Shown here: in pieces, positions 1 to 64,000 of the stretch
Numbering within the stretch: position 1 is the first letter of the stretch
Layout: the number at the start of each line of letters is the position of its first letter
DNA from: Macrostomum hystrix
Taxonomy: Eukaryota > Animalia > Platyhelminthes
Reading direction: 5' to 3'
DNA: 64,000 nucleotides
NCBI GenBank assembly: GCA_950097015.1
Contig: CATNEN010000025.1
Location: 3,224,001 to 3,288,000 of the forward strand
Translations under genes and position numbers: made by a program
The notes under the pieces: model-generated
Database searches by the model: none
The model's input: the letters and a program-made list of their open reading frames with translations, nothing else
Told to the model about the DNA's origin: nothing

Positions 1-1763
1 GGGGAAAAATTGGGAATATTTTCCTGTCCTCAGTTCCTCTTAAATACTATATACTCGTAAATTAGCTGCACCAATTTTCCTTTCGCGAATTTACCTTTTC
101 CTAAACACTGTCTTTCCTGTTGCCCATTAATCTCTTCAATCTCTGACTTTGAATATCGACAATTTTTTTTTTAATTACAGGGAGTAGTACCCCTCCCTCT
201 GTATCTTCCTCACTTTCTCTCTCTCCCTGTTTCCTGGTCTCCCGTCTCCCCCGTCTCCCCCTCTCTCCTTCTTTCTCCCTTTCTCCCTCTCTACCTCTCT
301 ACCTCTCTCTATGTCTGCCTCTCTCTGTCTCCCACTCTCCCTCTCTCCCTCCCGCCCTCTCTCTCTGCCTCCTCTCTCTGTTTCTCTCTTTCTCCCACTT
401 TTCCACTCTCCCTCTGCCTATCTCTATCCATCTCCATCTCTCAGAGCCAATGTTATAATTAGCAGAATGTTTCTGACTTAACGCCGCAGATACTACTTCA
501 CTTGACAATCGATCAAGTAGTCAGCAGATGCGTGTCAAACATTCCGTTTTTGAAAGCGAAATTTTTACAAGAGTTTTTTTAAGCTTTTAATTTATTTGCA
601 CTAGTGCAATAAATTATTTATTTCACTTTTCATCGATGCAAATAAATTTACGATAACACAGAACTATAACACAACCATAAACAAACAGAATTAAAAACAG
701 AATCGCTAAAATCGCTAAAAATAAAATTGTTTGCCCGTTTCAAGTTAGGGATACATATCATATTCCCCACTCATTTAGTTGTCTAGGGCCAAAAGCACTC
801 GGTATCTCGCTCATTGACCGAGGCGAAGCCGAATTAATAAACCATTAATTCCCATGCTTTAAGGGGTATCAATTTTGTTGTACCATAGACGTTTTTGCCC
901 AAGCTATACTTTCAGAGTCAGAGACGGGGGTGTGGGGCAGAGCCCCCACTTCGGGGTGCCATAGACATTTTAGCCTCAGTAAGCCATTCCTATTTTTGAC
1001 TTATCTATGGCGGTCCCGAGAGAGAAGGTAGTGGCCCTGCGGGCCTTGAACGAGGTTCTGCAGCTCTTGGCCACCTTGGTGGGTGGAACCGCGACGAAGA
1101 CGTGGCTGCAGTTTGGTTCCCAAAGCCCTACACACTGGTCCTCGGCGCCTCCGCCAATGATTGACGCGTCAGAGACTCAACTGCCGCGCTTGCTTAACTC
1201 CGGTCAGGCTTTTGCTCTTACCTTGCCAGTTACAAATACCGCCTCGACCAGGAGTCACCTGCCACCTGCTCACACACACACACACTTATCTATGGCCGAA
1301 ATTAAGTAAAAAAGTGGGTCATAACTTATACTTCTACTTCCGCGAAATGCCAAAGAAAGCTATACAACCCGGTACGCAGCACTTAGTTGGCATTTTTTAT
1401 GATACTCGGTTAGCAAACAAACTACACTTTTATCGAAGTATGTAACGTCGATGGCTTTCATTCTTTTCCTCTAATCTATTAAGAAGCTCAGTTCGCTTCA
1501 CATACAAAATCGCCATCTAGTAGAGACTTTCTGCCATATAGAATGCTTTCAACGGGCCTTTAATAAAATTCCTACCAAGTTGAAGTTCTGCGTCCTGAGT
1601 TTTTTTAGTAGTCCTTGGTGAAGTCACACCTAATAGTTCTGTCTATGGATTTGAGGGTCGAAATGAGTGGAATTCGAGGTCTGCGAAGCAGCCCCTCTAA
1701 TCCTTAGACAGAGCTGTGTTGTCTCATAATTTCAAGGGCGCCACAAGCATGATCAAGCATGAT

Positions 1764-3444
1764 CCATAGACGAAAGTAGCGGGCACGGAATGCATTCCTG
1801 CCCGCGTCTAAATCATTCCTGCCCGGCACTTTAGTCTATGGAAAACTGAGATTTTACTCTATTTTTTAGGAAGCCGAGAGAATCAGTGGTCGGGACTGCC
1901 AATCCTGGACCTGAATGAGGTGGAGACATTTCTGACGGATCTACGGGATCCGGAAGTTTCGTATCGTGACTTGGATGTGCAAGAGCTAGAGGGCATCAAA
2001 CGGCTTGAGCAATGTCCAAGTCACCATCCACCGTAGCGACTACTAAGAATCACGTTGATCGGTTCAAGAAATTTATTCGAGAGAAAAACCTGCCTGACGA
2101 CATCGAGAGCATGCCATTGCGCTACTTAGACGGCTATCTTCGCCTATGGTATGTTAGTCTGCGAGCGAATCCTGCGCTTGGAACGAAGACCTATGCACCG
2201 GATACGATTCGTGGCTTTCGGGCAAGCATTCACCGATTTGTAAAGGAGACACGCGCCATTGATGTCATTGGCAACGAAGTATTCCGGCTGAGCAACGAAA
2301 CCTATTCGTGTGTTCTGCGCCTTAGTTGCCAGCTACGAGAGCGAACTTCGGGCGAACAGCCTGGATTCAGCGCGATCACGGATTCCGACATGGCCCTTCT
2401 GAAACAATATTTCACTCGACGGGATCCAGTGCGGTTTCAGGATGAAGTGTTTTTTAATATCGTCTACCATTTCGGATTTCGAGGTCGTGAATGGATTAGG
2501 GATATGAAGTTATCTTCACTGCAATTCTCTGTGGTCAATAATGTGAGGTGCATTGACATGATCCAAACTGGTCGGGAGAAGACTATCACTGCCGAAGACC
2601 GTGGCAAGTGCAGGACAAGCAAGCAGATAAGAATGTTCAGTATCCAAGGCCAGAATTGTCCAGTAGAAGCAGTGGACCTGTACGTGTCTAAGCTGCCACC
2701 AGTAACGGATGTTTTGTTTCCGAAGCCAATCAAGGTCAGGCCTGATTCGGCAGTATGGTATTCTCATAAGCAGGTTCTGGGAAAGAACACACTATTCGAT
2801 ATGATGAAGGGCATCTCAAAGCGCGCTGGTCTACAGTTCGAGTACAACAACCATTGCATTCGCGCAACAGTTGTTACTAACCTGACGGAAGCCGGACACA
2901 GCTTGCAGATCAAATCTGTGACAGGTACTAGCGTACGTAGTATTTATGTGTGTTTAATTGGCAGATTAATAAATATATTTTTTATGCGGCGACCATTTCA
3001 CAGGGCATCGGAGTGACGCGGCTGTTGTTCGCTATGTCAGCAGAATTTCTGAGAAGCGGAGGCAACAAATTTCCGAATCGCTTAGCGTCGCTCTGAATGC
3101 GGATTCTCTGTCGGATGGTGCCTCCTCATCAAAGCGAGCCACAATCGTTGTGCCGTCGACTGTAGCTACGCCATCGGTTAATGCAGACAAGACTACCGCG
3201 GTTCTTCAAAAGGATGGAGTGCGACTCAGCTTCTACTTTTAACATTGGATGGCTTAGTTGATGACGTATTACTCGTTAACTATGAATAACAACTAATGTT
3301 TCAACGTGTACTTTTGTATTGTTGATTAATATACTGTTAATTTGTTTCCGTTACAATATTCTACTCTTATTGAAGAATGCCATAGACTAAATTCGCGGGC
3401 AAACACTGACGATTCTAATGGCCGTGCGGCCCGCGAAATCATGG
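1764..3444 (+). mobile_element. Putative Crypton-like DNA transposon bounded by related palindromic ends
   Basis: The recombinase gene lies between palindrome 1764-1841 (CCATAGACgAAAGTagcGGGCA...TGCCCggcACTTTaGTCTATGG) and a related palindrome 3380-3444 (CCATAGACTAAATTCGCGGGC...GCCCGCGAAATCATGG). Element boundaries are inferred. Confidence 0.55.
2012..3242 (+). CDS. Crypton-type (DUF3504/CryptonA-like) tyrosine recombinase; exons 2012-2924 and 3004-3242
   Basis: ORF has HFGFRGRE (catalytic R) and LGKNTL...ISKRAGL...YNNHCIRAT (HxxR). A 79-nt GT-AG intron at 2925-3003 restores IKSVTG|HRSDAAVVRY (second H and catalytic Y). Stop TAA at 3240-3242. The true N-terminus may extend upstream through a frameshift. 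Confidence 0.9.
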
Positions 3445-3659
3445 GACAACAAGTTGTTTTGCTTTTCTATTAGTGAAGCCTTTCAGGCCCCCGGCTGCTA
3501 AAGTTGACTCAGCTGGTCTCGCATGAGCATAGCAACAGCTGAGCTCATACAGAATTGAGCTGCTAGCATAAAATGCGTCTAGTTCTACCGCGAGACCTGA
3601 AAATTAAATTTATTTCGTTTCTAGGAACCCGCAGCAGTTAACAAACTTCCTCTGAAGAC

Positions 3660-6600
3660 ATGAGTATACTCGTCACACCAATGCGATGTCTTAAAACTGT
3701 TCTGCTGTGTACAACCGCTGTCATCACATTTTACAGTGTAAGCATCGTTTACCTGACAAAATGGGCCTGACAACCGTCTCTAATCAGTCAAGTGACTTAT
3801 GACTTATCACATAATCAGCGAAAACAGTCAGGCAGTCAACCAACCAGTCTCAAAATCTACCAACCTGTCTCAAAATCTACCAACCTGTCTCAAAATCTAC
3901 CAACCTGTCTCAAAATCTACCAACCTGTCTCAAAATCTACGAACCTGTCCCAAAATCTACCAACCTGTCCCAAAATCTACCAACCTATCTCGAAATCTAC
4001 CAACCTGTCTGGAGATCTACCAACCTGTCTCAAAATCTACCAACCTGTCTCAAAATCTACCAACCTGTCTCAAAATCTACCAACCTGTCCCAAAATCTAC
4101 CAACCTGTCCCAAAATCTGCCAAACTATCTCGAAATCTACCAACCTGTCTGGAGATCTACCAACCTGTCTTAAAATCTACCAACCTGTCTCAAAATCTAC
4201 CAACCTGTCACAATCAACCAACCTGCTTAACCTGTCAAATGTTCCAACCTTAGTCAAGATCTTGAACAATATTCATAACTTGAAAGTTTGATGCACCTAT
4301 ATGTACCTAGAAACCAAGCAGCCTGAATGTATTCGCAGGTACGGCAGGTGTATCTCTACGAAGGCTACGCAGCTCGCAATATCCTGTCACCGATTGTCGC
4401 CTACATCAAAGCACCTCCGCGCATCACACCGAAAATGACGACAATTCCTCACCAGCTGCATTTCCTAGCCGACTCGGAACTGGTTCTAACTGGTTATCGC
4501 CAGACAATGGTCAGCTGCGCCGGCGTCAACTCTGATTGGACGGTATTCCTGTGGACCAGGGCGGATGTGGAATCTCTGTTGCTGGGCCGTCAGCTGGACT
4601 TGTTGCACTTTTACCAGTCTCTGGGCAGCGAGTCTGAAAGAATCGAGTTCGCCAAATTCATGGTGCTATATCATATTGGAGGTGGGTGCAAGAGTCGGTG
4701 TTTTTTGACACCCTGTAGCTTAGTCTGACACCCTGTAGCTTAGTCTGACACCCTGTAGCTTAGTATGATACCCTGTAGGTAAGTCTCACACCCTGTAGGA
4801 AATTCTCACACCCTGTAGGTTAGTCTGACACCTTGTAGGTTAGTCTTACACCCTGTAGCTTAGTGTAATACCCTTTAGGGTTAGTCTGACACGGTTAGTC
4901 TGACACCCTGTAGGTTAGTCTAATACCTTGTAAGTTAGTCTGAGACCTTGAAGCTTAGTTTAAAACCCTGTAGCTTAGTCTGACACCCTTTAGCATGCTT
5001 TGACACCCTGTATCCTAGGCTGACACCATCTGACTTTCTGGAACAGAGATTAGCACTAAAATAGTTTCTGTTGCCTAAAAGTCTAGTCTCACACCATAGA
5101 CACAAGGCAGGATGCCTCTATGATTCGATCGAATTCCTTAATCCAGTTCAAAATGCCTTGCATTCTGCAGGTGTCGTCCTTGAATCCGACTTTGAATGCC
5201 TGAAGTCTTTGTCCGGTCCAGCGAAGGCTGTTTTCGGGACAGCCTTCGTGGCCGAGGAGCGACTAGAGAATGTGTTGGTATACGACAACAGGCTTTTCCG
5301 CTTGTCCTCGGCGGTCCTGGGTTCGATTCCTGGTCACGGCTTTCTGGCTTTTATTGTCAACGTGATGCAGGGCAAGGCGCAGATTGACAGTACGTTGGAT
5401 GACTTCTGAGCAATGATCTGCTGCTAGAGCACTCGGACTGTAGGATAGAGCACTTGGACTGTAGGATAGAGCACTCGGACTGTAGGATAGAGCACTCGGA
5501 CTGTAGGATAGAGCACTCGGACTGTAGGATGAAACAGTCGGACTGTAGGATAGAGCACTCGGACTGTAGGATGAAACAGTCGGACTGTAGGATAGAGCAC
5601 TCGGACTGTAGGATGAAACAGTCGGACTGTAGGATAGAGCACTCGGACTGTAGGATGAAACAGTCGGACTGTAGGATAGAGCACTCGGACTGAAGGACAG
5701 TGCACTCGGACTGTAGGATAGAGCACTCGGACTGAAGGACAGTGCACTCGGACTGTAGGATAGTGCACTCGGACTGTAGGATAGTGCACTCGGACTGTAG
5801 GATAGTGCACTCGGACTGTAGGATAGAGCACTCGGACTGTAGGATGAAACAGTCGGACTGTAGGATAGAGCACTCGGACTGAAGGACAGTGCACTCGGAC
5901 TGTAGGATAGAGCACTCGGACTGAAGGACAGTGCACTCGGACTGTAGGATAGTGCACTCGGACTGTAGGATAGTGCACTCGGACTGTAGGATAGTGCACT
6001 CGGACTGTAGGATAGTGCACTCGGACTGTAGGATAGAGCACTCGGACTGTAGGACAGAGCACTCGGACTGTAGGATAGAGCACTCGGACTGTAGGATAGA
6101 GCACTCGGACTGTAGGATAGAGCACTCGGACTGTAGGATAGAGCACTCGGACTGTAGGATAGAGCACTCGGACTGTAGGATAGAGCACTCGGACTGAAGG
6201 ATAGAGCACTCGGACTGTAGGATATTTAGACTTGATTTCAAACCACAATGACCGTTTCCATTTATGCTCATGAAAAGACCTCAGATTGGACAAAGACTTC
6301 CTGAGCGACTGCTACAGGCACTGGCTGACTCTGGACAGCAACAGCAGCTCGCTAACTGTCCTGCCCTCGGAGGTGTTCTCACCGGATCTGCAGGATCCGG
6401 ACACAATGCGCCTACTTTGCGCTTACCATCGCGAGGCCAATCTCAGCCGAGTTTATCGTCTGCGAGAGCGAGGCTGCGCAATGCTTTCTAATGCAACTAA
6501 TGCAGTCAGCTTGTCGCGCCCAACGCTGATGCTAAACAGAGCATCGGACAGTTCGCTGGGCGCGCATCGGCATCTTCATCCGGCGAGGCTGGCGAACCTG

Positions 6601-6732
6601 CAGACTCTGCTGGCACGCGGCGAAAGCGGAGCAGCCGTCAGCAACGACACCATTGGCGGTCGCTTCAACGCGACCAAGTTGTTGAAAGCCAGGCGCTTCG
6701 CGAATCGACAGTCCAAACTACCTGACGAGTAG
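3660..6732 (+). CDS. Type II membrane DxD-family glycosyltransferase-like protein (Gly_transf_sug/OCH1-like); exons about 3660-3737, 4339-4681, 5171-5389, 6278-6732
   Basis: Exon 1 encodes a signal anchor (MSILVTPMRCLKTVLLCTTAVITFYS) followed by a gtaagc donor. Downstream: IPHQLHF, NSDWTVFLWT, LYHIGG|VVLESDFECL, AEERLE, GSIPGHGFL, LPSEVFSP. Splice phases are consistent; the last acceptor is the least certain. Confidence 0.8.
3840..4235. repeat. 20-bp minisatellite (CCAACCTGTCTCAAAATCTA), glycosyltransferase intron 1
   Basis: Tandem units read directly from the sequence. Confidence 0.95.
4708..5030. repeat. Degenerate 20-bp minisatellite (CTGACACCCTGTAGCTTAGT), glycosyltransferase intron 2
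   Basis: Tandem units visible, decaying toward the 3' end. Confidence 0.9.
5426..6223. repeat. 21-bp minisatellite (GAGCACTCGGACTGTAGGATA), glycosyltransferase intron 3
   Basis: Tandem units; source of the LQSECSI, HSDCRIE and PTVRVLY ORFs. Confidence 0.95.
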
Positions 6733-6760
6733 GCTGGGCGATCTGAGACGACTGGAAAGT

Positions 6761-7192
6761 CCACTGAATGATTCAGAAGGACCACTGAATGATTCAGAAG
6801 GACCACTGAATGATTCAGAAAGACCACTGAATGATTCAGAAGGACCACTGAATGATTCAGAAGGACCACTGAATGATTCAGAAGGACCACTGAAGGATTT
6901 ACAAGGATCACTGAAGGATTTAGAAGGATCACTGAAGGATTTAGAAGGATCACTAAAGGATTTAGAAGGATCACTAAAGGATTTAGAAGGATCACTGAAG
7001 GATTTAGAAGGATCACTGAATGATTCAGAAGGATCAATAAAGGATTTAGAAGGATCACTAAAGGATTTAGAAGGATCACTGAATGATTTAGAAGGATCAC
7101 TGACGGATTTAGAAGGATCATTAAAAGATTTAGAAGGATAACTGAAGGATTTAGAAGGATCACTGAAGGACTTCAAAGAACCCCTGAAGGAT
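6761..7192. repeat. 21-bp minisatellite (CACTGAA(T/G)GATT(C/T)AGAAGGA(C/T)) just after the glycosyltransferase stop codon
   Basis: Tandem units with a gradient of variants along the array. Confidence 0.95.
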
Positions 7193-7599
7193 GAACAATA
7201 GCTACTAATAGCTATAGCTTCAATAGCTACTAATAAAGTAGTATGAAATGCGAAGTTATCTATGGGCTGTACCTCGTAGTAATATTAAATCATTTTTTTG
7301 CAGTCGACAAAAATTTATATAAAATGAGGGTAATTGTAAAACTACGAGTACTTAGTTGTAAAACAAGAGTTTTTGTAGTAACAAAATCAGTTGCTGCTTT
7401 TACAAAAAGTGAATATGCTTTATTGCAGTGCTAACAGGCACATATTCTAAAATACAGCTCAGTAACCAGGGCGTTTTCATTTTTTAACTGATTGTAAAGC
7501 CTTAAAAACCTATGTGAGCTGCTGTGTGCTGTATAGATGACAAATTAGGAACTATTGTTTACGAATGGTATTGCAGGAGGGTAGGACAGACGGTGGGAG

Positions 7600-8000
7600 T
7601 AGGTAACACAGAAAGTGGGATTAGGGTGAGACAGGAGATGGGAGGAGGGAAAGACAGGGAATGGGAGGAGGGTAAGAAAGGGAATGGGAGGAGGGTAAGA
7701 CGGAATGGGAGGAGGGTAAGACAGGGAATGGGAGGAGGGTAAGACAGAATGGGAGGAGGGTAAGACAGAATGGGAGGAGGGTGAGATGGGGAATGTGAGG
7801 AGTGTAAGACAGTGAATGGGAGGAGGGTGAGATGGGGAATGTGAGGAGGGTAAGACAGTGAATGGGAGGAGGGTGAGATGGGGAATGTGAGGAGGGTAAG
7901 ACAGTGAATGGGAGGAGGGTGAGATGGGGAATGTGAGGAGGGTAAGACAGTGAATGGGAGGAGAGTAAGATGGGGAATGTGAGGAGAGGGAAGACATGGG
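7600..8000. repeat. Purine-rich composite repeat (GGGAGGAGGGTAAGACAG / GAGATGGGGAATGT)
   Basis: Repeated GA-rich units. Confidence 0.85.
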
Positions 8001-9094
8001 ATGAGTCGAGACCAGGATTGGAAAAGTTTGGAGACAGGACAAATCATTGAGCAATTTGGTTCTCTAAAATGAATTCAAATTTGTCATATACGAGCGTAAT
8101 TGTGGCTCAAAATGATCACTCTATTGGCTGAAATCACTGGTCTTAAACTGCTCTAGAATTTAGCTACAGTGGTACACTTAATGCGGCCCATTAAGAATGA
8201 GTGCAGACAATCGTGCCGCATCCACTGCCGCATTATCTTGAGCAGTCTTCTTCTCTTTTATCTGTGATTTTTAGCTGCTGCCGCTGCTGCTTCCTCGGCT
8301 CGGTCACAGGTCGGCCTCTGCCCATGAGCCTCCTTATCTAATTCGACGCAGTATGTTGGGGGCAATGAGCCCCCTAGACTCTAATCTAACTCGGATTTTG
8401 CTGACAGGAAAGGAACCGCCAAGGCAATATATGACACGGTAATGCTTCGAGTCAATTGTTTGACTTTGCTTGCCTTTGCTGGCTTCCTTATCGCTATAGG
8501 GAGGCAGGTAGTGAGTAGGGTCCGTATTTGCTCAGAAGTATATGGATAGCATTGATTTAGCAATAGGTGCCAAGCCAATATTGTGGGGGGATAAGGGTCG
8601 GCTTCCCACAGTGCTTGTACGGCCTTATCTCTCACGAGTCCGGCCCTAACGGCCACCTGGGCCATTGTGGCTTATCAAATCTACCACTAACCAGTTGGAG
8701 GAAGGTAGTTATAGTGACTCAGACTTGTGAGCCTTATCTTATCCGCGGAGGGTCCCACTTCGGCTGAGTTCTACATAAATACCAGCCGCCAGTTCGGGGG
8801 GCTGAAATCTCGAATGTGGAAGGAACCGGCAGCACACGCAGACACTGACTTCAAATCGAAGCGGACAATTATGTGTAAGTGGATTGAATTTGTCAAACTG
8901 TCGCTTTATTAGACAATGTGAAATGACTTGTGAGCTCAGTGGAGAGAGTTGTATCTCGTCCTGTTATTAATCTGCGCAGAAAACTGCACAATGGCTTTCA
9001 AGCGCTTGAAAGATGAGATTCAACTCCTCCAACTGCCCTTAGCAAGATCGATCAGCACCTAAGTAGCCTGTGCCCACGTACACTCCAGAACTTC

Positions 9095-12000
9095 CACAGA
9101 CATCTTCCACAAATATCTTCTTAGAAAACCCAATACCTCCACAGACACTCTAATATCTCCACAGACACTCTAATATCTCCACAGACACTCTAATATCTTC
9201 TTAGAAAACCCAATACCTCCACAGACACTAATATCTCCACAGACACTAATATCTCCACAGACACTCTATTATCTCCACAGACACTCTAATATCTCCACAG
9301 ACACTCTAATATCTTCTTAGAAAACCCAATACCTCCACAGACACTCTAATATCTTCTTAGAAAACCCAATACCTCCACAGACACTCTAATATCTCCACAG
9401 ACACTCTAATATCTTCTTAGAAAACCCAATACCTCCACAGACACTCTAATATCTTCTTAGAAAACCCAATACCTCCACAGACACTCTAATATCTCCACAG
9501 ACACTCTAATATATCCACAGACACTCTAATATCTCCACAGACACTCTCATATCTCCACAGACACTCTAATATCTTCTTAGAAAACCCAATACCTCCACAG
9601 ACACTCTAATATCTCCACAGACACTAATATCTCCACAGACACTAATATCTCCACAGACACTCTATTATCTCCACAGACACTCTAATATCTCCACAGACAC
9701 TCTAATATCTTCTTAGAAAACCCAATACCTCCACAGACACTCTAATATCTCCACAGACACTCTAATATCTTCTTAGAAAACCCAATACCTCCACAGACAC
9801 TCTAATATCTCCACAGACACTCCAAAAGAATCCACAGACTCTAATATCTTCCAAGACCTCGAATATCTTCAAAGACACTCGAATATCTTCAAAGACACTC
9901 GAATATCTTCCAAGACCTCGAATATCTTCAAAGACACTCGAATATCATCCAAGAAACTCGAATATCTCCACAGACACCCCAGTACCTCCACATACACTCG
10001 AATACCTCTACAGACACTCCAATACCTCTACAAACACTCCAATATCTCCACAAACACTCCAATATCTCCACAGACACTCCAATATCTCCACAGACACTCC
10101 AATATCTCCACAGACACTCCAATATCCCCACAAACACTCCAATAACTCCACAGACACTCCAATATCTCCACAGACACTCTAATATCTCCACAGACACTCT
10201 AATATCTCCACAGACACTCAAATACCTCCACAGACACTCTAATATCTCCACAGACACTCCAAAAGAATCCACAGACTCTAATATCTTCCAAGACCTCGAA
10301 TATCTTCCAAGACACTCGAATATCTTCAAAGACACTCGAATATCTTCCAAGACCTCGAATATCTTCAAAGACACTCGAATATCATCCAAGAAACTCGAAT
10401 ATCTCCACAGACACCCCAGTACCTCCACATACACTCGAATACCTCTACAGACACTCCAATACCTCCACAAACACTCCAATATCTCCACAAACACTCCAAT
10501 ATCTCCACAAACACTCCAATAACTCCACAGACACTCCAATATCTCCACAAACACTCCAATACCTCCACAGACACTCCAATATCTCCACAAACACTCCAAT
10601 ATCTCCACAAACACTCCAATACCTCCACAGACACTCCAATATCTCCACAAACACTCCAATATCTCCACAAACACTCCAATAACTCCACAGACACTCCAAT
10701 ATCTCCACAAACACTCCAATATCTCCACAAACACTCCAATATCTCCACAAACACTCCAATACCTCCACAGACACTCCAATACCTCCACAAACACTCCAAT
10801 ATCTCCACAAACACTCCAATATCTCCACAAACACTCCAATATCTCCACAGACACTCCAATACCTCCACAGACACTCAAAATATCTCCACAAACACTCCAA
10901 TATCTCCACAAACACTCCAATAACTCCACAGACACTCCAATATCTCCACAAACACTCCAGTAACTCCACAGACACTCCAATATCTCCACAGACACTCCAA
11001 TATCTCCACAAACACTCCAATAACTCCACAGACACTCCAATATCTCCACAGACACTCCAATATCTCCACAAACACTCCAATAACTCCACAGACACTCCAA
11101 TATCTCCACAAACACTCCAATACCTCCACAGACACTCCAATATCTCCACAAACACTCCAATACCTCCACAGACACTCCAATATCTCCACAAACACTCCAA
11201 TATCTCCACAAACACTCCAATAACTCCACAGACACTCCAATACCTCTACAAACACTCCAATATCTCCACAAACCCTCCAATATCTCCACAGACACTCCAA
11301 TATCTCCACAGACACTCCAATATCTCCACAGACACTCCAATATCCCCACAAACACTCCAATAACTCCACAGACACTCCAATATCTCCACAGACACTCTAA
11401 TATCTCCACAGACACTCTAATATCTCCACAGACACTCAAATACCTCCACAGACACTCTAATATCTCCACAGACACTCCAAAAGAATCCACAGACTCTAAT
11501 ATCTTCCAAGACCTCGAATATCTTCCAAGACACTCGAATATCTTCAAAGACACTCGAATATCTTCCAAGACCTCGAATATCTTCAAAGACACTCGAATAT
11601 CATCCAAGAAACTCGAATATCTCCACAGACACCCCAGTACCTCCACATACACTCGAATACCTCTACAGACACTCCAATACCTCCACAAACACTCCAATAT
11701 CTCCACAAACACTCCAATATCTCCACAAACACTCCAATATCTCCACAAACACTCCAATACCTCCACAGACACTCCAATACCTCCACAAACACTCCAATAT
11801 CTCCACAAACACTCCAATATCTCCACAAACACTCCAATATCTCCACAGACACTCCAATACCTCCACAGACACTCCAATATCTCCACAAACACTCCAATAT
11901 CTCCACAAACACTCCAATAACTCCACAGACACTCCAATATCTCCACAAACACTCCAGTAACTCCACAGACACTCCAATACCTCCACAGACACTCCAATAT

Positions 12001-14410
12001 CTCCACAAACACTCCAATATCTCCACAAACACTCCAATAACTCCACAGACACTCCAATATCTCCACAAACACTCCAGTAACTCCACAGACACTCCAATAT
12101 CTCCACAGACACTCCAATATCTCCACAAACACTCCAATAACTCCACAGACACTCCAATATCTCCACAGACACTCCAATATCTCCACAAACACTCCAATAA
12201 CTCCACAGACACTCCAATATCTCCACAAACACTCCAATACCTCCACAGACACTCCAATATCTCCACAGACACTCCAAAAGAATCCACAGACTCTAATATC
12301 TTCCAAGACCTCGAATATCTTCCAAGACACTCGAATATCTTCAAAGACACTCGAATATCTTCCAAGACCTCGAATATCTTCAAAGACACTCGAATATCAT
12401 CCAAGAAACTCGAATATCTCCACAGACACCCCAGTACCTCCACATACACTCGAATACGTCTACAGACACTCCAATACCTCCACAAACACTCCAATATCTC
12501 CACAAACACTCCAATATCTCCACAAACACTCCAATAACTCCACAGACACTCCAATATCTCCACAAACACTCCAATACCTCCACAGACACTCCAATATCTC
12601 CACAAACACTCCAATATCTCCACAAACACTCCAATACCTCCACAGACACTCCAATATCTCCACAAACACTCCAATATCTCCACAAACACTCCAATAACTC
12701 CACAGACACTCCAATATCTCCACAAACACTCCAATATCTCCACAAACACTCCAATATCTCCACAAACACTCCAATACCTCCACAGACACTCCAATACCTC
12801 CACAAACACTCCAATATCTCCACAAACACTCCAATATCTCCACAAACACTCCAATATCTCCACAGACACTCCAATACCTCCACAGACACTCAAAATATCT
12901 CCACAAACACTCCAATATCTCCACAAACACTCCAATAACTCCACAGACACTCCAATATCTCCACAAACACTCCAGTAACTCCACAGACACTCCAATATCT
13001 CCACAGACACTCCAATATCTCCACAAACACTCCAATAACTCCACAGACACTCCAATATCTCCACAGACACTCCAATATCTCCACAAACACTCCAATAACT
13101 CCACAGACACTCCAATATCTCCACAAACACTCCAATACCTCCACAGACACTCCAATATCTCCACAAACACTCCAATACCTCCACAGACACTCCAATATCT
13201 CCACAAACAATCCAATATCTCCACAAACACTCCAATAACTCCACAGACACTCCAATACCTCTACAAACACTCCAATATCTCCACAAACACTCCAATATCT
13301 CCACAGACACTCCAATATCTCCACAGACACTCCAATATCTCCACAGACACTCCAATATCCCCACAAACACTCCAATAACTCCACAGACACTCCAATATCT
13401 CCACAGACACTCTAATATCTCCACAGACACTCTAATATCTCCACAGACACTCAAATACCTCCACAGACACTCTAATATCTCCACAGACACTCCAAAAGAA
13501 TCCACAGACTCTAATATCTTCCAAGACCTCGATTATCTTCCAAGACACTCGAATATCTTCAAAGACACTCGAATATCTTCCAAGACCTCGAATATCTTCA
13601 AAGACACTCGAATATCATCCAAGAAACTCGAATATCTCCACAGACACCCCAGTACCTCCACATACACTCGAATACCTCTACAGACACTCCAATACCTCCA
13701 CAAACACTCCAATATCTCCACAAACACTCCAATATCTCCACAAACACTCCAATATCTCCACAAACACTCCAATACCTCCACAGACACTCCAATACCTCCA
13801 CAAACACTCCAATATCTCCACAAACACTCCAATATCTCCACAAACACTCCAATATCTCCACAGACACTCCAATACCTCCACAGACACTCCAATATCTCCA
13901 CAAACACTCCAATATCTCCACAAACACTCCAATAACTCCACAGACACTCCAATATCTCCACAAACACTCCAGTAACTCCACAGACACTCCAATACCTCCA
14001 CAGACACTCCAATATCTCCACAAACACTCCAATATCTCCACAAACACTCCAATAACTCCACAGACACTCCAATATCTCCACAAACACTCCAGTAACTCCA
14101 CAGACACTCCAATATCTCCACAGACACTCAAAATATCTCCACAAACACTCCAATAACTCCACAGACACTACAATATCTCCACAGACACTCCAATATCTCC
14201 ACAAACACTCCAATAACTCCACAGACACTCCAATATCTCCACAAACACTCCAATACCTCCACAGACACTCCAATATCTCCACAAACACTCCAATACCTCC
14301 ACAGACACTCCAATATCTCCACAAACACTCCAATATCTCCACAAACACTCCAATAACTCCACAGACACTCCAATACCTCTACAAACACTCCAGTAACTCC
14401 ACAGACACCC
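9095..14410. repeat. Large 20-bp satellite (ACTCCAATATCTCCACA(G/A)AC) with a 2015-bp higher-order period
   Basis: Marker block TCCAAAAGAATCC at 9821, 10258, 11476, 12273 and 13491. ORF pairs are offset by exactly 2015 (10365/12380, 10445/12460, 10875/12890). Confidence 0.95.
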
Positions 14411-14884
14411 CAGTGCCTACCTACCCAGGTCTGATATAAATTTGTTCCTTTTTTACAATACTACATCTGCCAATAGCTCTTGTTGTATCATTTTTCTTAT
14501 CGAAGTTCCAAACAATGTAGATCCATGGAACGAGCAATTACGCTCGTAACCTTTTCTCTCTCCCAGCCTCACCTTTATGTGTCTTCTTAAGTCTGCCGCC
14601 TCAGGCTTAGGACAGCTCCTGATATTTTAGCAATAGGTACGAGGACTGCTCATCATTGACCAGTCTCAAGCTTTGAGGGCCGTTTTGGTTGGAGAGTAGA
14701 AAACAAAGGCATAGGTAGGCAGGTGCTTTATTGGCCATTGGGGCGGATAAGCAAAATATTTGCGAAACAGTTCAGGCCGTTACGCTCGTATTAATCGAAA
14801 AATTAAGGATTTTTTAGAAGCAAATTCGAAAGTCCTGAAGTTCATGAAAGGACAGTCGCTGTTCACAGTACAGGACTTCTGTAT

Positions 14885-15570
14885 ACCCCTGACACAACAG
14901 GTATCTGTATTCGCCTGACAGACCTCTGTATCCCCCTGACAGACCTCTGTATCCCCCTGACAGACCTCTGTATCCTCCTGACAGACCTCTGTATCTTCCT
15001 GACAGTCTTTCTTTATCGCCCTGACAGGCCTCTGTGTCCCCCTGACAGACTTCATTATTTCCCTGACAGACCTCTGTATCCTCCTGACAGACCTCTGTAT
15101 CTTCCTGACAGTCTTTCTTTATCGCCTTGACAGACCTCTGTGTCCCCCTGACAGACTTCATTATTTCCCTGACAGACCTCTGTATCCTCCTGACAGACCT
15201 CTGTATCCCCCTGACAGACCTCTGTATCCTCCTGACAGACCTCTGTATCCCCCTGACAGACCTCTGTATCCTCCTGACAGACCTCTTTATCCTCCTGACA
15301 GACCTCTGTATCCTCCTGACAGACCTCTGTGTGCCCCTGACAGACTTCATTATTTCCCTGACAGACCTCTGTATCCTCCTGACAGACCTCTGTATCCTCC
15401 TGACGGACCTCTGTATCATCCTCCTGACAGACCTCTGAATCCTCCTGACAGGCCTCTGTATCCTCCTGACAGACCTCTGTATCCTCCTGACGGACCTCTG
15501 TATCATCCTCCTGACAGACCTCTGAATCCTCCTGACAGGCCTCTGTATCCTCCTGACAGACCTCTGTATC
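14885..15570. repeat. 21-bp minisatellite (CTGACAGACCTCTGTATCCTC)
   Basis: Tandem units. Confidence 0.95.
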
Positions 15571-15997
15571 CTCGCTAAGGAACATCTGTATTGCCCTATC
15601 AACATGCTGTCTGAGTAGTCAAAATCCTGCAAAATCACAGGTAGGAATTCAGAAAGTAAGTGGTAACAACAAAAACCATCAATTGACGTGGCGGACGCAT
15701 TAACACTCTGTCTTCCATTTTAGTATTTATCAAACCAAAAGAGATTTCCCTTTTATTGAAACCTGTTTTTATGTCTGTTGATTTTCGAATTATATTTTTA
15801 GAGTTGTGTTTTTATTGAGTCAAAAAATATTTAACAAAAAAATGAGGCCACAATTTAATTGCTCGACTTTGCTAATTAAACCGCTAAAGGTTTCTTTATC
15901 GATAAACATTCCAAGCCGTCCCGCATCAAGGTAATTAATTAATCAGCCAGTTATTTTAGGTGTCAAAAAACAATTATTGGCCAGTTCGTGAGCTTCT

Positions 15998-16237
15998 CTA
16001 CCAGGCCTGCGCCACAAAAGGATGCCGCGCTCTTTTGATGTACGCCGCCGGTCGCTCGTCCGGATCGGCCTCCGTTACCTCCGACAGCCGCTCCAGCTCG
16101 TCGGGCGGCGTGTCTTTGATGACATCGGGCGCGTTGTCGAGACTGCGAAGTCTAAAGGCAAGAACGCTCGGAGCCACATTGTGCCAACACACCAGAGTCA
16201 GCACCAGGATGAAGAGGGTAGTGGCGTTCCTTGACAT
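15998..16237 (-). CDS. Small secreted protein, candidate neuropeptide precursor (79 aa)
   Basis: Hydrophobic signal peptide (TTLFILVLTLVCWHNVAPSVLA), acidic spacer, dibasic KR, then ARHPFVAQAW-stop. GC-rich coding-like composition. The ATG is directly preceded by a splice acceptor (tttcctgttacccgcag). Confidence 0.65.
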   Translation of the reverse strand: MSRNATTLFILVLTLVCWHNVAPSVLAFRLRSLDNAPDVIKDTPPDELERLSEVTEADPDERPAAYIKRARHPFVAQAW

Positions 16238-16299
16238 CTGCGGGTAACAGGAAATAAGTAGCTAGTGAGTACAGCTAGAAATCATTTGAGCACTCAAGT

Positions 16300-16605
16300 G
16301 TGTCAGTGTAAATGGTGTCAGTGGGAATGTGTGTCAGTGTGAATGGATGTCAGTGTGAATGGATGTCAGTGGGAATGGATGTCAGTGTGAATGGATGTCA
16401 GTGTGAATGGATGTCAGTGTGAATGGATGTCAGTGGGAATGGATGTCAGTGTGAATGGATGTCAGTGTAAATGGATGTCAGTGTGAATGGATGTCAGTGT
16501 GAATGGATGTCAGTGGGAATGGATGTCAGTGGGAATGGATGTCAGTGTGAATGGATGTCAGTGGGAATGGTGTCAGTGTGAATAAATGTCAGTGTGAATG
16601 GGTGT
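16300..16605. repeat. Left arm of the GTCAGTGTGAATGG(A/G)T 15/16-bp satellite
   Basis: Tandem units, mostly the GGAT variant. Confidence 0.95.
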
Positions 16606-17202
16606 CTCTCTCTCTATCTATTTGCAGGGGGGCCCAGGGCACTTGTCGCACAAGCGACGGAGCGGCACGCCCCCAGACCGGCGAACTAGGCGCTTTTGCG
16701 CCCATCGCGCCGCCTCCCCTGAGCAGGCACCACACACAGCAGCACAGACCAGCCGGGGAGGGCAGGAGGCACCCAGAATAGGCAGCAGTGTCCCCCACGC
16801 CAGCCCCACACGCACATAGCAGACCCAAGCCGGGGCGGAAGGCTGATAAGAAATCAGTCCTTAGGGGGGGCCGGGTGATGAGTGTACACTTATCCAATCG
16901 CGCTGACGGAAGTCCAGAAAGCGCGCGGCGGTGTACACCCGCCCTCCAGCCACCCCCCGCAAGGCCTCACGCCCCAGCGCCAACGCACACAACTCACACA
17001 ACGCAGAACAGGCACACAGAAGGTAGGAGCGAAGCTATTATTTCAAGCTTTGATTGCTCGAAATATGGTACACCTCCGCCGGTCGCTACTGTCCAAACCC
17101 CCCAACAAGTCCCGAAATTAATCGTGACTAGAAGGGTGAATCGAACTAGCGTCCTTTGGAGTGCGAGGCAGCGACGTTAGCCGCTGACCCACTCGCCCCC
17201 CG

Positions 17203-20200
17203 TGAATGGGTGTCAGTGTAAATGGTATCAGTGTGAATGGGTGTCAGTGTGAAGGGTGTCAGTGTGAATGGTGTCAGTGTGAATGGGTGTCAGTGTGAAG
17301 GGTGTCAGTGTGAATGGATGTCAGTGTGAATGGGTATCAGTGTGAAGGGTGTCAGTGTGAATGGATGTCAGTGTGAAGGGTGTCAGTGTGAATGGTGTCA
17401 GTGTGAATGGTGTCAGTGTGAAGGGTGTCAGTGTGAATGGTGTCAGTGTGAATGGTGTCAGTGTGAAGGGTGTCAGTGTGAAGGGTGTCAGTGTGAATGG
17501 TGTCAGTGTGAAGGATGTCAGTGTGAATGGTGTCAGTGTGAATGGTGTCAGTGTGAATGGGTGTCAGTGTGAATGGGTGTCAGTGTGAATGGTGTCAGTG
17601 TGAATGGTGTCAGTGTGAATGGTGTCAGTGTGAAGGGTGTCAGTGTGAAGGATGTCAGTGTGAATGGTGTCAGTGTGAATGGTGTCAGTGTGAATGGGTG
17701 TCAGTGTGAATGGGTGTCAGTGTGAATGGTGTCAGTGTGAATGGTGTCAGTGTGAATGGTGTCAGTGTGAATTGGTGTCAGTGTGAATGGTGTCAGTGTG
17801 AAGGGTGTCAGTGTGAATGGTGTCAGTGTGAATGGTGTCAGTGTGAATGGTGTCAGTGTGAAGGGTGTCAGTGTGAATGGTGTCAGTGTGAAGGATGTCA
17901 GTGTGAATGGTGTCAGTGTGAATGGTGTCAGTGTGAATGGGTGTCAGTGTGAATGGGTGTCAGTGTGAATGGTGTCAGTGTGAATGGTGTCAGTGTGAAT
18001 GGTGTCAGTGTGAAGGGTGTCAGTGTGAATGGTGTCAGTGTGAATGGGTGTCAGTGTGAATGGGTGTCAGTGTGAATGGTGTCAGTGTGAATGGGTGTCA
18101 GTGTGAATGGGTGTCAGTGTGAATGGGTGTCAGTGTGAATGGTGTCAGTGTGAATGGTGTCAGTGTGAATGGGTGTCAGTGTGAATGGGTGTCAGTGTGA
18201 ATGGTGTCAGTGTGAATGGGTGTCAGTGTGAATGGGTGTCAGTGTGAATGGTGTCAGTGTGAATGGGTGTCAGTGTGAATGGGTGTCAGTGTGAATGGGT
18301 GTCAGTGTGAATGGTGTCAGTGTGAATGGTGTCAGTGTGAATGGGTGTCAGTGTGAATGGGTGTCAGTGTGAATGGTGTCAGTGTGAATGGGTGTCAGTG
18401 TGAATGGGTGTCAGTGTGAATGGTGTCAGTGTGAATGGTGTCAGTGTGAATGGGTGTCAGTGTGAATGGGTGTCAGTGTGAATGGGTGTCAGTGTGAATG
18501 GTGTCAGTGTGAATGGGTGTCAGTGTGAATGGTGTCAGTGTGAATGGTGTCAGTGTGAATGGGTGTCAGTGTGAATGGGTGTCAGTGTGAATGGGTGTCA
18601 GTGTGAATGGTGTCAGTGTGAATGGTGTCAGTGTGAATGGGTGTCAGTGTGAATGGGTGTCAGTGTGAATGGGTGTCAGTGTGAATGGGTGTCAGTGTGA
18701 ATGGGTGTCAGTGTGAATGGGTGTCAGTGTGAATGGGTGTCAGTGTGAATGGTGTCAGTGTGAATGGGTGTCAGTGTGAATGGGTGTCAGTGTGAATGGT
18801 ATCAGTGTGAATGGTGTCAGTGTGAATGGGTGTCAGTGTGAATGGGTGTCAGTGTGAATGGTGTCAGTGTGAATGGGTGTCAGTGTGAATGGTGTCAGTG
18901 TGAATGGTGTCAGTGTGAATGGGTGTCAGTGTGAATGGTGTCAGTGTGAATGGTGTCAGTGTGAATGGTGTCAGTGTGAATGGTGTCAGTGTGAATGGGT
19001 GTCAGTGTGAATGGGTGTCAGTGTGAATGGGTGTCAGTGTGAATGGTGTCAGTGTGAATGGGTGTCAGTGTGAATGGTGTCAGTGTGAATGGGTGTCAGT
19101 GTGAATGGGTGTCAGTGTGAATGGTGTCAGTGTGAATGGGTGTCAGTGTGAATGGGTGTCAGTGTGAATGGGTGTCAGTGTGAATGGGTGTCAGTGTGAA
19201 TGGGTGTCAGTGTGAATGGGTGTCAGTGTGAATGGTGTCAGTGTGAATGGTGTCAGTGTGAATGGGTGTCAGTGTGAATGGGTGTCAGTGTGAATGGGTG
19301 TCAGTGTGAATGGTGTCAGTGTGAATGGGTGTCAGTGTGAATGGTGTCAGTGTGAATGGTGTCAGTGTGAATGGGTGTCAGTGTGAATGGGTGTCAGTGT
19401 GAATGGGTGTCAGTGTGAATGGGTGTCAGTGTGAATGGGTGTCAGTGTGAATGGGTGTCAGTGTGAATGGGTGTCAGTGTGAATGGGTGTCAGTGTGAAT
19501 GGGTGTCAGTGTGAATGGGTGTCAGTGTGAATGGGTGTCAGTGTGAATGGGTGTCAGTGTGAATGGGTGTCAGTGTGAATGGGTGTCAGTGTGAATGGGT
19601 GTCAGTGTGAATGGTATCAGTGTGAATGGGTGTCAGTGTGAATGGGTGTCAGTGTGAATGGTGTCAGTGTGAATGGGTGTCAGTGTGAATGGGTGTCAGT
19701 GTGAATGGGTGTCAGTGTGAATGGTGTCAGTGTGAATGGTGGTCAGTGTGAATGGGTGTCAGTGTGAATGGGTGTCAGTGTGAATGGGTGTCAGTGTGAA
19801 TGGGTGTCAGTGTGAATGGGTGTCAGTGTGAATGGTGTCAGTGTGAATGGTGTCAGTGTGAATGGGTGTCAGTGTGAATGGGTGTCAGTGTGAATGGGTG
19901 TCAGTGTGAATGGTGTCAGTGTGAATGGTGTCAGTGTGAATGGGTGTCAGTGTGAATGGTGTCAGTGTGAATGGTGTCAGTGTGAATGGGTGTCAGTGTG
20001 AATGGGTGTCAGTGTGAATGGGTGTCAGTGTGAATGGTGTCAGTGTGAATGGTGTCAGTGTGAATGGGTGTCAGTGTGAATGGGTGTCAGTGTGAATGGT
20101 GTCAGTGTGAATGGTATCAGTGTGAATGGGTGTCAGTGTGAATGGGTGTCAGTGTGAATGGATGTCATTGTGAATGGGTGTCAGTGTGAATGGGTGTCAG

Positions 20201-20250
20201 TGTGAATGGTGTCAGTGTGAGTGGTGTCAGTGTGAATCTGTGTCAGTGGG
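17203..20250. repeat. Right arm of the GTCAGTGTGAATGG(G)T satellite (mixed 15-bp and 16-bp units)
   Basis: About 3 kb of tandem units. Confidence 0.97.
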
Positions 20251-20792
20251 AAAGCGCATTGCTGAGGTGGATGTTAACTTTCTACTGCCGATTTCAGAAA
20301 TAGCTGGTCATATTATGACATTTGAGAAGCTGAGAAAAAGTGAATCGGGTCAAATAGCACCGACTTGAGTACACAGATTTTAGATGGAATGAATTTTCCG
20401 AAACAGAAAAAATACTGCAAGTCAAATCTGATCCGATTGTAGCGTTTTATTTGCCAGGAAACTCAGATTGGATGTTAAAATAGGAGGCATAGAATATGTG
20501 GCATTCACTGCTTTTCTAAGGGAAAAGGCCCAAACATTTCCTCCCAGCAGACTAAACTAGGGTGCGGAGATAGTCATCCATTAAGCGGTGAGGATTTTCA
20601 TTAAATAATTTCAGCAATGGGGTAAGACAAAAAATTATCATTTAACTATCCTAAATTGATTGAAAAATGGGGAGAATTTGTGTAGATCTGATTTAATTTT
20701 TTTGCGGGGCCTGTCATCTCAACAGTGGCATCGGATTTGTTTATTATCATTCCTATAAATTCAGCCTGCCGTTTTCATTTTTTCGATAGTCC

Positions 20793-22935
20793 CAGCTGTC
20801 TCTAATTGTCTCTCCAGCTGTCTCTAATTGTCTCTCCAGCTGTCTCTAATTGTCTCTCCAGCTGTCTCTAATTGTCTCTCCAGCTGTCTCTAATTGTCTC
20901 TCCAGCTGTCTCTAATTGTCTCTCCAGCTGTCTCTAATTGTCTCTCCAGCTGTCTCTAATTGTCTCTCCAGCTGTCTCTAATTGTCTCTCCAGCTGTCTC
21001 TAATTGTCTCTCCAGCTGTCTCTAATTGTCTCTCCAGCTGTCTCTAATTGTCTCTCCAGCTGTCTCTAATTGTCTTTCCAGCTGTCTCTAATTGTCTCTC
21101 CAGCTGTCTCTGATTGTTTCTCCAGCTGTCTCTAATTGTTTCTCCAGCTGTCTCTAATTGTCTCTCCAGCTGTCTCTAATTGTCTCTCCAGCTGTCTCTA
21201 ATTGTCTCTCCAGCTGTCTCTAATTGTCTCTCCAGCTGTCTCTAATTGTCTCTCCAGCTGTCTCTAATTGTCTCTCCAGCTGTCTCTAATTGTCTCTCCA
21301 GCTGTCTCTGATTGTTTCTCCAGCTGTCTCTAATTGTCTCTCCAGCTGTCTCTAATTGTCTTTCCAGCTGTCTCTAATTGTCTCTCCAGCTGTCTCTAAT
21401 TGTCTCTCCAGCTGTCTCTAATTGTCTCTCCAGCTGTCTCTGATTGTTTCTCCAGCTGTCTCTAATTGTCTCTCCAGCTGTCTCTAATTGTCTTTCCAGC
21501 TGTCTCTAATTGTCTCTCCAGCTGTCTCTGATTGTTTCTCCAGCTGTCTCTAATTGTTTCTCCAGCTGTCTCTAATTGTCTCTCCAGCTGTCTCTAATTG
21601 TCTCTCCAGCTGTCTCTAATTGTCTCTCCAGCTGTCTCTAATTGTCTCTCCAGCTGTCTCTAATTGTCTCTCCAGCTGTCTCTAATTGTCTCTCCAGCTG
21701 TCTCTGATTGTTTCTCCAGCTGTCTCTAATTGTCTCTCCAGCTGTCTCTAATTGTCTTTCCAGCTGTCTCTAATTGTCTCTCCAGCTGTCTCTGATTGTT
21801 TCTCCAGCTGTCTCTAATTGTTTCTCCAGCTGTCTCTAATTGTCTCTCCAGCTGTCTCTAATTGTCTCTCCAGCTGTCTCTAATTGTCTCTCCAGCTGTC
21901 TCTAATTGTCTCTCCAGCTGTCTCTAATTGTCTCTCCAGCTGTCTCTAATTGTCTCTCCAGCTGTCTCTAACTGTCTCTCCAGCTGTCTCTAACTGTCTC
22001 TCCAGCTGTCTCTAATTGTCTCTCCAGCTGTCTCTAATTGTCTCTCCAGCTGTCTCTAATTGTCTCTCCAGCTGTCTCTAATTGTCTCTCCAGCTGTCTC
22101 TAATTGTCTCTCCAGCTGTCTCTAATTGTCTCTCCAGCTGTCTCTGATTGTTTCTCCAGCTGTCTCTAATTGTCTCTCCAGCTGTCTCTAATTGTCTTTC
22201 CAGCTGTCTCTAATTGTCTCTCCAGCTGTCTCTGATTGTTTCTCCAGCTGTCTCTAATTGTTTCTCCAGCTGTCTCTAATTGTCTCTCCAGCTGTCTCTA
22301 ATTGTCTCTCCAGCTGTCTCTAATTGTCTCTCCAGCTGTCTCTAATTGTCTCTCCAGCTGTCTCTAATTGTCTCTCCAGCTGTCTCTAATTGTCTCTCCA
22401 GCTGTCTCTAACTGTCTCTCCAGCTGTCTCTAACTGTCTCTCCAGCTGTCTCTAATTGTCTCTCCAGCTGTCTCTAACTGTCTCTCCAGCTGTCTCTAAC
22501 TGTCTCTCCAGCTGTCTCTCCAGCTGTCTCTAATTGTCTCTCCAGCTGTCTCTAATTGTCTCTCCAGCTGTCTCTAATTGTCTCTCCAGCTGTCTCTAAT
22601 TGTCTCTCCAGCTGTCTCTAATTGTCTCTCCAGCTGTCTCTAATTGTCTCTCCAGCTGTCTCTAATTGTCTCTCCAGCTGTCTCTAATTGTCTCTCCAGC
22701 TGTCTCTAATTGTCTCTCCAGCTGTCTCTAATTGTCTCTCCAGCTGTCTCTAATTGTCTCTCCAGCTGTCTCTAATTGTCTCTCCAGCTGTCTCTAATTG
22801 TCTCTCCAGCTGTCTCTCCAGCTGTCTCTCCAGCTGTCTCTCCAGCTGTCTCTCCAGCTGTCTCTCCAGCTGTCTCTCCAGCTGTCTCTCCAGCTGTCTC
22901 TCCAGCTGTCTCTCCTACTGTCTCTCCTGTTGTCT
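20793..22935. repeat. 22-bp satellite (CCAGCTGTCTCTAATTGTCTCT) collapsing to a 12-bp unit (CCAGCTGTCTCT) at the right end
   Basis: Highly homogeneous tandem units. Confidence 0.97.
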
Positions 22936-23175
22936 CATCTAACCAAGAGTTATTAAATCGGAATAGAGGCACCTCACAATGGCCCAAAAATTCAGAGAAC
23001 CGTTATTTGAACAGACTTAAGATCCTTATCAAAGTAAGTTTTTTGTCTTTTTGCCTGCCAGAACTAGCTTGAGGACAACAAAATTGTTTTTTCGGAGCAG
23101 ACACGGAAATCACTGTCTCTGGCGAAATTGCCGGCCTTGCTTAATTGCGATGAAAGCAAAACCGAAACTTTGCTC

Positions 23176-23845
23176 ATCTTCCATCTCCATTCACCCATCT
23201 TCCATCTCCATTCTCCTATCTTGCATCTCCATTCTCCCATCTTCCATCTCCATTCTCCCATCTTCCATCTCCATTCTCCCATCTTCCATCTCCATTCACC
23301 CATCTTCCATCTCCATTCTCCTATCTTCCATCTCCATTCACCCATCTTCCATCTCTATTCTCCCATCTTCCATCTCCATTCACCCATCTTCCATCTCCAT
23401 TCACCCATCTTCCATCTCCATTCTCCCATCTTGCATCTCAATTTACCCATCTTCCATCTCCATTCACCCATCTTGCATCTCCATTCTCCCATCTTGCATC
23501 TCCATTCTCCCATCTTCCATCTCCATTCTCCCATCTTCCATCTCCATTCTCCCATCTTGCATCTCCATTCTCCAATCTTGCATCTCCATTCTCCCATCTT
23601 CCATCTCCATTCACCCATCTTCCATCTCCATTCTCCCATCTTGCATCTCCATTCTCCTATCTTCCATCTCCATTCACCCATCTTCCATCTCCATTCTCCC
23701 ATCTTCCATCTCCATTCACCCATCTTCCATCTCCATTCTCCCATCTTGCATCTCCATTCACCCATCTTCCATCTCCATTCTCCCATCGTCCATCTACAAT
23801 CTCTCATCTAAAGTCCACCATCTCCCGTATCCATTCTCCAATCTA
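23176..23845. repeat. 21-bp pyrimidine-rich minisatellite (CATCTTCCATCTCCATTCTCC)
   Basis: Tandem units. Confidence 0.95.
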
Positions 23846-24117
23846 TGAAGTAGCAAGATGCAGTGAAGAAGATGATGAGATGAAGCAAGCATTTTCTTGG
23901 ACTATACTTAAAAGCATGAAACAACAGCCACTCGCGGCGCACTTCAGACTAGATTAAGCTCAACCCAACTCAACCCAACTCTAGTACAAACACAAATGTT
24001 TGCTTGTTCTGTGGGTTTGAATAAGTGGGAAAAAGCAAGATGGGAGAATACTACTGCAACTATGAAATATCTGCAACTACTAGTTTATTGCCTTATTTAG
24101 TTTTTGAGGTTTCTTGA

Positions 24118-24613
24118 GGTTAGCGGAGGTTTATTCAGGTTAGCGGAGGTTTATTCAGGTTAGCGGAGGTTTATTCAGATTAGCGGAGGTTTATTCAGGT
24201 TAGCGGAGGTTCATTCAGGTTAGCGGAGGTTTATTCAGGTTAGCGGAGGTTTATTCAGATTAGCGGAGGTTCATTCAGGTTAGCGGAGGTTTATTCAGGT
24301 TAGCGGAGGTTTATTCAGATTAGCGGAGGTTTATTCAGGTTAGCGGAGGCTTATTCAGGTTAGCGGAGGTTTATTCAGGTTAGCGGAGGTTTATTCAGGT
24401 TAGCGGAGGTTTATTCAGGTTAGCGGAGGTTTATTCAGGTTAGCGGAGGTTTATTCAGGTTAGCGGTGGTTTATTCAGGTTAGCGGAGGTTTATTCAGGT
24501 TAGCGGAGGTTTATTCAGATTAGCAGAGGTTCATTCAGGTTAGCTGAGGTTTATTCAGGTTAGCGGAGGTTTATTCAGGTTAGCGGAGGTTTATTCAGGT
24601 TAGCGGAGGTTTA
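24118..24613. repeat. 20-bp minisatellite (GGTTAGCGGAGGTTTATTCA)
   Basis: Tandem units. Confidence 0.95.
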
Positions 24614-25083
24614 ATAAAGTTTAAGTTGTACAAACTGCAACATAAAATATAATTACCTTGATAATGTTTCAGTTGTTTGTCAAGTGAAAAAATAGTAGAT
24701 TTCTTGCTCAATAATTTCACAGACTAGAACCAAGCGAAGGACCAGGACGAGACAGTCTAGAAAGGAAATACGAAATCCCATTTGGGGTGGGTGGCACAAT
24801 GGCTGGATATCCCGGTTCCCTGCCAGCCAATTGGGGATTCCGTTGAGACTTGCAGAATCCCCTAAACTTTCTCGAGTTCTCTTCCTAGCTTTTATCGAAT
24901 TTCATGGAAATAGAATGCCAAAAGACGAAATGAAATTACTGGAGGCACTAGAAAGAGGTTATCCACAACTCAAATCGGCGAAATTCAAAAGTAAATCAAA
25001 TTCCGCTTGTAAGTCGCGCTGTTTATTGCTATGTTGCAGACTTTTTATTGCATTTTCCTTGTTAATTACCCATTAAATTTCAA

Positions 25084-26215
25084 TAGCTCAGATTGCAGGA
25101 TTAACTGCTGTTCATTAGCTCAGATTGCAGGATTAACTGCTGTTCATTAGCTCAGATTGCAGGATTAACTGCTGTTCATTAGCTCAGATTGCAGGATTAA
25201 CTGCTGTTCATTAACTCAGGTTGCAAGATTAACTGCCGTTCATTAGCTCAGATTGCAGGATTAACTGCTGTTCATTAGCTCAGATTGCAGGATTAACTGC
25301 TGTTCATTAGCTCAGATTGCAGGATTAACTGCTGTTCATTAGCTCAGATTGCAGGATTAACTGCTGTTCATTAGCTCAGATTGCAGGATTAACTGCTGTT
25401 CATTAACTCAGATTGCAAGATTAACTGCCGTTCATTAGCTCAGATTGCAGGATTAACTGCTGTTCATTAGCTCAGATTGCAGGATTAACTGCTGTTCATT
25501 AGCTCAGATTGCAGGATTAACTGCTGTTCATTAGCTAATATTGCAGGATTAACTGCTGTTCATTAGCTCAGATTGCAGGATTAACTGCTGTTCATTAGCT
25601 CAGATTGCAGGATTAACTGCTGTTCATTAGCTCAGATTGCAGGATTAACTGCTGTTCATTAACTCAGATTGCAAGATTAACTGCCGTTCATTAGCTCAGA
25701 TTGCAGGATTAACTGCTGTTCATTAGCTCAGATTGCAGGATTAACTGCTGTTCATTAGCTCAGGTTGCAAGATTAACTGCTGTTCATTAGCTCAGATTGC
25801 AGGATTAACTGCTGTTCATTAGCTCAGATTGCAGGATTAACTGCTGTTCATTAGCTCAGGTTGCAGGATTAACTGCTGTTCATTAGCTCAGATTGCAGGA
25901 TTAACTGCTGTTGAGTAGCTCAGATTGCAGGATTAACTGCTGTTGAGTAACTCAGATTGCAGGATTAACTGCTGTTCATTAGCTCAGATTGCAGGATTAA
26001 CTGCTGTTCATTAGCTCAGATTGCAGGATTAACTGCCGTTCATTAGCTCAGATTGCTGGATTAACTGCTGTTCATTAGCTCAGATTGCAGGATTAACTGC
26101 TGTTCATTAGCTCAGATTGCAGGATTAACTGCTGTTCATTAGCTCAGATTGCTGGATTAACTGCTGTTGAGTAGCTCAGATTGCAGGATTAACTGCTGTT
26201 GAGTAGCTCAGATTA
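25084..26215. repeat. 32-bp minisatellite (TAGCTCAGATTGCAGGATTAACTGCTGTTCAT)
   Basis: Tandem units, period 32. Confidence 0.95.
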
Positions 26216-26616
26216 CTAAATAAACTAATATTTCTTAGCTGCTGTCTATTGATAAGTGGGTTTTCCAGAGAAGTTGATTAAAAACTTATATGAAACAATT
26301 TCCGACAAATATTTTCTTTTGATTCTACTTTTAGTAGGCTTGCGCGCACAGGTGCCAAGAACATAGTGCTTGGAATTGGCAACCAACCAATCGCAGAGCG
26401 CGCAGAGGGGTCCCTTATGTGATGACTTCAAATGGCCTGACGTAGTCTGAGAAACTGCTAAATCATATTCAGCTTGATCACGCCAGTCTCACATATTTTG
26501 GCTTAGATTGCGGACATCGAATAAAAATCAACGCCAGCTGCTAAAACTGTAAGTATTTCATGTCGATCTTTTTCTTGTTTATTACGTAAATGGGATTTTT
26601 AGCTTAACGTTGCTAA

Positions 26617-27120
26617 AGGAACATTGCTGTGGGATTTGGATAGTGCAGGAACATCGGTGTGGGATTTGGATAGTGCAGGAACATTGGTGTGGGATTTGAA
26701 TAGTGAAGGAACATTGGTGTGGGATTTGGATAGTGCAGGAACATTGGTGTGGGATTTGAATAGTGAAGGAACATTGGTGTGGGATTTGGATAGTGCAGGA
26801 ACATTGGTGTGGGATTTGAATAGTGAAGGAACATTGTTGTGGGATTTGAATAGTGAAGGAACATTGGTGTGGGATTTGAATAGTGAAGGAACATTGGTGT
26901 GGGATTTGAATATTGAAGGAACATTGGTGTGGGATTTGGATAGTGCAGGAACATTGGTGTGGGATTTGGATAGTGAAGGAACATTGGTGTGGGATTTGAA
27001 TAGTGAAGGAACATTGGTGTGGGATTTGAATAGTGCAGGAACATTGGTGCGGGATTTGGATAGTGCAGGAACATTGGTGCGGGATTTGGATAGTGCAGGA
27101 ACATTGGTGCGGGATATTGC
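26617..27120. repeat. 30-bp minisatellite (GGAACATTGGTGTGGGATTTG(G/A)ATAGTG(C/A)A)
   Basis: Tandem units. Confidence 0.95.
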
Positions 27121-27225
27121 TACTGCACTATTGTTAACAGAGCTGTAACTATTTAAGAATGGACAGCCGTTCAGTTAGGTATTTGAGTATTTAAGGCTTT
27201 TAGAGGCTTAAAGTTCGCAGTCTGG

Positions 27226-27335
27226 TCAGTCAGTCAGTCAGTCAGTCAGTCAGTCAGTCAGTCAGTCAGTCAGTCAGTCAGTCAGTCAGTCAGTCAGTCA
27301 GTCAGTCAGTCAGTCAGTCAGTCAGTCAGTCAGTC
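27226..27335. repeat. (CAGT)n microsatellite
   Basis: Near-perfect tetranucleotide run. Confidence 0.97.
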
Positions 27336-27819
27336 TCACTGCACCGCGCAGTGTTTCCTCTGCACTAGAAACAATTTCCCTGTTGCATAATTTAGTAGCT
27401 AAAAGCTCAGCGCGCCCAGCCCACCTGGCCCAACGCGAGACGCGGTTACCGACTTAAAACAGCCGTCGTCCTTTTCTTTCTGAAAAACTGGACGAGGACT
27501 CGCGCAACAGGTTGAGTTCTCACGAGACCTTGCCCCGTCTCTCTCTGTCTTTGTGTCCCTAGCAGTCAGGTTGATGCTGCGAAAAACTAAAAAAAGAACC
27601 GTTTCATCGAGAGCAGATCCTGCGTCAACATCTGCTGGAGGGGGTGGGTCTTGGAGTTGGGCAGCGATGATAAGGCAGAGATTTGCTGCTAGCCTTGAAG
27701 AGAGAATTAGAGGACTCTTGGCACAAGGAAACTATGCGCTTAAATGTAACAATGGTTGAAAGCCGCATGCTCGTTTACATAAATTTATATATGACAGAAA
27801 TGAAAAGAAAGAGGAAAAT

Positions 27820-28615
27820 AGGAAGAAAGAAAGAAAGTCCACTAGGGATGAAGGGTGGAAGAAAAGAAGGGTGGAAGGGATGAAGGGTGGAAGGGTTGAA
27901 AGAGGAAAATAGGAAGGAAGAAAGTCCACTAGGGATGAAGGGTGGAAGAAAAGAAGGGTGGAAGGGATGAAGGGTGGAAGGGAAGTAGGGTGGAAGGGTT
28001 GAAGGGTGGAAGGGAAGAAAGGTGGAAGGGTTGAAGGGTGGAAGGGAAGAAAGGTGGAAGAGATGAAGGGTGGAATGGAAGAAGGGTGGAAGGGAAGAAG
28101 GGTGGAAAGGAAGAAGGGTGGAAGGGAAGAAAGGTGGATAGGAAGAAGGGTGGAAAGGAAGAAGGGTGGAAAGGAAGAAAGGTGGAAGGGATGAAGGGTG
28201 GAAAGGAAGAAGGGTGGAAAGGAAGAAGGGTTGAAGGGAAGAAGGGTGGAAAGGAAGAAGGGTTAAAGGGAAGAAGGGTGGAAAGGGAGAAAGGTGGAAG
28301 GGAAGAAGGGTGGAAAGGAAGAAGGGTTGAAGGGAAGAAGGGTGGAAAGGAAGAAGGGTTGAAGGGAAGAAGGGTGGAAAGGGAGAAAGGTGGAAGGGAA
28401 GAAGGGTGGAAAGGAAGAAGGGTTGAAGGGAAGAAGGGTGGAAAGGAAGAAGGGTTGAAGGGAAGAAGGGTGGAAAGGGAGAAAAGTGGAAGGGAAGAAG
28501 GGTGGAAAGGAAGAAGGGTGGAAGGAAAGAAAGTTGGATCGGAAGGTGGTAGAGAAGAAGGGTGGAAGGGAAGAGAGGGAGGGATGAGGGTTGAAGGGTT
28601 GAAGGGTGGAAGAGA
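27820..28615. repeat. Purine-rich low-complexity repeat (GAAGGGTGGAAAGGAA-like)
   Basis: GA-rich repeated units. Confidence 0.9.
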
Positions 28616-29526
28616 GTAAGCAGGAAGAAGGCAGAAGTTATGATTGCACTGTACATTGATGGCAAGTCAGTGTAGGCGCTGTGCAACTTTTTGCACACGC
28701 AGGAAACGCTTTATTATATTCTTGCGCAATACTGTTGTTCTTTCCTTATCAAACAAAGGTGCCACCTGTCATATGAAGTCTCGGCCAAAGACAATGGAGT
28801 CGTGTTTCACAATTGACAATAATCAAATCAGATTGGTCTAGAAGCGAACCGAACAATGGAACAGAGAATGCAATAAAACTTTATGGACGGGTGTTTTGTC
28901 TATCCCAACTGACGAGATATTATAATTTTTCCTAATCAAGAGCTTTTAGAAAAGTGCACAGTTTCCCAGTGTCCTCAATCACCCAGACGACAGCCGCCAT
29001 TGTTTCAACAGTTTAAGCACGAAAAAAGAGTTTTCGAGCTATTTATATAGGGGGCAGATGGCTTGTTCCATAGTTTCCGGATAATTTCCTGAGTCCGTGA
29101 TGAGATGCTCCCAGTGGAAGCCGACGAGACGGCCGATCGAGGAAACCCAATTTCTCCAGGGCCCGGGCTGTCTATCCGCATTGATTGTGGCTATACAGTG
29201 TGCTCACCGCTTGCTTGTTATCCCTCCAGTTCTCAAGGACTAGGAATTAATAGGAATCAATGAATCTGCACTGCATATTATTGCTTCATATAAATAGAAA
29301 CATCTGGTCTTCTCAATTCATTGTTGACGCTGCCTCAAAGTTTGCGTGCTGCGAGCCATCGAGCTGTTTCATCGATTGCGCGAAGCAATCAAGTATCATT
29401 GGCTCGCTGGGGTATAGTCTATGGTATAAACCTCAGCTTCGGAGGCTTGAGAGGTGGAGTGGTGGCGTGTGCGACTCTAGCGCCACGGTCGAGGCCGTGG
29501 AAAGACGACTTGAGGGCTTGTCGCTT

Positions 29527-29640
29527 TGCGACTGTACTAAACCAGTGCGGCTGTACTAAACCAGTGCGCCTGAACTCTCCACTAGTGCGGCTGTACTAAA
29601 CCAGTGCGGCTGTACTAATCCAGTGCGGCTGTACTAAACC
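29527..29640. repeat. Short 19-bp tandem repeat (CTGTACTAAACCAGTGCGG)
   Basis: About 5-6 units. Confidence 0.85.
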
Positions 29641-29763
29641 AGAGCGCCCGTTTTTAACCCATTGCACCTACTCCATGAGTGCTCTAAAAAACAAATAGAA
29701 TTTCGTCTGGATAAATTTTTGAAAACTCACAGCAAATCTCCCGCCACAAATACAATGTTCCAG

Positions 29764-32700
29764 CAACGAAAAGAAGGCCGCCTTTCACGAAGTCACCCTG
29801 CCAAATCGTCTCATGCGCCTCTATCCGAACGGGACAGTGTACTACGCTGCAAAGTGTGTATTCTTTTGGGAACATTCAGATAAAGGAACTATTTTGCCTT
29901 GGCTTAAAACTCGCAGATTACAGCTCCAAGATTAGCGGAGTAGGGTATGACAGGAAACAAGTAATAATCATGGCTATTTTTAGTATTTTTAGTATATTAA
30001 ATCTCTCAATGCAGGATTACAGCTACACTTTCGTGCCAGATGAAGCTACACAAATATCCGCTGGATACACAGGTCTGCCCTATTCAGTTTGAGTCGTGTG
30101 AGTTCACTGCTTGGCTAGAATGCGCCTGAATTAATGCTACTTTTCTGCATTATACTACTATCTCGGTAGAGTAATTTGCGCATAAAATTTCCTACATTAT
30201 AAACAACAGTCGGTCACACAGTAAAAGCCAATGTTTACCAATGGCGCCCAATGCCAGTTGAGACTGATGAACAGCTGATATTACCTCAATTCGAGCTGCA
30301 CGCCACTAACACCAGAAACTGTCAGCAGACTTATGCTACAGGTGAGAGTTGTTCACGCACTGCATGCATTTAGCGCTTACTCGTTGAATATCTCGATAGC
30401 AATATTAGGCGCTTTACCAAAAATAGTAACGGCGATGGCGTTAACGATCGTTACTGACCATTTGGAAACGGAAACACTTGGTAACGAAAATGTGACGAAT
30501 CGATTGGGAAATCAAATCGGTGTGCTTTATAACTCTCAAACAGGTGACTACCCTTGCCTAGAGGTTGAGTTCGTGCTCAGGCGCAACATTGGCTACTATC
30601 TGATTCAGCTGTACGTGCCCTCAGTCCTGATTGTGATCCTCTCCTGGGTGGCGTTCTGGATCTCGATTGACGCCATTCCCGCCAGGGTGACCATCGGGCT
30701 GCTCACTGTGCTCACTATGACTACCCAGAGTGCCACGGCTCGGGCCAGCCTTCCGAGAGTGTCCTACATCAAGGTCGGATGCTTCATAGGCCATTAAAAC
30801 GGTCCTTTTAAGTATTAAATAATGCATTGTCTGAGACTGTGTCGGCACTGTACACAATCAGATCAATGAGACAGTGGCAGTTCAGTACACAATCTGACCT
30901 ATCAGACAGTGTCAGCACTGTACACAATCTGACCAATGAAACTGTGTCAGCTCTGTACACAATCAGATCAGTGAGACTGTGGCAGTTCAGTACACAATCT
31001 GACCAATGAGACTGTGTCAGCTCTGTACACAATCTGACCAATAAGACTGTGTCAGCTCTGTACACAATCTGACCAATCAGACAGTGTCAGCTCTGTACAC
31101 AATCTGACCAATCAGACTGTGTCAGCTCTGTACACAATCTGACCAATCAGACAGTGTCAGCTCTGTACACAATCTGACCAATCAGACTGTGTCAGGTCTC
31201 AAGCGCAATACGCCCCTCAGGCCATGGACGTGTGGATGAGCATCTGCCTGCTGTTCGTGTTCGCCTCCCTGCTCGAGTTCGCTGTTGTGAACGTGTTCAG
31301 CCGGAAGGAGATTCGGAAGAAGTCGCAGGGTCTCAACATCCTGTCGGAGACTGCAAAGAACTTCGAGGAGATGATCTGCGCTCAGGTGAGAGATTGTTTT
31401 GTGATGCAACCTGCGGTGAGTAGATTAGTGTTTTACTCTTGTATGTATATTTTTTCGTTACTTATTCTACGTAATAAAAGTGAAAAGCTTGAAATTTTCA
31501 GAAGTCAAGAAAAAGGCTTGTCACAAGAGTAAGTAGCCAGCTTAGATTTCGCAAATAGTATCGCAGACATTTAAAATCGGCAGTAAACTCATATATTCTC
31601 TATTCGCAGTATACTACTCATTAAATGGTGGATGTGTCAGTAGTATCAAAAACAATTTGGCATGACCAATGTTTAAAATGTTATTTTTTTACTGAAAATG
31701 TGTATGGTTATAACTACTATGGTTATTATATTCGACTGATAAAATAAATGGCGCAGGCGTTGACAGTCCGTGGCCTCACAAACATTCGACCGCCAAGAAG
31801 GTCGCCGACTGTACCAGGTGGCCATGGCGGCGGCGGAAGCGGCCTTGGTGCTGCAGCTTCAGCTAGCGCTAAACGGCGGTATACGGTAACAGCATAGCCA
31901 CAGTCAGAGTGATGATGGGACAGTCAGTGTGATGATGGGACAGTCAGTGTGATGATGGGACAGTCAGTGTGATGATGGGACAGTCAGTGTGATGATGGGA
32001 CAGTCAGAGTGATGATGGGACAGTCAGAGTGATGATGGGACAGTCAGAGTGATGATGGGACAGTCAGTGTGATGATGGGACAGTCAGAGTGATGATGGGA
32101 CAGTCAGTGTGATGATGGGACAGTCAGTGTGATGATGGGACAGTCAGTGTGATGATGGGACAGTCAGTGTGATGATGGGACAGTCAGTGTGATGATCAGG
32201 CAGTCAGTGGGAAATTATTTCTTCCTAAATTCCTAAATGCATGACCGCAGGATCGGTCATAAGTTTTCCTCCCACTCTATTTTAAGAATTTCCTCTTGCT
32301 TTTTGTTCAACGTTTTGTTAAATTTGAGAGCCAACCAAAGTAGCACAGCTTTCCCGTTGCTAGGCTGTATGCATGCACTTTTCAGAAAAACAGTTTTTTA
32401 AACGGCTGATGACCTTGATGTGCACAGTTTCACATTTTCAAATTGCTTCGGGTGGCCAGTAGTGTTCCAGACATTTTGCTGGAGTGACAAAAGTACACAA
32501 TGAAGGGGAATTCAGTGCTATGGTCTAAATAATGGTCGATAAAGACGGGCAGTTTTTAAAACAAGCTACATTGTCAGGATATTAAAATGAGTGTTTGACT
32601 TTCTTATAGATTATTGATTTGTCGCAGCAGAAAAACTGCCATACAATTTGGGGCCACCCAAAGTAACCTATTAATTGTAATCAATTTCTTTAATTAGAAC

Positions 32701-34125
32701 TTATCCGATAACATAAGTTTTGGCACCATCCAATATTAGTTATTGATGAAAAAACTCCCAATACAAATTTAAAATTTGCATTGCTCAGCTCTTTTTTAAC
32801 TTAATTAAATTAGTTCAATTTACCACCCGAAAGATACGAGCTCCTACAAGACGACACTGACATTGATTTCGCATGCTAATTTTTTTTTGCTTTGGAAAGA
32901 AAGATTACAAATGTCAGTTTGAATTCTAGATTTTTTGTTTTAGTGTAGCCAGCTGGCTAACCTTGAAATTTATTCTAAATGACAGATCACAATAAAGTTA
33001 GGAATCGATTTTTTATAATGAACACTAGCTGCACAGATAGCCATATAGATTGAACACTAGCTGCACAGATAGCCATGTAGATTGAACACTAGCTGTACAG
33101 ATAGCCATGTAGATTGAACACTAGCTGCACAGATAGCCATATAGATTGAACACTAGCTGCACAGATAGCCATGTAGATTGAACACTAGCTGTACAGTTAG
33201 CCATGTAGATTGAACACTAGCTGTACAGATAGCCATGTAGATTGAACACTAGCTGCACAGATAGCCATATAGATTGAACACTAGCTGCACAGATAGCCAT
33301 ATAGATTGAACACTAGCTGTACAGATAGCCATGTAGATTGAACACTAGCTGCACAGATAGCCATGTAGATTGAACACTAGCTGCACAGATAGCCATATAG
33401 ATTGAACACTAGCTGCACAGATAGCCATGTAGATTGAACACTAGCTGCACAGATAGCCATATAGATTGAACACTAGCTGCACAGATAGCCATGTAGATTG
33501 AACACTAGCTGTACAGTTAGCCATGTAGATTGAACACTAGCTGCACAGATAGCCATGTAGATTGAACACTAGCTGCACAGATAGCCATGTAGATTGAACA
33601 CTAGCTGCACAGATAGCCATGTAGATTGAACACTAGCTGCACAGATAGCCATATAGATTGAACACTAGCTGCACAGATAGCCATGTAGATTGAACACTAG
33701 CTGTACAGTTAGCCATGTAGATTGAACACTAGCTGCACAGATAGCCATGTAGATTGAACACTAGCTGTACAGATAGCCATATAGATTGAACACTAGCTGC
33801 ACAGTTAGCCATATAGATTGAACACTAGCTGCACAGATAGCCATTTAGATAATATCATCATCTCGGCATCCAGGAGGCCGACTGGGACGACGAGGCACCG
33901 CCGCCGATCGACGATGGTGAAGGCGGCATCGTCGGAGGCCGCGGTGTCGGCGGTGGCGGCCCGCCATCCGGTCCGTTCAGCGCCTACAGTCGGCGCCAGG
34001 CGCACAAGCGTCGCGAGGAGATGCGCCAGCGGGCGCGCGTGATTGACAAGCTAGCCAGGAAGCTTTTCCCTCTGGTATTTGTGCTGTTCAATGTGGTGTA
34101 CTGGATTGGCTACAATCTATGGTAG
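29764..34125 (+). CDS. Cys-loop ligand-gated anion channel subunit (glycine receptor/GluCl-like), 5'-incomplete; exons 29764-29853, 30015-30097, 30210-30341, 30544-30773, 31221-31385, probable 31757-31885, 33874-34125
   Basis: [23 protein letters not shown], Cys-loop [19 protein letters not shown], loop C cysteine pair (NCQQTYATG|DYPCL), M1, PAR anion-selectivity motif, M2, LPRVSYIK|AMDVW, M3, and M4 [21 protein letters not shown]. Splice phases match; the 31757-31885 loop exon is less certain. Confidence 0.93.
30825..31195. repeat. About 40-bp intronic minisatellite (CAGCTCTGTACACAATCTGACCAATCAGACTGTGT-like)
   Basis: Tandem units inside the channel intron between M2 and M3. Confidence 0.9.
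31900..32210. repeat. 20-bp intronic minisatellite (GTGATGATGGGACAGTCAGT)
   Basis: Tandem units. Confidence 0.95.
33019..33845. repeat. 32-bp intronic minisatellite (GAACACTAGCTGCACAGATAGCCATGTAGATT)
   Basis: Tandem units ending about 30 nt before the last channel exon. Confidence 0.95.
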
Positions 34126-34484
34126 CGAACTACTTCAAGTAGTATAAGGAAGCATTGTCGATATAATAGAAATTCGCTTCTTTTTAATCCAAAATTGTAC
34201 TCTGTGGACTTAAAAGAATGCGAGCTCACTTTTGCTTAAATTCACACGTGTTAAAATGTACGAAATAATTAATACTGCGTTGAATTAAATTGAAAAAGAA
34301 AATTAGAAATTTTAAAAAGCAAAAATCGGAAATATTGTCTTAGATTTCTCTAATCAATCATATTTCTGCTTTGAAAATTCGTGCGTGACTGTCCGACTTT
34401 CCAGGATTTGAATAAATTTAATTGAAGTTTTGTCAAAAATATTGTTTTGTGATATTTATAGATAGTTAGATAGGCCGAATAATC

Positions 34485-34486
<2 letters not shown>

Positions 34487-34567
<81 letters not shown>
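34487..34567. repeat. (GATA)n microsatellite
   Basis: Tetranucleotide run. Confidence 0.97.
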
Positions 34568-35669
34568 GCAGTGAGACTCTGGCAGCCCACAGTCGATGGG
34601 CAAATATTCTCCTGACAAGTTAGGCCGAGCTGATTGGCAAAGCAGATCAGACAAAGATGGATGGATGGAGCACACGGCTGTGCCAATGCCACGTGCAAAG
34701 AGTCGGTCATGTTGGGCTGTAGCTCACAAAAGTGGATGGGGGCACCGGGCACAAGCGGAAACGGACGCTGGGCAAGCTGCATGGAAAACAGGCTTGACCA
34801 AGCACCTGCTTGATCAGCTGTTGAAAGAAGCTGATCACGAAGATGAGGACCTGGGAGGGGAGGCGCCTCAAGCCGCAGAGGCTGCAATCAGTTGATTGGG
34901 GGCAGCGTCAGGGCCGAAAAAGCACGCGCCAGCGGCCCCCTGAAGTGGCCAGGGATTATTATCGGCTTAAATCGGCATCGATGGCTGATAATGAGCGATA
35001 ATCCGTTAGTAGCGAGACAAAATCTACTATGGCATTGGGGGCAGAGACTCGATTAAGCCGGCCATCTGTAGCTTAAACTGTCTTTTACCTTTATGAGCCT
35101 GTCCGACTTGAACCGTATCAGTTTCCGCAACTCTTACTATAACTCTCTCTATCTGTCTCTCTTTTATGTTATTCTCCGTAACTGCAGTTTGCTTCACAAT
35201 CCATCTGAATTAATAAGTTTTTCTTCTGCACCCTCCTTCTAGCCATCTACTATCTCTAGTTTTTCTTCTACCCTTTGAAAACATAAAACTATTTTAGTTT
35301 ACTCATTTCTATTGCATCTCCTGTCTCTATCTTCCCTCTCCTGTCTTTCTCATCTCTCTCATCACTCTCTCCTCTCCATTTCCTATCAATCAACTCTGTC
35401 TCTTCTCTCTCCTCTCTCTCCCTCTCTCTCTCCTCTCTCTCCTCTCTCTCCTCTCTCTCCTCTCTCTCCTCTCTCTCCTCTCTCTCTCCTCTCTCTCCCC
35501 TCTCTCCCTCTCTCTCCTCTCTCTCCCTCTCTCTCCTCTCTCTCCCTCTCTCTCCTCTCTCTCTCCTCTCTTTCTCCTCTCTCTCCCGCTCTCTCTCCCT
35601 CTCTCCCTCTCTCTCTCTCCTCTCTCTCCTCTCTCTCCTCTCACCCGCTCTCTCTCTAGCGCTAGGCTA

Positions 35670-35714
35670 GACTCTACTGATGAGCTCCAAAAAGAGCGAA
35701 ACGCGTCTGGAGTT
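35670..35714 (+). ncRNA. Minimal type I hammerhead ribozyme, copy 1
   Basis: Stem I GACUCUA/UGGAGUU; core CUGAUGA; stem II GCUC-CAAAAA-GAGC; GAAA; palindromic stem III ACGCGU; predicted cleavage after GUC at 35707. Confidence 0.9.
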
Positions 35715-36005
35715 GCCATGGTTCGAATCCTGATTTCATTTTTTTCGATACATATCGGAATCGATTCCAACATTAGATTTTTGAAATTCAATGGGCAGTG
35801 TCCTCTCTCCTCTCTCCCACTCTCTCTCTCCCTCTCTCCCTCTCTCTCAGGCCAGCACCGGCGTCTCGTACGACCGAGTCAGTGCCACGGAGTTGAGTGA
35901 GTATGGATTGAGTTGCGGGGCGCTGCCGAATCGATTACGATATGTTGAGATTGAAAGCTGGATTTGAACAAGCGCCTATAGTCTAATGGCTAGAGCGCTA
36001 GGCTA

Positions 36006-36050
36006 GACTCTACTGATGAGCTCCAAAAAGAGCGAAACGCGTCTGGAGTT
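36006..36050 (+). ncRNA. Minimal type I hammerhead ribozyme, copy 2 (identical, 336 bp downstream)
   Basis: Same core and stems; predicted cleavage after 36043. Confidence 0.9.
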
Positions 36051-37574
36051 GCCATGGTTCGAATCCTGATTTCAATTTTTTCGATACATATCGGAATCGA
36101 TTCCAACATTAGATTTTTGAAATTCAATGGGCAGTGTCCTCTCTCCTCTCTCCCGCTCTCTCTCTCCCTCTCTCCCTCTCTCCCTCCCTCTCTCTCATCT
36201 TTCTCTCCTCTCTCTTCTCTTCTCTCCTCTCCTCTCCTCTCTATCCACTCTGTAACTATGCATAATAAAGTGTCCCTCTCCTCTCTCTCCTATCTACCCT
36301 CTCTCCTCACTCTTCTCTCTCCTCTCTATCCCCTCTGTATCTCCTCTCTCTGCCTCCTATCGTTCCCCTCCCCTCCTCTTTCCTCCTTCTCCTCTCTCTA
36401 CTCTCTCCGCTATTTATAACTCGTAGATGTAGCCAGCTTGTACTATTTCTCCAGTCTCTCCAACTCCAGTCTCCAGTCGCTGTATCTCTGTATCTGTTTA
36501 TCTCCCCTCCATTATCACTTTATAAGGTTATAAGCTTATTCTTAGCCGCTACAGAAAGCCTATTATAAAATCTGGATTAAATTTGAACGCTTTCTCAATA
36601 ATTGCTTCATAGCAAAACAACAGAGAAAAAAATAGACAAAGGCTGAATCACGATTTCAGGATTGACTTTAAGCTCTCAAATAAATTGACGGAGGCAGCGG
36701 TTATAGTGGCAGCTGCGGGCAAGTCAGCGGGTTAAAAAATCAAATCGTACTCGCCTAAACACTGCTCAAATAGATTGTTGCAGTTTTTGCAACAAAAAAG
36801 AAACCCGGATTGAAACCGGACCCAACGAAGGACAAAGCATCAGCGTGGAATAGGATCAGAGAGAAGCCAAGGGAATCTCGTTATGCACTCAGCGGATGCA
36901 GAGAGAGGGGCTAGAGAGGAGAGGACTGGATGAGAGGACAGGAGCTAAAAAGAGGACTGGACCTTAAAAAAAGAGAGAGAGGAATCGGTTAATGATGAAT
37001 TGATGTGGGAGTTGAGAACAGCGCCAGATCCCCAGGTGGGCTCCGAGCACGGCGGTTGTGCCCGTCCGCTACCCGCCGCCCCACCTCATTATTCCTCTAC
37101 CTCTCGCCCTCAGCCTTCGTTTCGCCTTTACTCGCCGTTTTTTGTTGCAAAGTCAAGCCGCAGCCTCAGCCGCCAACCCTCCCCTGCTGTCGTCCATTCT
37201 ATATTGAGCAGGTGTCTTTGGGGTTCTGATGGCAAATCGCGTCCGCTGCTCAAGTTAAGCACCCACCCCCGCCATCTGGCACCCCCCAGTAGCCATATTC
37301 CAACGGCTTTACTCAGTGTCTGCGGCAGAATCAGTTGCCCTTGTTATAGAAAATATCAGTGAAAAAAATTTTCCATTAGCAACTATCAATAGTAAGGATT
37401 TGTTTGATCAGAGCTTATCATTGACATTTGCCAAAATATTTCTTTCTCATTTTGGTCAACAGCAGCAGTTCGATGCTCAACAGGTAAATACGCGCGTAAA
37501 AATTGGTTAAAATTTCTGAAATTTGTTATGGCATTTTGTTTCATTGGTCATGTTGGTGAGACAAAAAAGGGACG

Positions 37575-39110
37575 AGGGAAAATGCTGGAGCAGAGATGAG
37601 GGTAGGAGAGGATTTGAGAGGGCGAGATGAGGGATAGAGAGGATTTGAGAGGGCGAGATGAGGGATAGAGAGGATTTGAGAGCTTAGATTAGGGATAGAA
37701 GGAATTTGAGAGGGTGAGATTAGGGATAGAGAGGATATGAGAGGTGAGATTAGGGATAGAGAGTATTTGAGAGGGTGAGATTAGGGATAGAGAGGATATG
37801 AGAGGTGAGATTAGGGATAGAGAGGATTTGAGAGTTTAGATTAGGGATAGAGAAGATTTGAGAGTTTAGATTAGGGATAGAGAGGATTTGAGAGGTGGGA
37901 TTAGGGATAGAGAGGATTTGAGAGGTGAGATGAGGGATAGAGAGGATTTGAGAGGGTGAGATTAGGGATAGAGAGGATTTGAGAGGTGAGATTAGGGATA
38001 GAGGGAATTTGAGAGGTGAGATGAGGGATAGAGGTAATTTGAGAGGTGAGATTAGGGATAGAGAGGATTTGAGAGTTTAGATTAGGGATAGAGAGGATTT
38101 GAGAGGTGAGATGAGGGATAGAGAGGATTTGAGAGGTGAGATTAGGGATAGAGGGAATTTGAGAGGTGAGATGAGGGATAGAGGTAATTTGAGAGGTGAG
38201 ATTAGGGATAGAGAGGATTTGAGAGTTTAGATTAGGGATAGAGAGGATTTGAGAGGTGAGATGAGGGATAGAGAGGATTTGAGAGGGTGAGATGAGGGAT
38301 AGAGAGGATTTGAGAGGTGAGATGAGGGATAGAGGGAATTTGAGAGGTGAGATGAGGGATAGAGGTCATTTGAGAGGTGAGATTAGGGATAGAGAGGATT
38401 TGAGAGTTTAGATTAGGGATAGAGGGAATTTGAGAGTTTAGATTAGGGATAGAGAGGATTTGAGAGGTGAGATTAGGGATAGAGAGGATTTGAGAGGTGG
38501 GATTAGGGATAGAGAGGATTTGAGAGGTGAGATGAGGGATAGAGAGGATTTGAGAGGGTGAGATTAGGGATAGAGAGGATTTGAGAGGTGAGATTAGGGA
38601 TAGAGGGAATTTGAGAGGTGAGATAAGGGATAGAGAGGATTTGAGAGGTGAGATGAGGGATAGAGGGAATTTGAGAGGTGAGATGAGGGATAGAGGTAAT
38701 TTGAGAGGTGAGATTAGGGATAGAGAGGATTTGAGAGGTGACATTAGGGATAGAGAGGATTTGAGAGGGTGAGATTAGGGATAGAGAGGATTTGAGAGGT
38801 GAGATTAGGGATAGAGAGGATTTGAGAGGTGAGATTAGGGATAGAGGGAATTTGAGAGGTGAGATGAGGGATAGAGGTAATTTGAGAGGTGAGATTAGGG
38901 ATAGAGAGGATTTGAGAGTTTAGATTAGGGATAGAGAGGATTTGAGAGGTGAGATTAGGGATAGAGAGGATTTGAGAGGGTGAGATGAGGGATAGAGAGG
39001 ATTTGAGAGGGTGAGATCAGGGATAGAGAGGATTTGAGAGGTGAGATTAGGGATAGAGAGGATTTGAGAGGTGAGATTAGGGGTAGAGATGAGCTTAGAT
39101 GTTGGGAGTT
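37575..39110. repeat. About 30-bp purine-rich minisatellite (GAGATTAGGGATAGAGAGGATTTGAGAGGT)
   Basis: Tandem units; most contain one TTAGGG. Confidence 0.95.
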
Positions 39111-39899
39111 AAGTGAGACTGGGTTTGGGTTGAGTAGTTCAGAAGAAAGACTAGGTGAGTTCAAGGCCAGCATTGATGCACACAGAAGAAGCCAAGGCTC
39201 ATATAGTCTTATCTGTTGTGAATTTTTTACTTTTCCAGAGATGAACATTTTGGGAAAATAGACACTCAATGCTTTGTAGCGGTCTCACTTCATGAGTTTG
39301 AATGGGCATGCAATACTGCTAGTTCACTATAGAGCTATTCACACAATGCACGCGATGCAACCTCCTTTTGACAATTCAGTATTTAGAATTTCACTGCGAG
39401 ATGTTAGTCGAGCAAGTAAGCCACCCCACCTTCGGGATGGATTTTTATTTTATGAAAATGAAAAGCCTACACTGAGCGGGAAAAAATTCCTTAGGCCGGA
39501 GAAATGTCGGCTGTAATAAGGGAGGGATGCTCTGCTACTAAGGCAAGTTAATTTTGGGTGCCAATTATCAGTGCATATGTATGCGAGCCGCTTTAGGGCC
39601 ACTCAATTAGGCCTTCCAAGTGCTCTTCCCAATGGCCTCGCTTCTCCTCAGATTTAGCTAGCACACTGGGGGTTCCAACCAACCTTGCTTCTCTTCTTCT
39701 TCTGTCCTAATTACTTCCTTCTCTGTATTCGAAGCTTGCCATGCGACTATAGTCATGTGTGCAAGCTCCTTTTAGGCGTTTATTATGAAATTTCCCTTCC
39801 TTTCTACTTGGCTACTATTAGTAGAGTTGAAGGAAAAATTACTAAAAAGTTAATAAAAATGATAAATTCTATGATTTTCTAGTTCTTTTCCTAAATAGT

Positions 39900-40858
39900 G
39901 TCTAATCTCAGTGTCGAATCTCTGTGTCTAATCTCAATCTCTAATCTCAATATATAATCTCAGAATCTAATCTCAGTATCTAATCTCAGTGTCTAATCTC
40001 AGTGTCTGATCTCAATGTCTAATCTCAGTGTCTAATCTGAATGTCTAATCTCAATGTCTAATCTCAATGTCTAATCTCAGTGTCTAATCTCAGTGTCTAA
40101 TCTCAGTGTCTAATCTGAATGTCTAATCTCAATGTCTAATCTCAATGTCTAATCTCAGTGTCTAATCTAAATGTCTAATCTCAATGTCTAATCTCAGTGT
40201 CTAATCTCAGTGTCTAATCTCAGTGTCTAATCTGAATGTCTAATCTCAATGTCTAATCTCAGTGTCTAATCTCAGTGTCTAATCTCAGTGTCTAATCTGA
40301 ATGTCTAATCTAAATGTCTAATCTCAATGTCTAATCTCAATGTCTAATCTCAGTGTCTAATCTCAGTGTCTAATCTCAGTGTCTAATCTGAATGTCTAAT
40401 CTCAATGTCTAATCTCAATGTCTAATCTCAGTGTCTAATCTAAATGTCTAATCTCAATGTCTGATCTCAGTGTCTAATCTCAGTGTCTAACCTCAGTGTC
40501 TAATCTGAATGTCTAATCTCAATGTCTAATCTCAGTGTCTAATCTCAGTGTCTAATCTCAGTGTCTAATCTGAATGTCTAATCTCAATGTCTAATCTCAG
40601 TGTCTAATCTGAATGTCTAATCTCAATGTCTAATCTCAGTGTCTAATCTCAGTGTCTAATCTCAGTGTCTAATCTAAATGTCTAATCTAAATGTCTAATC
40701 TCAATGTCTAATCTCAATGTCTAATCTCAGTGTCTAATCTGAATGTCTAATCTCAATGTCTAATCTCAGTGTCTAATCTCAGTGTCTGATCTCACTGTCT
40801 AATCTGAATGTCTAATCTCAGTGTCTGATCTCACTGTCTAATCTGAATGTCTAATCTT
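39900..40858. repeat. 13-bp minisatellite (TCTAATCTCA(G/A)TG)
   Basis: Tandem units, period 13. Confidence 0.95.
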
Positions 40859-41519
40859 CACTATATTATCTGAGTATTTAATCTCATTGTTAAACTTATG
40901 TTAAGGATTGTTAATAGACAGAAGGTTGAAGGTAATTGATGAAGAGACTTCTATAACTGGCTGACTGGCAGCCAATGCCTGACCTTGCTGTCGCCCGTGC
41001 GTGTTGTCGGAAATGCTGGTTTGAGTGTTCGCTTGTCTGGTTTAAATAATTTGCCACTCTGAAAATCCGGTCCGTAGGTAATCTCTAGGCTATGGTGTCT
41101 CACGGGATTCAAATGAGCATAGGGTGGGTTTTAGGGGAAAAAATCTGCTCTGGCACACACACTCTCTCTCTCATCTTCATCTTCATCTTCGATTCAATCT
41201 TGAGTTCAACTCATTTCGTCGCAATCAACTTTCTGGTTTTCCGTTCGGCTCTCTCCCTCTCGCTCTTATTCACTCTCCGTCTGTCGCTCTCGCTATGATA
41301 TTAAATTTACTGGCTCGACACTGCTTTCGAGTCTTCAAGACTTGAAGAAATCAGCTGGACATTTTTGGCAATATTTTTGGAGAATGTTGACAATAATGAC
41401 TATGGCGTAAAATTGCCCTTTTTTTCTTTCAAAAGCTTTTCCGAGTTTCGCTGAATAAAAGGGCGGTCGAACTGACGAGTTCTTTTGCCCCAAGAATTAT
41501 TCCATAAATTGAGTGTTCG

Positions 41520-43375
41520 CAGTCGAATAATTAAGTCGTCGAATGATTGAGCAGTCGAATAATTGAGTCGTCGAATAATTGAGCAGTCAACTAATTGAAT
41601 AGTCGAAGAATTGAGCAGTCGAATAATTGAGTCGTCGAATAATTGAGTCGTCGAATAATTGAGCAGTGGAATAATTGAGCAGTCGAATAATTGAGTCGTC
41701 GAATAATTGAGTCGTCGAATAATTGAGCAGTGGAATAATTGAGCAGTCGAATAATTGAGCAGTCGAATAATTGAGCAGTCGAATAATTGAGTCGTCGAAT
41801 AATTGAGTCGTCGAATAATTGAGTCGTCGAATAATTGAGCAGTGGAATAATTGAGCAGTCGAATAATTGAGCAGTCGAATAATTGAGTCGTCGAATAATT
41901 GAGTCGTCGAATAATTGAGCAGTCGAATAATTGAGCAGTCGAATAATTGAGCAGTCGAATAATTGAGCAGTCGAATAATTGAGCAGTCGAATAATTGAGC
42001 AGTCGAATAATTGAATAGTCGAGTGATCTGCGATTCTCCAGATCGCAGTCGACTGCTCCACAGAACAGATTGAGCAGTCGAATAATTCAGTTGAATAATT
42101 GAGTCATCGAATAATTGAGCAGTCGAATAATTGAGCAGTCGAATAATTGAGTCGTCGAATAATTGAGCAGTCGAATAATTGAGTCGTCGAATAATTGAGC
42201 AGTCGAATAATTGAGTCGTCGAATAATTGAGCAGTCGAATAATTGAGTCGTCGAATGATTGAGTCGTCGAATGATTGAGCAGTCGAATAATTGAGTCGTC
42301 GAATAATTGAGCAGTCGAATAATTGAGTCGTCGAATAATTGAGCAGTCAACTAATTGAATAGTCGAAGAATTGAGCAGTCGAATAATTGAGTCGTCGAAT
42401 AATTGAGTCGTCGAATAATTGAGCAGTGGAATAATTGAGCAGTCGAATAATTGAGCAGTCGAATAATTGAGCAGTCGAATAATTGAGTCGTCGAATAATT
42501 GAGCAGTCGAATAATTGAGCAGTCGAATAATTGAGCAGTCGAATAATTGAGCAGTCGAATAATTGAGCAGTCGAATAATTGAGCAGTCGAATAATTGAAT
42601 AGTCGAGTGATCTGCGATTCTCCAGATCGCAGTCGACTGCTCCACAGAACAGATTGAGCAGTCGAATAATTCAGTTGAATAATTGAGTCATCGAATAATT
42701 GAGCAGTCGAATAATTGAGCAGTCAAATAATTGAGTCGTCGAATAATTGAGCAGTCGAATAATTGAGTCGTCGAATAATTGAGCAGTCGAATAATTGAGT
42801 CGTCGAATAATTGAGCAGTCGAATAATTGAGTCGTCGAATGATTGAGTCGTCGAATGATTGAGCAGTCGAATAATTGAGTCGTCGAATAATTGAGCAGTC
42901 GAATAATTGAGTCGTCGAATGATTGAGCAGTCGAATAATTGAGTCGTCGAATAATTGAGCAGTCGAATAATTGAGCAGTCGAATAATTGAGTCGTCGAAT
43001 GATTGAGTCGTCGAATGATTGAGCAGTCGAATAATTGAGTCGTCGAATAATTGAGTCGTCGAATAATTGAGTCGTCGAATAATTGAGCAGTCGAATAATT
43101 GAGTCGTCGAATGATTGAGCAGTCGAATAATTGAGTCGTCGAATAATTGAGCAGTCGAATAATTGAGCAGTCGAATAATTGAGTCGTCGAATGATTGAGC
43201 AGTCGAATAATTGAGTCGTCGAATAATTGAGCAGTCGAATAATTGAGTCGTCGAATGATTGAGCAGTCGAATAATTGAGCAGTCGAATAATTGAGTCGTC
43301 GAATAATTGAGCAGTCGAATAATTGAGTCGTCGAATAATTGAGCAGTCGAATAATTAAGTCGTCGAAAATTTGAG
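41520..43375. repeat. 16-bp satellite (GTCGAATAATTGAG(CA/TC)) with a duplicated internal non-unit block
   Basis: Tandem units; block GTGATCTGCGATTCTCCAGATCGCAGTCGACTGCTCCACAGAAC at about 42020 and 42605. Confidence 0.95.
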
Positions 43376-44171
43376 TCGTGGAATAAAAAATTCTTTGAAA
43401 CTATAATTTTATTTCTCAAAATATTGAATGCATTGGATCGCTCATTAGAGGTTCTAAAGCCATAAAAAATGACCATATTTTTCTGCGTACAACAGGTCGA
43501 GGTTCTGATTATTATAAATTATTCATGAAATTGATTAGCTAGTTTGCTGGTAGCTTACATCGGAATAGCGCCAAAAGTGTGGTAAAAAATGAAAAAGATT
43601 TTCAGTACGTAGATTGCTGTTCTGTATTTCAGAAAAGTGCGATTTTAATTAGCAAATTAAGTGAAAAAATATATACCGAAATACTAATTGTTGTCATTTA
43701 TCTAAGGCTGTTTCTAAAATCTGTCGCAATGGCCAAACGAAAAATCGCTTTTAGAAAATGGTAGCCGCCATATTTAACTATTAGCAGATTGCATGGGTAA
43801 GGACACAGCTGACTATCATGCTAGTCTGGCTTCGGCGTATGGCTGTGCAAACACACTCAAACTCGCACACACACTCACCGAAATGACTGCCTAAATAGAG
43901 AACTCCAAGGCCCAATCAGCATCGAGCCCTGCTGCACTGTTCGCTTCTCAAAGCAGAGAGAAGGCGAGAGAAGAATCTTTAAGTGTCAGAGACAACTTTC
44001 TGGGCTGGGGCCCTGGGTGAAAGGGGGCCAGATCCTGCGAGGACCAGGATCAGACAGCTCTGCCATTTTTGCAGGCTTCTCAAGTCCCGCTCGGAGCGGC
44101 GCAACAACAAGAGCGCCGAGGCCAAGTCCAAGAGCGGCAGCCGCAGCAGCAGCTGGGCCAGCGGCATCGGC

Positions 44172-47100
44172 ATGGGCTGCGGCCCGTCCTCCAGCGAGGA
44201 CAACGCTGACGAGAAGGAGAAGGACAAGGCTAATGCGTTATCCAGGGCTTCCGTCGGTGAGATCAGTATTAAATCAGCCGTGCTCATTCAGAAGTGGTAT
44301 CGGCGCTACAAGGCCCGCCTGGAAGCTAGACGGCGGACGACCTGGATGATCTACCAGAGCATCGAGTACTCCAGCGAGGCCAGTCAGCTGCATCTGTACA
44401 ATTTCTTCAACGACATGCTGAGCCTGACGGGTGGCGGGCAACCGGCCGGAGCCGCCGCCGCGGCTTCGATCACTCCTTTGTCGGCCTGCCGCGGACACCG
44501 CAGATTCACGGAGCGCTTCCGCCAGCTCAGCCAGGAGGAGGAGGAGCGCGAACTGCTGGATCTCACCAGCTTCGCCGAGTTGTCTATTGAGAAGAATTAC
44601 CGCGGCCCGCACCTGGCCTTTCCGTTGAGCGCCAGCCACGTGCAGCTGATGATTGACAGCTTCAGGCAAGGCGGCCAGCTGCATGCCCGCTACCTGCTGC
44701 AGCTGCTGCACGAGACCCGACTGGCTCTGCGGGCCAAGCCGAACATCCACCAGGCCAGCACCAGCATCTCGCGCCAGGTCACGGTGATTGGCGACCTGCA
44801 CGGCAAGCTGGACGACCTGCTGGTGGTGTTCTACAAGAACGGCCTGCCGGATGTCACCAATCCGTACATCTTCAACGGTGACTTCGTAGACCGGGGCGCC
44901 AACTCCGTCGAGGTGGCGGCGCTGCTGTTCGCCTGCCAGCTGGTCTGGCCGACGGCGGTCTGCATCAACCGGGGTAATCACGAGGATCACGTGATGAACT
45001 GCCGATACGGCTTTATCAAGGAGGTGCAGACAAAGTACAGACATGCGGCTAGCAAAATTGTCAAACTGTTCTCCGAGGTGTTCGCCTGGATGCCATTGGC
45101 CACGGTAAGTCGCATTGGGATTCGGTTTCATTCGGGAGTTCGGTGCTTTAGAACTCACTCGAGGGTCGGGAGTTCGATTCTCATTCCAAGAATCCCAAAA
45201 GCTTCAGTTCATCCGACCGTAAAAAAATGAGTACCAAAATTAACTGCGGGTAGAACTTGGGTTGTATCAATTGGTGACACTGGACCCACAGTCAGCGAGG
45301 AGGCAATTCTGCCCATTCCGCTGACTCCTGACTTTCAGGCAGTGTACACTCTCACAGCCTCCAAGCCTTTTCTCCGCGGCTGCGCCCCAAATGAATGTGG
45401 CCTCGCCGCGGAATCGAGCTCAGGGACCTTGGTGCAAGAGGCAAACGCGTTTGACCGCTCTGCCACTGAACCGCCTCCTACTGGCGGCCAACTCAGTCTA
45501 AGAACTGAACAGGTGGATTTGGTTCTCAGATTTTTTATTTAGAATCACAATAATTAGACTGAAACATCCAAGGTGATTGACGAGCGCATCTTTGTGGCTC
45601 ACGGCGGAGTGTCGGACAAGCTGGACCTGGCGCTGCTTCGTCGCCTCGACCGGCACAGATACCTGTCAGCGTTGAGGCCACCAGGCGCTGATGGTGAGAA
45701 GGTTGACTACCTGGAATGGCGCCAGGTGCTGGACCTGCTGTGGAGCGATCCGAAGCCGCAGCCGGGCTGCAAGCCGAACACATTCAGAGGCGGCGGCTGC
45801 TACTTCGGACCCGACATTACGGAGGGTTTCCTGCGGCGCCATCGGCTGACGCTGCTAGTCAGGTCGCACGAGTGCAAGCCAGACGGCTGGGAGTTCTGTC
45901 ACGGCGGCTCTGTTCTCACCGTATTCTCGGCCTCCAATTATTACGAGGAGGGCAGCAACCGGGGCGCCTACGTGAAGTTTGACAGCTCCGGCAAGCCGCA
46001 CATTGTGCAGTACATGGCCAGCAGGTCAAGGAAGCTGCCAGTGGGCAGGCGGTTGTCCACAGTTGAGGAGGGCGCGCTGAAGGGCCTCAGAGCCCGGGTG
46101 CTGGCGACCAAGACTGACCTGATGGCGGCGTTTCAGAGGCTGGATCCAGGCAAGACCGGGGCCATTCGGCTGGCCGACTGGTGCCAGGTGATCATTCAAA
46201 TGATCCCATCCTCAAATGATCCCATCCTTAAATGATCCCATCCTCAAATTATTCTATACTCAAATGATCCCATCCTCAAATTATCCTATACTCAAATTAT
46301 CCCATCCTCAAATTATACTATACTCAAATAATCCCATCCTCAAATTATCCTATACTCAAATTATCCCATCCTCAAATGATCCCATCCTCAAATGATCCCA
46401 TCCTTAAATGATCCCGTCCTCAAATGATCCCATCCTCAAATGATCCCATCCTCAAAAGATTCCATCCTCAGATTATCCCATCCTCAAATTATCCCACCCT
46501 CAACTTATTCCATCCTCAAATGATCCCACCCTCAAATTATTCCATCCTCAAATGATCCCATCCTCAAATGATCCCATCCTCAAATTATTCCATACTCAAA
46601 TGATCCCATCCTCAAATTATCCTATACTCAAATTATCCCATCATCAAATGATCCCATCCTCAAATGATTCCATCCTTAAATTATCCCGTCCTCAAATGAT
46701 CCCATCCTCAAATGATCCCATCCTCAAATGATCTCATCCTCAAATGATCCCATCCTCAAATGATCCCATCCTCAAATGATCCCATCCTCAAATTATTCTA
46801 TACTCAAATGATCCCATCCTCAAATGATGAAATCCTCGAATCGGCATTTTCGAACAAAACGCTAAAAGCATTTCACGCGAGATTAGAAACTGATTTAAGA
46901 TGCACGCCGTTCTTTAGAAAGGAAAGTAGCGTTGTTTTTGTTCACAAGCGATCGGGTAACAAGAATATGTAACAGGTGGATATTTCAGTTTAGCCACATT
47001 ACTATAGAAACAAGCAGTTGTGATTTATTTAGGTAAAATGAGAAGCCATGATAAGACCACGAAATTTTACAATGCGCTCAGAAATCTAGGTCAATTTTTT

Positions 47101-47713
47101 GCAGCGAATCTTTTAGCTAAGATTTATTTGATAAAACTCGCAGTTGCTTTAGCGCTCAAAATCTCGCCCGGAAGAAAAATCGATCGGGTTATAATTTTTG
47201 TTTCCCGAAAAACTTTTGCCAAAAAAACCCGACGATTACTCTCCCGCCAAGGCCATGGACGAGACTCTGCGGCTTGACCTGCCATGGCGAACACTGCGGC
47301 CACACCTGGCTGACGTGGACAAGACCGGCCGCCTACTGTACATGACCTGCTTCGACCGGGTCGCCCTAGACGCCGGCCGACTGGCGGGCACCAAGGAGGT
47401 CGCCGCCTCGCTGACGGAGGCCGTCTACAAGAACAAGGAGGAACTGGAGACAATTTTCCGCATAATGGACAAAGACAGCAGTGGCCAGATCAGCTTGGAC
47501 GAATTTCGTGACTCCTGCCGGGTCCTCAGCGAAGCCACGGGCCGCCAGATGACGGACGACGAGGTAGAGGCTATGGCCAAAGCTATAGACTTGAATAGCG
47601 ACGGTTACATTGACTTCAACGAATTTCTGGAGGCCTTCAGGATTGTCGACAATCAGACAATGAGGCTTTCGGCTGCTGCATCGGCTGCCGCTGGCGGAAT
47701 GGATCAGCTTTGA
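44172..47713 (+). CDS. PPEF: Serine/threonine protein phosphatase with EF-hands (PPEF/rdgC family); exons 44172-45104, 45573-46187, 47252-47713
   Basis: N-terminal MGCGPSS acylation motif, IQ motif (IQKWYRRYKAR), PPP motifs GDLHG, GDFVDRG, GNHE, HGG, RSHE and SASNY, and EF-hands DKDSSGQISLDEF and DLNSDGYIDFNEF. GT-AG phase-0 introns. Confidence 0.96.
45285..45475 (-). mobile_element. tRNA-derived SINE, family A, in PPEF intron 1
   Basis: Minus strand begins TGGCAGAGCGG (A box) with a B-box-like GAGCTCGATTCC. Body is shared with 58030-58330 and 52625-52830. Confidence 0.75.
46190..46830. repeat. 16-bp minisatellite (TGATCCCATCCTCAAA) in PPEF intron 2
   Basis: Tandem units beginning right at the splice donor. 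Confidence 0.95.
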
Positions 47714-47741
47714 AACTCGTGACCCGGAGCTGCCGGATAAT

Positions 47742-48178
47742 TTCAGGATGGGATCATTTCAGGATGGGATAATCTGAGGATGGGATCATTTGAGGATGGG
47801 ATCATTTGAGGACGGGATCATTTAAGGATGGAATCATTTGAGGATGGGATCATTTGAGGATGGGATCATTTGAGGACGGGATCATTTAAGGATGGAATCA
47901 TTTGAGGATGGGATCATTTGAGGACGGGATCATTTGAGGACGGGATCATTTAAGGATGGGATCATTTGAGGATGGGATCATTTGAGGACGGGATCATTTA
48001 AGGATGGGATCATTTGAGGATGAGATCATTTGAGGATGGGATCATTTGAGGATGGGATCATTTGAGGATGGGATCATTTGAGGATGGGATCATTTGGGGA
48101 TGGGATCATTTGAGGATGGGATCATTTGAGGATGGGATCATTTGAGGATGGGATCATTTGAGGATGGGATCATTTGAG
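47742..48178. repeat. Same 16-bp minisatellite in reverse orientation (GGATGGGATCATTTGA) after the PPEF stop codon
   Basis: Unit is the reverse complement of the 46190-46830 unit, including the GGACGGGATC/GATCCCGTCC variant. Confidence 0.95.
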
Positions 48179-48992
48179 AACCAGAACGAGAACAGAAATC
48201 CGATGTCGTCAATCGTGCAAAAAGACGTAATTTTTTTCTGCCGTTGTTAAATTAGCTTTCGTTTTTTCATAATTTCAGCTTTTACCACTCTGAACTTTAA
48301 TTGATTTGAGTTGATAAGAGGTACAAAAATTGAACTAAAAACAATTTTCTTTCCTATAGTTTTAAAAAATGCGAGCTGTCTTTGTAAGTAGAGAAAATAA
48401 TTTGAGTCTTGGTGTCGTTCATGAGGAATCATATTTTCCTGCAACTTTGCGTTTTTCTGCTCGAATCACAATTTCAAAACTGATTAGCAAACTTTAATCA
48501 CAACCGCACGATAATAAACCACAACAATGAGACAAAGCATTCATTATTGCAATAGCTTTGGCACTCTTGAAGCGAAAATACGGGTTATTATTGATAAAAT
48601 CTGGCCGGTTTGGTCTATCAGGAGATAAAATGCCTGACTTGCAAGCAGTCCAAAGCCTCAGAAAAGCATTTTCAAATTAGATTTTTTCGAAGTTCCTTCG
48701 CATCAGAGAGCAGCAACAGAAATTTGTGAGTAGAAGGGAGAGCTAGAGAAGCAAGAAATGCAGGGAATTAAATTTATTTTTGGGAAAATCTTCTTAACTG
48801 GCAGGAAAGGTCATTAATCATCCGACTCCAGAATCTGGTCTCTCAGTTTCTGCTCCAGATCTGGGAAATCCTTGGGTCAAATTCATTTTGTACAAAAACT
48901 TTGCTGGTTTCTGAACTGGGAGAGTTGAAATTTATCAGCTAAGGAACTAACTTTTATCCTAGAGAGCACTAGGATCCTATCCTATCTACCTT

Positions 48993-49438
<446 letters not shown>

Positions 49439-50454
49439 GAGTAACAGTAGATAGCATGCCATGTAGACAACAATTTTCCCCATTGTACTTCTATAAGTTC
49501 TTGTACTAAGAGGATTGCAACTTCTGCGGTTGCAACCAAGAGAACAAACTTTTTGTCTGATTCAAATACTCGTAGCAGGATCTAGAAAAGCGGACAAACA
49601 AGAGCAGAAACTGAGGTTTTCACAGTCGGAGGGCACACGCAACAAAAACTGATGCAGAAGGTGAGCACTGCTCAGTGCCTGCGCGAACTTGTCGAACTTG
49701 TCAAAACTACGAGCTACAGAGGTTTTTAGTTCGCACGAGAAACTTCATCAGGAGGGAAACCTGTTGGTTTAATTCTCTCCCCCGAAGACCCGCGGACGCA
49801 GAGGGATTGTTTTAGCTTCTAAATATAGGACTCGACTGAAGCTGACAACACTTTGATGATGCAGTAGAGGATGCAAGGGGAAGAGGGTGCAGGGCTTGTT
49901 GCATATTCGTCCCAATCTAGCAGGTTCTCCCATTCCCTTAGATGATTGAATCCGCCATGCTTGTATTATTAAATTTGCCCACTTTCTATAAAGGGGACTA
50001 TAATATACTACTAAGCTACTACTGATAATAATTATGCTACTACATCTAGTTTCGAGTTTCCACCCGTTTGAAGTCCCTGAGGATAGCTAGACAAGGATAG
50101 CGGTCGATAATGCTCGATAGACATAGGGAGAAGAAAATATAGCTACCCAATTTATCTCAATAGAGGTACTCAGAGAGGCCTGTTGCGCTGGTACCGGATG
50201 TAGTACAGGAAGCTAAAGTGCCCAGACAACTTTATAAATCATTTCTGCGTCGCTGTCGATCTGGAGTCAAGCTGCTAGTTGCCTGTTGCTATGGAAGCAT
50301 GCACTTCTGACAGTTCACTTTTTCTGTTTTTAGAGGCTCACGCGAGTTGATGGACTAGCACCACTAGTGCGAGTAGTATGAAAAGCACTTGTGGAATGAA
50401 AACACTAATTGCTTAGGTATCCTACACGGGTAAATCACTATTGAAAAAGTCACT

Positions 50455-51028
50455 CTAAATCCGCTGCCTACCCTGAATCCACTGTCTACCTTGTATCCGC
50501 TGTCAACCATGCATCCGCTGTCTACCCGGCATCCGCTGCCTACCCTGCATCCGCTGTCTACCCGGCATCCGCTGCCTACCCTGCATCCGCTGTCTACCCG
50601 GCATCCGCTGTCTACCCGGCATCCGCTGTCTACCCGGCATCCGCTGTCTACCCGGCATCCGCTGTCTACCCGGCATCCGCTGTCTACCCGGCATCCGCCG
50701 CCTACCATTAATCATCTTTCTACTCTACATCCGCTGCCTACCCTGCCTCCGCTGCCTACCCTGTCTCCGCTGCCTACCCTTAATCCTCAGTCTACCCTCC
50801 AACCTCTGTCTACCCAGCATCCGCTGCCTACCCTGAATCCGCTGCCAACCCTGCATCCGCTGTCTACCCGGCATCTTCTGTCTACCGGGAACTTCTGTCT
50901 ACCCGGCATCCGCTGTCTACCCGGCATCCGCTGTCTACCCGGCATCCGCTGTCTACCCGGCATCCGCTGTCTACCCGGCATCCGCTGTCTACCCGGCATC
51001 TTCTGTCTACCCGGCATCTTCTGTCTAC
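50455..51028. repeat. 18-bp minisatellite (CATCCGCTGTCTACCCGG)
   Basis: Tandem units. Confidence 0.93.
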
Positions 51029-51664
51029 TTATCGGCTACCAACACTGCACCAGCCATTCAGTATGATATAGGTTACAACAGAATTTCCTAGTTTGTCAGT
51101 TTATAAGGGCCAGCTAACCTAATTTTTTCCTATTAAATTATTGGTATAAAAAGCATCTGATGTCAGTATTCCTCAGCAAGCGCCTGTAGGCATCCGCTCC
51201 GGTTGTCTTCATGGCAACTCAGCCCCCCCCCGAACCTCCTCAATCACCAATTGCACATGGGGGCTGCTGTGCTTGGCCTATAGCAACCAGAGTAGGGATT
51301 GTCCGCACACATGCACACAATCGCGGCACACCGCTGGTTGCTAATGGCAACGAACCCGCCCTGCCTGACAGATATTGTGCGCAGCCGCTGCAGACGCTGC
51401 CGCTACTATAGGCTCCGGGATTTTCTTCCGGAAGGAAAATGGGGCGCTTGTGGCGCGCAGACGCTGCAGAGAGGCGGTTGGACAATGAGTGGCCGCATTC
51501 AAATGGATGAACTGGATGACGCCCGAGAGAGACGGCACACAGGGTGGAGGAAAAAAGGCAGAAGGCTTTCCAAGAATTGGAATAAAAAGCAGGCGCCAGT
51601 TGAAGAGTAAATAACGCGAGACCGAAGTGTGTCTTTTAATCATTCAGGCTGTCTAAGAAGCAGC

Positions 51665-53391
51665 ATGGGTTGCGGCAGCAGCAGCAGCAGCAAAAGTAAC
51701 AATAACAGCCCGGCCGGTCACGGAACTGCTCCGGGCAGCGAGGTTCACCGGTCCGGCCATCACAAGATGCAGGACGCTGTAAAAGCTGGCGAAGATGCCA
51801 GATCGAGGCAGGACGAGATTCTGCTTCCGGCAGACAATGACAGCCCGCCGCAGGGCAGAAGAAGCCATCTGTCAAGCCGCGCCTCAGCCGTGCCCGACGC
51901 TGCCGATCATGACGACGCCTCCGACGCGGCCGCTGATGAAGCTGAAATCCGGGACGATGATGAAGAGAAGCTTGATACGCCTGTGTCGCAGCATCAGCAG
52001 CAGCAGCCTCTGCCAGCGCCTTTAAAAGCGGCCGAGGAGGTCAGCTCGATGGGCCAGAGCGCGGAGGTGGAAGACGCCGAGGCTGTGGACGCTGCGGCGA
52101 CGGCGTCGTCAGAGGCAGAAGCCCAAGCCCCGTATGAGGCGTGGCAGGAGCGCCTACTGGGCGAGCTGAACCGTCAGCGCATGCAGGTGTTCTCAGCCGA
52201 ACTGGCACGAGTCGACCTGCGTCGGGAGCTGTGTGCGATTGCGCAACGACTAGCCACCCGGCTGGCCGACCAGCGGGCCACGGTCGTCAGTCCGACCGTG
52301 GACGAGGCTGAGCAAAAACGGGTCAAGGCCGGCGCCGACTGCCACCTGATGCCAAGGGTGCTCACCCGAGAGGAGAGCCTGGACTGTGAGAGGGAATAAA
52401 TGGGGAAGACAAGAGAATGAAGGAGTAAGATTAAAATGATTCAAATTGCACAATACCCCCCAGTGAATCTCTACTTGGCTGGCCTGATGGCGGGAATGAA
52501 GGCGAAGGAGGAGGATCTGGTGGATCGCGAACTGCTGGAAGGATCAGGTGCGAGTAATCACACTCACAAACAAGCTTAATAATTGCAATAGTACTTGTCA
52601 GGCCACTGAGGTGAAACTCAGGTGACACCGCCTCATATGCTGACCTGAGCGCAGTCTTACACAGGTGTGTACATCTGCCCTGACTTTCTCATCGTCGGGC
52701 AGTGTACACTCTCACTGTGCCTTGGAGGTTGGCCCTCAAGGGCGAAAATTGCACGACAAGCCGCCAAGCCTTCTCCCTGCAACAGCGCGCCAAACCGATT
52801 CGAGCTAAGAGCTCACGATTTTGCTAGGTTCCCATAATGTGTCTGGATTTGAAGACTGCAACTGTGCCGGTTCTGCACAAGATTGATCGCTCACATGGCA
52901 GTGAATGATGACGCACGTCAGATGATAGATTACTTTAAAGTCGTAAAAAACTGACTTCTAAATTTCTTGTCCACTTAGACGCCGCCTTATGGACGCTCAA
53001 CGGTAGCTTCGGCTGCGCCCGCGCCACCTTCGAGATCGTGGAATCGACGATGGAGACTGAAGAAACGCAGGCAGTATCTTCTACGGAGGACTGTAGGCAG
53101 GATTTCGTGGTCCTCGTTTTAGCCTTTTGCCCGCAGGACCGCTTGGAGTCTCTCGCTGCTGCGGCCGACAATGCGGAAGAGGACAGCGAGGCGGCTGCGG
53201 CGACTTCGAAGACACCGACGGTTAATTCGACGACGGAGGAGCCAGAGAAAGATGTCGAAGTTGTTCGGCCTGCAGCAGAATCGCAGCAGCTGGAACCGCA
53301 ACTGGAACCGAATTTGGAACAGGATTTGGAACATTATACCACGCCGGAAGTGGAGGCGTTGCAGCAGGCCGGCGAGGAAGCCAGCTGCTGA
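51665..53391 (+). CDS. Uncharacterised protein with N-terminal MGCGSSS acylation motif; exons 51665-52385, 52464-52547, 52979-53391
   Basis: Gly2/Cys3 start. GT-AG phase-1 junctions give a continuous frame (REESLD|LNLYLAGLMAG...LLEGS|DAALWTLNGSFGCARATFEIVEST). Acidic disordered ends surround a helical core. A possible in-frame 63-nt intron exists in exon 3. Confidence 0.75.
52625..52830 (-). mobile_element. SINE family A fragment in intron 2 of the orphan gene
   Basis: Shares GTGTGTACATCTGCCCT.ACTTTCTCATCGTC...AAAATTGCACGACAAGCC with 58030-58330. Confidence 0.7.
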
Positions 53392-53719
53392 ATATCGAGA
53401 GCGTTCGAAGCTATTTTGAGTATCCGACTGTGCTTGATTGACAAGGCTTCAAATTCACATTTCTAATGTACTTGACGATAAATCTGATTATAAATTTCCA
53501 AAAATAACAGTTTTGTTATTTCTTGTAGGATTTAACCATAGATTTGAGACAAGCGCTTATCTTATTCACAATATGCCACGTAGAACTTGCTCATTGACTG
53601 TACAGTTGTTGCACGGTGTGTGCAAGACGTACATAAGTGTCCCATTTAACATGAATGTCCTGTGAATAAAGTGGCTCAAAATTGGCTTTAAATTAATGTG
53701 AACATGTCAGCTTGTATTC

Positions 53720-53812
53720 AAATACTGTGTACCGCTGTTCAGTCCATGGACTGTGGGGACGCCACACCCGCCCTCAATTACCCCAGCTAATGCTGGAACC
53801 CATTTAACAGCT
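53720..53812 (-). mobile_element. SINE family B internal fragment
   Basis: Reverse complement of 62870-62950 (GCTGTTAAATGGTT...CAGCTGGGGTAATTGAGGG...GTCCATGGACTGAACAGC). Confidence 0.7.
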
Positions 53813-53975
53813 CGATAATCCATCAGATGGTCAATAATCGATAATCCATCGATAATCCAATAAGATGCTCAATAATCGATAATCCTATCAAATGCTCAAT
53901 AGTCGATAATCAATCAGATGCTCAAAAATCAATAATCCTATCAGATGGTCAATAATCGATAATCCATCAGATGCT
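53812..53975. repeat. Degenerate minisatellite (AATAATCGATAATCCATCAGATGCTC-like)
   Basis: Several tandem units. Confidence 0.8.
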
Positions 53976-54954
53976 CAACAATGGTAATCTTTTAAGTGTC
54001 TCATAATCTATAATCCTTACTGTAGCCTAGAATCGTGTCGCAAAGGACTTCAAGAATATTGGTAGCTGTATGCGATTGTAATAAAGCTGTGCAAATCAAG
54101 GCATGCTATCTACTGTTACTCGAACAAACATTATATTTGACATCAATTGTTATGCTAATCAGCATAGAGATAAGGTTTAACAGAGAGGCGGCACAGCTCC
54201 AAATTGATATCAACAGTAGATAGCAGCGAATATAACAAAACAAAAACATGCTCAGAGTAAAAGTTATATTAGTAAAAAAGATTTTTAATAAAGAAAAAGT
54301 AATTATTAATTTTGACAAAAGAAAAATGTAAATCTAGCAATATTTCAGAATGGTGATGGAAAATAAAAGCAAAGCAAAACTTGACATCAATAATCTGAAT
54401 TGACTACTTCAACTGTCAGGTCGTCAGTAGTACATACGAGAATGCAATTTAGAAGAAAAGAGAATAATCTACTGAGAATCTATCGTAATCACTGCACAGT
54501 TTGAAGCACACTGCATCAAATTAGTAGTTTAGCGTTAAAAAACATTGTTAAATACGAGGTCAATGAGATTTAGTTTCCCAAGAAAAAACTTTCCTTTTTT
54601 ATCCACTATGTGTAATATTCCAATCTAACACGTGTGCTCGGAATGTATGCTAGCTGTGCCTAGAACCGCGTGCATTGGCCCAACTAATTATCTGCCTGCG
54701 ATATGTACATCGATATGCCAATCGATAGTTGCACCACCCCCCCGGTTTGCTCAAATAAAAAGACGCATGCTTGGCCAGCTGGGGCCTTCTTCGCACCACA
54801 CTAAACTACTCTCGTGCGGACTTCATACTTTACACTATGATTAATAAAAACCAAATAACCAATTTAGGGACACTTCTACATGGCGAGGAAAAAATAGTGT
54901 ACTTGCACTTGTGGGATATTTCAATTTATTAGGGGATAATAATGGGACTAAATT

Positions 54955-55875
54955 ATTGGGATATTTCTACCAGGTGGGGAGATAAGATTGCGATCACATT
55001 TTGGGAGATTTCTACCAGGTGGGGAGATAAGATTGCAATCCCATTTTGGGATATTTCTACCACGTGGGGGAGATAAGATTGCAATCCCATTTTGGGAGAT
55101 TTCTACCAGGTGGGGAGATAAGATTGCAATGCCATTATTGGGAGATTTCTACCAGGTGGGAGATAAGATTGCAATCGCATTATTGGGATATTTCTACCAG
55201 GTGGGGGAGATAAGATTGCAATCCCATTTTGGGATATTTCTACCACGTGGGGGAGATAAGATTGCAATCCCATTTTGGGATATTTCTACCAGGTGGGGGA
55301 GATAAGATTGCAATCCCATTTTGGGAGATTTCTACCAGGTGGGGAGATAAGATTGCAATGCCATTATTGGGAGATTTCTACCAGGTGGGAGATAAGATTG
55401 CAATCGCATTATTGGGATATTTCTACCAGGTGGGGGAGATAAGATTGCAATCCCATTTTGGGATATTTCTACCACGTGGGGGAGATAAGATTGCAATCCC
55501 ATTTTGGGAGATTTCTACCAGGTGGGGGAGATAAGATTGCAATCGCATTATTGGGATATTTCTACCAGGTGGGGAGATAAGATTGCAATCCCATTTTGGG
55601 ATATTTCTACCACGTGGGGAAGATAAGATTGCAATCCCATTATTGGGATATTTCTACCACGTGGGGGAGATAAGATTGCAATCCCATTATTGGGAGATTT
55701 CTACCAGGTGGGGGAGATAAGATTGCAATCCCATTATTGGGAGATTTCTACCAGGTGAGGGAGATAAGATTGCAATCCCATTATTGGGAGATTTCTACCA
55801 GGTGGTGGAGATAAGATTGCGATCCCATTTTGGGATATCTACCAGGTGGGGGAGATAAGATTGCGATCCCATTTG
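54955..55875. repeat. About 45-47-bp minisatellite (GGGAGATAAGATTGCAATCCCATTTTGGGATATTTCTACCAGGTGG)
   Basis: Tandem units. Confidence 0.95.
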
Positions 55876-56171
55876 GGATAATTCATCGTACAGATTTCAG
55901 GTTGCAGCAGCTAAAGGAAACACAGACAATGTCAGTAAAGATAACAGCACAAAACGGACGCATTAAGTTTGTCAGTATAAAAATACTGCGGATTTCAGCT
56001 GAATTCAGCTAATTTACAGTGCTGACGTGTGCAGAAAAATAAAATAACAAAGAATTAACGAACAAACTTAGTGCAGCTGATTTTGTTAAAACTAACTGAA
56101 TCTGGTTAAAAAAAATTAGCGTACCAAGAAGAAGAAACTAAGTAAACTAGAAGAAATTCATCCGTTATTGC

Positions 56172-59100
56172 TCAGGCGTTGGTGCCAGTTTGGCCCTTCT
56201 GCAGCGGTCGCTTAAATATCCAACAGTCTTCGTCTTCATCTCTGACAAAATATTTCACCGGAAATTGGATGCCGCGCTCGCGTCTCAGCTTCTCGCAGTG
56301 GCGCTGCCGCTCCTCCAACTGGGGAATGGCGGGCGGGTGGAGCATGGCTGTGCGCTTTTTAGATTGCAAAGTACATTGAGAAATACATTAGAATGGGAGG
56401 GAGAGCAAAAAAGAAAATGGGGGCAAGAAGTAGAGGGGAGAGCGCTTGAAGAAGAGTTGAACTCGGAAGAAGAAGAGGGGAGAGCGGAAGAAGAAGAGAG
56501 GAGAGCGGGAGAAGTAGAGAGGAGAGCGGTTGAAGAAGAGGGGAGAGCGGTTGAAGAAGAGGGGAGAGCGGTTGAAGAAGAGGGGAGAGCGGTTGAAGAG
56601 AGGAGAGCGGTTGAAGAAGAGAGGAGAGCGGTTGAAGAAGAGGGGAGAGCGGTTGAAGAAGAGGGGAGAGCGGTTGAAGAAGAGGGGAGAGCGGTTGAAG
56701 AAGAGGGGAGAGCGGTTGAAGAAGAGGGGAGAGCGGTTGAAGAAGAGGGGAGAGCGGTTGAAGAAGAGGGGAGAGCGGTTGAAGAGAGGAGAGCGGTTGA
56801 AGAAGAGGGGAGAGCGGTTGAAGAAGAGGGGAGAGCGGTTGAAGAAGAGGGGAGAGCGGAAGAAGAAGAGGGGAGAGCGGTTGAAGAAGAGGGGAGAGCG
56901 GAAGAAGAAGAGGGGAGAGTGGTTGAGAGCAGAGCGGAAGAAGAAGATGGTAGAGTGGAGAGCGGAGTGATAAGAGAATCAAAGCAGTAAGTTCGCAGCC
57001 ACTCACTTTTCTTTTCTCTTCAGTGGCTCTCTGAATGTCGTTGGTGCGCAGAGCTTCGGTAACGGGTGCCCAGAGTCGGCGTGATTCGAAAGCCCGTTGC
57101 AGGCCAAGCGGACAGACTAGTTTGGGAGCAGTTGGCAGGAAGCTGACATCCACCAGGCGCTTGTCTCTGGGCACATCCGCCGCAGGCTGATAGTCGAACT
57201 CCAACTGGCCGTTCCACTCGCCGGAGACTCGGCAGACAACGGCGCCGGACGGGTTTCGAACCTCGGCGCTAATCCGATGCAGCCGGCCGCCGTAGAATGG
57301 CTTAGTGTGAAAAAGCACGGAGGCATTGTAGCGAGTTTTCGGGCAGCTGATGGTGACCTTGTCGCCCAGCTCCACCCAGGGCACGGTGAGAATGGACCTG
57401 GCGTAGGCGCTAGGCAGGGTGATGTTGTAGGTCTCGTCGTGTCGCAGCAGGTTCAGCTGGAGGCGGCCAATCATGTTAACGCCTATACTCATGCCCATGA
57501 ATTTGCTCTTGGTGTAGATGCTGGCGTTAAGCCACAATTGCTTCTGCGGACACTCCAGGTAGAAGGCGGTCACTGGCGGATGATGCGACACCTGCTCGGC
57601 GGTGTACACGATTGCGCAGTCGTCGCCGCCACTGTCGGTTGGCAGTCGCCAGGAGCAGTGGAAGGTCTCGCCAATCAGCGGGTTGTACGGCTTCTTGGCG
57701 GTGGCTCCCTGGATTTGATTTTACACGGAATCAGAGCGAATGCAATGAGGATTTAGAGTTTTCCTATTTATGAATCTTTTATTAAGGATCCCATCCAGGG
57801 ATTTTTAACTAGCATTTAGTTATCCCTTACAAATTTAGGCATTATTTAATAACGATTAAAGTGCTCTCGTTAACGGATTTTTGTGAGAATTTATAATTAT
57901 CGAATATTACGGATTTCAAATTATCCCAAAATCCTGTATTATCCAATGAGGATTTCGTGTTTTTCGATACAAGGATCATTTATTAAAAGGTTTGCATTTG
58001 CAGGAGGGCTGTGGGCCATGGCACACCATTTGGTGACACTAGACCCGCAGCCAGCGAGGAGGCAATTCTGCCAATTCAACTGACTCCTGAGCACACACGT
58101 ACTCAGATACTGTACAACAGGCACACGCTCACACAGAGTGTGTACATCTGCCCTCACTTTCTCATCGTCACTGCGCATTGGAGGTTGGACCTCAGGGGGA
58201 GAAAATTGCACGACAAGCCCTCAAGCCTTCTCTCGGCGGCTGCGCGCCAAATGAATGTGGCCTCGCCGCGGAATCGAACTCAGGGACCTTGGCTCGAGAG
58301 CCAAACGAATTAAACCACTTGCTACTCAACACATTATTGAAGCTAGATAACTATTAATGCTATTAAGCATTAGAAATCAAAAAAATGTCCTTTATTCAAG
58401 TTAAATTCAGTTTTAATTCACCTTTTAAACTAGCCTATCAATAGCTTAGTTCAATGGCGCAAACGGACCTTGAAATGAAAATAAATTTGAATTCAAACAA
58501 TCGGGACTCACCCGCCTACCGCCGTGAAAGCCAGTCAGGTACCATTCCAGCACGCCAATGATGCGAGACTCGGGGTCAGGCTGATCGGCTGCTTTTAGCA
58601 GGCAGCTGGGATGGAGCATGAAATCTGAGAACATTTCTAATAGGGAACGCCTCTCCAAGATGAAGGTTGGCAGCACCACCCTGGTCAAGTCCATGCCCAG
58701 CTTCAGCTGCTGAAGCAGGTGCAGGATCACAGACTTGTGCTCCTCCTGCTGATCCTGCTGCTGCTGCTCGGGACTATCAGACTCAGACGTGTCCGGCTCG
58801 TCATCCTGATGAGGCACGGGCATAGCCGGATTCTCCAGCATCTCCACTAGGGGCACAATCGCCGCGAATGATATTGAGTCGCTGGAATAAATTTGTTTAA
58901 ATGGCGACTTTTAGAAATGGTAAATTTACTTTTAAACTATTTTAAATTACCCTCAAAGATTACTGCGGGCATTGAAGGATTACTGCGGGCTTTGAAGGAT
59001 TACTGCGGGCTTTGAAGGATTACTGCGGGCTTTGAAGGATTACTGCGGGCTTTGAAGGATTACTGCGGGCTTGGAAGGATTACTGCGGGCTTTGAAGGAT

Positions 59101-62100
59101 TACTGCGGGCTTGGAAGGATTACTGCTGGCTTTGAAGGATTACTGCGGGCTTTGAAGGATTACTGCGGGCTTGGAAGGATTACTGCGGGCTTTGAAGGAT
59201 TGCTGCGGGCTTGGAAGGATTGCTGCGGGCTTTAAAGGATTACTGCGGGCTTGGAAGGATTACTGCGGGCTCTGAAGCATAAATGCACGCCCGCAAGAAA
59301 CAAAGAGATCCCTGAAGAATCACAGAGATCCCTGAAGAATCACCCAAGATTCACCTTTAATTCTTCACATGAAGAATCATCCCTGAAGGACCCACTAAAG
59401 GTGAATATTTGCACACTGAACTTACCCAACAATAGCATTGCTAGAGGCTGCACCGTGGTGTTGCATATTACAAAGTTGAGACTGCGAGGAGGCAGACAGG
59501 CCAACGATGGATACAGGCGCTGCTGCAGAGCCTGTAGCGGCCTGTGACTGAAATAAATGCGAAAATTTGCTTTTCTTGTTTCACCAAGGCTCAGCAAATC
59601 AGTATCAGACCCTCCTGACTTTAATGTCATGCGCAGAAATCACAAATATTCTACGAGTATAATAAATTCAATTAATCAACTCAACGAGTGAATAACAAAT
59701 CACGTTCCTAAATAAAAGAACAGGGTAGGGTGGCATTGTAGCTCGTATGCATTGAATTTCTTAGAAACCCACCCTGACAAGCGGCAGCAGGTCGAAGCAG
59801 GCCTCTAGTGAGCGCAGTGCCCCAGCCGCCGTGCCTCTCGCCGTCAGCAGATCTTTGTCTAAATAGTTCGGCGCGATACTCGCCTGCGGCGGAAGTTCGG
59901 CGGAAGCGGAGGCGGCCGCATCTTCGCCGACTTCTATGCTGCTGTCGCCAACGCAGTTGGCTTCGGCCTGCTCGGTGACAGCGTCGGCGTTGGGCTCGGA
60001 GACGTCATCGCCGTCGCCGTCGGCATCGGGATTGCTGCCGGCGCTGTGCAGACTAAAATCTTCGCCACCGAGGCTGCCACCGCCGCGTCGTTCATTTGAG
60101 ACGCCAAACAATGACGAAGCTGGCGGATGCGGTGGATGCGGCGGCGGAGGCAGAGCGGCAACCAGATCGTCAAAAACGGCGACGGCGTCCCGCAGAGATG
60201 CCAGAAGGCCGTCTGGACTGGGGAATCCGACGCAGCCGCCACCGCTGGAGACACCGTTTAGTAGATCATACTGCTGTTGATGCCGATGTTCGTACTGCGA
60301 TGTCAGCGGAGGTGGAGGTGGCGGCGGTGGCTGCTGCGGCTGGGAATGATGCGGAGCTGTGTTCAGCGAGGCTGGCGGATGTTGCGTCGACGCCGAAGAT
60401 TCTGGTGCTGCGGCGGCGGCGACGGAGGCAACAGCGATGGCACCGGCCGAGGAGGAAGCAGATCCGGAGGAGGAGCGGCCGGGACAGCTGTAGATGTCCG
60501 GCAGAGACACCGGGTTGTACTGGGCATTTACGGGGCGAGGGAGTGATGAATTTAACTGAGAGAAATGCTGTGTTGCTTTAACAATATTTGTTGAGCCTAA
60601 CACGGTTTTCGACTGGTTATTAACTGTGCCCAACAGTGTTCTACATAATAATAATAGTTATAATAATTGATTACACATGCCCCAATTGTCCCAGATGTGC
60701 AGCTGACAGCACAGCCGCAGCCATTGCGCGGCGCATCTAAAGCCTGCATACGACTGTTCGGTTCATGGTCTGGGGGTCTGCTGGCACCCGTTTTACAGCT
60801 GGGTGAACTGAAGCAACGCAGCGTTAAGTATTTTGCCAGAGGACACAAATTGTTCAGTGGAGTCGGGAATCGAACCCCCGACCCCGTGAGTTCAACACTC
60901 TAACCACAATGCTATACAATATTTTGCAGTTGTTTTATGCATTGTATTATAATTTTATATGCATAATTAACCACATCACCATATCCATAATTAGCCTAAC
61001 ACTAAAAATTAAGCATGTGTGGGTGAAAGTCTTTCGCACTACTAACAGTAGAGGTACAGCACCAAAATTCTCAAATATATTGCTAATTGTTTAAAGCTCA
61101 CATAAACTGCGCATGCTCTAGCATATGTCGATAAGCGATCCTAAAACGGCACAGATGCTTTTAGGATAGCAGAACATAAAATTTGAGCAGCATAACACAA
61201 ATGGGAAGGAGTTTGGAAGCACAAAAGGCTGCACAATGTACCTACCGGATAAAATCTGAACATCAGTTTTTTTAAGGACCGTTGGTTTAATTTAAAGACA
61301 ATCAATGCGAGAACAGAAAAAATAGCTCGTATATTGGATTCCTAGAAAACGACCATTCTGTCTATAAAACAAATATCACTAATGCCTCATATTTTACATA
61401 TTATAGATTTCCACAAAAAACAATAAATAAACTTACCGAGCCCAATATTTTGCACTGCTCGGAGAAGTACTGAGCAATGGCTCGTATTCTATCAACCCAA
61501 TATTGCCGCTCGCGCGCGTCAGTGGCTGCGGGTGCAGTGTGAGATGTACTCAATCTATTTCATTTAAACAGTACGTCCAGCTGTCAATCTACTCAGTTAA
61601 AACAGTAGGTTTAGCTGTCAATCTACTCAGTTAAAACAGTATAGGTTTAGCTGTCAATCTACTCAGTTAAAACAGTATAGGTTTAGCTGTCAATCTACTC
61701 AGTTAAAACAGTAGGTTTAGCTGTCAATCTACTCAGTTAAAACAGTAGGTTTAGCTGTCAATCTAATCAGTTAAAACAGTATAGGTTTAGCTGTCAATCT
61801 ACTCAGTTAAAACAGTATAGGTTTAGCTGTCAATCTAATCAGTTAAAACAGTATAGGTTTAGCTGTCAATCTAATCAGTTAAAACAGTATAGGTTTAGCT
61901 GTCAATCTACTCAGTTAAAACAGTATAGGTTTAGCTGTCAATCTACTCAGTTAAAACAGTAGGTTTAGCTGTCAATCTAATCAGTTAAAACAGTAGGTTT
62001 AGCTGTCAATCTAATCAGTTAAAACAGTATAAAACAGTCTTTCGAGCTTGCTTGCCGCAGCCAATCACGCTGAATGCACGCACACAAGCCCTGAGGTTTA

Positions 62101-63545
62101 GCTGTCAATCTACTCAGTTAAAACAGTATAGGTTTAGTTGTCAATCTACTCAGTTAAAACAGTATAGGTTTAGTTGTCAATCTACTCAGTTAAAACAGTA
62201 TAGGTTTAGTTGTCAATCTACTCAGTTAAAACAGTAGGTTTAGTTGTCAATCTACTCAGTTAAAACAGTATAGGTTTAGCTGTCAATCTACTCAATTTAA
62301 ACAGTAGGTCCAGCTGTCAATCTACTCAATTTAAGCAGTATGTCCAGCTGTCAATCTTCTCAATTTAAACAGTAGGTTAGCTGTCAATCTACCCAATTTA
62401 AACAGTAGGTTTAGCTGTCAATCTACTCAGTTAAAACAGTAGGTTTAGCTGTCAATCTACTCAATTTAAACAGTAGGTTTAGCTGTCAATCTACTCAATT
62501 TAAGCAGTAGGTTTAGCTGTCAATCAACTTAATTATAATAAACAAACAAAAAATGGATAGATACATAGGAAACGACACCTAGCTGAGTTAAGCCAGATGT
62601 GCTGCCAGTGCCCCAGCTGCAGCTATTGCACAGTGCCTCCAATGTCTATGTTCAGCTGTTCAGTCCATGGACAGGGGAAGCCGCCAGATCCACCCAAGAG
62701 CAGGGTGAACTAAGCAATGGGTAATGAATTGTCCTGCTCCGGGACACAAATTTTCTCTTTTGTGTTGAGAATCGAACTCCCGACGTCTCGGTCAGGCGAC
62801 CGAAGCTGTTATCACTCGGCTAGGTCGGGGGTTCGATTCCCTACTCCACTGAAACCATGTGAGTCCTTTAGCTGTTAAATGGTTATCAACATCAGCTGGG
62901 GTAATTGAGGGTGTGTGTGGCATCCCCCAGTCCATGGACTGAACAGCAGTACGTAGCCTTCAAATGCGCCACGCTATAGCTGCGGCTGTGCTGTCGACTG
63001 CACATCGGGTCCAAGTGGGACAGGTCAAATAATTAGTTTTTTACATCTAGTTATAAAGCCCACACCAAATAACAAAACAAAAAGAGTTCAATCTCACCTT
63101 TTACTCGAAATACTTCGCCATTGTTGGCATTAACGCTAAAAGTGCACGAGTCGTCTTCGCTAGGCGCCACCGTGGCGAACTGTTAAATAAAACAAATATC
63201 GTGAAACTATTTAACAATAACAAGAAGCTATTATTTTAGAAAAATATTTCAAAGCCGAGCTTACCGTTAATTGCAATTCACCTCTTGGTCGCTGGCCCTG
63301 AAGTTTGTACTCTTCTTTCTAAAAAAATGAGCAGACCCTTGAACACTAATTAGTATAAAGAAATTTTGGTAGCAGGATGAAAAGCATAAGCTGGTGATAA
63401 ATGGCTTGCCTCAAAATATTCTAGTGCTCCAGTGTCGGCATTTAGCACAAACCATCTTGGTTGGAAGCCTTTGACGACGTTGGTGAACTTTAATAGTACA
63501 CCTTCCACAGTCTGCCTAGCAGTGAGGAGTTGGGTTAGAAGTTTC
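56172..63545 (-). CDS. Oxysterol-binding protein-related protein, PH + ORD (ORP9/10/11-like); exons 63545-63410, 63318-63265, 63179-63098, 61525-61437, 60555-59773, 59547-59426, 58881-58512, 57708-57007, 56318-56172; start codon not located
   Basis: PH domain: [21 protein letters not shown]...RPRGELQL...[36 protein letters not shown]: [36 protein letters not shown], signature [14 protein letters not shown]. All splice phases match; the first intron identified is GC-AG. Confidence 0.95.
56440..56965. repeat. 21-bp purine-rich minisatellite (GAAGAAGAGGGGAGAGCGGTT) in the last OSBP-gene intron
   Basis: Tandem units. Confidence 0.95.
58030..58330 (-). mobile_element. tRNA-derived SINE, family A, longest copy (OSBP-gene intron)
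   Basis: Minus-strand head with B box GAGTTCGATTCC; homologous to 45285-45475 and 52625-52830. Confidence 0.75.
58962..59277. repeat. 20-bp intronic minisatellite (GAAGGATTACTGCGGGCTTT)
   Basis: Tandem units. Confidence 0.95.
60680..60915 (-). mobile_element. tRNA-derived SINE, family B, with a CORE-like central segment
   Basis: Minus strand: TAGCATTGTGG (A box), GGTTCGATTCC (B box), then TGTGTCCTCTGGCAAAATACTTAAC...CAGCTGTAAAACGGGT, which resembles a CORE-type domain. Confidence 0.75.
61571..62530. repeat. 32/34-bp intronic minisatellite (GTTTAGCTGTCAATCTACTCAGTTAAAACAGTA(TA)G), interrupted at about 62035-62095
   Basis: Tandem units. Confidence 0.95.
62595..62822 (-). mobile_element. SINE family B copy (minus strand)
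   Basis: Minus-strand B box GAGTTCGATTC; body similar to 60680-60915. Confidence 0.7.
62823..63030 (+). mobile_element. SINE family B copy (plus strand, A box missing)
   Basis: GGTCGGGGGTTCGATTCCC.ACTCCACTGAA head and GCTGCGGCTGTGCTGTC.ACTGCACATC tail match the reverse complement of 60680-60915. Confidence 0.75.
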
Positions 63546-63754
63546 CTGTTTATAAACTAGCCATGTAAGAAAACTAATATGACCTTGAGAATTGCAACAT
63601 GTTATCATGAAACATCAATTCACTACATTAGAGCCGTCATGTGACCGTTTCAAGGTCAAATAGCGACTTCAGCGGGGCAAACCTTAACCAGGGAAGACGT
63701 CACGTGATGGCTTCAAGGTCAAATAGCGAATCAAACATGACCAAACCTCTATAA

Positions 63755-63845
63755 CAGGGGTCGGCAAACTCCGGCCCGCGGGCCAGATGCCGCCCTCGAA
63801 GCTCCCAAATCCGGCCCGTTGCCCCTTCTGACATTTGCAGTGTCC
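63755..63845 (+). mobile_element. 5' end of a hAT (Charlie-like) non-autonomous element
   Basis: CAGGGGTCGGCAAACTCCGGCCCGCGGGCC terminus, preceded by CTCTATAA, which resembles the NTCTAGAN target consensus. The other end is not seen. Confidence 0.65.
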
Positions 63846-64000
63846 TGTTTCATCTATCTCGTGTCTAATCTCTCCCGTGTCTAATCTCCCCCCTGTCTTA
63901 TCTCTCCCGTGTCTCATCTCTCTCGTGTCCCATCTTTCCTGTGTCTCATCTCTCCCGTGTCTAATCTCTCCCGTGTCTCATCCCTCCCCTATCTCATATT
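63845..64000. repeat. Degenerate minisatellite (GTGTCTAATCTCTCCC-like) running off the window
   Basis: Tandem units. Confidence 0.8.

Follow-up and report, generated by a model that had tools for sequence, protein, structure and literature searches.

A young family of 336-bp hammerhead repeats in CT-rich satellites of the flatworm Macrostomum hystrix

Hammerhead repeats of animals are already known, and several described systems come close to the one considered here. Sm-alpha of schistosomes is reportedly a SINE-like repeat of ~335 bp in which an active type I hammerhead is joined to a part derived from a tRNA, and its multimeric transcripts are said to be cut to unit length. The description of the SINE-like Sm-alpha and Sj-alpha elements goes back to Ferbeyre et al. 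1998, as cited in PMC2770079 and PMC8490949. For S. mansoni tRNAscan-SE called 2,368 genes or pseudogenes derived from tRNA-Gln-TTG, 2,342 of them being Sm-alpha-like SINEs (PMC2770079), so that the tRNA part of Sm-alpha is contiguous. Platyhelminths are among the many phyla from which animal non-LTR retrozymes have been reported (Cervera and de la Pena 2020, PMC7229834; Li et al. 2026 preprint, doi 10.64898/2026.07.22.740005). Type I hammerheads with a palindromic helix III, as a class, have a dimer-dependent architecture (PMC4209133, PMC7229834). Heavy 5′ truncation, partial tandems forming pLTRs, tails of 30-40 bp, a bias toward microsatellites, internal initiation of reverse transcription and large TSDs are features of Penelope-like elements (PLEs) and non-LTR retrozymes (PMC8557442, PMC11167929, PMC7229834). 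With one PLE studied in vitro, the dominant substrate is uncleaved multimeric RNA, the hammerhead is dispensable and reverse transcription begins at a site non-homologous to the target (PMC11167929).

The system considered here is one small family with a 336-bp unit. Because the family is small (~130 copies), young and cleanly bounded, its copies record the process by which they were copied: the start is fixed in a CT tract, most copies read through the cleavage site, the next CT tract is where they preferentially end, and the insertions in CT-rich satellites have one orientation. Is the template a circle or a multimer, does helix III pair between copies, and can a tRNA-type promoter drive ribozyme RNA? 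For such questions the family is a tractable case. The single locus from which the analysis set out (L001) is by itself a modest result, being an ordinary, very young member and one of few with two ribozymes.

Two hammerheads within one insertion

The window is a stretch of 64,000 nt of contig CATNEN010000025.1; the features at the locus, with positions numbered within the window, are as follows.

35658..36182, + strand: whole insertion, 1.56 units of the 336-bp hammerhead repeat (unit 148-336, then 1-336)
35658..35846, + strand: upstream 5′-truncated copy, unit 148-336, with hammerhead 1, B box, T7 run and CT tract, without A box
35670..35714, + strand: hammerhead 1 including helix I, predicted cleavage between 35707 and 35708
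35708..36043, + strand: predicted monomer if both ribozymes cut, 336 nt, rod-like fold
35720..35730, + strand: putative B box of the upstream copy, the same box as 36056-36066
35739..35745, + strand: T7 run of the upstream copy
35847..36182, + strand: complete unit, 1-336, comprising internal region, tRNA-like head with hammerhead 2, body and CT tract
35972..36005, + strand: putative tRNA-derived 5′ half including the A box, beginning at unit position 126
35979..35989, + strand: putative A box, TAGTCTAATGG here, TAGCCTAATGG in the family consensus
36006..36050, + strand: hammerhead 2 including helix I, predicted cleavage between 36043 and 36044
36056..36066, + strand: putative B box, GGTTCGAATCC, 11/11 to consensus
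36076..36081, + strand: T6 run, Pol III terminator-like, 10 nt past the B box
36138..36182, + strand: CT tract, the family 3′ end (upstream-copy equivalent 35802-35846)

Within the window the 31-nt core running from CTGATGA to GCGTC has exactly two occurrences, both on the + strand (35677-35707 and 36013-36043), the expectation by chance being none (0 in 100 shuffles). The first-pass annotation had described two identical hammerheads 336 nt apart, each with an intact core, paired stems I and II and a stem III of ACGCGU, and every one of these features was found again. Both motifs carry CUGAUGA, GAAA and a GUC cleavage triplet, that is, the conserved core with a cleavable NUH triplet; Infernal alignment and MFE fold give each an open helix I of 7 bp including two G-U pairs and a helix II of 4 bp with the loop CAAAAA, and helix III is the palindromic ACGCGU in both. 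The copies align end to end with Rfam Hammerhead_HH9 (38.1 bits, E 4.6e-8), a match seen only under E-value thresholds: the Rfam search at gathering thresholds gave no hammerhead match, the score lying below the HH9 gathering score of 52 because the motifs lack the 5-nt helix III loop and pair imperfectly in outer helix I. By sequence the motifs are type I hammerheads of the canonical animal form, their helix III palindromic and their cleavage predicted, in agreement with their earlier assignment to a known animal class with palindromic stem III; the same architecture is described in PMC4209133 and PMC7229834. MFE cofolding of the two hammerheads did not return a helix III duplex, a result that says little on the active fold since the energy model favours an alternative CGUC/GAUG pairing.

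Both ribozymes lie in an insertion of 525 bp, 99.6% identical to a concatemer of the unit and enclosed, as composition reveals, by a CT-rich tract of ~35250-36420. The direct repeat within it (35658-35846 versus 35994-36182, 99% identical) is 189 nt, longer than the ribozyme, and the pair is neither a dedicated ribozyme dimer nor a tandem array; it is a partial tandem whose upstream copy is 5′-truncated at unit position 148. What survives of the tandem retrozyme-like pair is an ORF-less unit belonging to a young dispersed family. The two repeats differ at 1/144 positions and have in common the non-consensus bases 181A and 208A, the second of which is present in 5/111 aligned copies; another tandem locus (L023) likewise has rare variants common to both its repeats. 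Each tandem locus is one insertion event, and the shared rare variants count for that. Local duplication as the origin of the pair was rejected, both motifs being inside one 525-bp insertion of a dispersed family. The unit holds only low-complexity ORFs, none of them protein-coding, and no reverse transcriptase was found in the 10 ORFs scanned of the window's 25 of at least 180 aa, in keeping with the earlier description of an element that is non-autonomous and has no reverse transcriptase in the window.

The hammerhead sits between two tRNA-type boxes. What we take to be an A box, named by eye against the textbook Pol III type 2 A-box consensus, agrees with that consensus at 9/11 positions here and at 10/11 in a copy with the family consensus; the gap from A box to B box, 66 nt, is a tRNA-like spacing, and together the boxes have the layout of a putative Pol III type 2 promoter. 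ARAGORN found no tRNA at default thresholds, with or without introns, and gave spurious calls only when thresholds were lowered. Since the T6 and T7 runs should halt Pol III before the CT tract, such a promoter would not easily be the source of the template.

The 336-nt monomer between the two GUC sites keeps the coordinates proposed for it. Its predicted fold is a highly self-paired rod (MFE −120.3 kcal/mol, z −4.36 versus 100 shuffles) with an 18-nt inverted repeat inside it (35750-35767/35928-35945), and the predicted rod brings the monomer ends together.

A dispersed family and its Penelope-like neighbours

Counted genome-wide, hammerhead cores within 3 mismatches number 92 and copies of the element's 3′ motif at least 129, with none in either case for reversed-pattern controls, and the family is accordingly a dispersed one and not the lone relic that the first-pass annotation had allowed for. 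At least 40 genomic copies match the complete unit 35847-36182 over its full length at 95-100% identity, and mean divergence from the family consensus is ~2.5%. The family is also present in contigs of the 4 public runs examined (11 being listed), be they of RNA or of DNA, and in these contigs no starts, ends or circular junctions are seen.

The 111 mapped copies nearly all have the CT tract as their 3′ end, and they extend 5′-ward to anything between 0.27 and 1.58 units. Unit position 1 is reached by 45 copies, 44 of which run on for at least 23 nt into the upstream CT tract: position 1 is no natural end. About 25 copies span 1.08-1.19 units, the unit plus a terminal repeat of 25-45 nt. Two in-register hammerheads about one unit (316-336 bp) apart, the spacing required for a 336-nt monomer, occur at ~5 of roughly 80 hammerhead-bearing loci, and there are no arrays among the mapped copies, the longest being 1.58 units. 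Hammerhead spacings of 300, 486, 503 and an alternation of 680-690/1589 were considered as unit size variants and rejected; they come from distinct copies, each truncated on its own, within one CT satellite, or from duplication of a satellite block. Where the 3′ motif is present with no adjacent hammerhead core (18 loci), 8-10 copies begin at unit 190-198, beside the predicted cleavage site at 197/198. Simple cleavage of the templates was rejected as the origin of these ends, most of which include 2-8 nt upstream of the site. Peaks of 5′ ends at unit 162 and 167 fit CT microhomology with the target.

Variant bases amount to 1.7-2.9% in the hammerhead versus 2.3-2.5% in the rest of the unit, so that within the family the hammerhead has no extra conservation relative to the remaining unit; conservation being no better than the rest, and the family too young, selection on the hammerhead is not demonstrable within it. 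The insertion target is another matter of record: in 101/111 copies one or both 100-nt flanks are at least 80% C+T on the element strand, as are 2.6% of random 100-mers of the window, and these 101 copies sit in CT-rich satellites in one orientation. Target duplications are long where flanks are not simple repeats (22 bp at L065, ~80 bp at L011). This target, the fixed CT-tract end and the A and B boxes flanking the ribozyme had been missed by the first-pass annotation.

PLEs are present in the same genome. A PLE RT-C/GIY-YIG ORF has at least 134 matches there; their open frames reach 750 aa, the frames of 750 aa and 666 aa being on contig C8, and Pfam GIY-YIG is above cut-off at 4 loci. At least 17 of the ORF matches are followed on the same strand, 160-320 nt downstream, by a hammerhead that ends in CGAAACGCGTC. 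Helix II of these PLE hammerheads varies in a compensated way (GCAC/GTGC, GGCTA/TAGCC, GTCC/GGAC, GATC/GATC, GGGAA/TTCCC); across the hammerhead families of the genome helix II covaries and the helix III block is invariant among otherwise divergent members, the coding PLEs carrying the same helix III as the 336-bp family. Between the unit and the PLE family L102-L104 nothing is shared beyond the helix III block of 11 nt and a CT tract of low complexity, and no hammerhead of the 336-bp family lies beside a PLE ORF among the matches listed.

Readings of the tandem pair

The locus is likely, in our view, to be a single young insertion; the inserted element would be a non-autonomous hammerhead retroelement, a non-LTR retrozyme or Sm-alpha-like SINE, probably PLE-dependent. 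Set against what is described in PMC8557442, truncation, partial tandem and tail match the insertion signature seen both in PLEs and in non-LTR retrozymes, and a PLE would be the presumable source of enzyme. The CT tract of the element RNA would anneal where the AG-rich strand of a CT-rich satellite is nicked, and reverse transcription would start there; this annealing-primed initiation is something we infer and no PLE hallmark, given that the start site in PMC11167929 is non-homologous to the target. Synthesis would run 5′-ward past one unit on a template that itself exceeds one unit, be it a circle or a multimeric transcript, and microhomology would then give rise to the 5′ junction. At this locus synthesis would have ended 189 nt into a second round, and the proposed stop would account for the second identical hammerhead 336 nt upstream, making the tandem pair a by-product of the mode of insertion, like the pseudo-LTR of PLEs. 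The locus is among the few copies that could form a double hammerhead: if transcribed across both motifs, it might do so via the ACGCGU palindrome; its transcript would then be cleaved, and a ligase could close the freed monomer, a rod of 336 nt, into a circle. The 1.58-unit maximum neither supports nor excludes a circular template.

A stricter version makes the circle obligatory, with transcripts of two hammerheads cleaving themselves, the monomer being ligated, and rolling reverse transcription from the CT tract generating copies of 1.x units. Much is consistent with it: copies are circular permutations lacking a natural end at position 1, ~83/129 extend across the cleavage site, which a template either religated or never cleaved would permit, helix I joins the ends of the predicted rod, both repeats of a locus have the same rare variants, and in other animals non-LTR retrozymes are known to give circRNAs of 170-400 nt (PMC7229834). 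Yet no copy exceeds 1.58 units or has three hammerheads, a genomic copy of 1.13 units transcribed from outside would yield the commonest class without any circle, only ~5 loci could yield a whole monomer, and uncleaved multimers dominated for the PLE assayed in vitro (PMC11167929). An obligatory circle is, on balance, unlikely though to be taken seriously.

More doubtful is the conjunction of a Pol III promoter split round a dimer-dependent hammerhead, a rod monomer and annealing-guided, oriented integration into polypyrimidine satellites, a set which to our knowledge has not been described together. If the split promoter were real, every copy could emit a ribozyme RNA of ~110 nt pairing in trans through the genome-wide invariant ACGCGU, and if all three parts were, the element would be a retrozyme with its own promoter and targeting that borrows only the reverse transcriptase.

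Could this be a plain tRNA-derived SINE that Pol III transcribes and that a LINE copies via a common CT-rich tail, the hammerhead being a passenger and the pair the outcome of one element inserting into the tail of an earlier one? Truncation at the 5′ end and a microsatellite-like tail are known in LINE/SINE pairs and fit here, and an element that targets CT tracts has a possible target in its own tail. The match of the boxes (A box 9-10/11, B box 11/11) and their tRNA-like spacing point the same way, as does the position of the tRNA-like 5′ end (unit 126), close to where the longest copy (L036, unit 127) and several copies of a single unit (128-136) begin. However, the T6/T7 runs 10 nt past the B box precede the tail that needs to be copied, and the 127 nt of unit upstream of the promoter are nonetheless copied in about half of the insertions; ARAGORN recognised no tRNA fold even with introns allowed. 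Since 44/45 copies reaching position 1 run past it, the 336-to-1 junction was in the template and is not a join of two insertions, and the rare variants common to both repeats of a locus likewise speak against two events. We regard such a SINE as very improbable. Most improbable of all is that the ~110-nt module of A box, hammerhead, B box and T run is a functional Pol III small RNA supplying the second hammerhead in trans, by ACGCGU dimerisation with longer transcripts, whether from PLEs or its own family, for although the layout of a type 2 gene is complete down to the terminator, most copies have a single hammerhead (nearly inactive alone per PMC4209133) and the helix III block is invariant across divergent hammerhead families of the genome, the proposal is pure inference, that invariance may reflect common descent, and the upstream copy at the locus is without an A box.

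Comparison with known systems

The family, read here as a young non-autonomous hammerhead retroelement probably dependent on PLEs, can be set beside several known systems. One is Rfam Hammerhead_HH9 (RF02275), the amniote intronic hammerhead, with whose model consensus the 26 nt from CUGAUGA to GAAAC are identical; here, unlike there, the helix III loop is absent, outer helix I is imperfect, and the setting is a repeated element rather than a conserved intron.

With Sm-alpha, going by its description, the family has in common a SINE-like repeat of ~335 bp combining a tRNA-derived part and a type I hammerhead. It differs in that the hammerhead splits the tRNA-like part, no tRNA is recognised, and copy number is ~10^2 against 10^4.

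PLEs and their non-autonomous derivatives offer heavy 5′ truncation and a truncated copy before a full one, the pseudo-LTR (PMC8557442, PMC4209133, PMC11167929), besides a short terminal ‘tail’, a microsatellite bias and a hammerhead within the repeated part; with the PLE hammerheads of its own genome the family also shares the same CGAAACGCGTC block. In contrast to PLEs, the unit is without an RT/GIY-YIG ORF, has no similarity detected to the PLE family L102-L104 beyond helix III block and CT tract, and has Pol III-type boxes, which are no PLE feature. The minimal PLE hammerhead, moreover, has CUGAAGA, a bulged U and a helix II of 5-6 bp, whereas that of the family is canonical, with CUGAUGA and a 7-bp helix I.

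Non-LTR retrozymes resemble the family in their canonical type I hammerhead, 4-bp helix II and tiny palindromic helix III, their ORF-less unit of ~300 bp (336 bp here, within the 150-450 bp class range), a monomer predicted to be highly self-paired, large TSDs and co-occurrence with PLEs bearing minimal hammerheads. The 336-bp family departs from them in being dispersed as copies of at most 1.58 units, mostly with one hammerhead and without arrays, in having its 3′ end fixed in a CT tract with oriented insertion into CT-rich satellites, and in nesting its ribozyme between putative tRNA-type A and B boxes.

Two hammerheads within a 1.56-unit insertion

A search of the whole window for the 31-nt hammerhead core running from CTGATGA to GCGTC gave two sites (35677-35707 and 36013-36043; none expected by chance). 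With Infernal, a check that the first-pass annotation had proposed for its pair, both motifs align to the entire Rfam Hammerhead_HH9 model (38.1 bits, E 4.6e-8 each), with identity to the HH9 consensus throughout the 26-nt stretch from CUGAUGA to GAAAC; two hammerheads with the described layout are present. A Rfam scan at curated thresholds returned no match because the score is below the HH9 gathering score of 52; points are lost where the helix III loop is missing and where the outer part of helix I is imperfect. Helix III consists of ACGCGU alone and is incapable of self-closure, the architecture published for dimer-acting type I hammerheads of animals (PMC4209133). The repeated stretch is not 45 nt but a direct repeat of 189 nt (35658-35846 versus 35994-36182, 99% identity) belonging to a copy 1.56 units long. 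With unit position 1 set at 35847, the insertion reads as positions 148-336 followed by 1-336.

Features of the window insertion (+ strand) and of the 336-bp unit
35670-35714 (+), hammerhead 1 including helix I
36006-36050 (+), hammerhead 2 including helix I
Unit 1-125, internal region
Unit 126-159, tRNA-derived 5' half, with an A box at 133-143
Unit 160-204, hammerhead, predicted cleavage between 197 and 198
Unit 210-220, perfect B box
Unit 230-235, T6 or T7 run
Unit 292-336, CT tract

ARAGORN calls no tRNA in the element, introns allowed or not, so that only promoter-level tRNA resemblance remains. An RNA of ~110 nt would result from the A box, B box and T run; since it would end before the CT tract, it could hardly serve as transposition template. 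This Pol III-type module may be a remnant of an ancestral SINE, may act as a promoter with read-through or may supply a trans-pairing ribozyme RNA. The unit has no ORFs except low-complexity ones and, in keeping with the earlier remark that no reverse transcriptase is visible in the window, none was found among the ten largest (those scanned) of its 25 ORFs of at least 180 aa.

Elsewhere in the window there are host-gene exons for a PPEF-like phosphatase with IQ, PPP5 and Metallophos domains (43983-45230, + strand) and an exon region for an oxysterol-binding protein (56359-57609, - strand). Downstream of the insertion, at a distance of 1.4 kb, is an AG-rich, nearly C-free satellite (37560-39000; GC skew about 1.0; ~40-bp unit resembling GAGGGATAGAGAGGATTTGAGAGGGCGAGAT) whose strand polarity is opposite to that of the CT tract hosting the element.

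Copies, ends and targets

The locus is not a solitary relic: searches of the genome (220 Mb in 42 contigs) recover 92 hammerhead cores when 3 mismatches are allowed and 129 occurrences of a 29-nt motif close to the 3' end (reversed-pattern controls gave 0 in both), and 40 or more complete units match at 95-100% identity. Divergence from the family consensus is ~2.5%, the hammerhead being no less divergent than the rest; the window copy differs at only three positions and is therefore among the youngest.

In the 111 mapped copies the 3' end is nearly always the CT tract, while the 5' end varies and length is continuous from 0.27 to 1.58 units. Unit position 1 is no natural end, 44 of the 45 copies that reach it extending at least 23 nt further into a CT tract upstream. 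Among the long copies, the most frequent class (~25 copies, 1.08-1.19 units) is a unit flanked by a 25-45-nt direct repeat of CT tract; ~5 loci have two in-register hammerheads at a spacing of about one unit (316-336 bp), and the census has no locus with three hammerheads. Spacings of 300, 486, 503 and an alternation of 680-690/1589 reflect separate copies, each truncated, that share a satellite, or duplication of a satellite block.

At L031:4686-9459 (genome C38:21.52 Mb) a long (GAGAGTGAGG)n array contains five identical truncated copies of 225 bp (unit positions 114-336), spaced at 1589 and 680-690 bp; this is no larger element, the satellite block having been duplicated following one insertion. 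Eighteen loci (L084-L094) have the 3' motif without a hammerhead core, and 8-10 of these copies start at positions 190-198, at most 8 nt from the predicted cleavage site, where the ribozyme fold or a junction could have stalled reverse transcriptase. Another copy (L074:813-1149; genome C5:511310) has lost its tRNA-like 5' half, A box included, to a deletion of 45 bp; the deletion junction recurs in a contig of the public sequencing run X9, which therefore derives from this genome or one very close to it.

At least one 100-nt flank is 80% or more C+T on the element strand in 101 of the 111 copies, and both are in 52, against 2.6% of random 100-mers from the window; orientation in these CT-rich targets is fixed. 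This fixed orientation would fit priming in which the AG-rich target strand anneals to the CT tract of the element RNA. Besides the upstream CT tract, 5' ends cluster at positions 162 and 167, each of which begins with CT; these peaks are consistent with 5' junctions made by microhomology. Insertions with non-simple, non-satellite flanks bear long duplications, of 22 bp at L065:960-1170 and ~80 bp, with a few mismatches, at L011:1280-1940.

A template longer than one unit

Of 144 comparable positions, the two window repeats disagree at 1; they have two non-consensus bases in common, one of them rare (5 of 111 aligned copies). Locus L023 has the same shared-variant pattern between its repeats. 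These shared variants, with the absence of an end at position 1, rule out two independent insertions. The template contained the junction of CT tract to position 1, and so exceeded one unit in length.

In most copies the sequence runs on across position 197/198; their templates had therefore either escaped cleavage or been religated. Multimeric or partial-tandem transcripts are slightly favoured as that template. A circular RNA may have served instead, and would account neatly for the permuted copies, but a 1.13-unit genomic copy transcribed from outside accounts equally well for the main class, and copies beyond 1.58 units are absent from the census. Contigs from public runs, which may be of RNA or DNA, show neither transcript ends nor circular junctions. 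Were both window ribozymes to cut, the predicted product would be 35708-36043, whose predicted rod fold (z -4.36), its ends connected by helix I, is like the self-paired rods reported for retrozyme circRNAs (PMC7229834).

Penelope-like elements and known systems

The family shares with Penelope-like elements (PLEs) and their non-autonomous derivatives the published hallmarks of heavy 5' truncation, partial tandems (which create pseudo-LTRs, pLTRs), a short tail at the terminus and a bias towards microsatellites (PMC8557442). In one PLE, reverse transcription begins within multimeric RNA and hammerhead cleavage is unnecessary (PMC11167929), and an origin of animal retrozymes from PLE pLTRs has been proposed (doi 10.64898/2026.07.22.740005). 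Four GIY-YIG matches in the genome exceed the Pfam cut-off; with one of these four ORFs as query, PLE matches number at least 134, their open frames reaching 750 aa. One 5'-truncated PLE family (L102-L104; L102:916-2086; genome C33:1847065, C3:9328007, C7:2134129) retains an RT C-terminus and GIY-YIG in a 275-aa open frame, inhabits a 20-bp-period satellite different from the CT satellites, has an inverted truncated copy adjoining at L103, and carries ~200 nt past the stop codon a minimal hammerhead (CUGAAGA to CGAAACGCGUC, helix I of 3 bp).

A search by pattern across the genome gave 152 hammerheads that end in GAAACGCGTC, versus 3 in controls. Roughly half are of PLE type, and 17 or more of those lie 160-320 nt downstream of a same-strand PLE ORF match. 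GAAACGCGTC with helix III ACGCGU is common to at least six hammerhead families, among which helix II shows compensated changes, good comparative support for the predicted fold, while the core and ACGCGU stay constant. This uniformity, in a palindrome free to be any sequence, could reflect common descent or inter-family pairing. No PLE compared (L102-L104) has more than the helix III block and CT tract in common with the 336-bp unit; that a PLE is the family's partner we infer.

The window locus is most likely a non-LTR retrozyme or a PLE-dependent SINE-like element, its nearest named relative, judged on layout, being Sm-alpha of schistosomes. Though elements of this kind are already known, the family is unlike the described systems found, and new here, in that its ribozyme is nested between promoter boxes, its copies are dispersed rather than arrayed, and its insertion into CT satellites is oriented.
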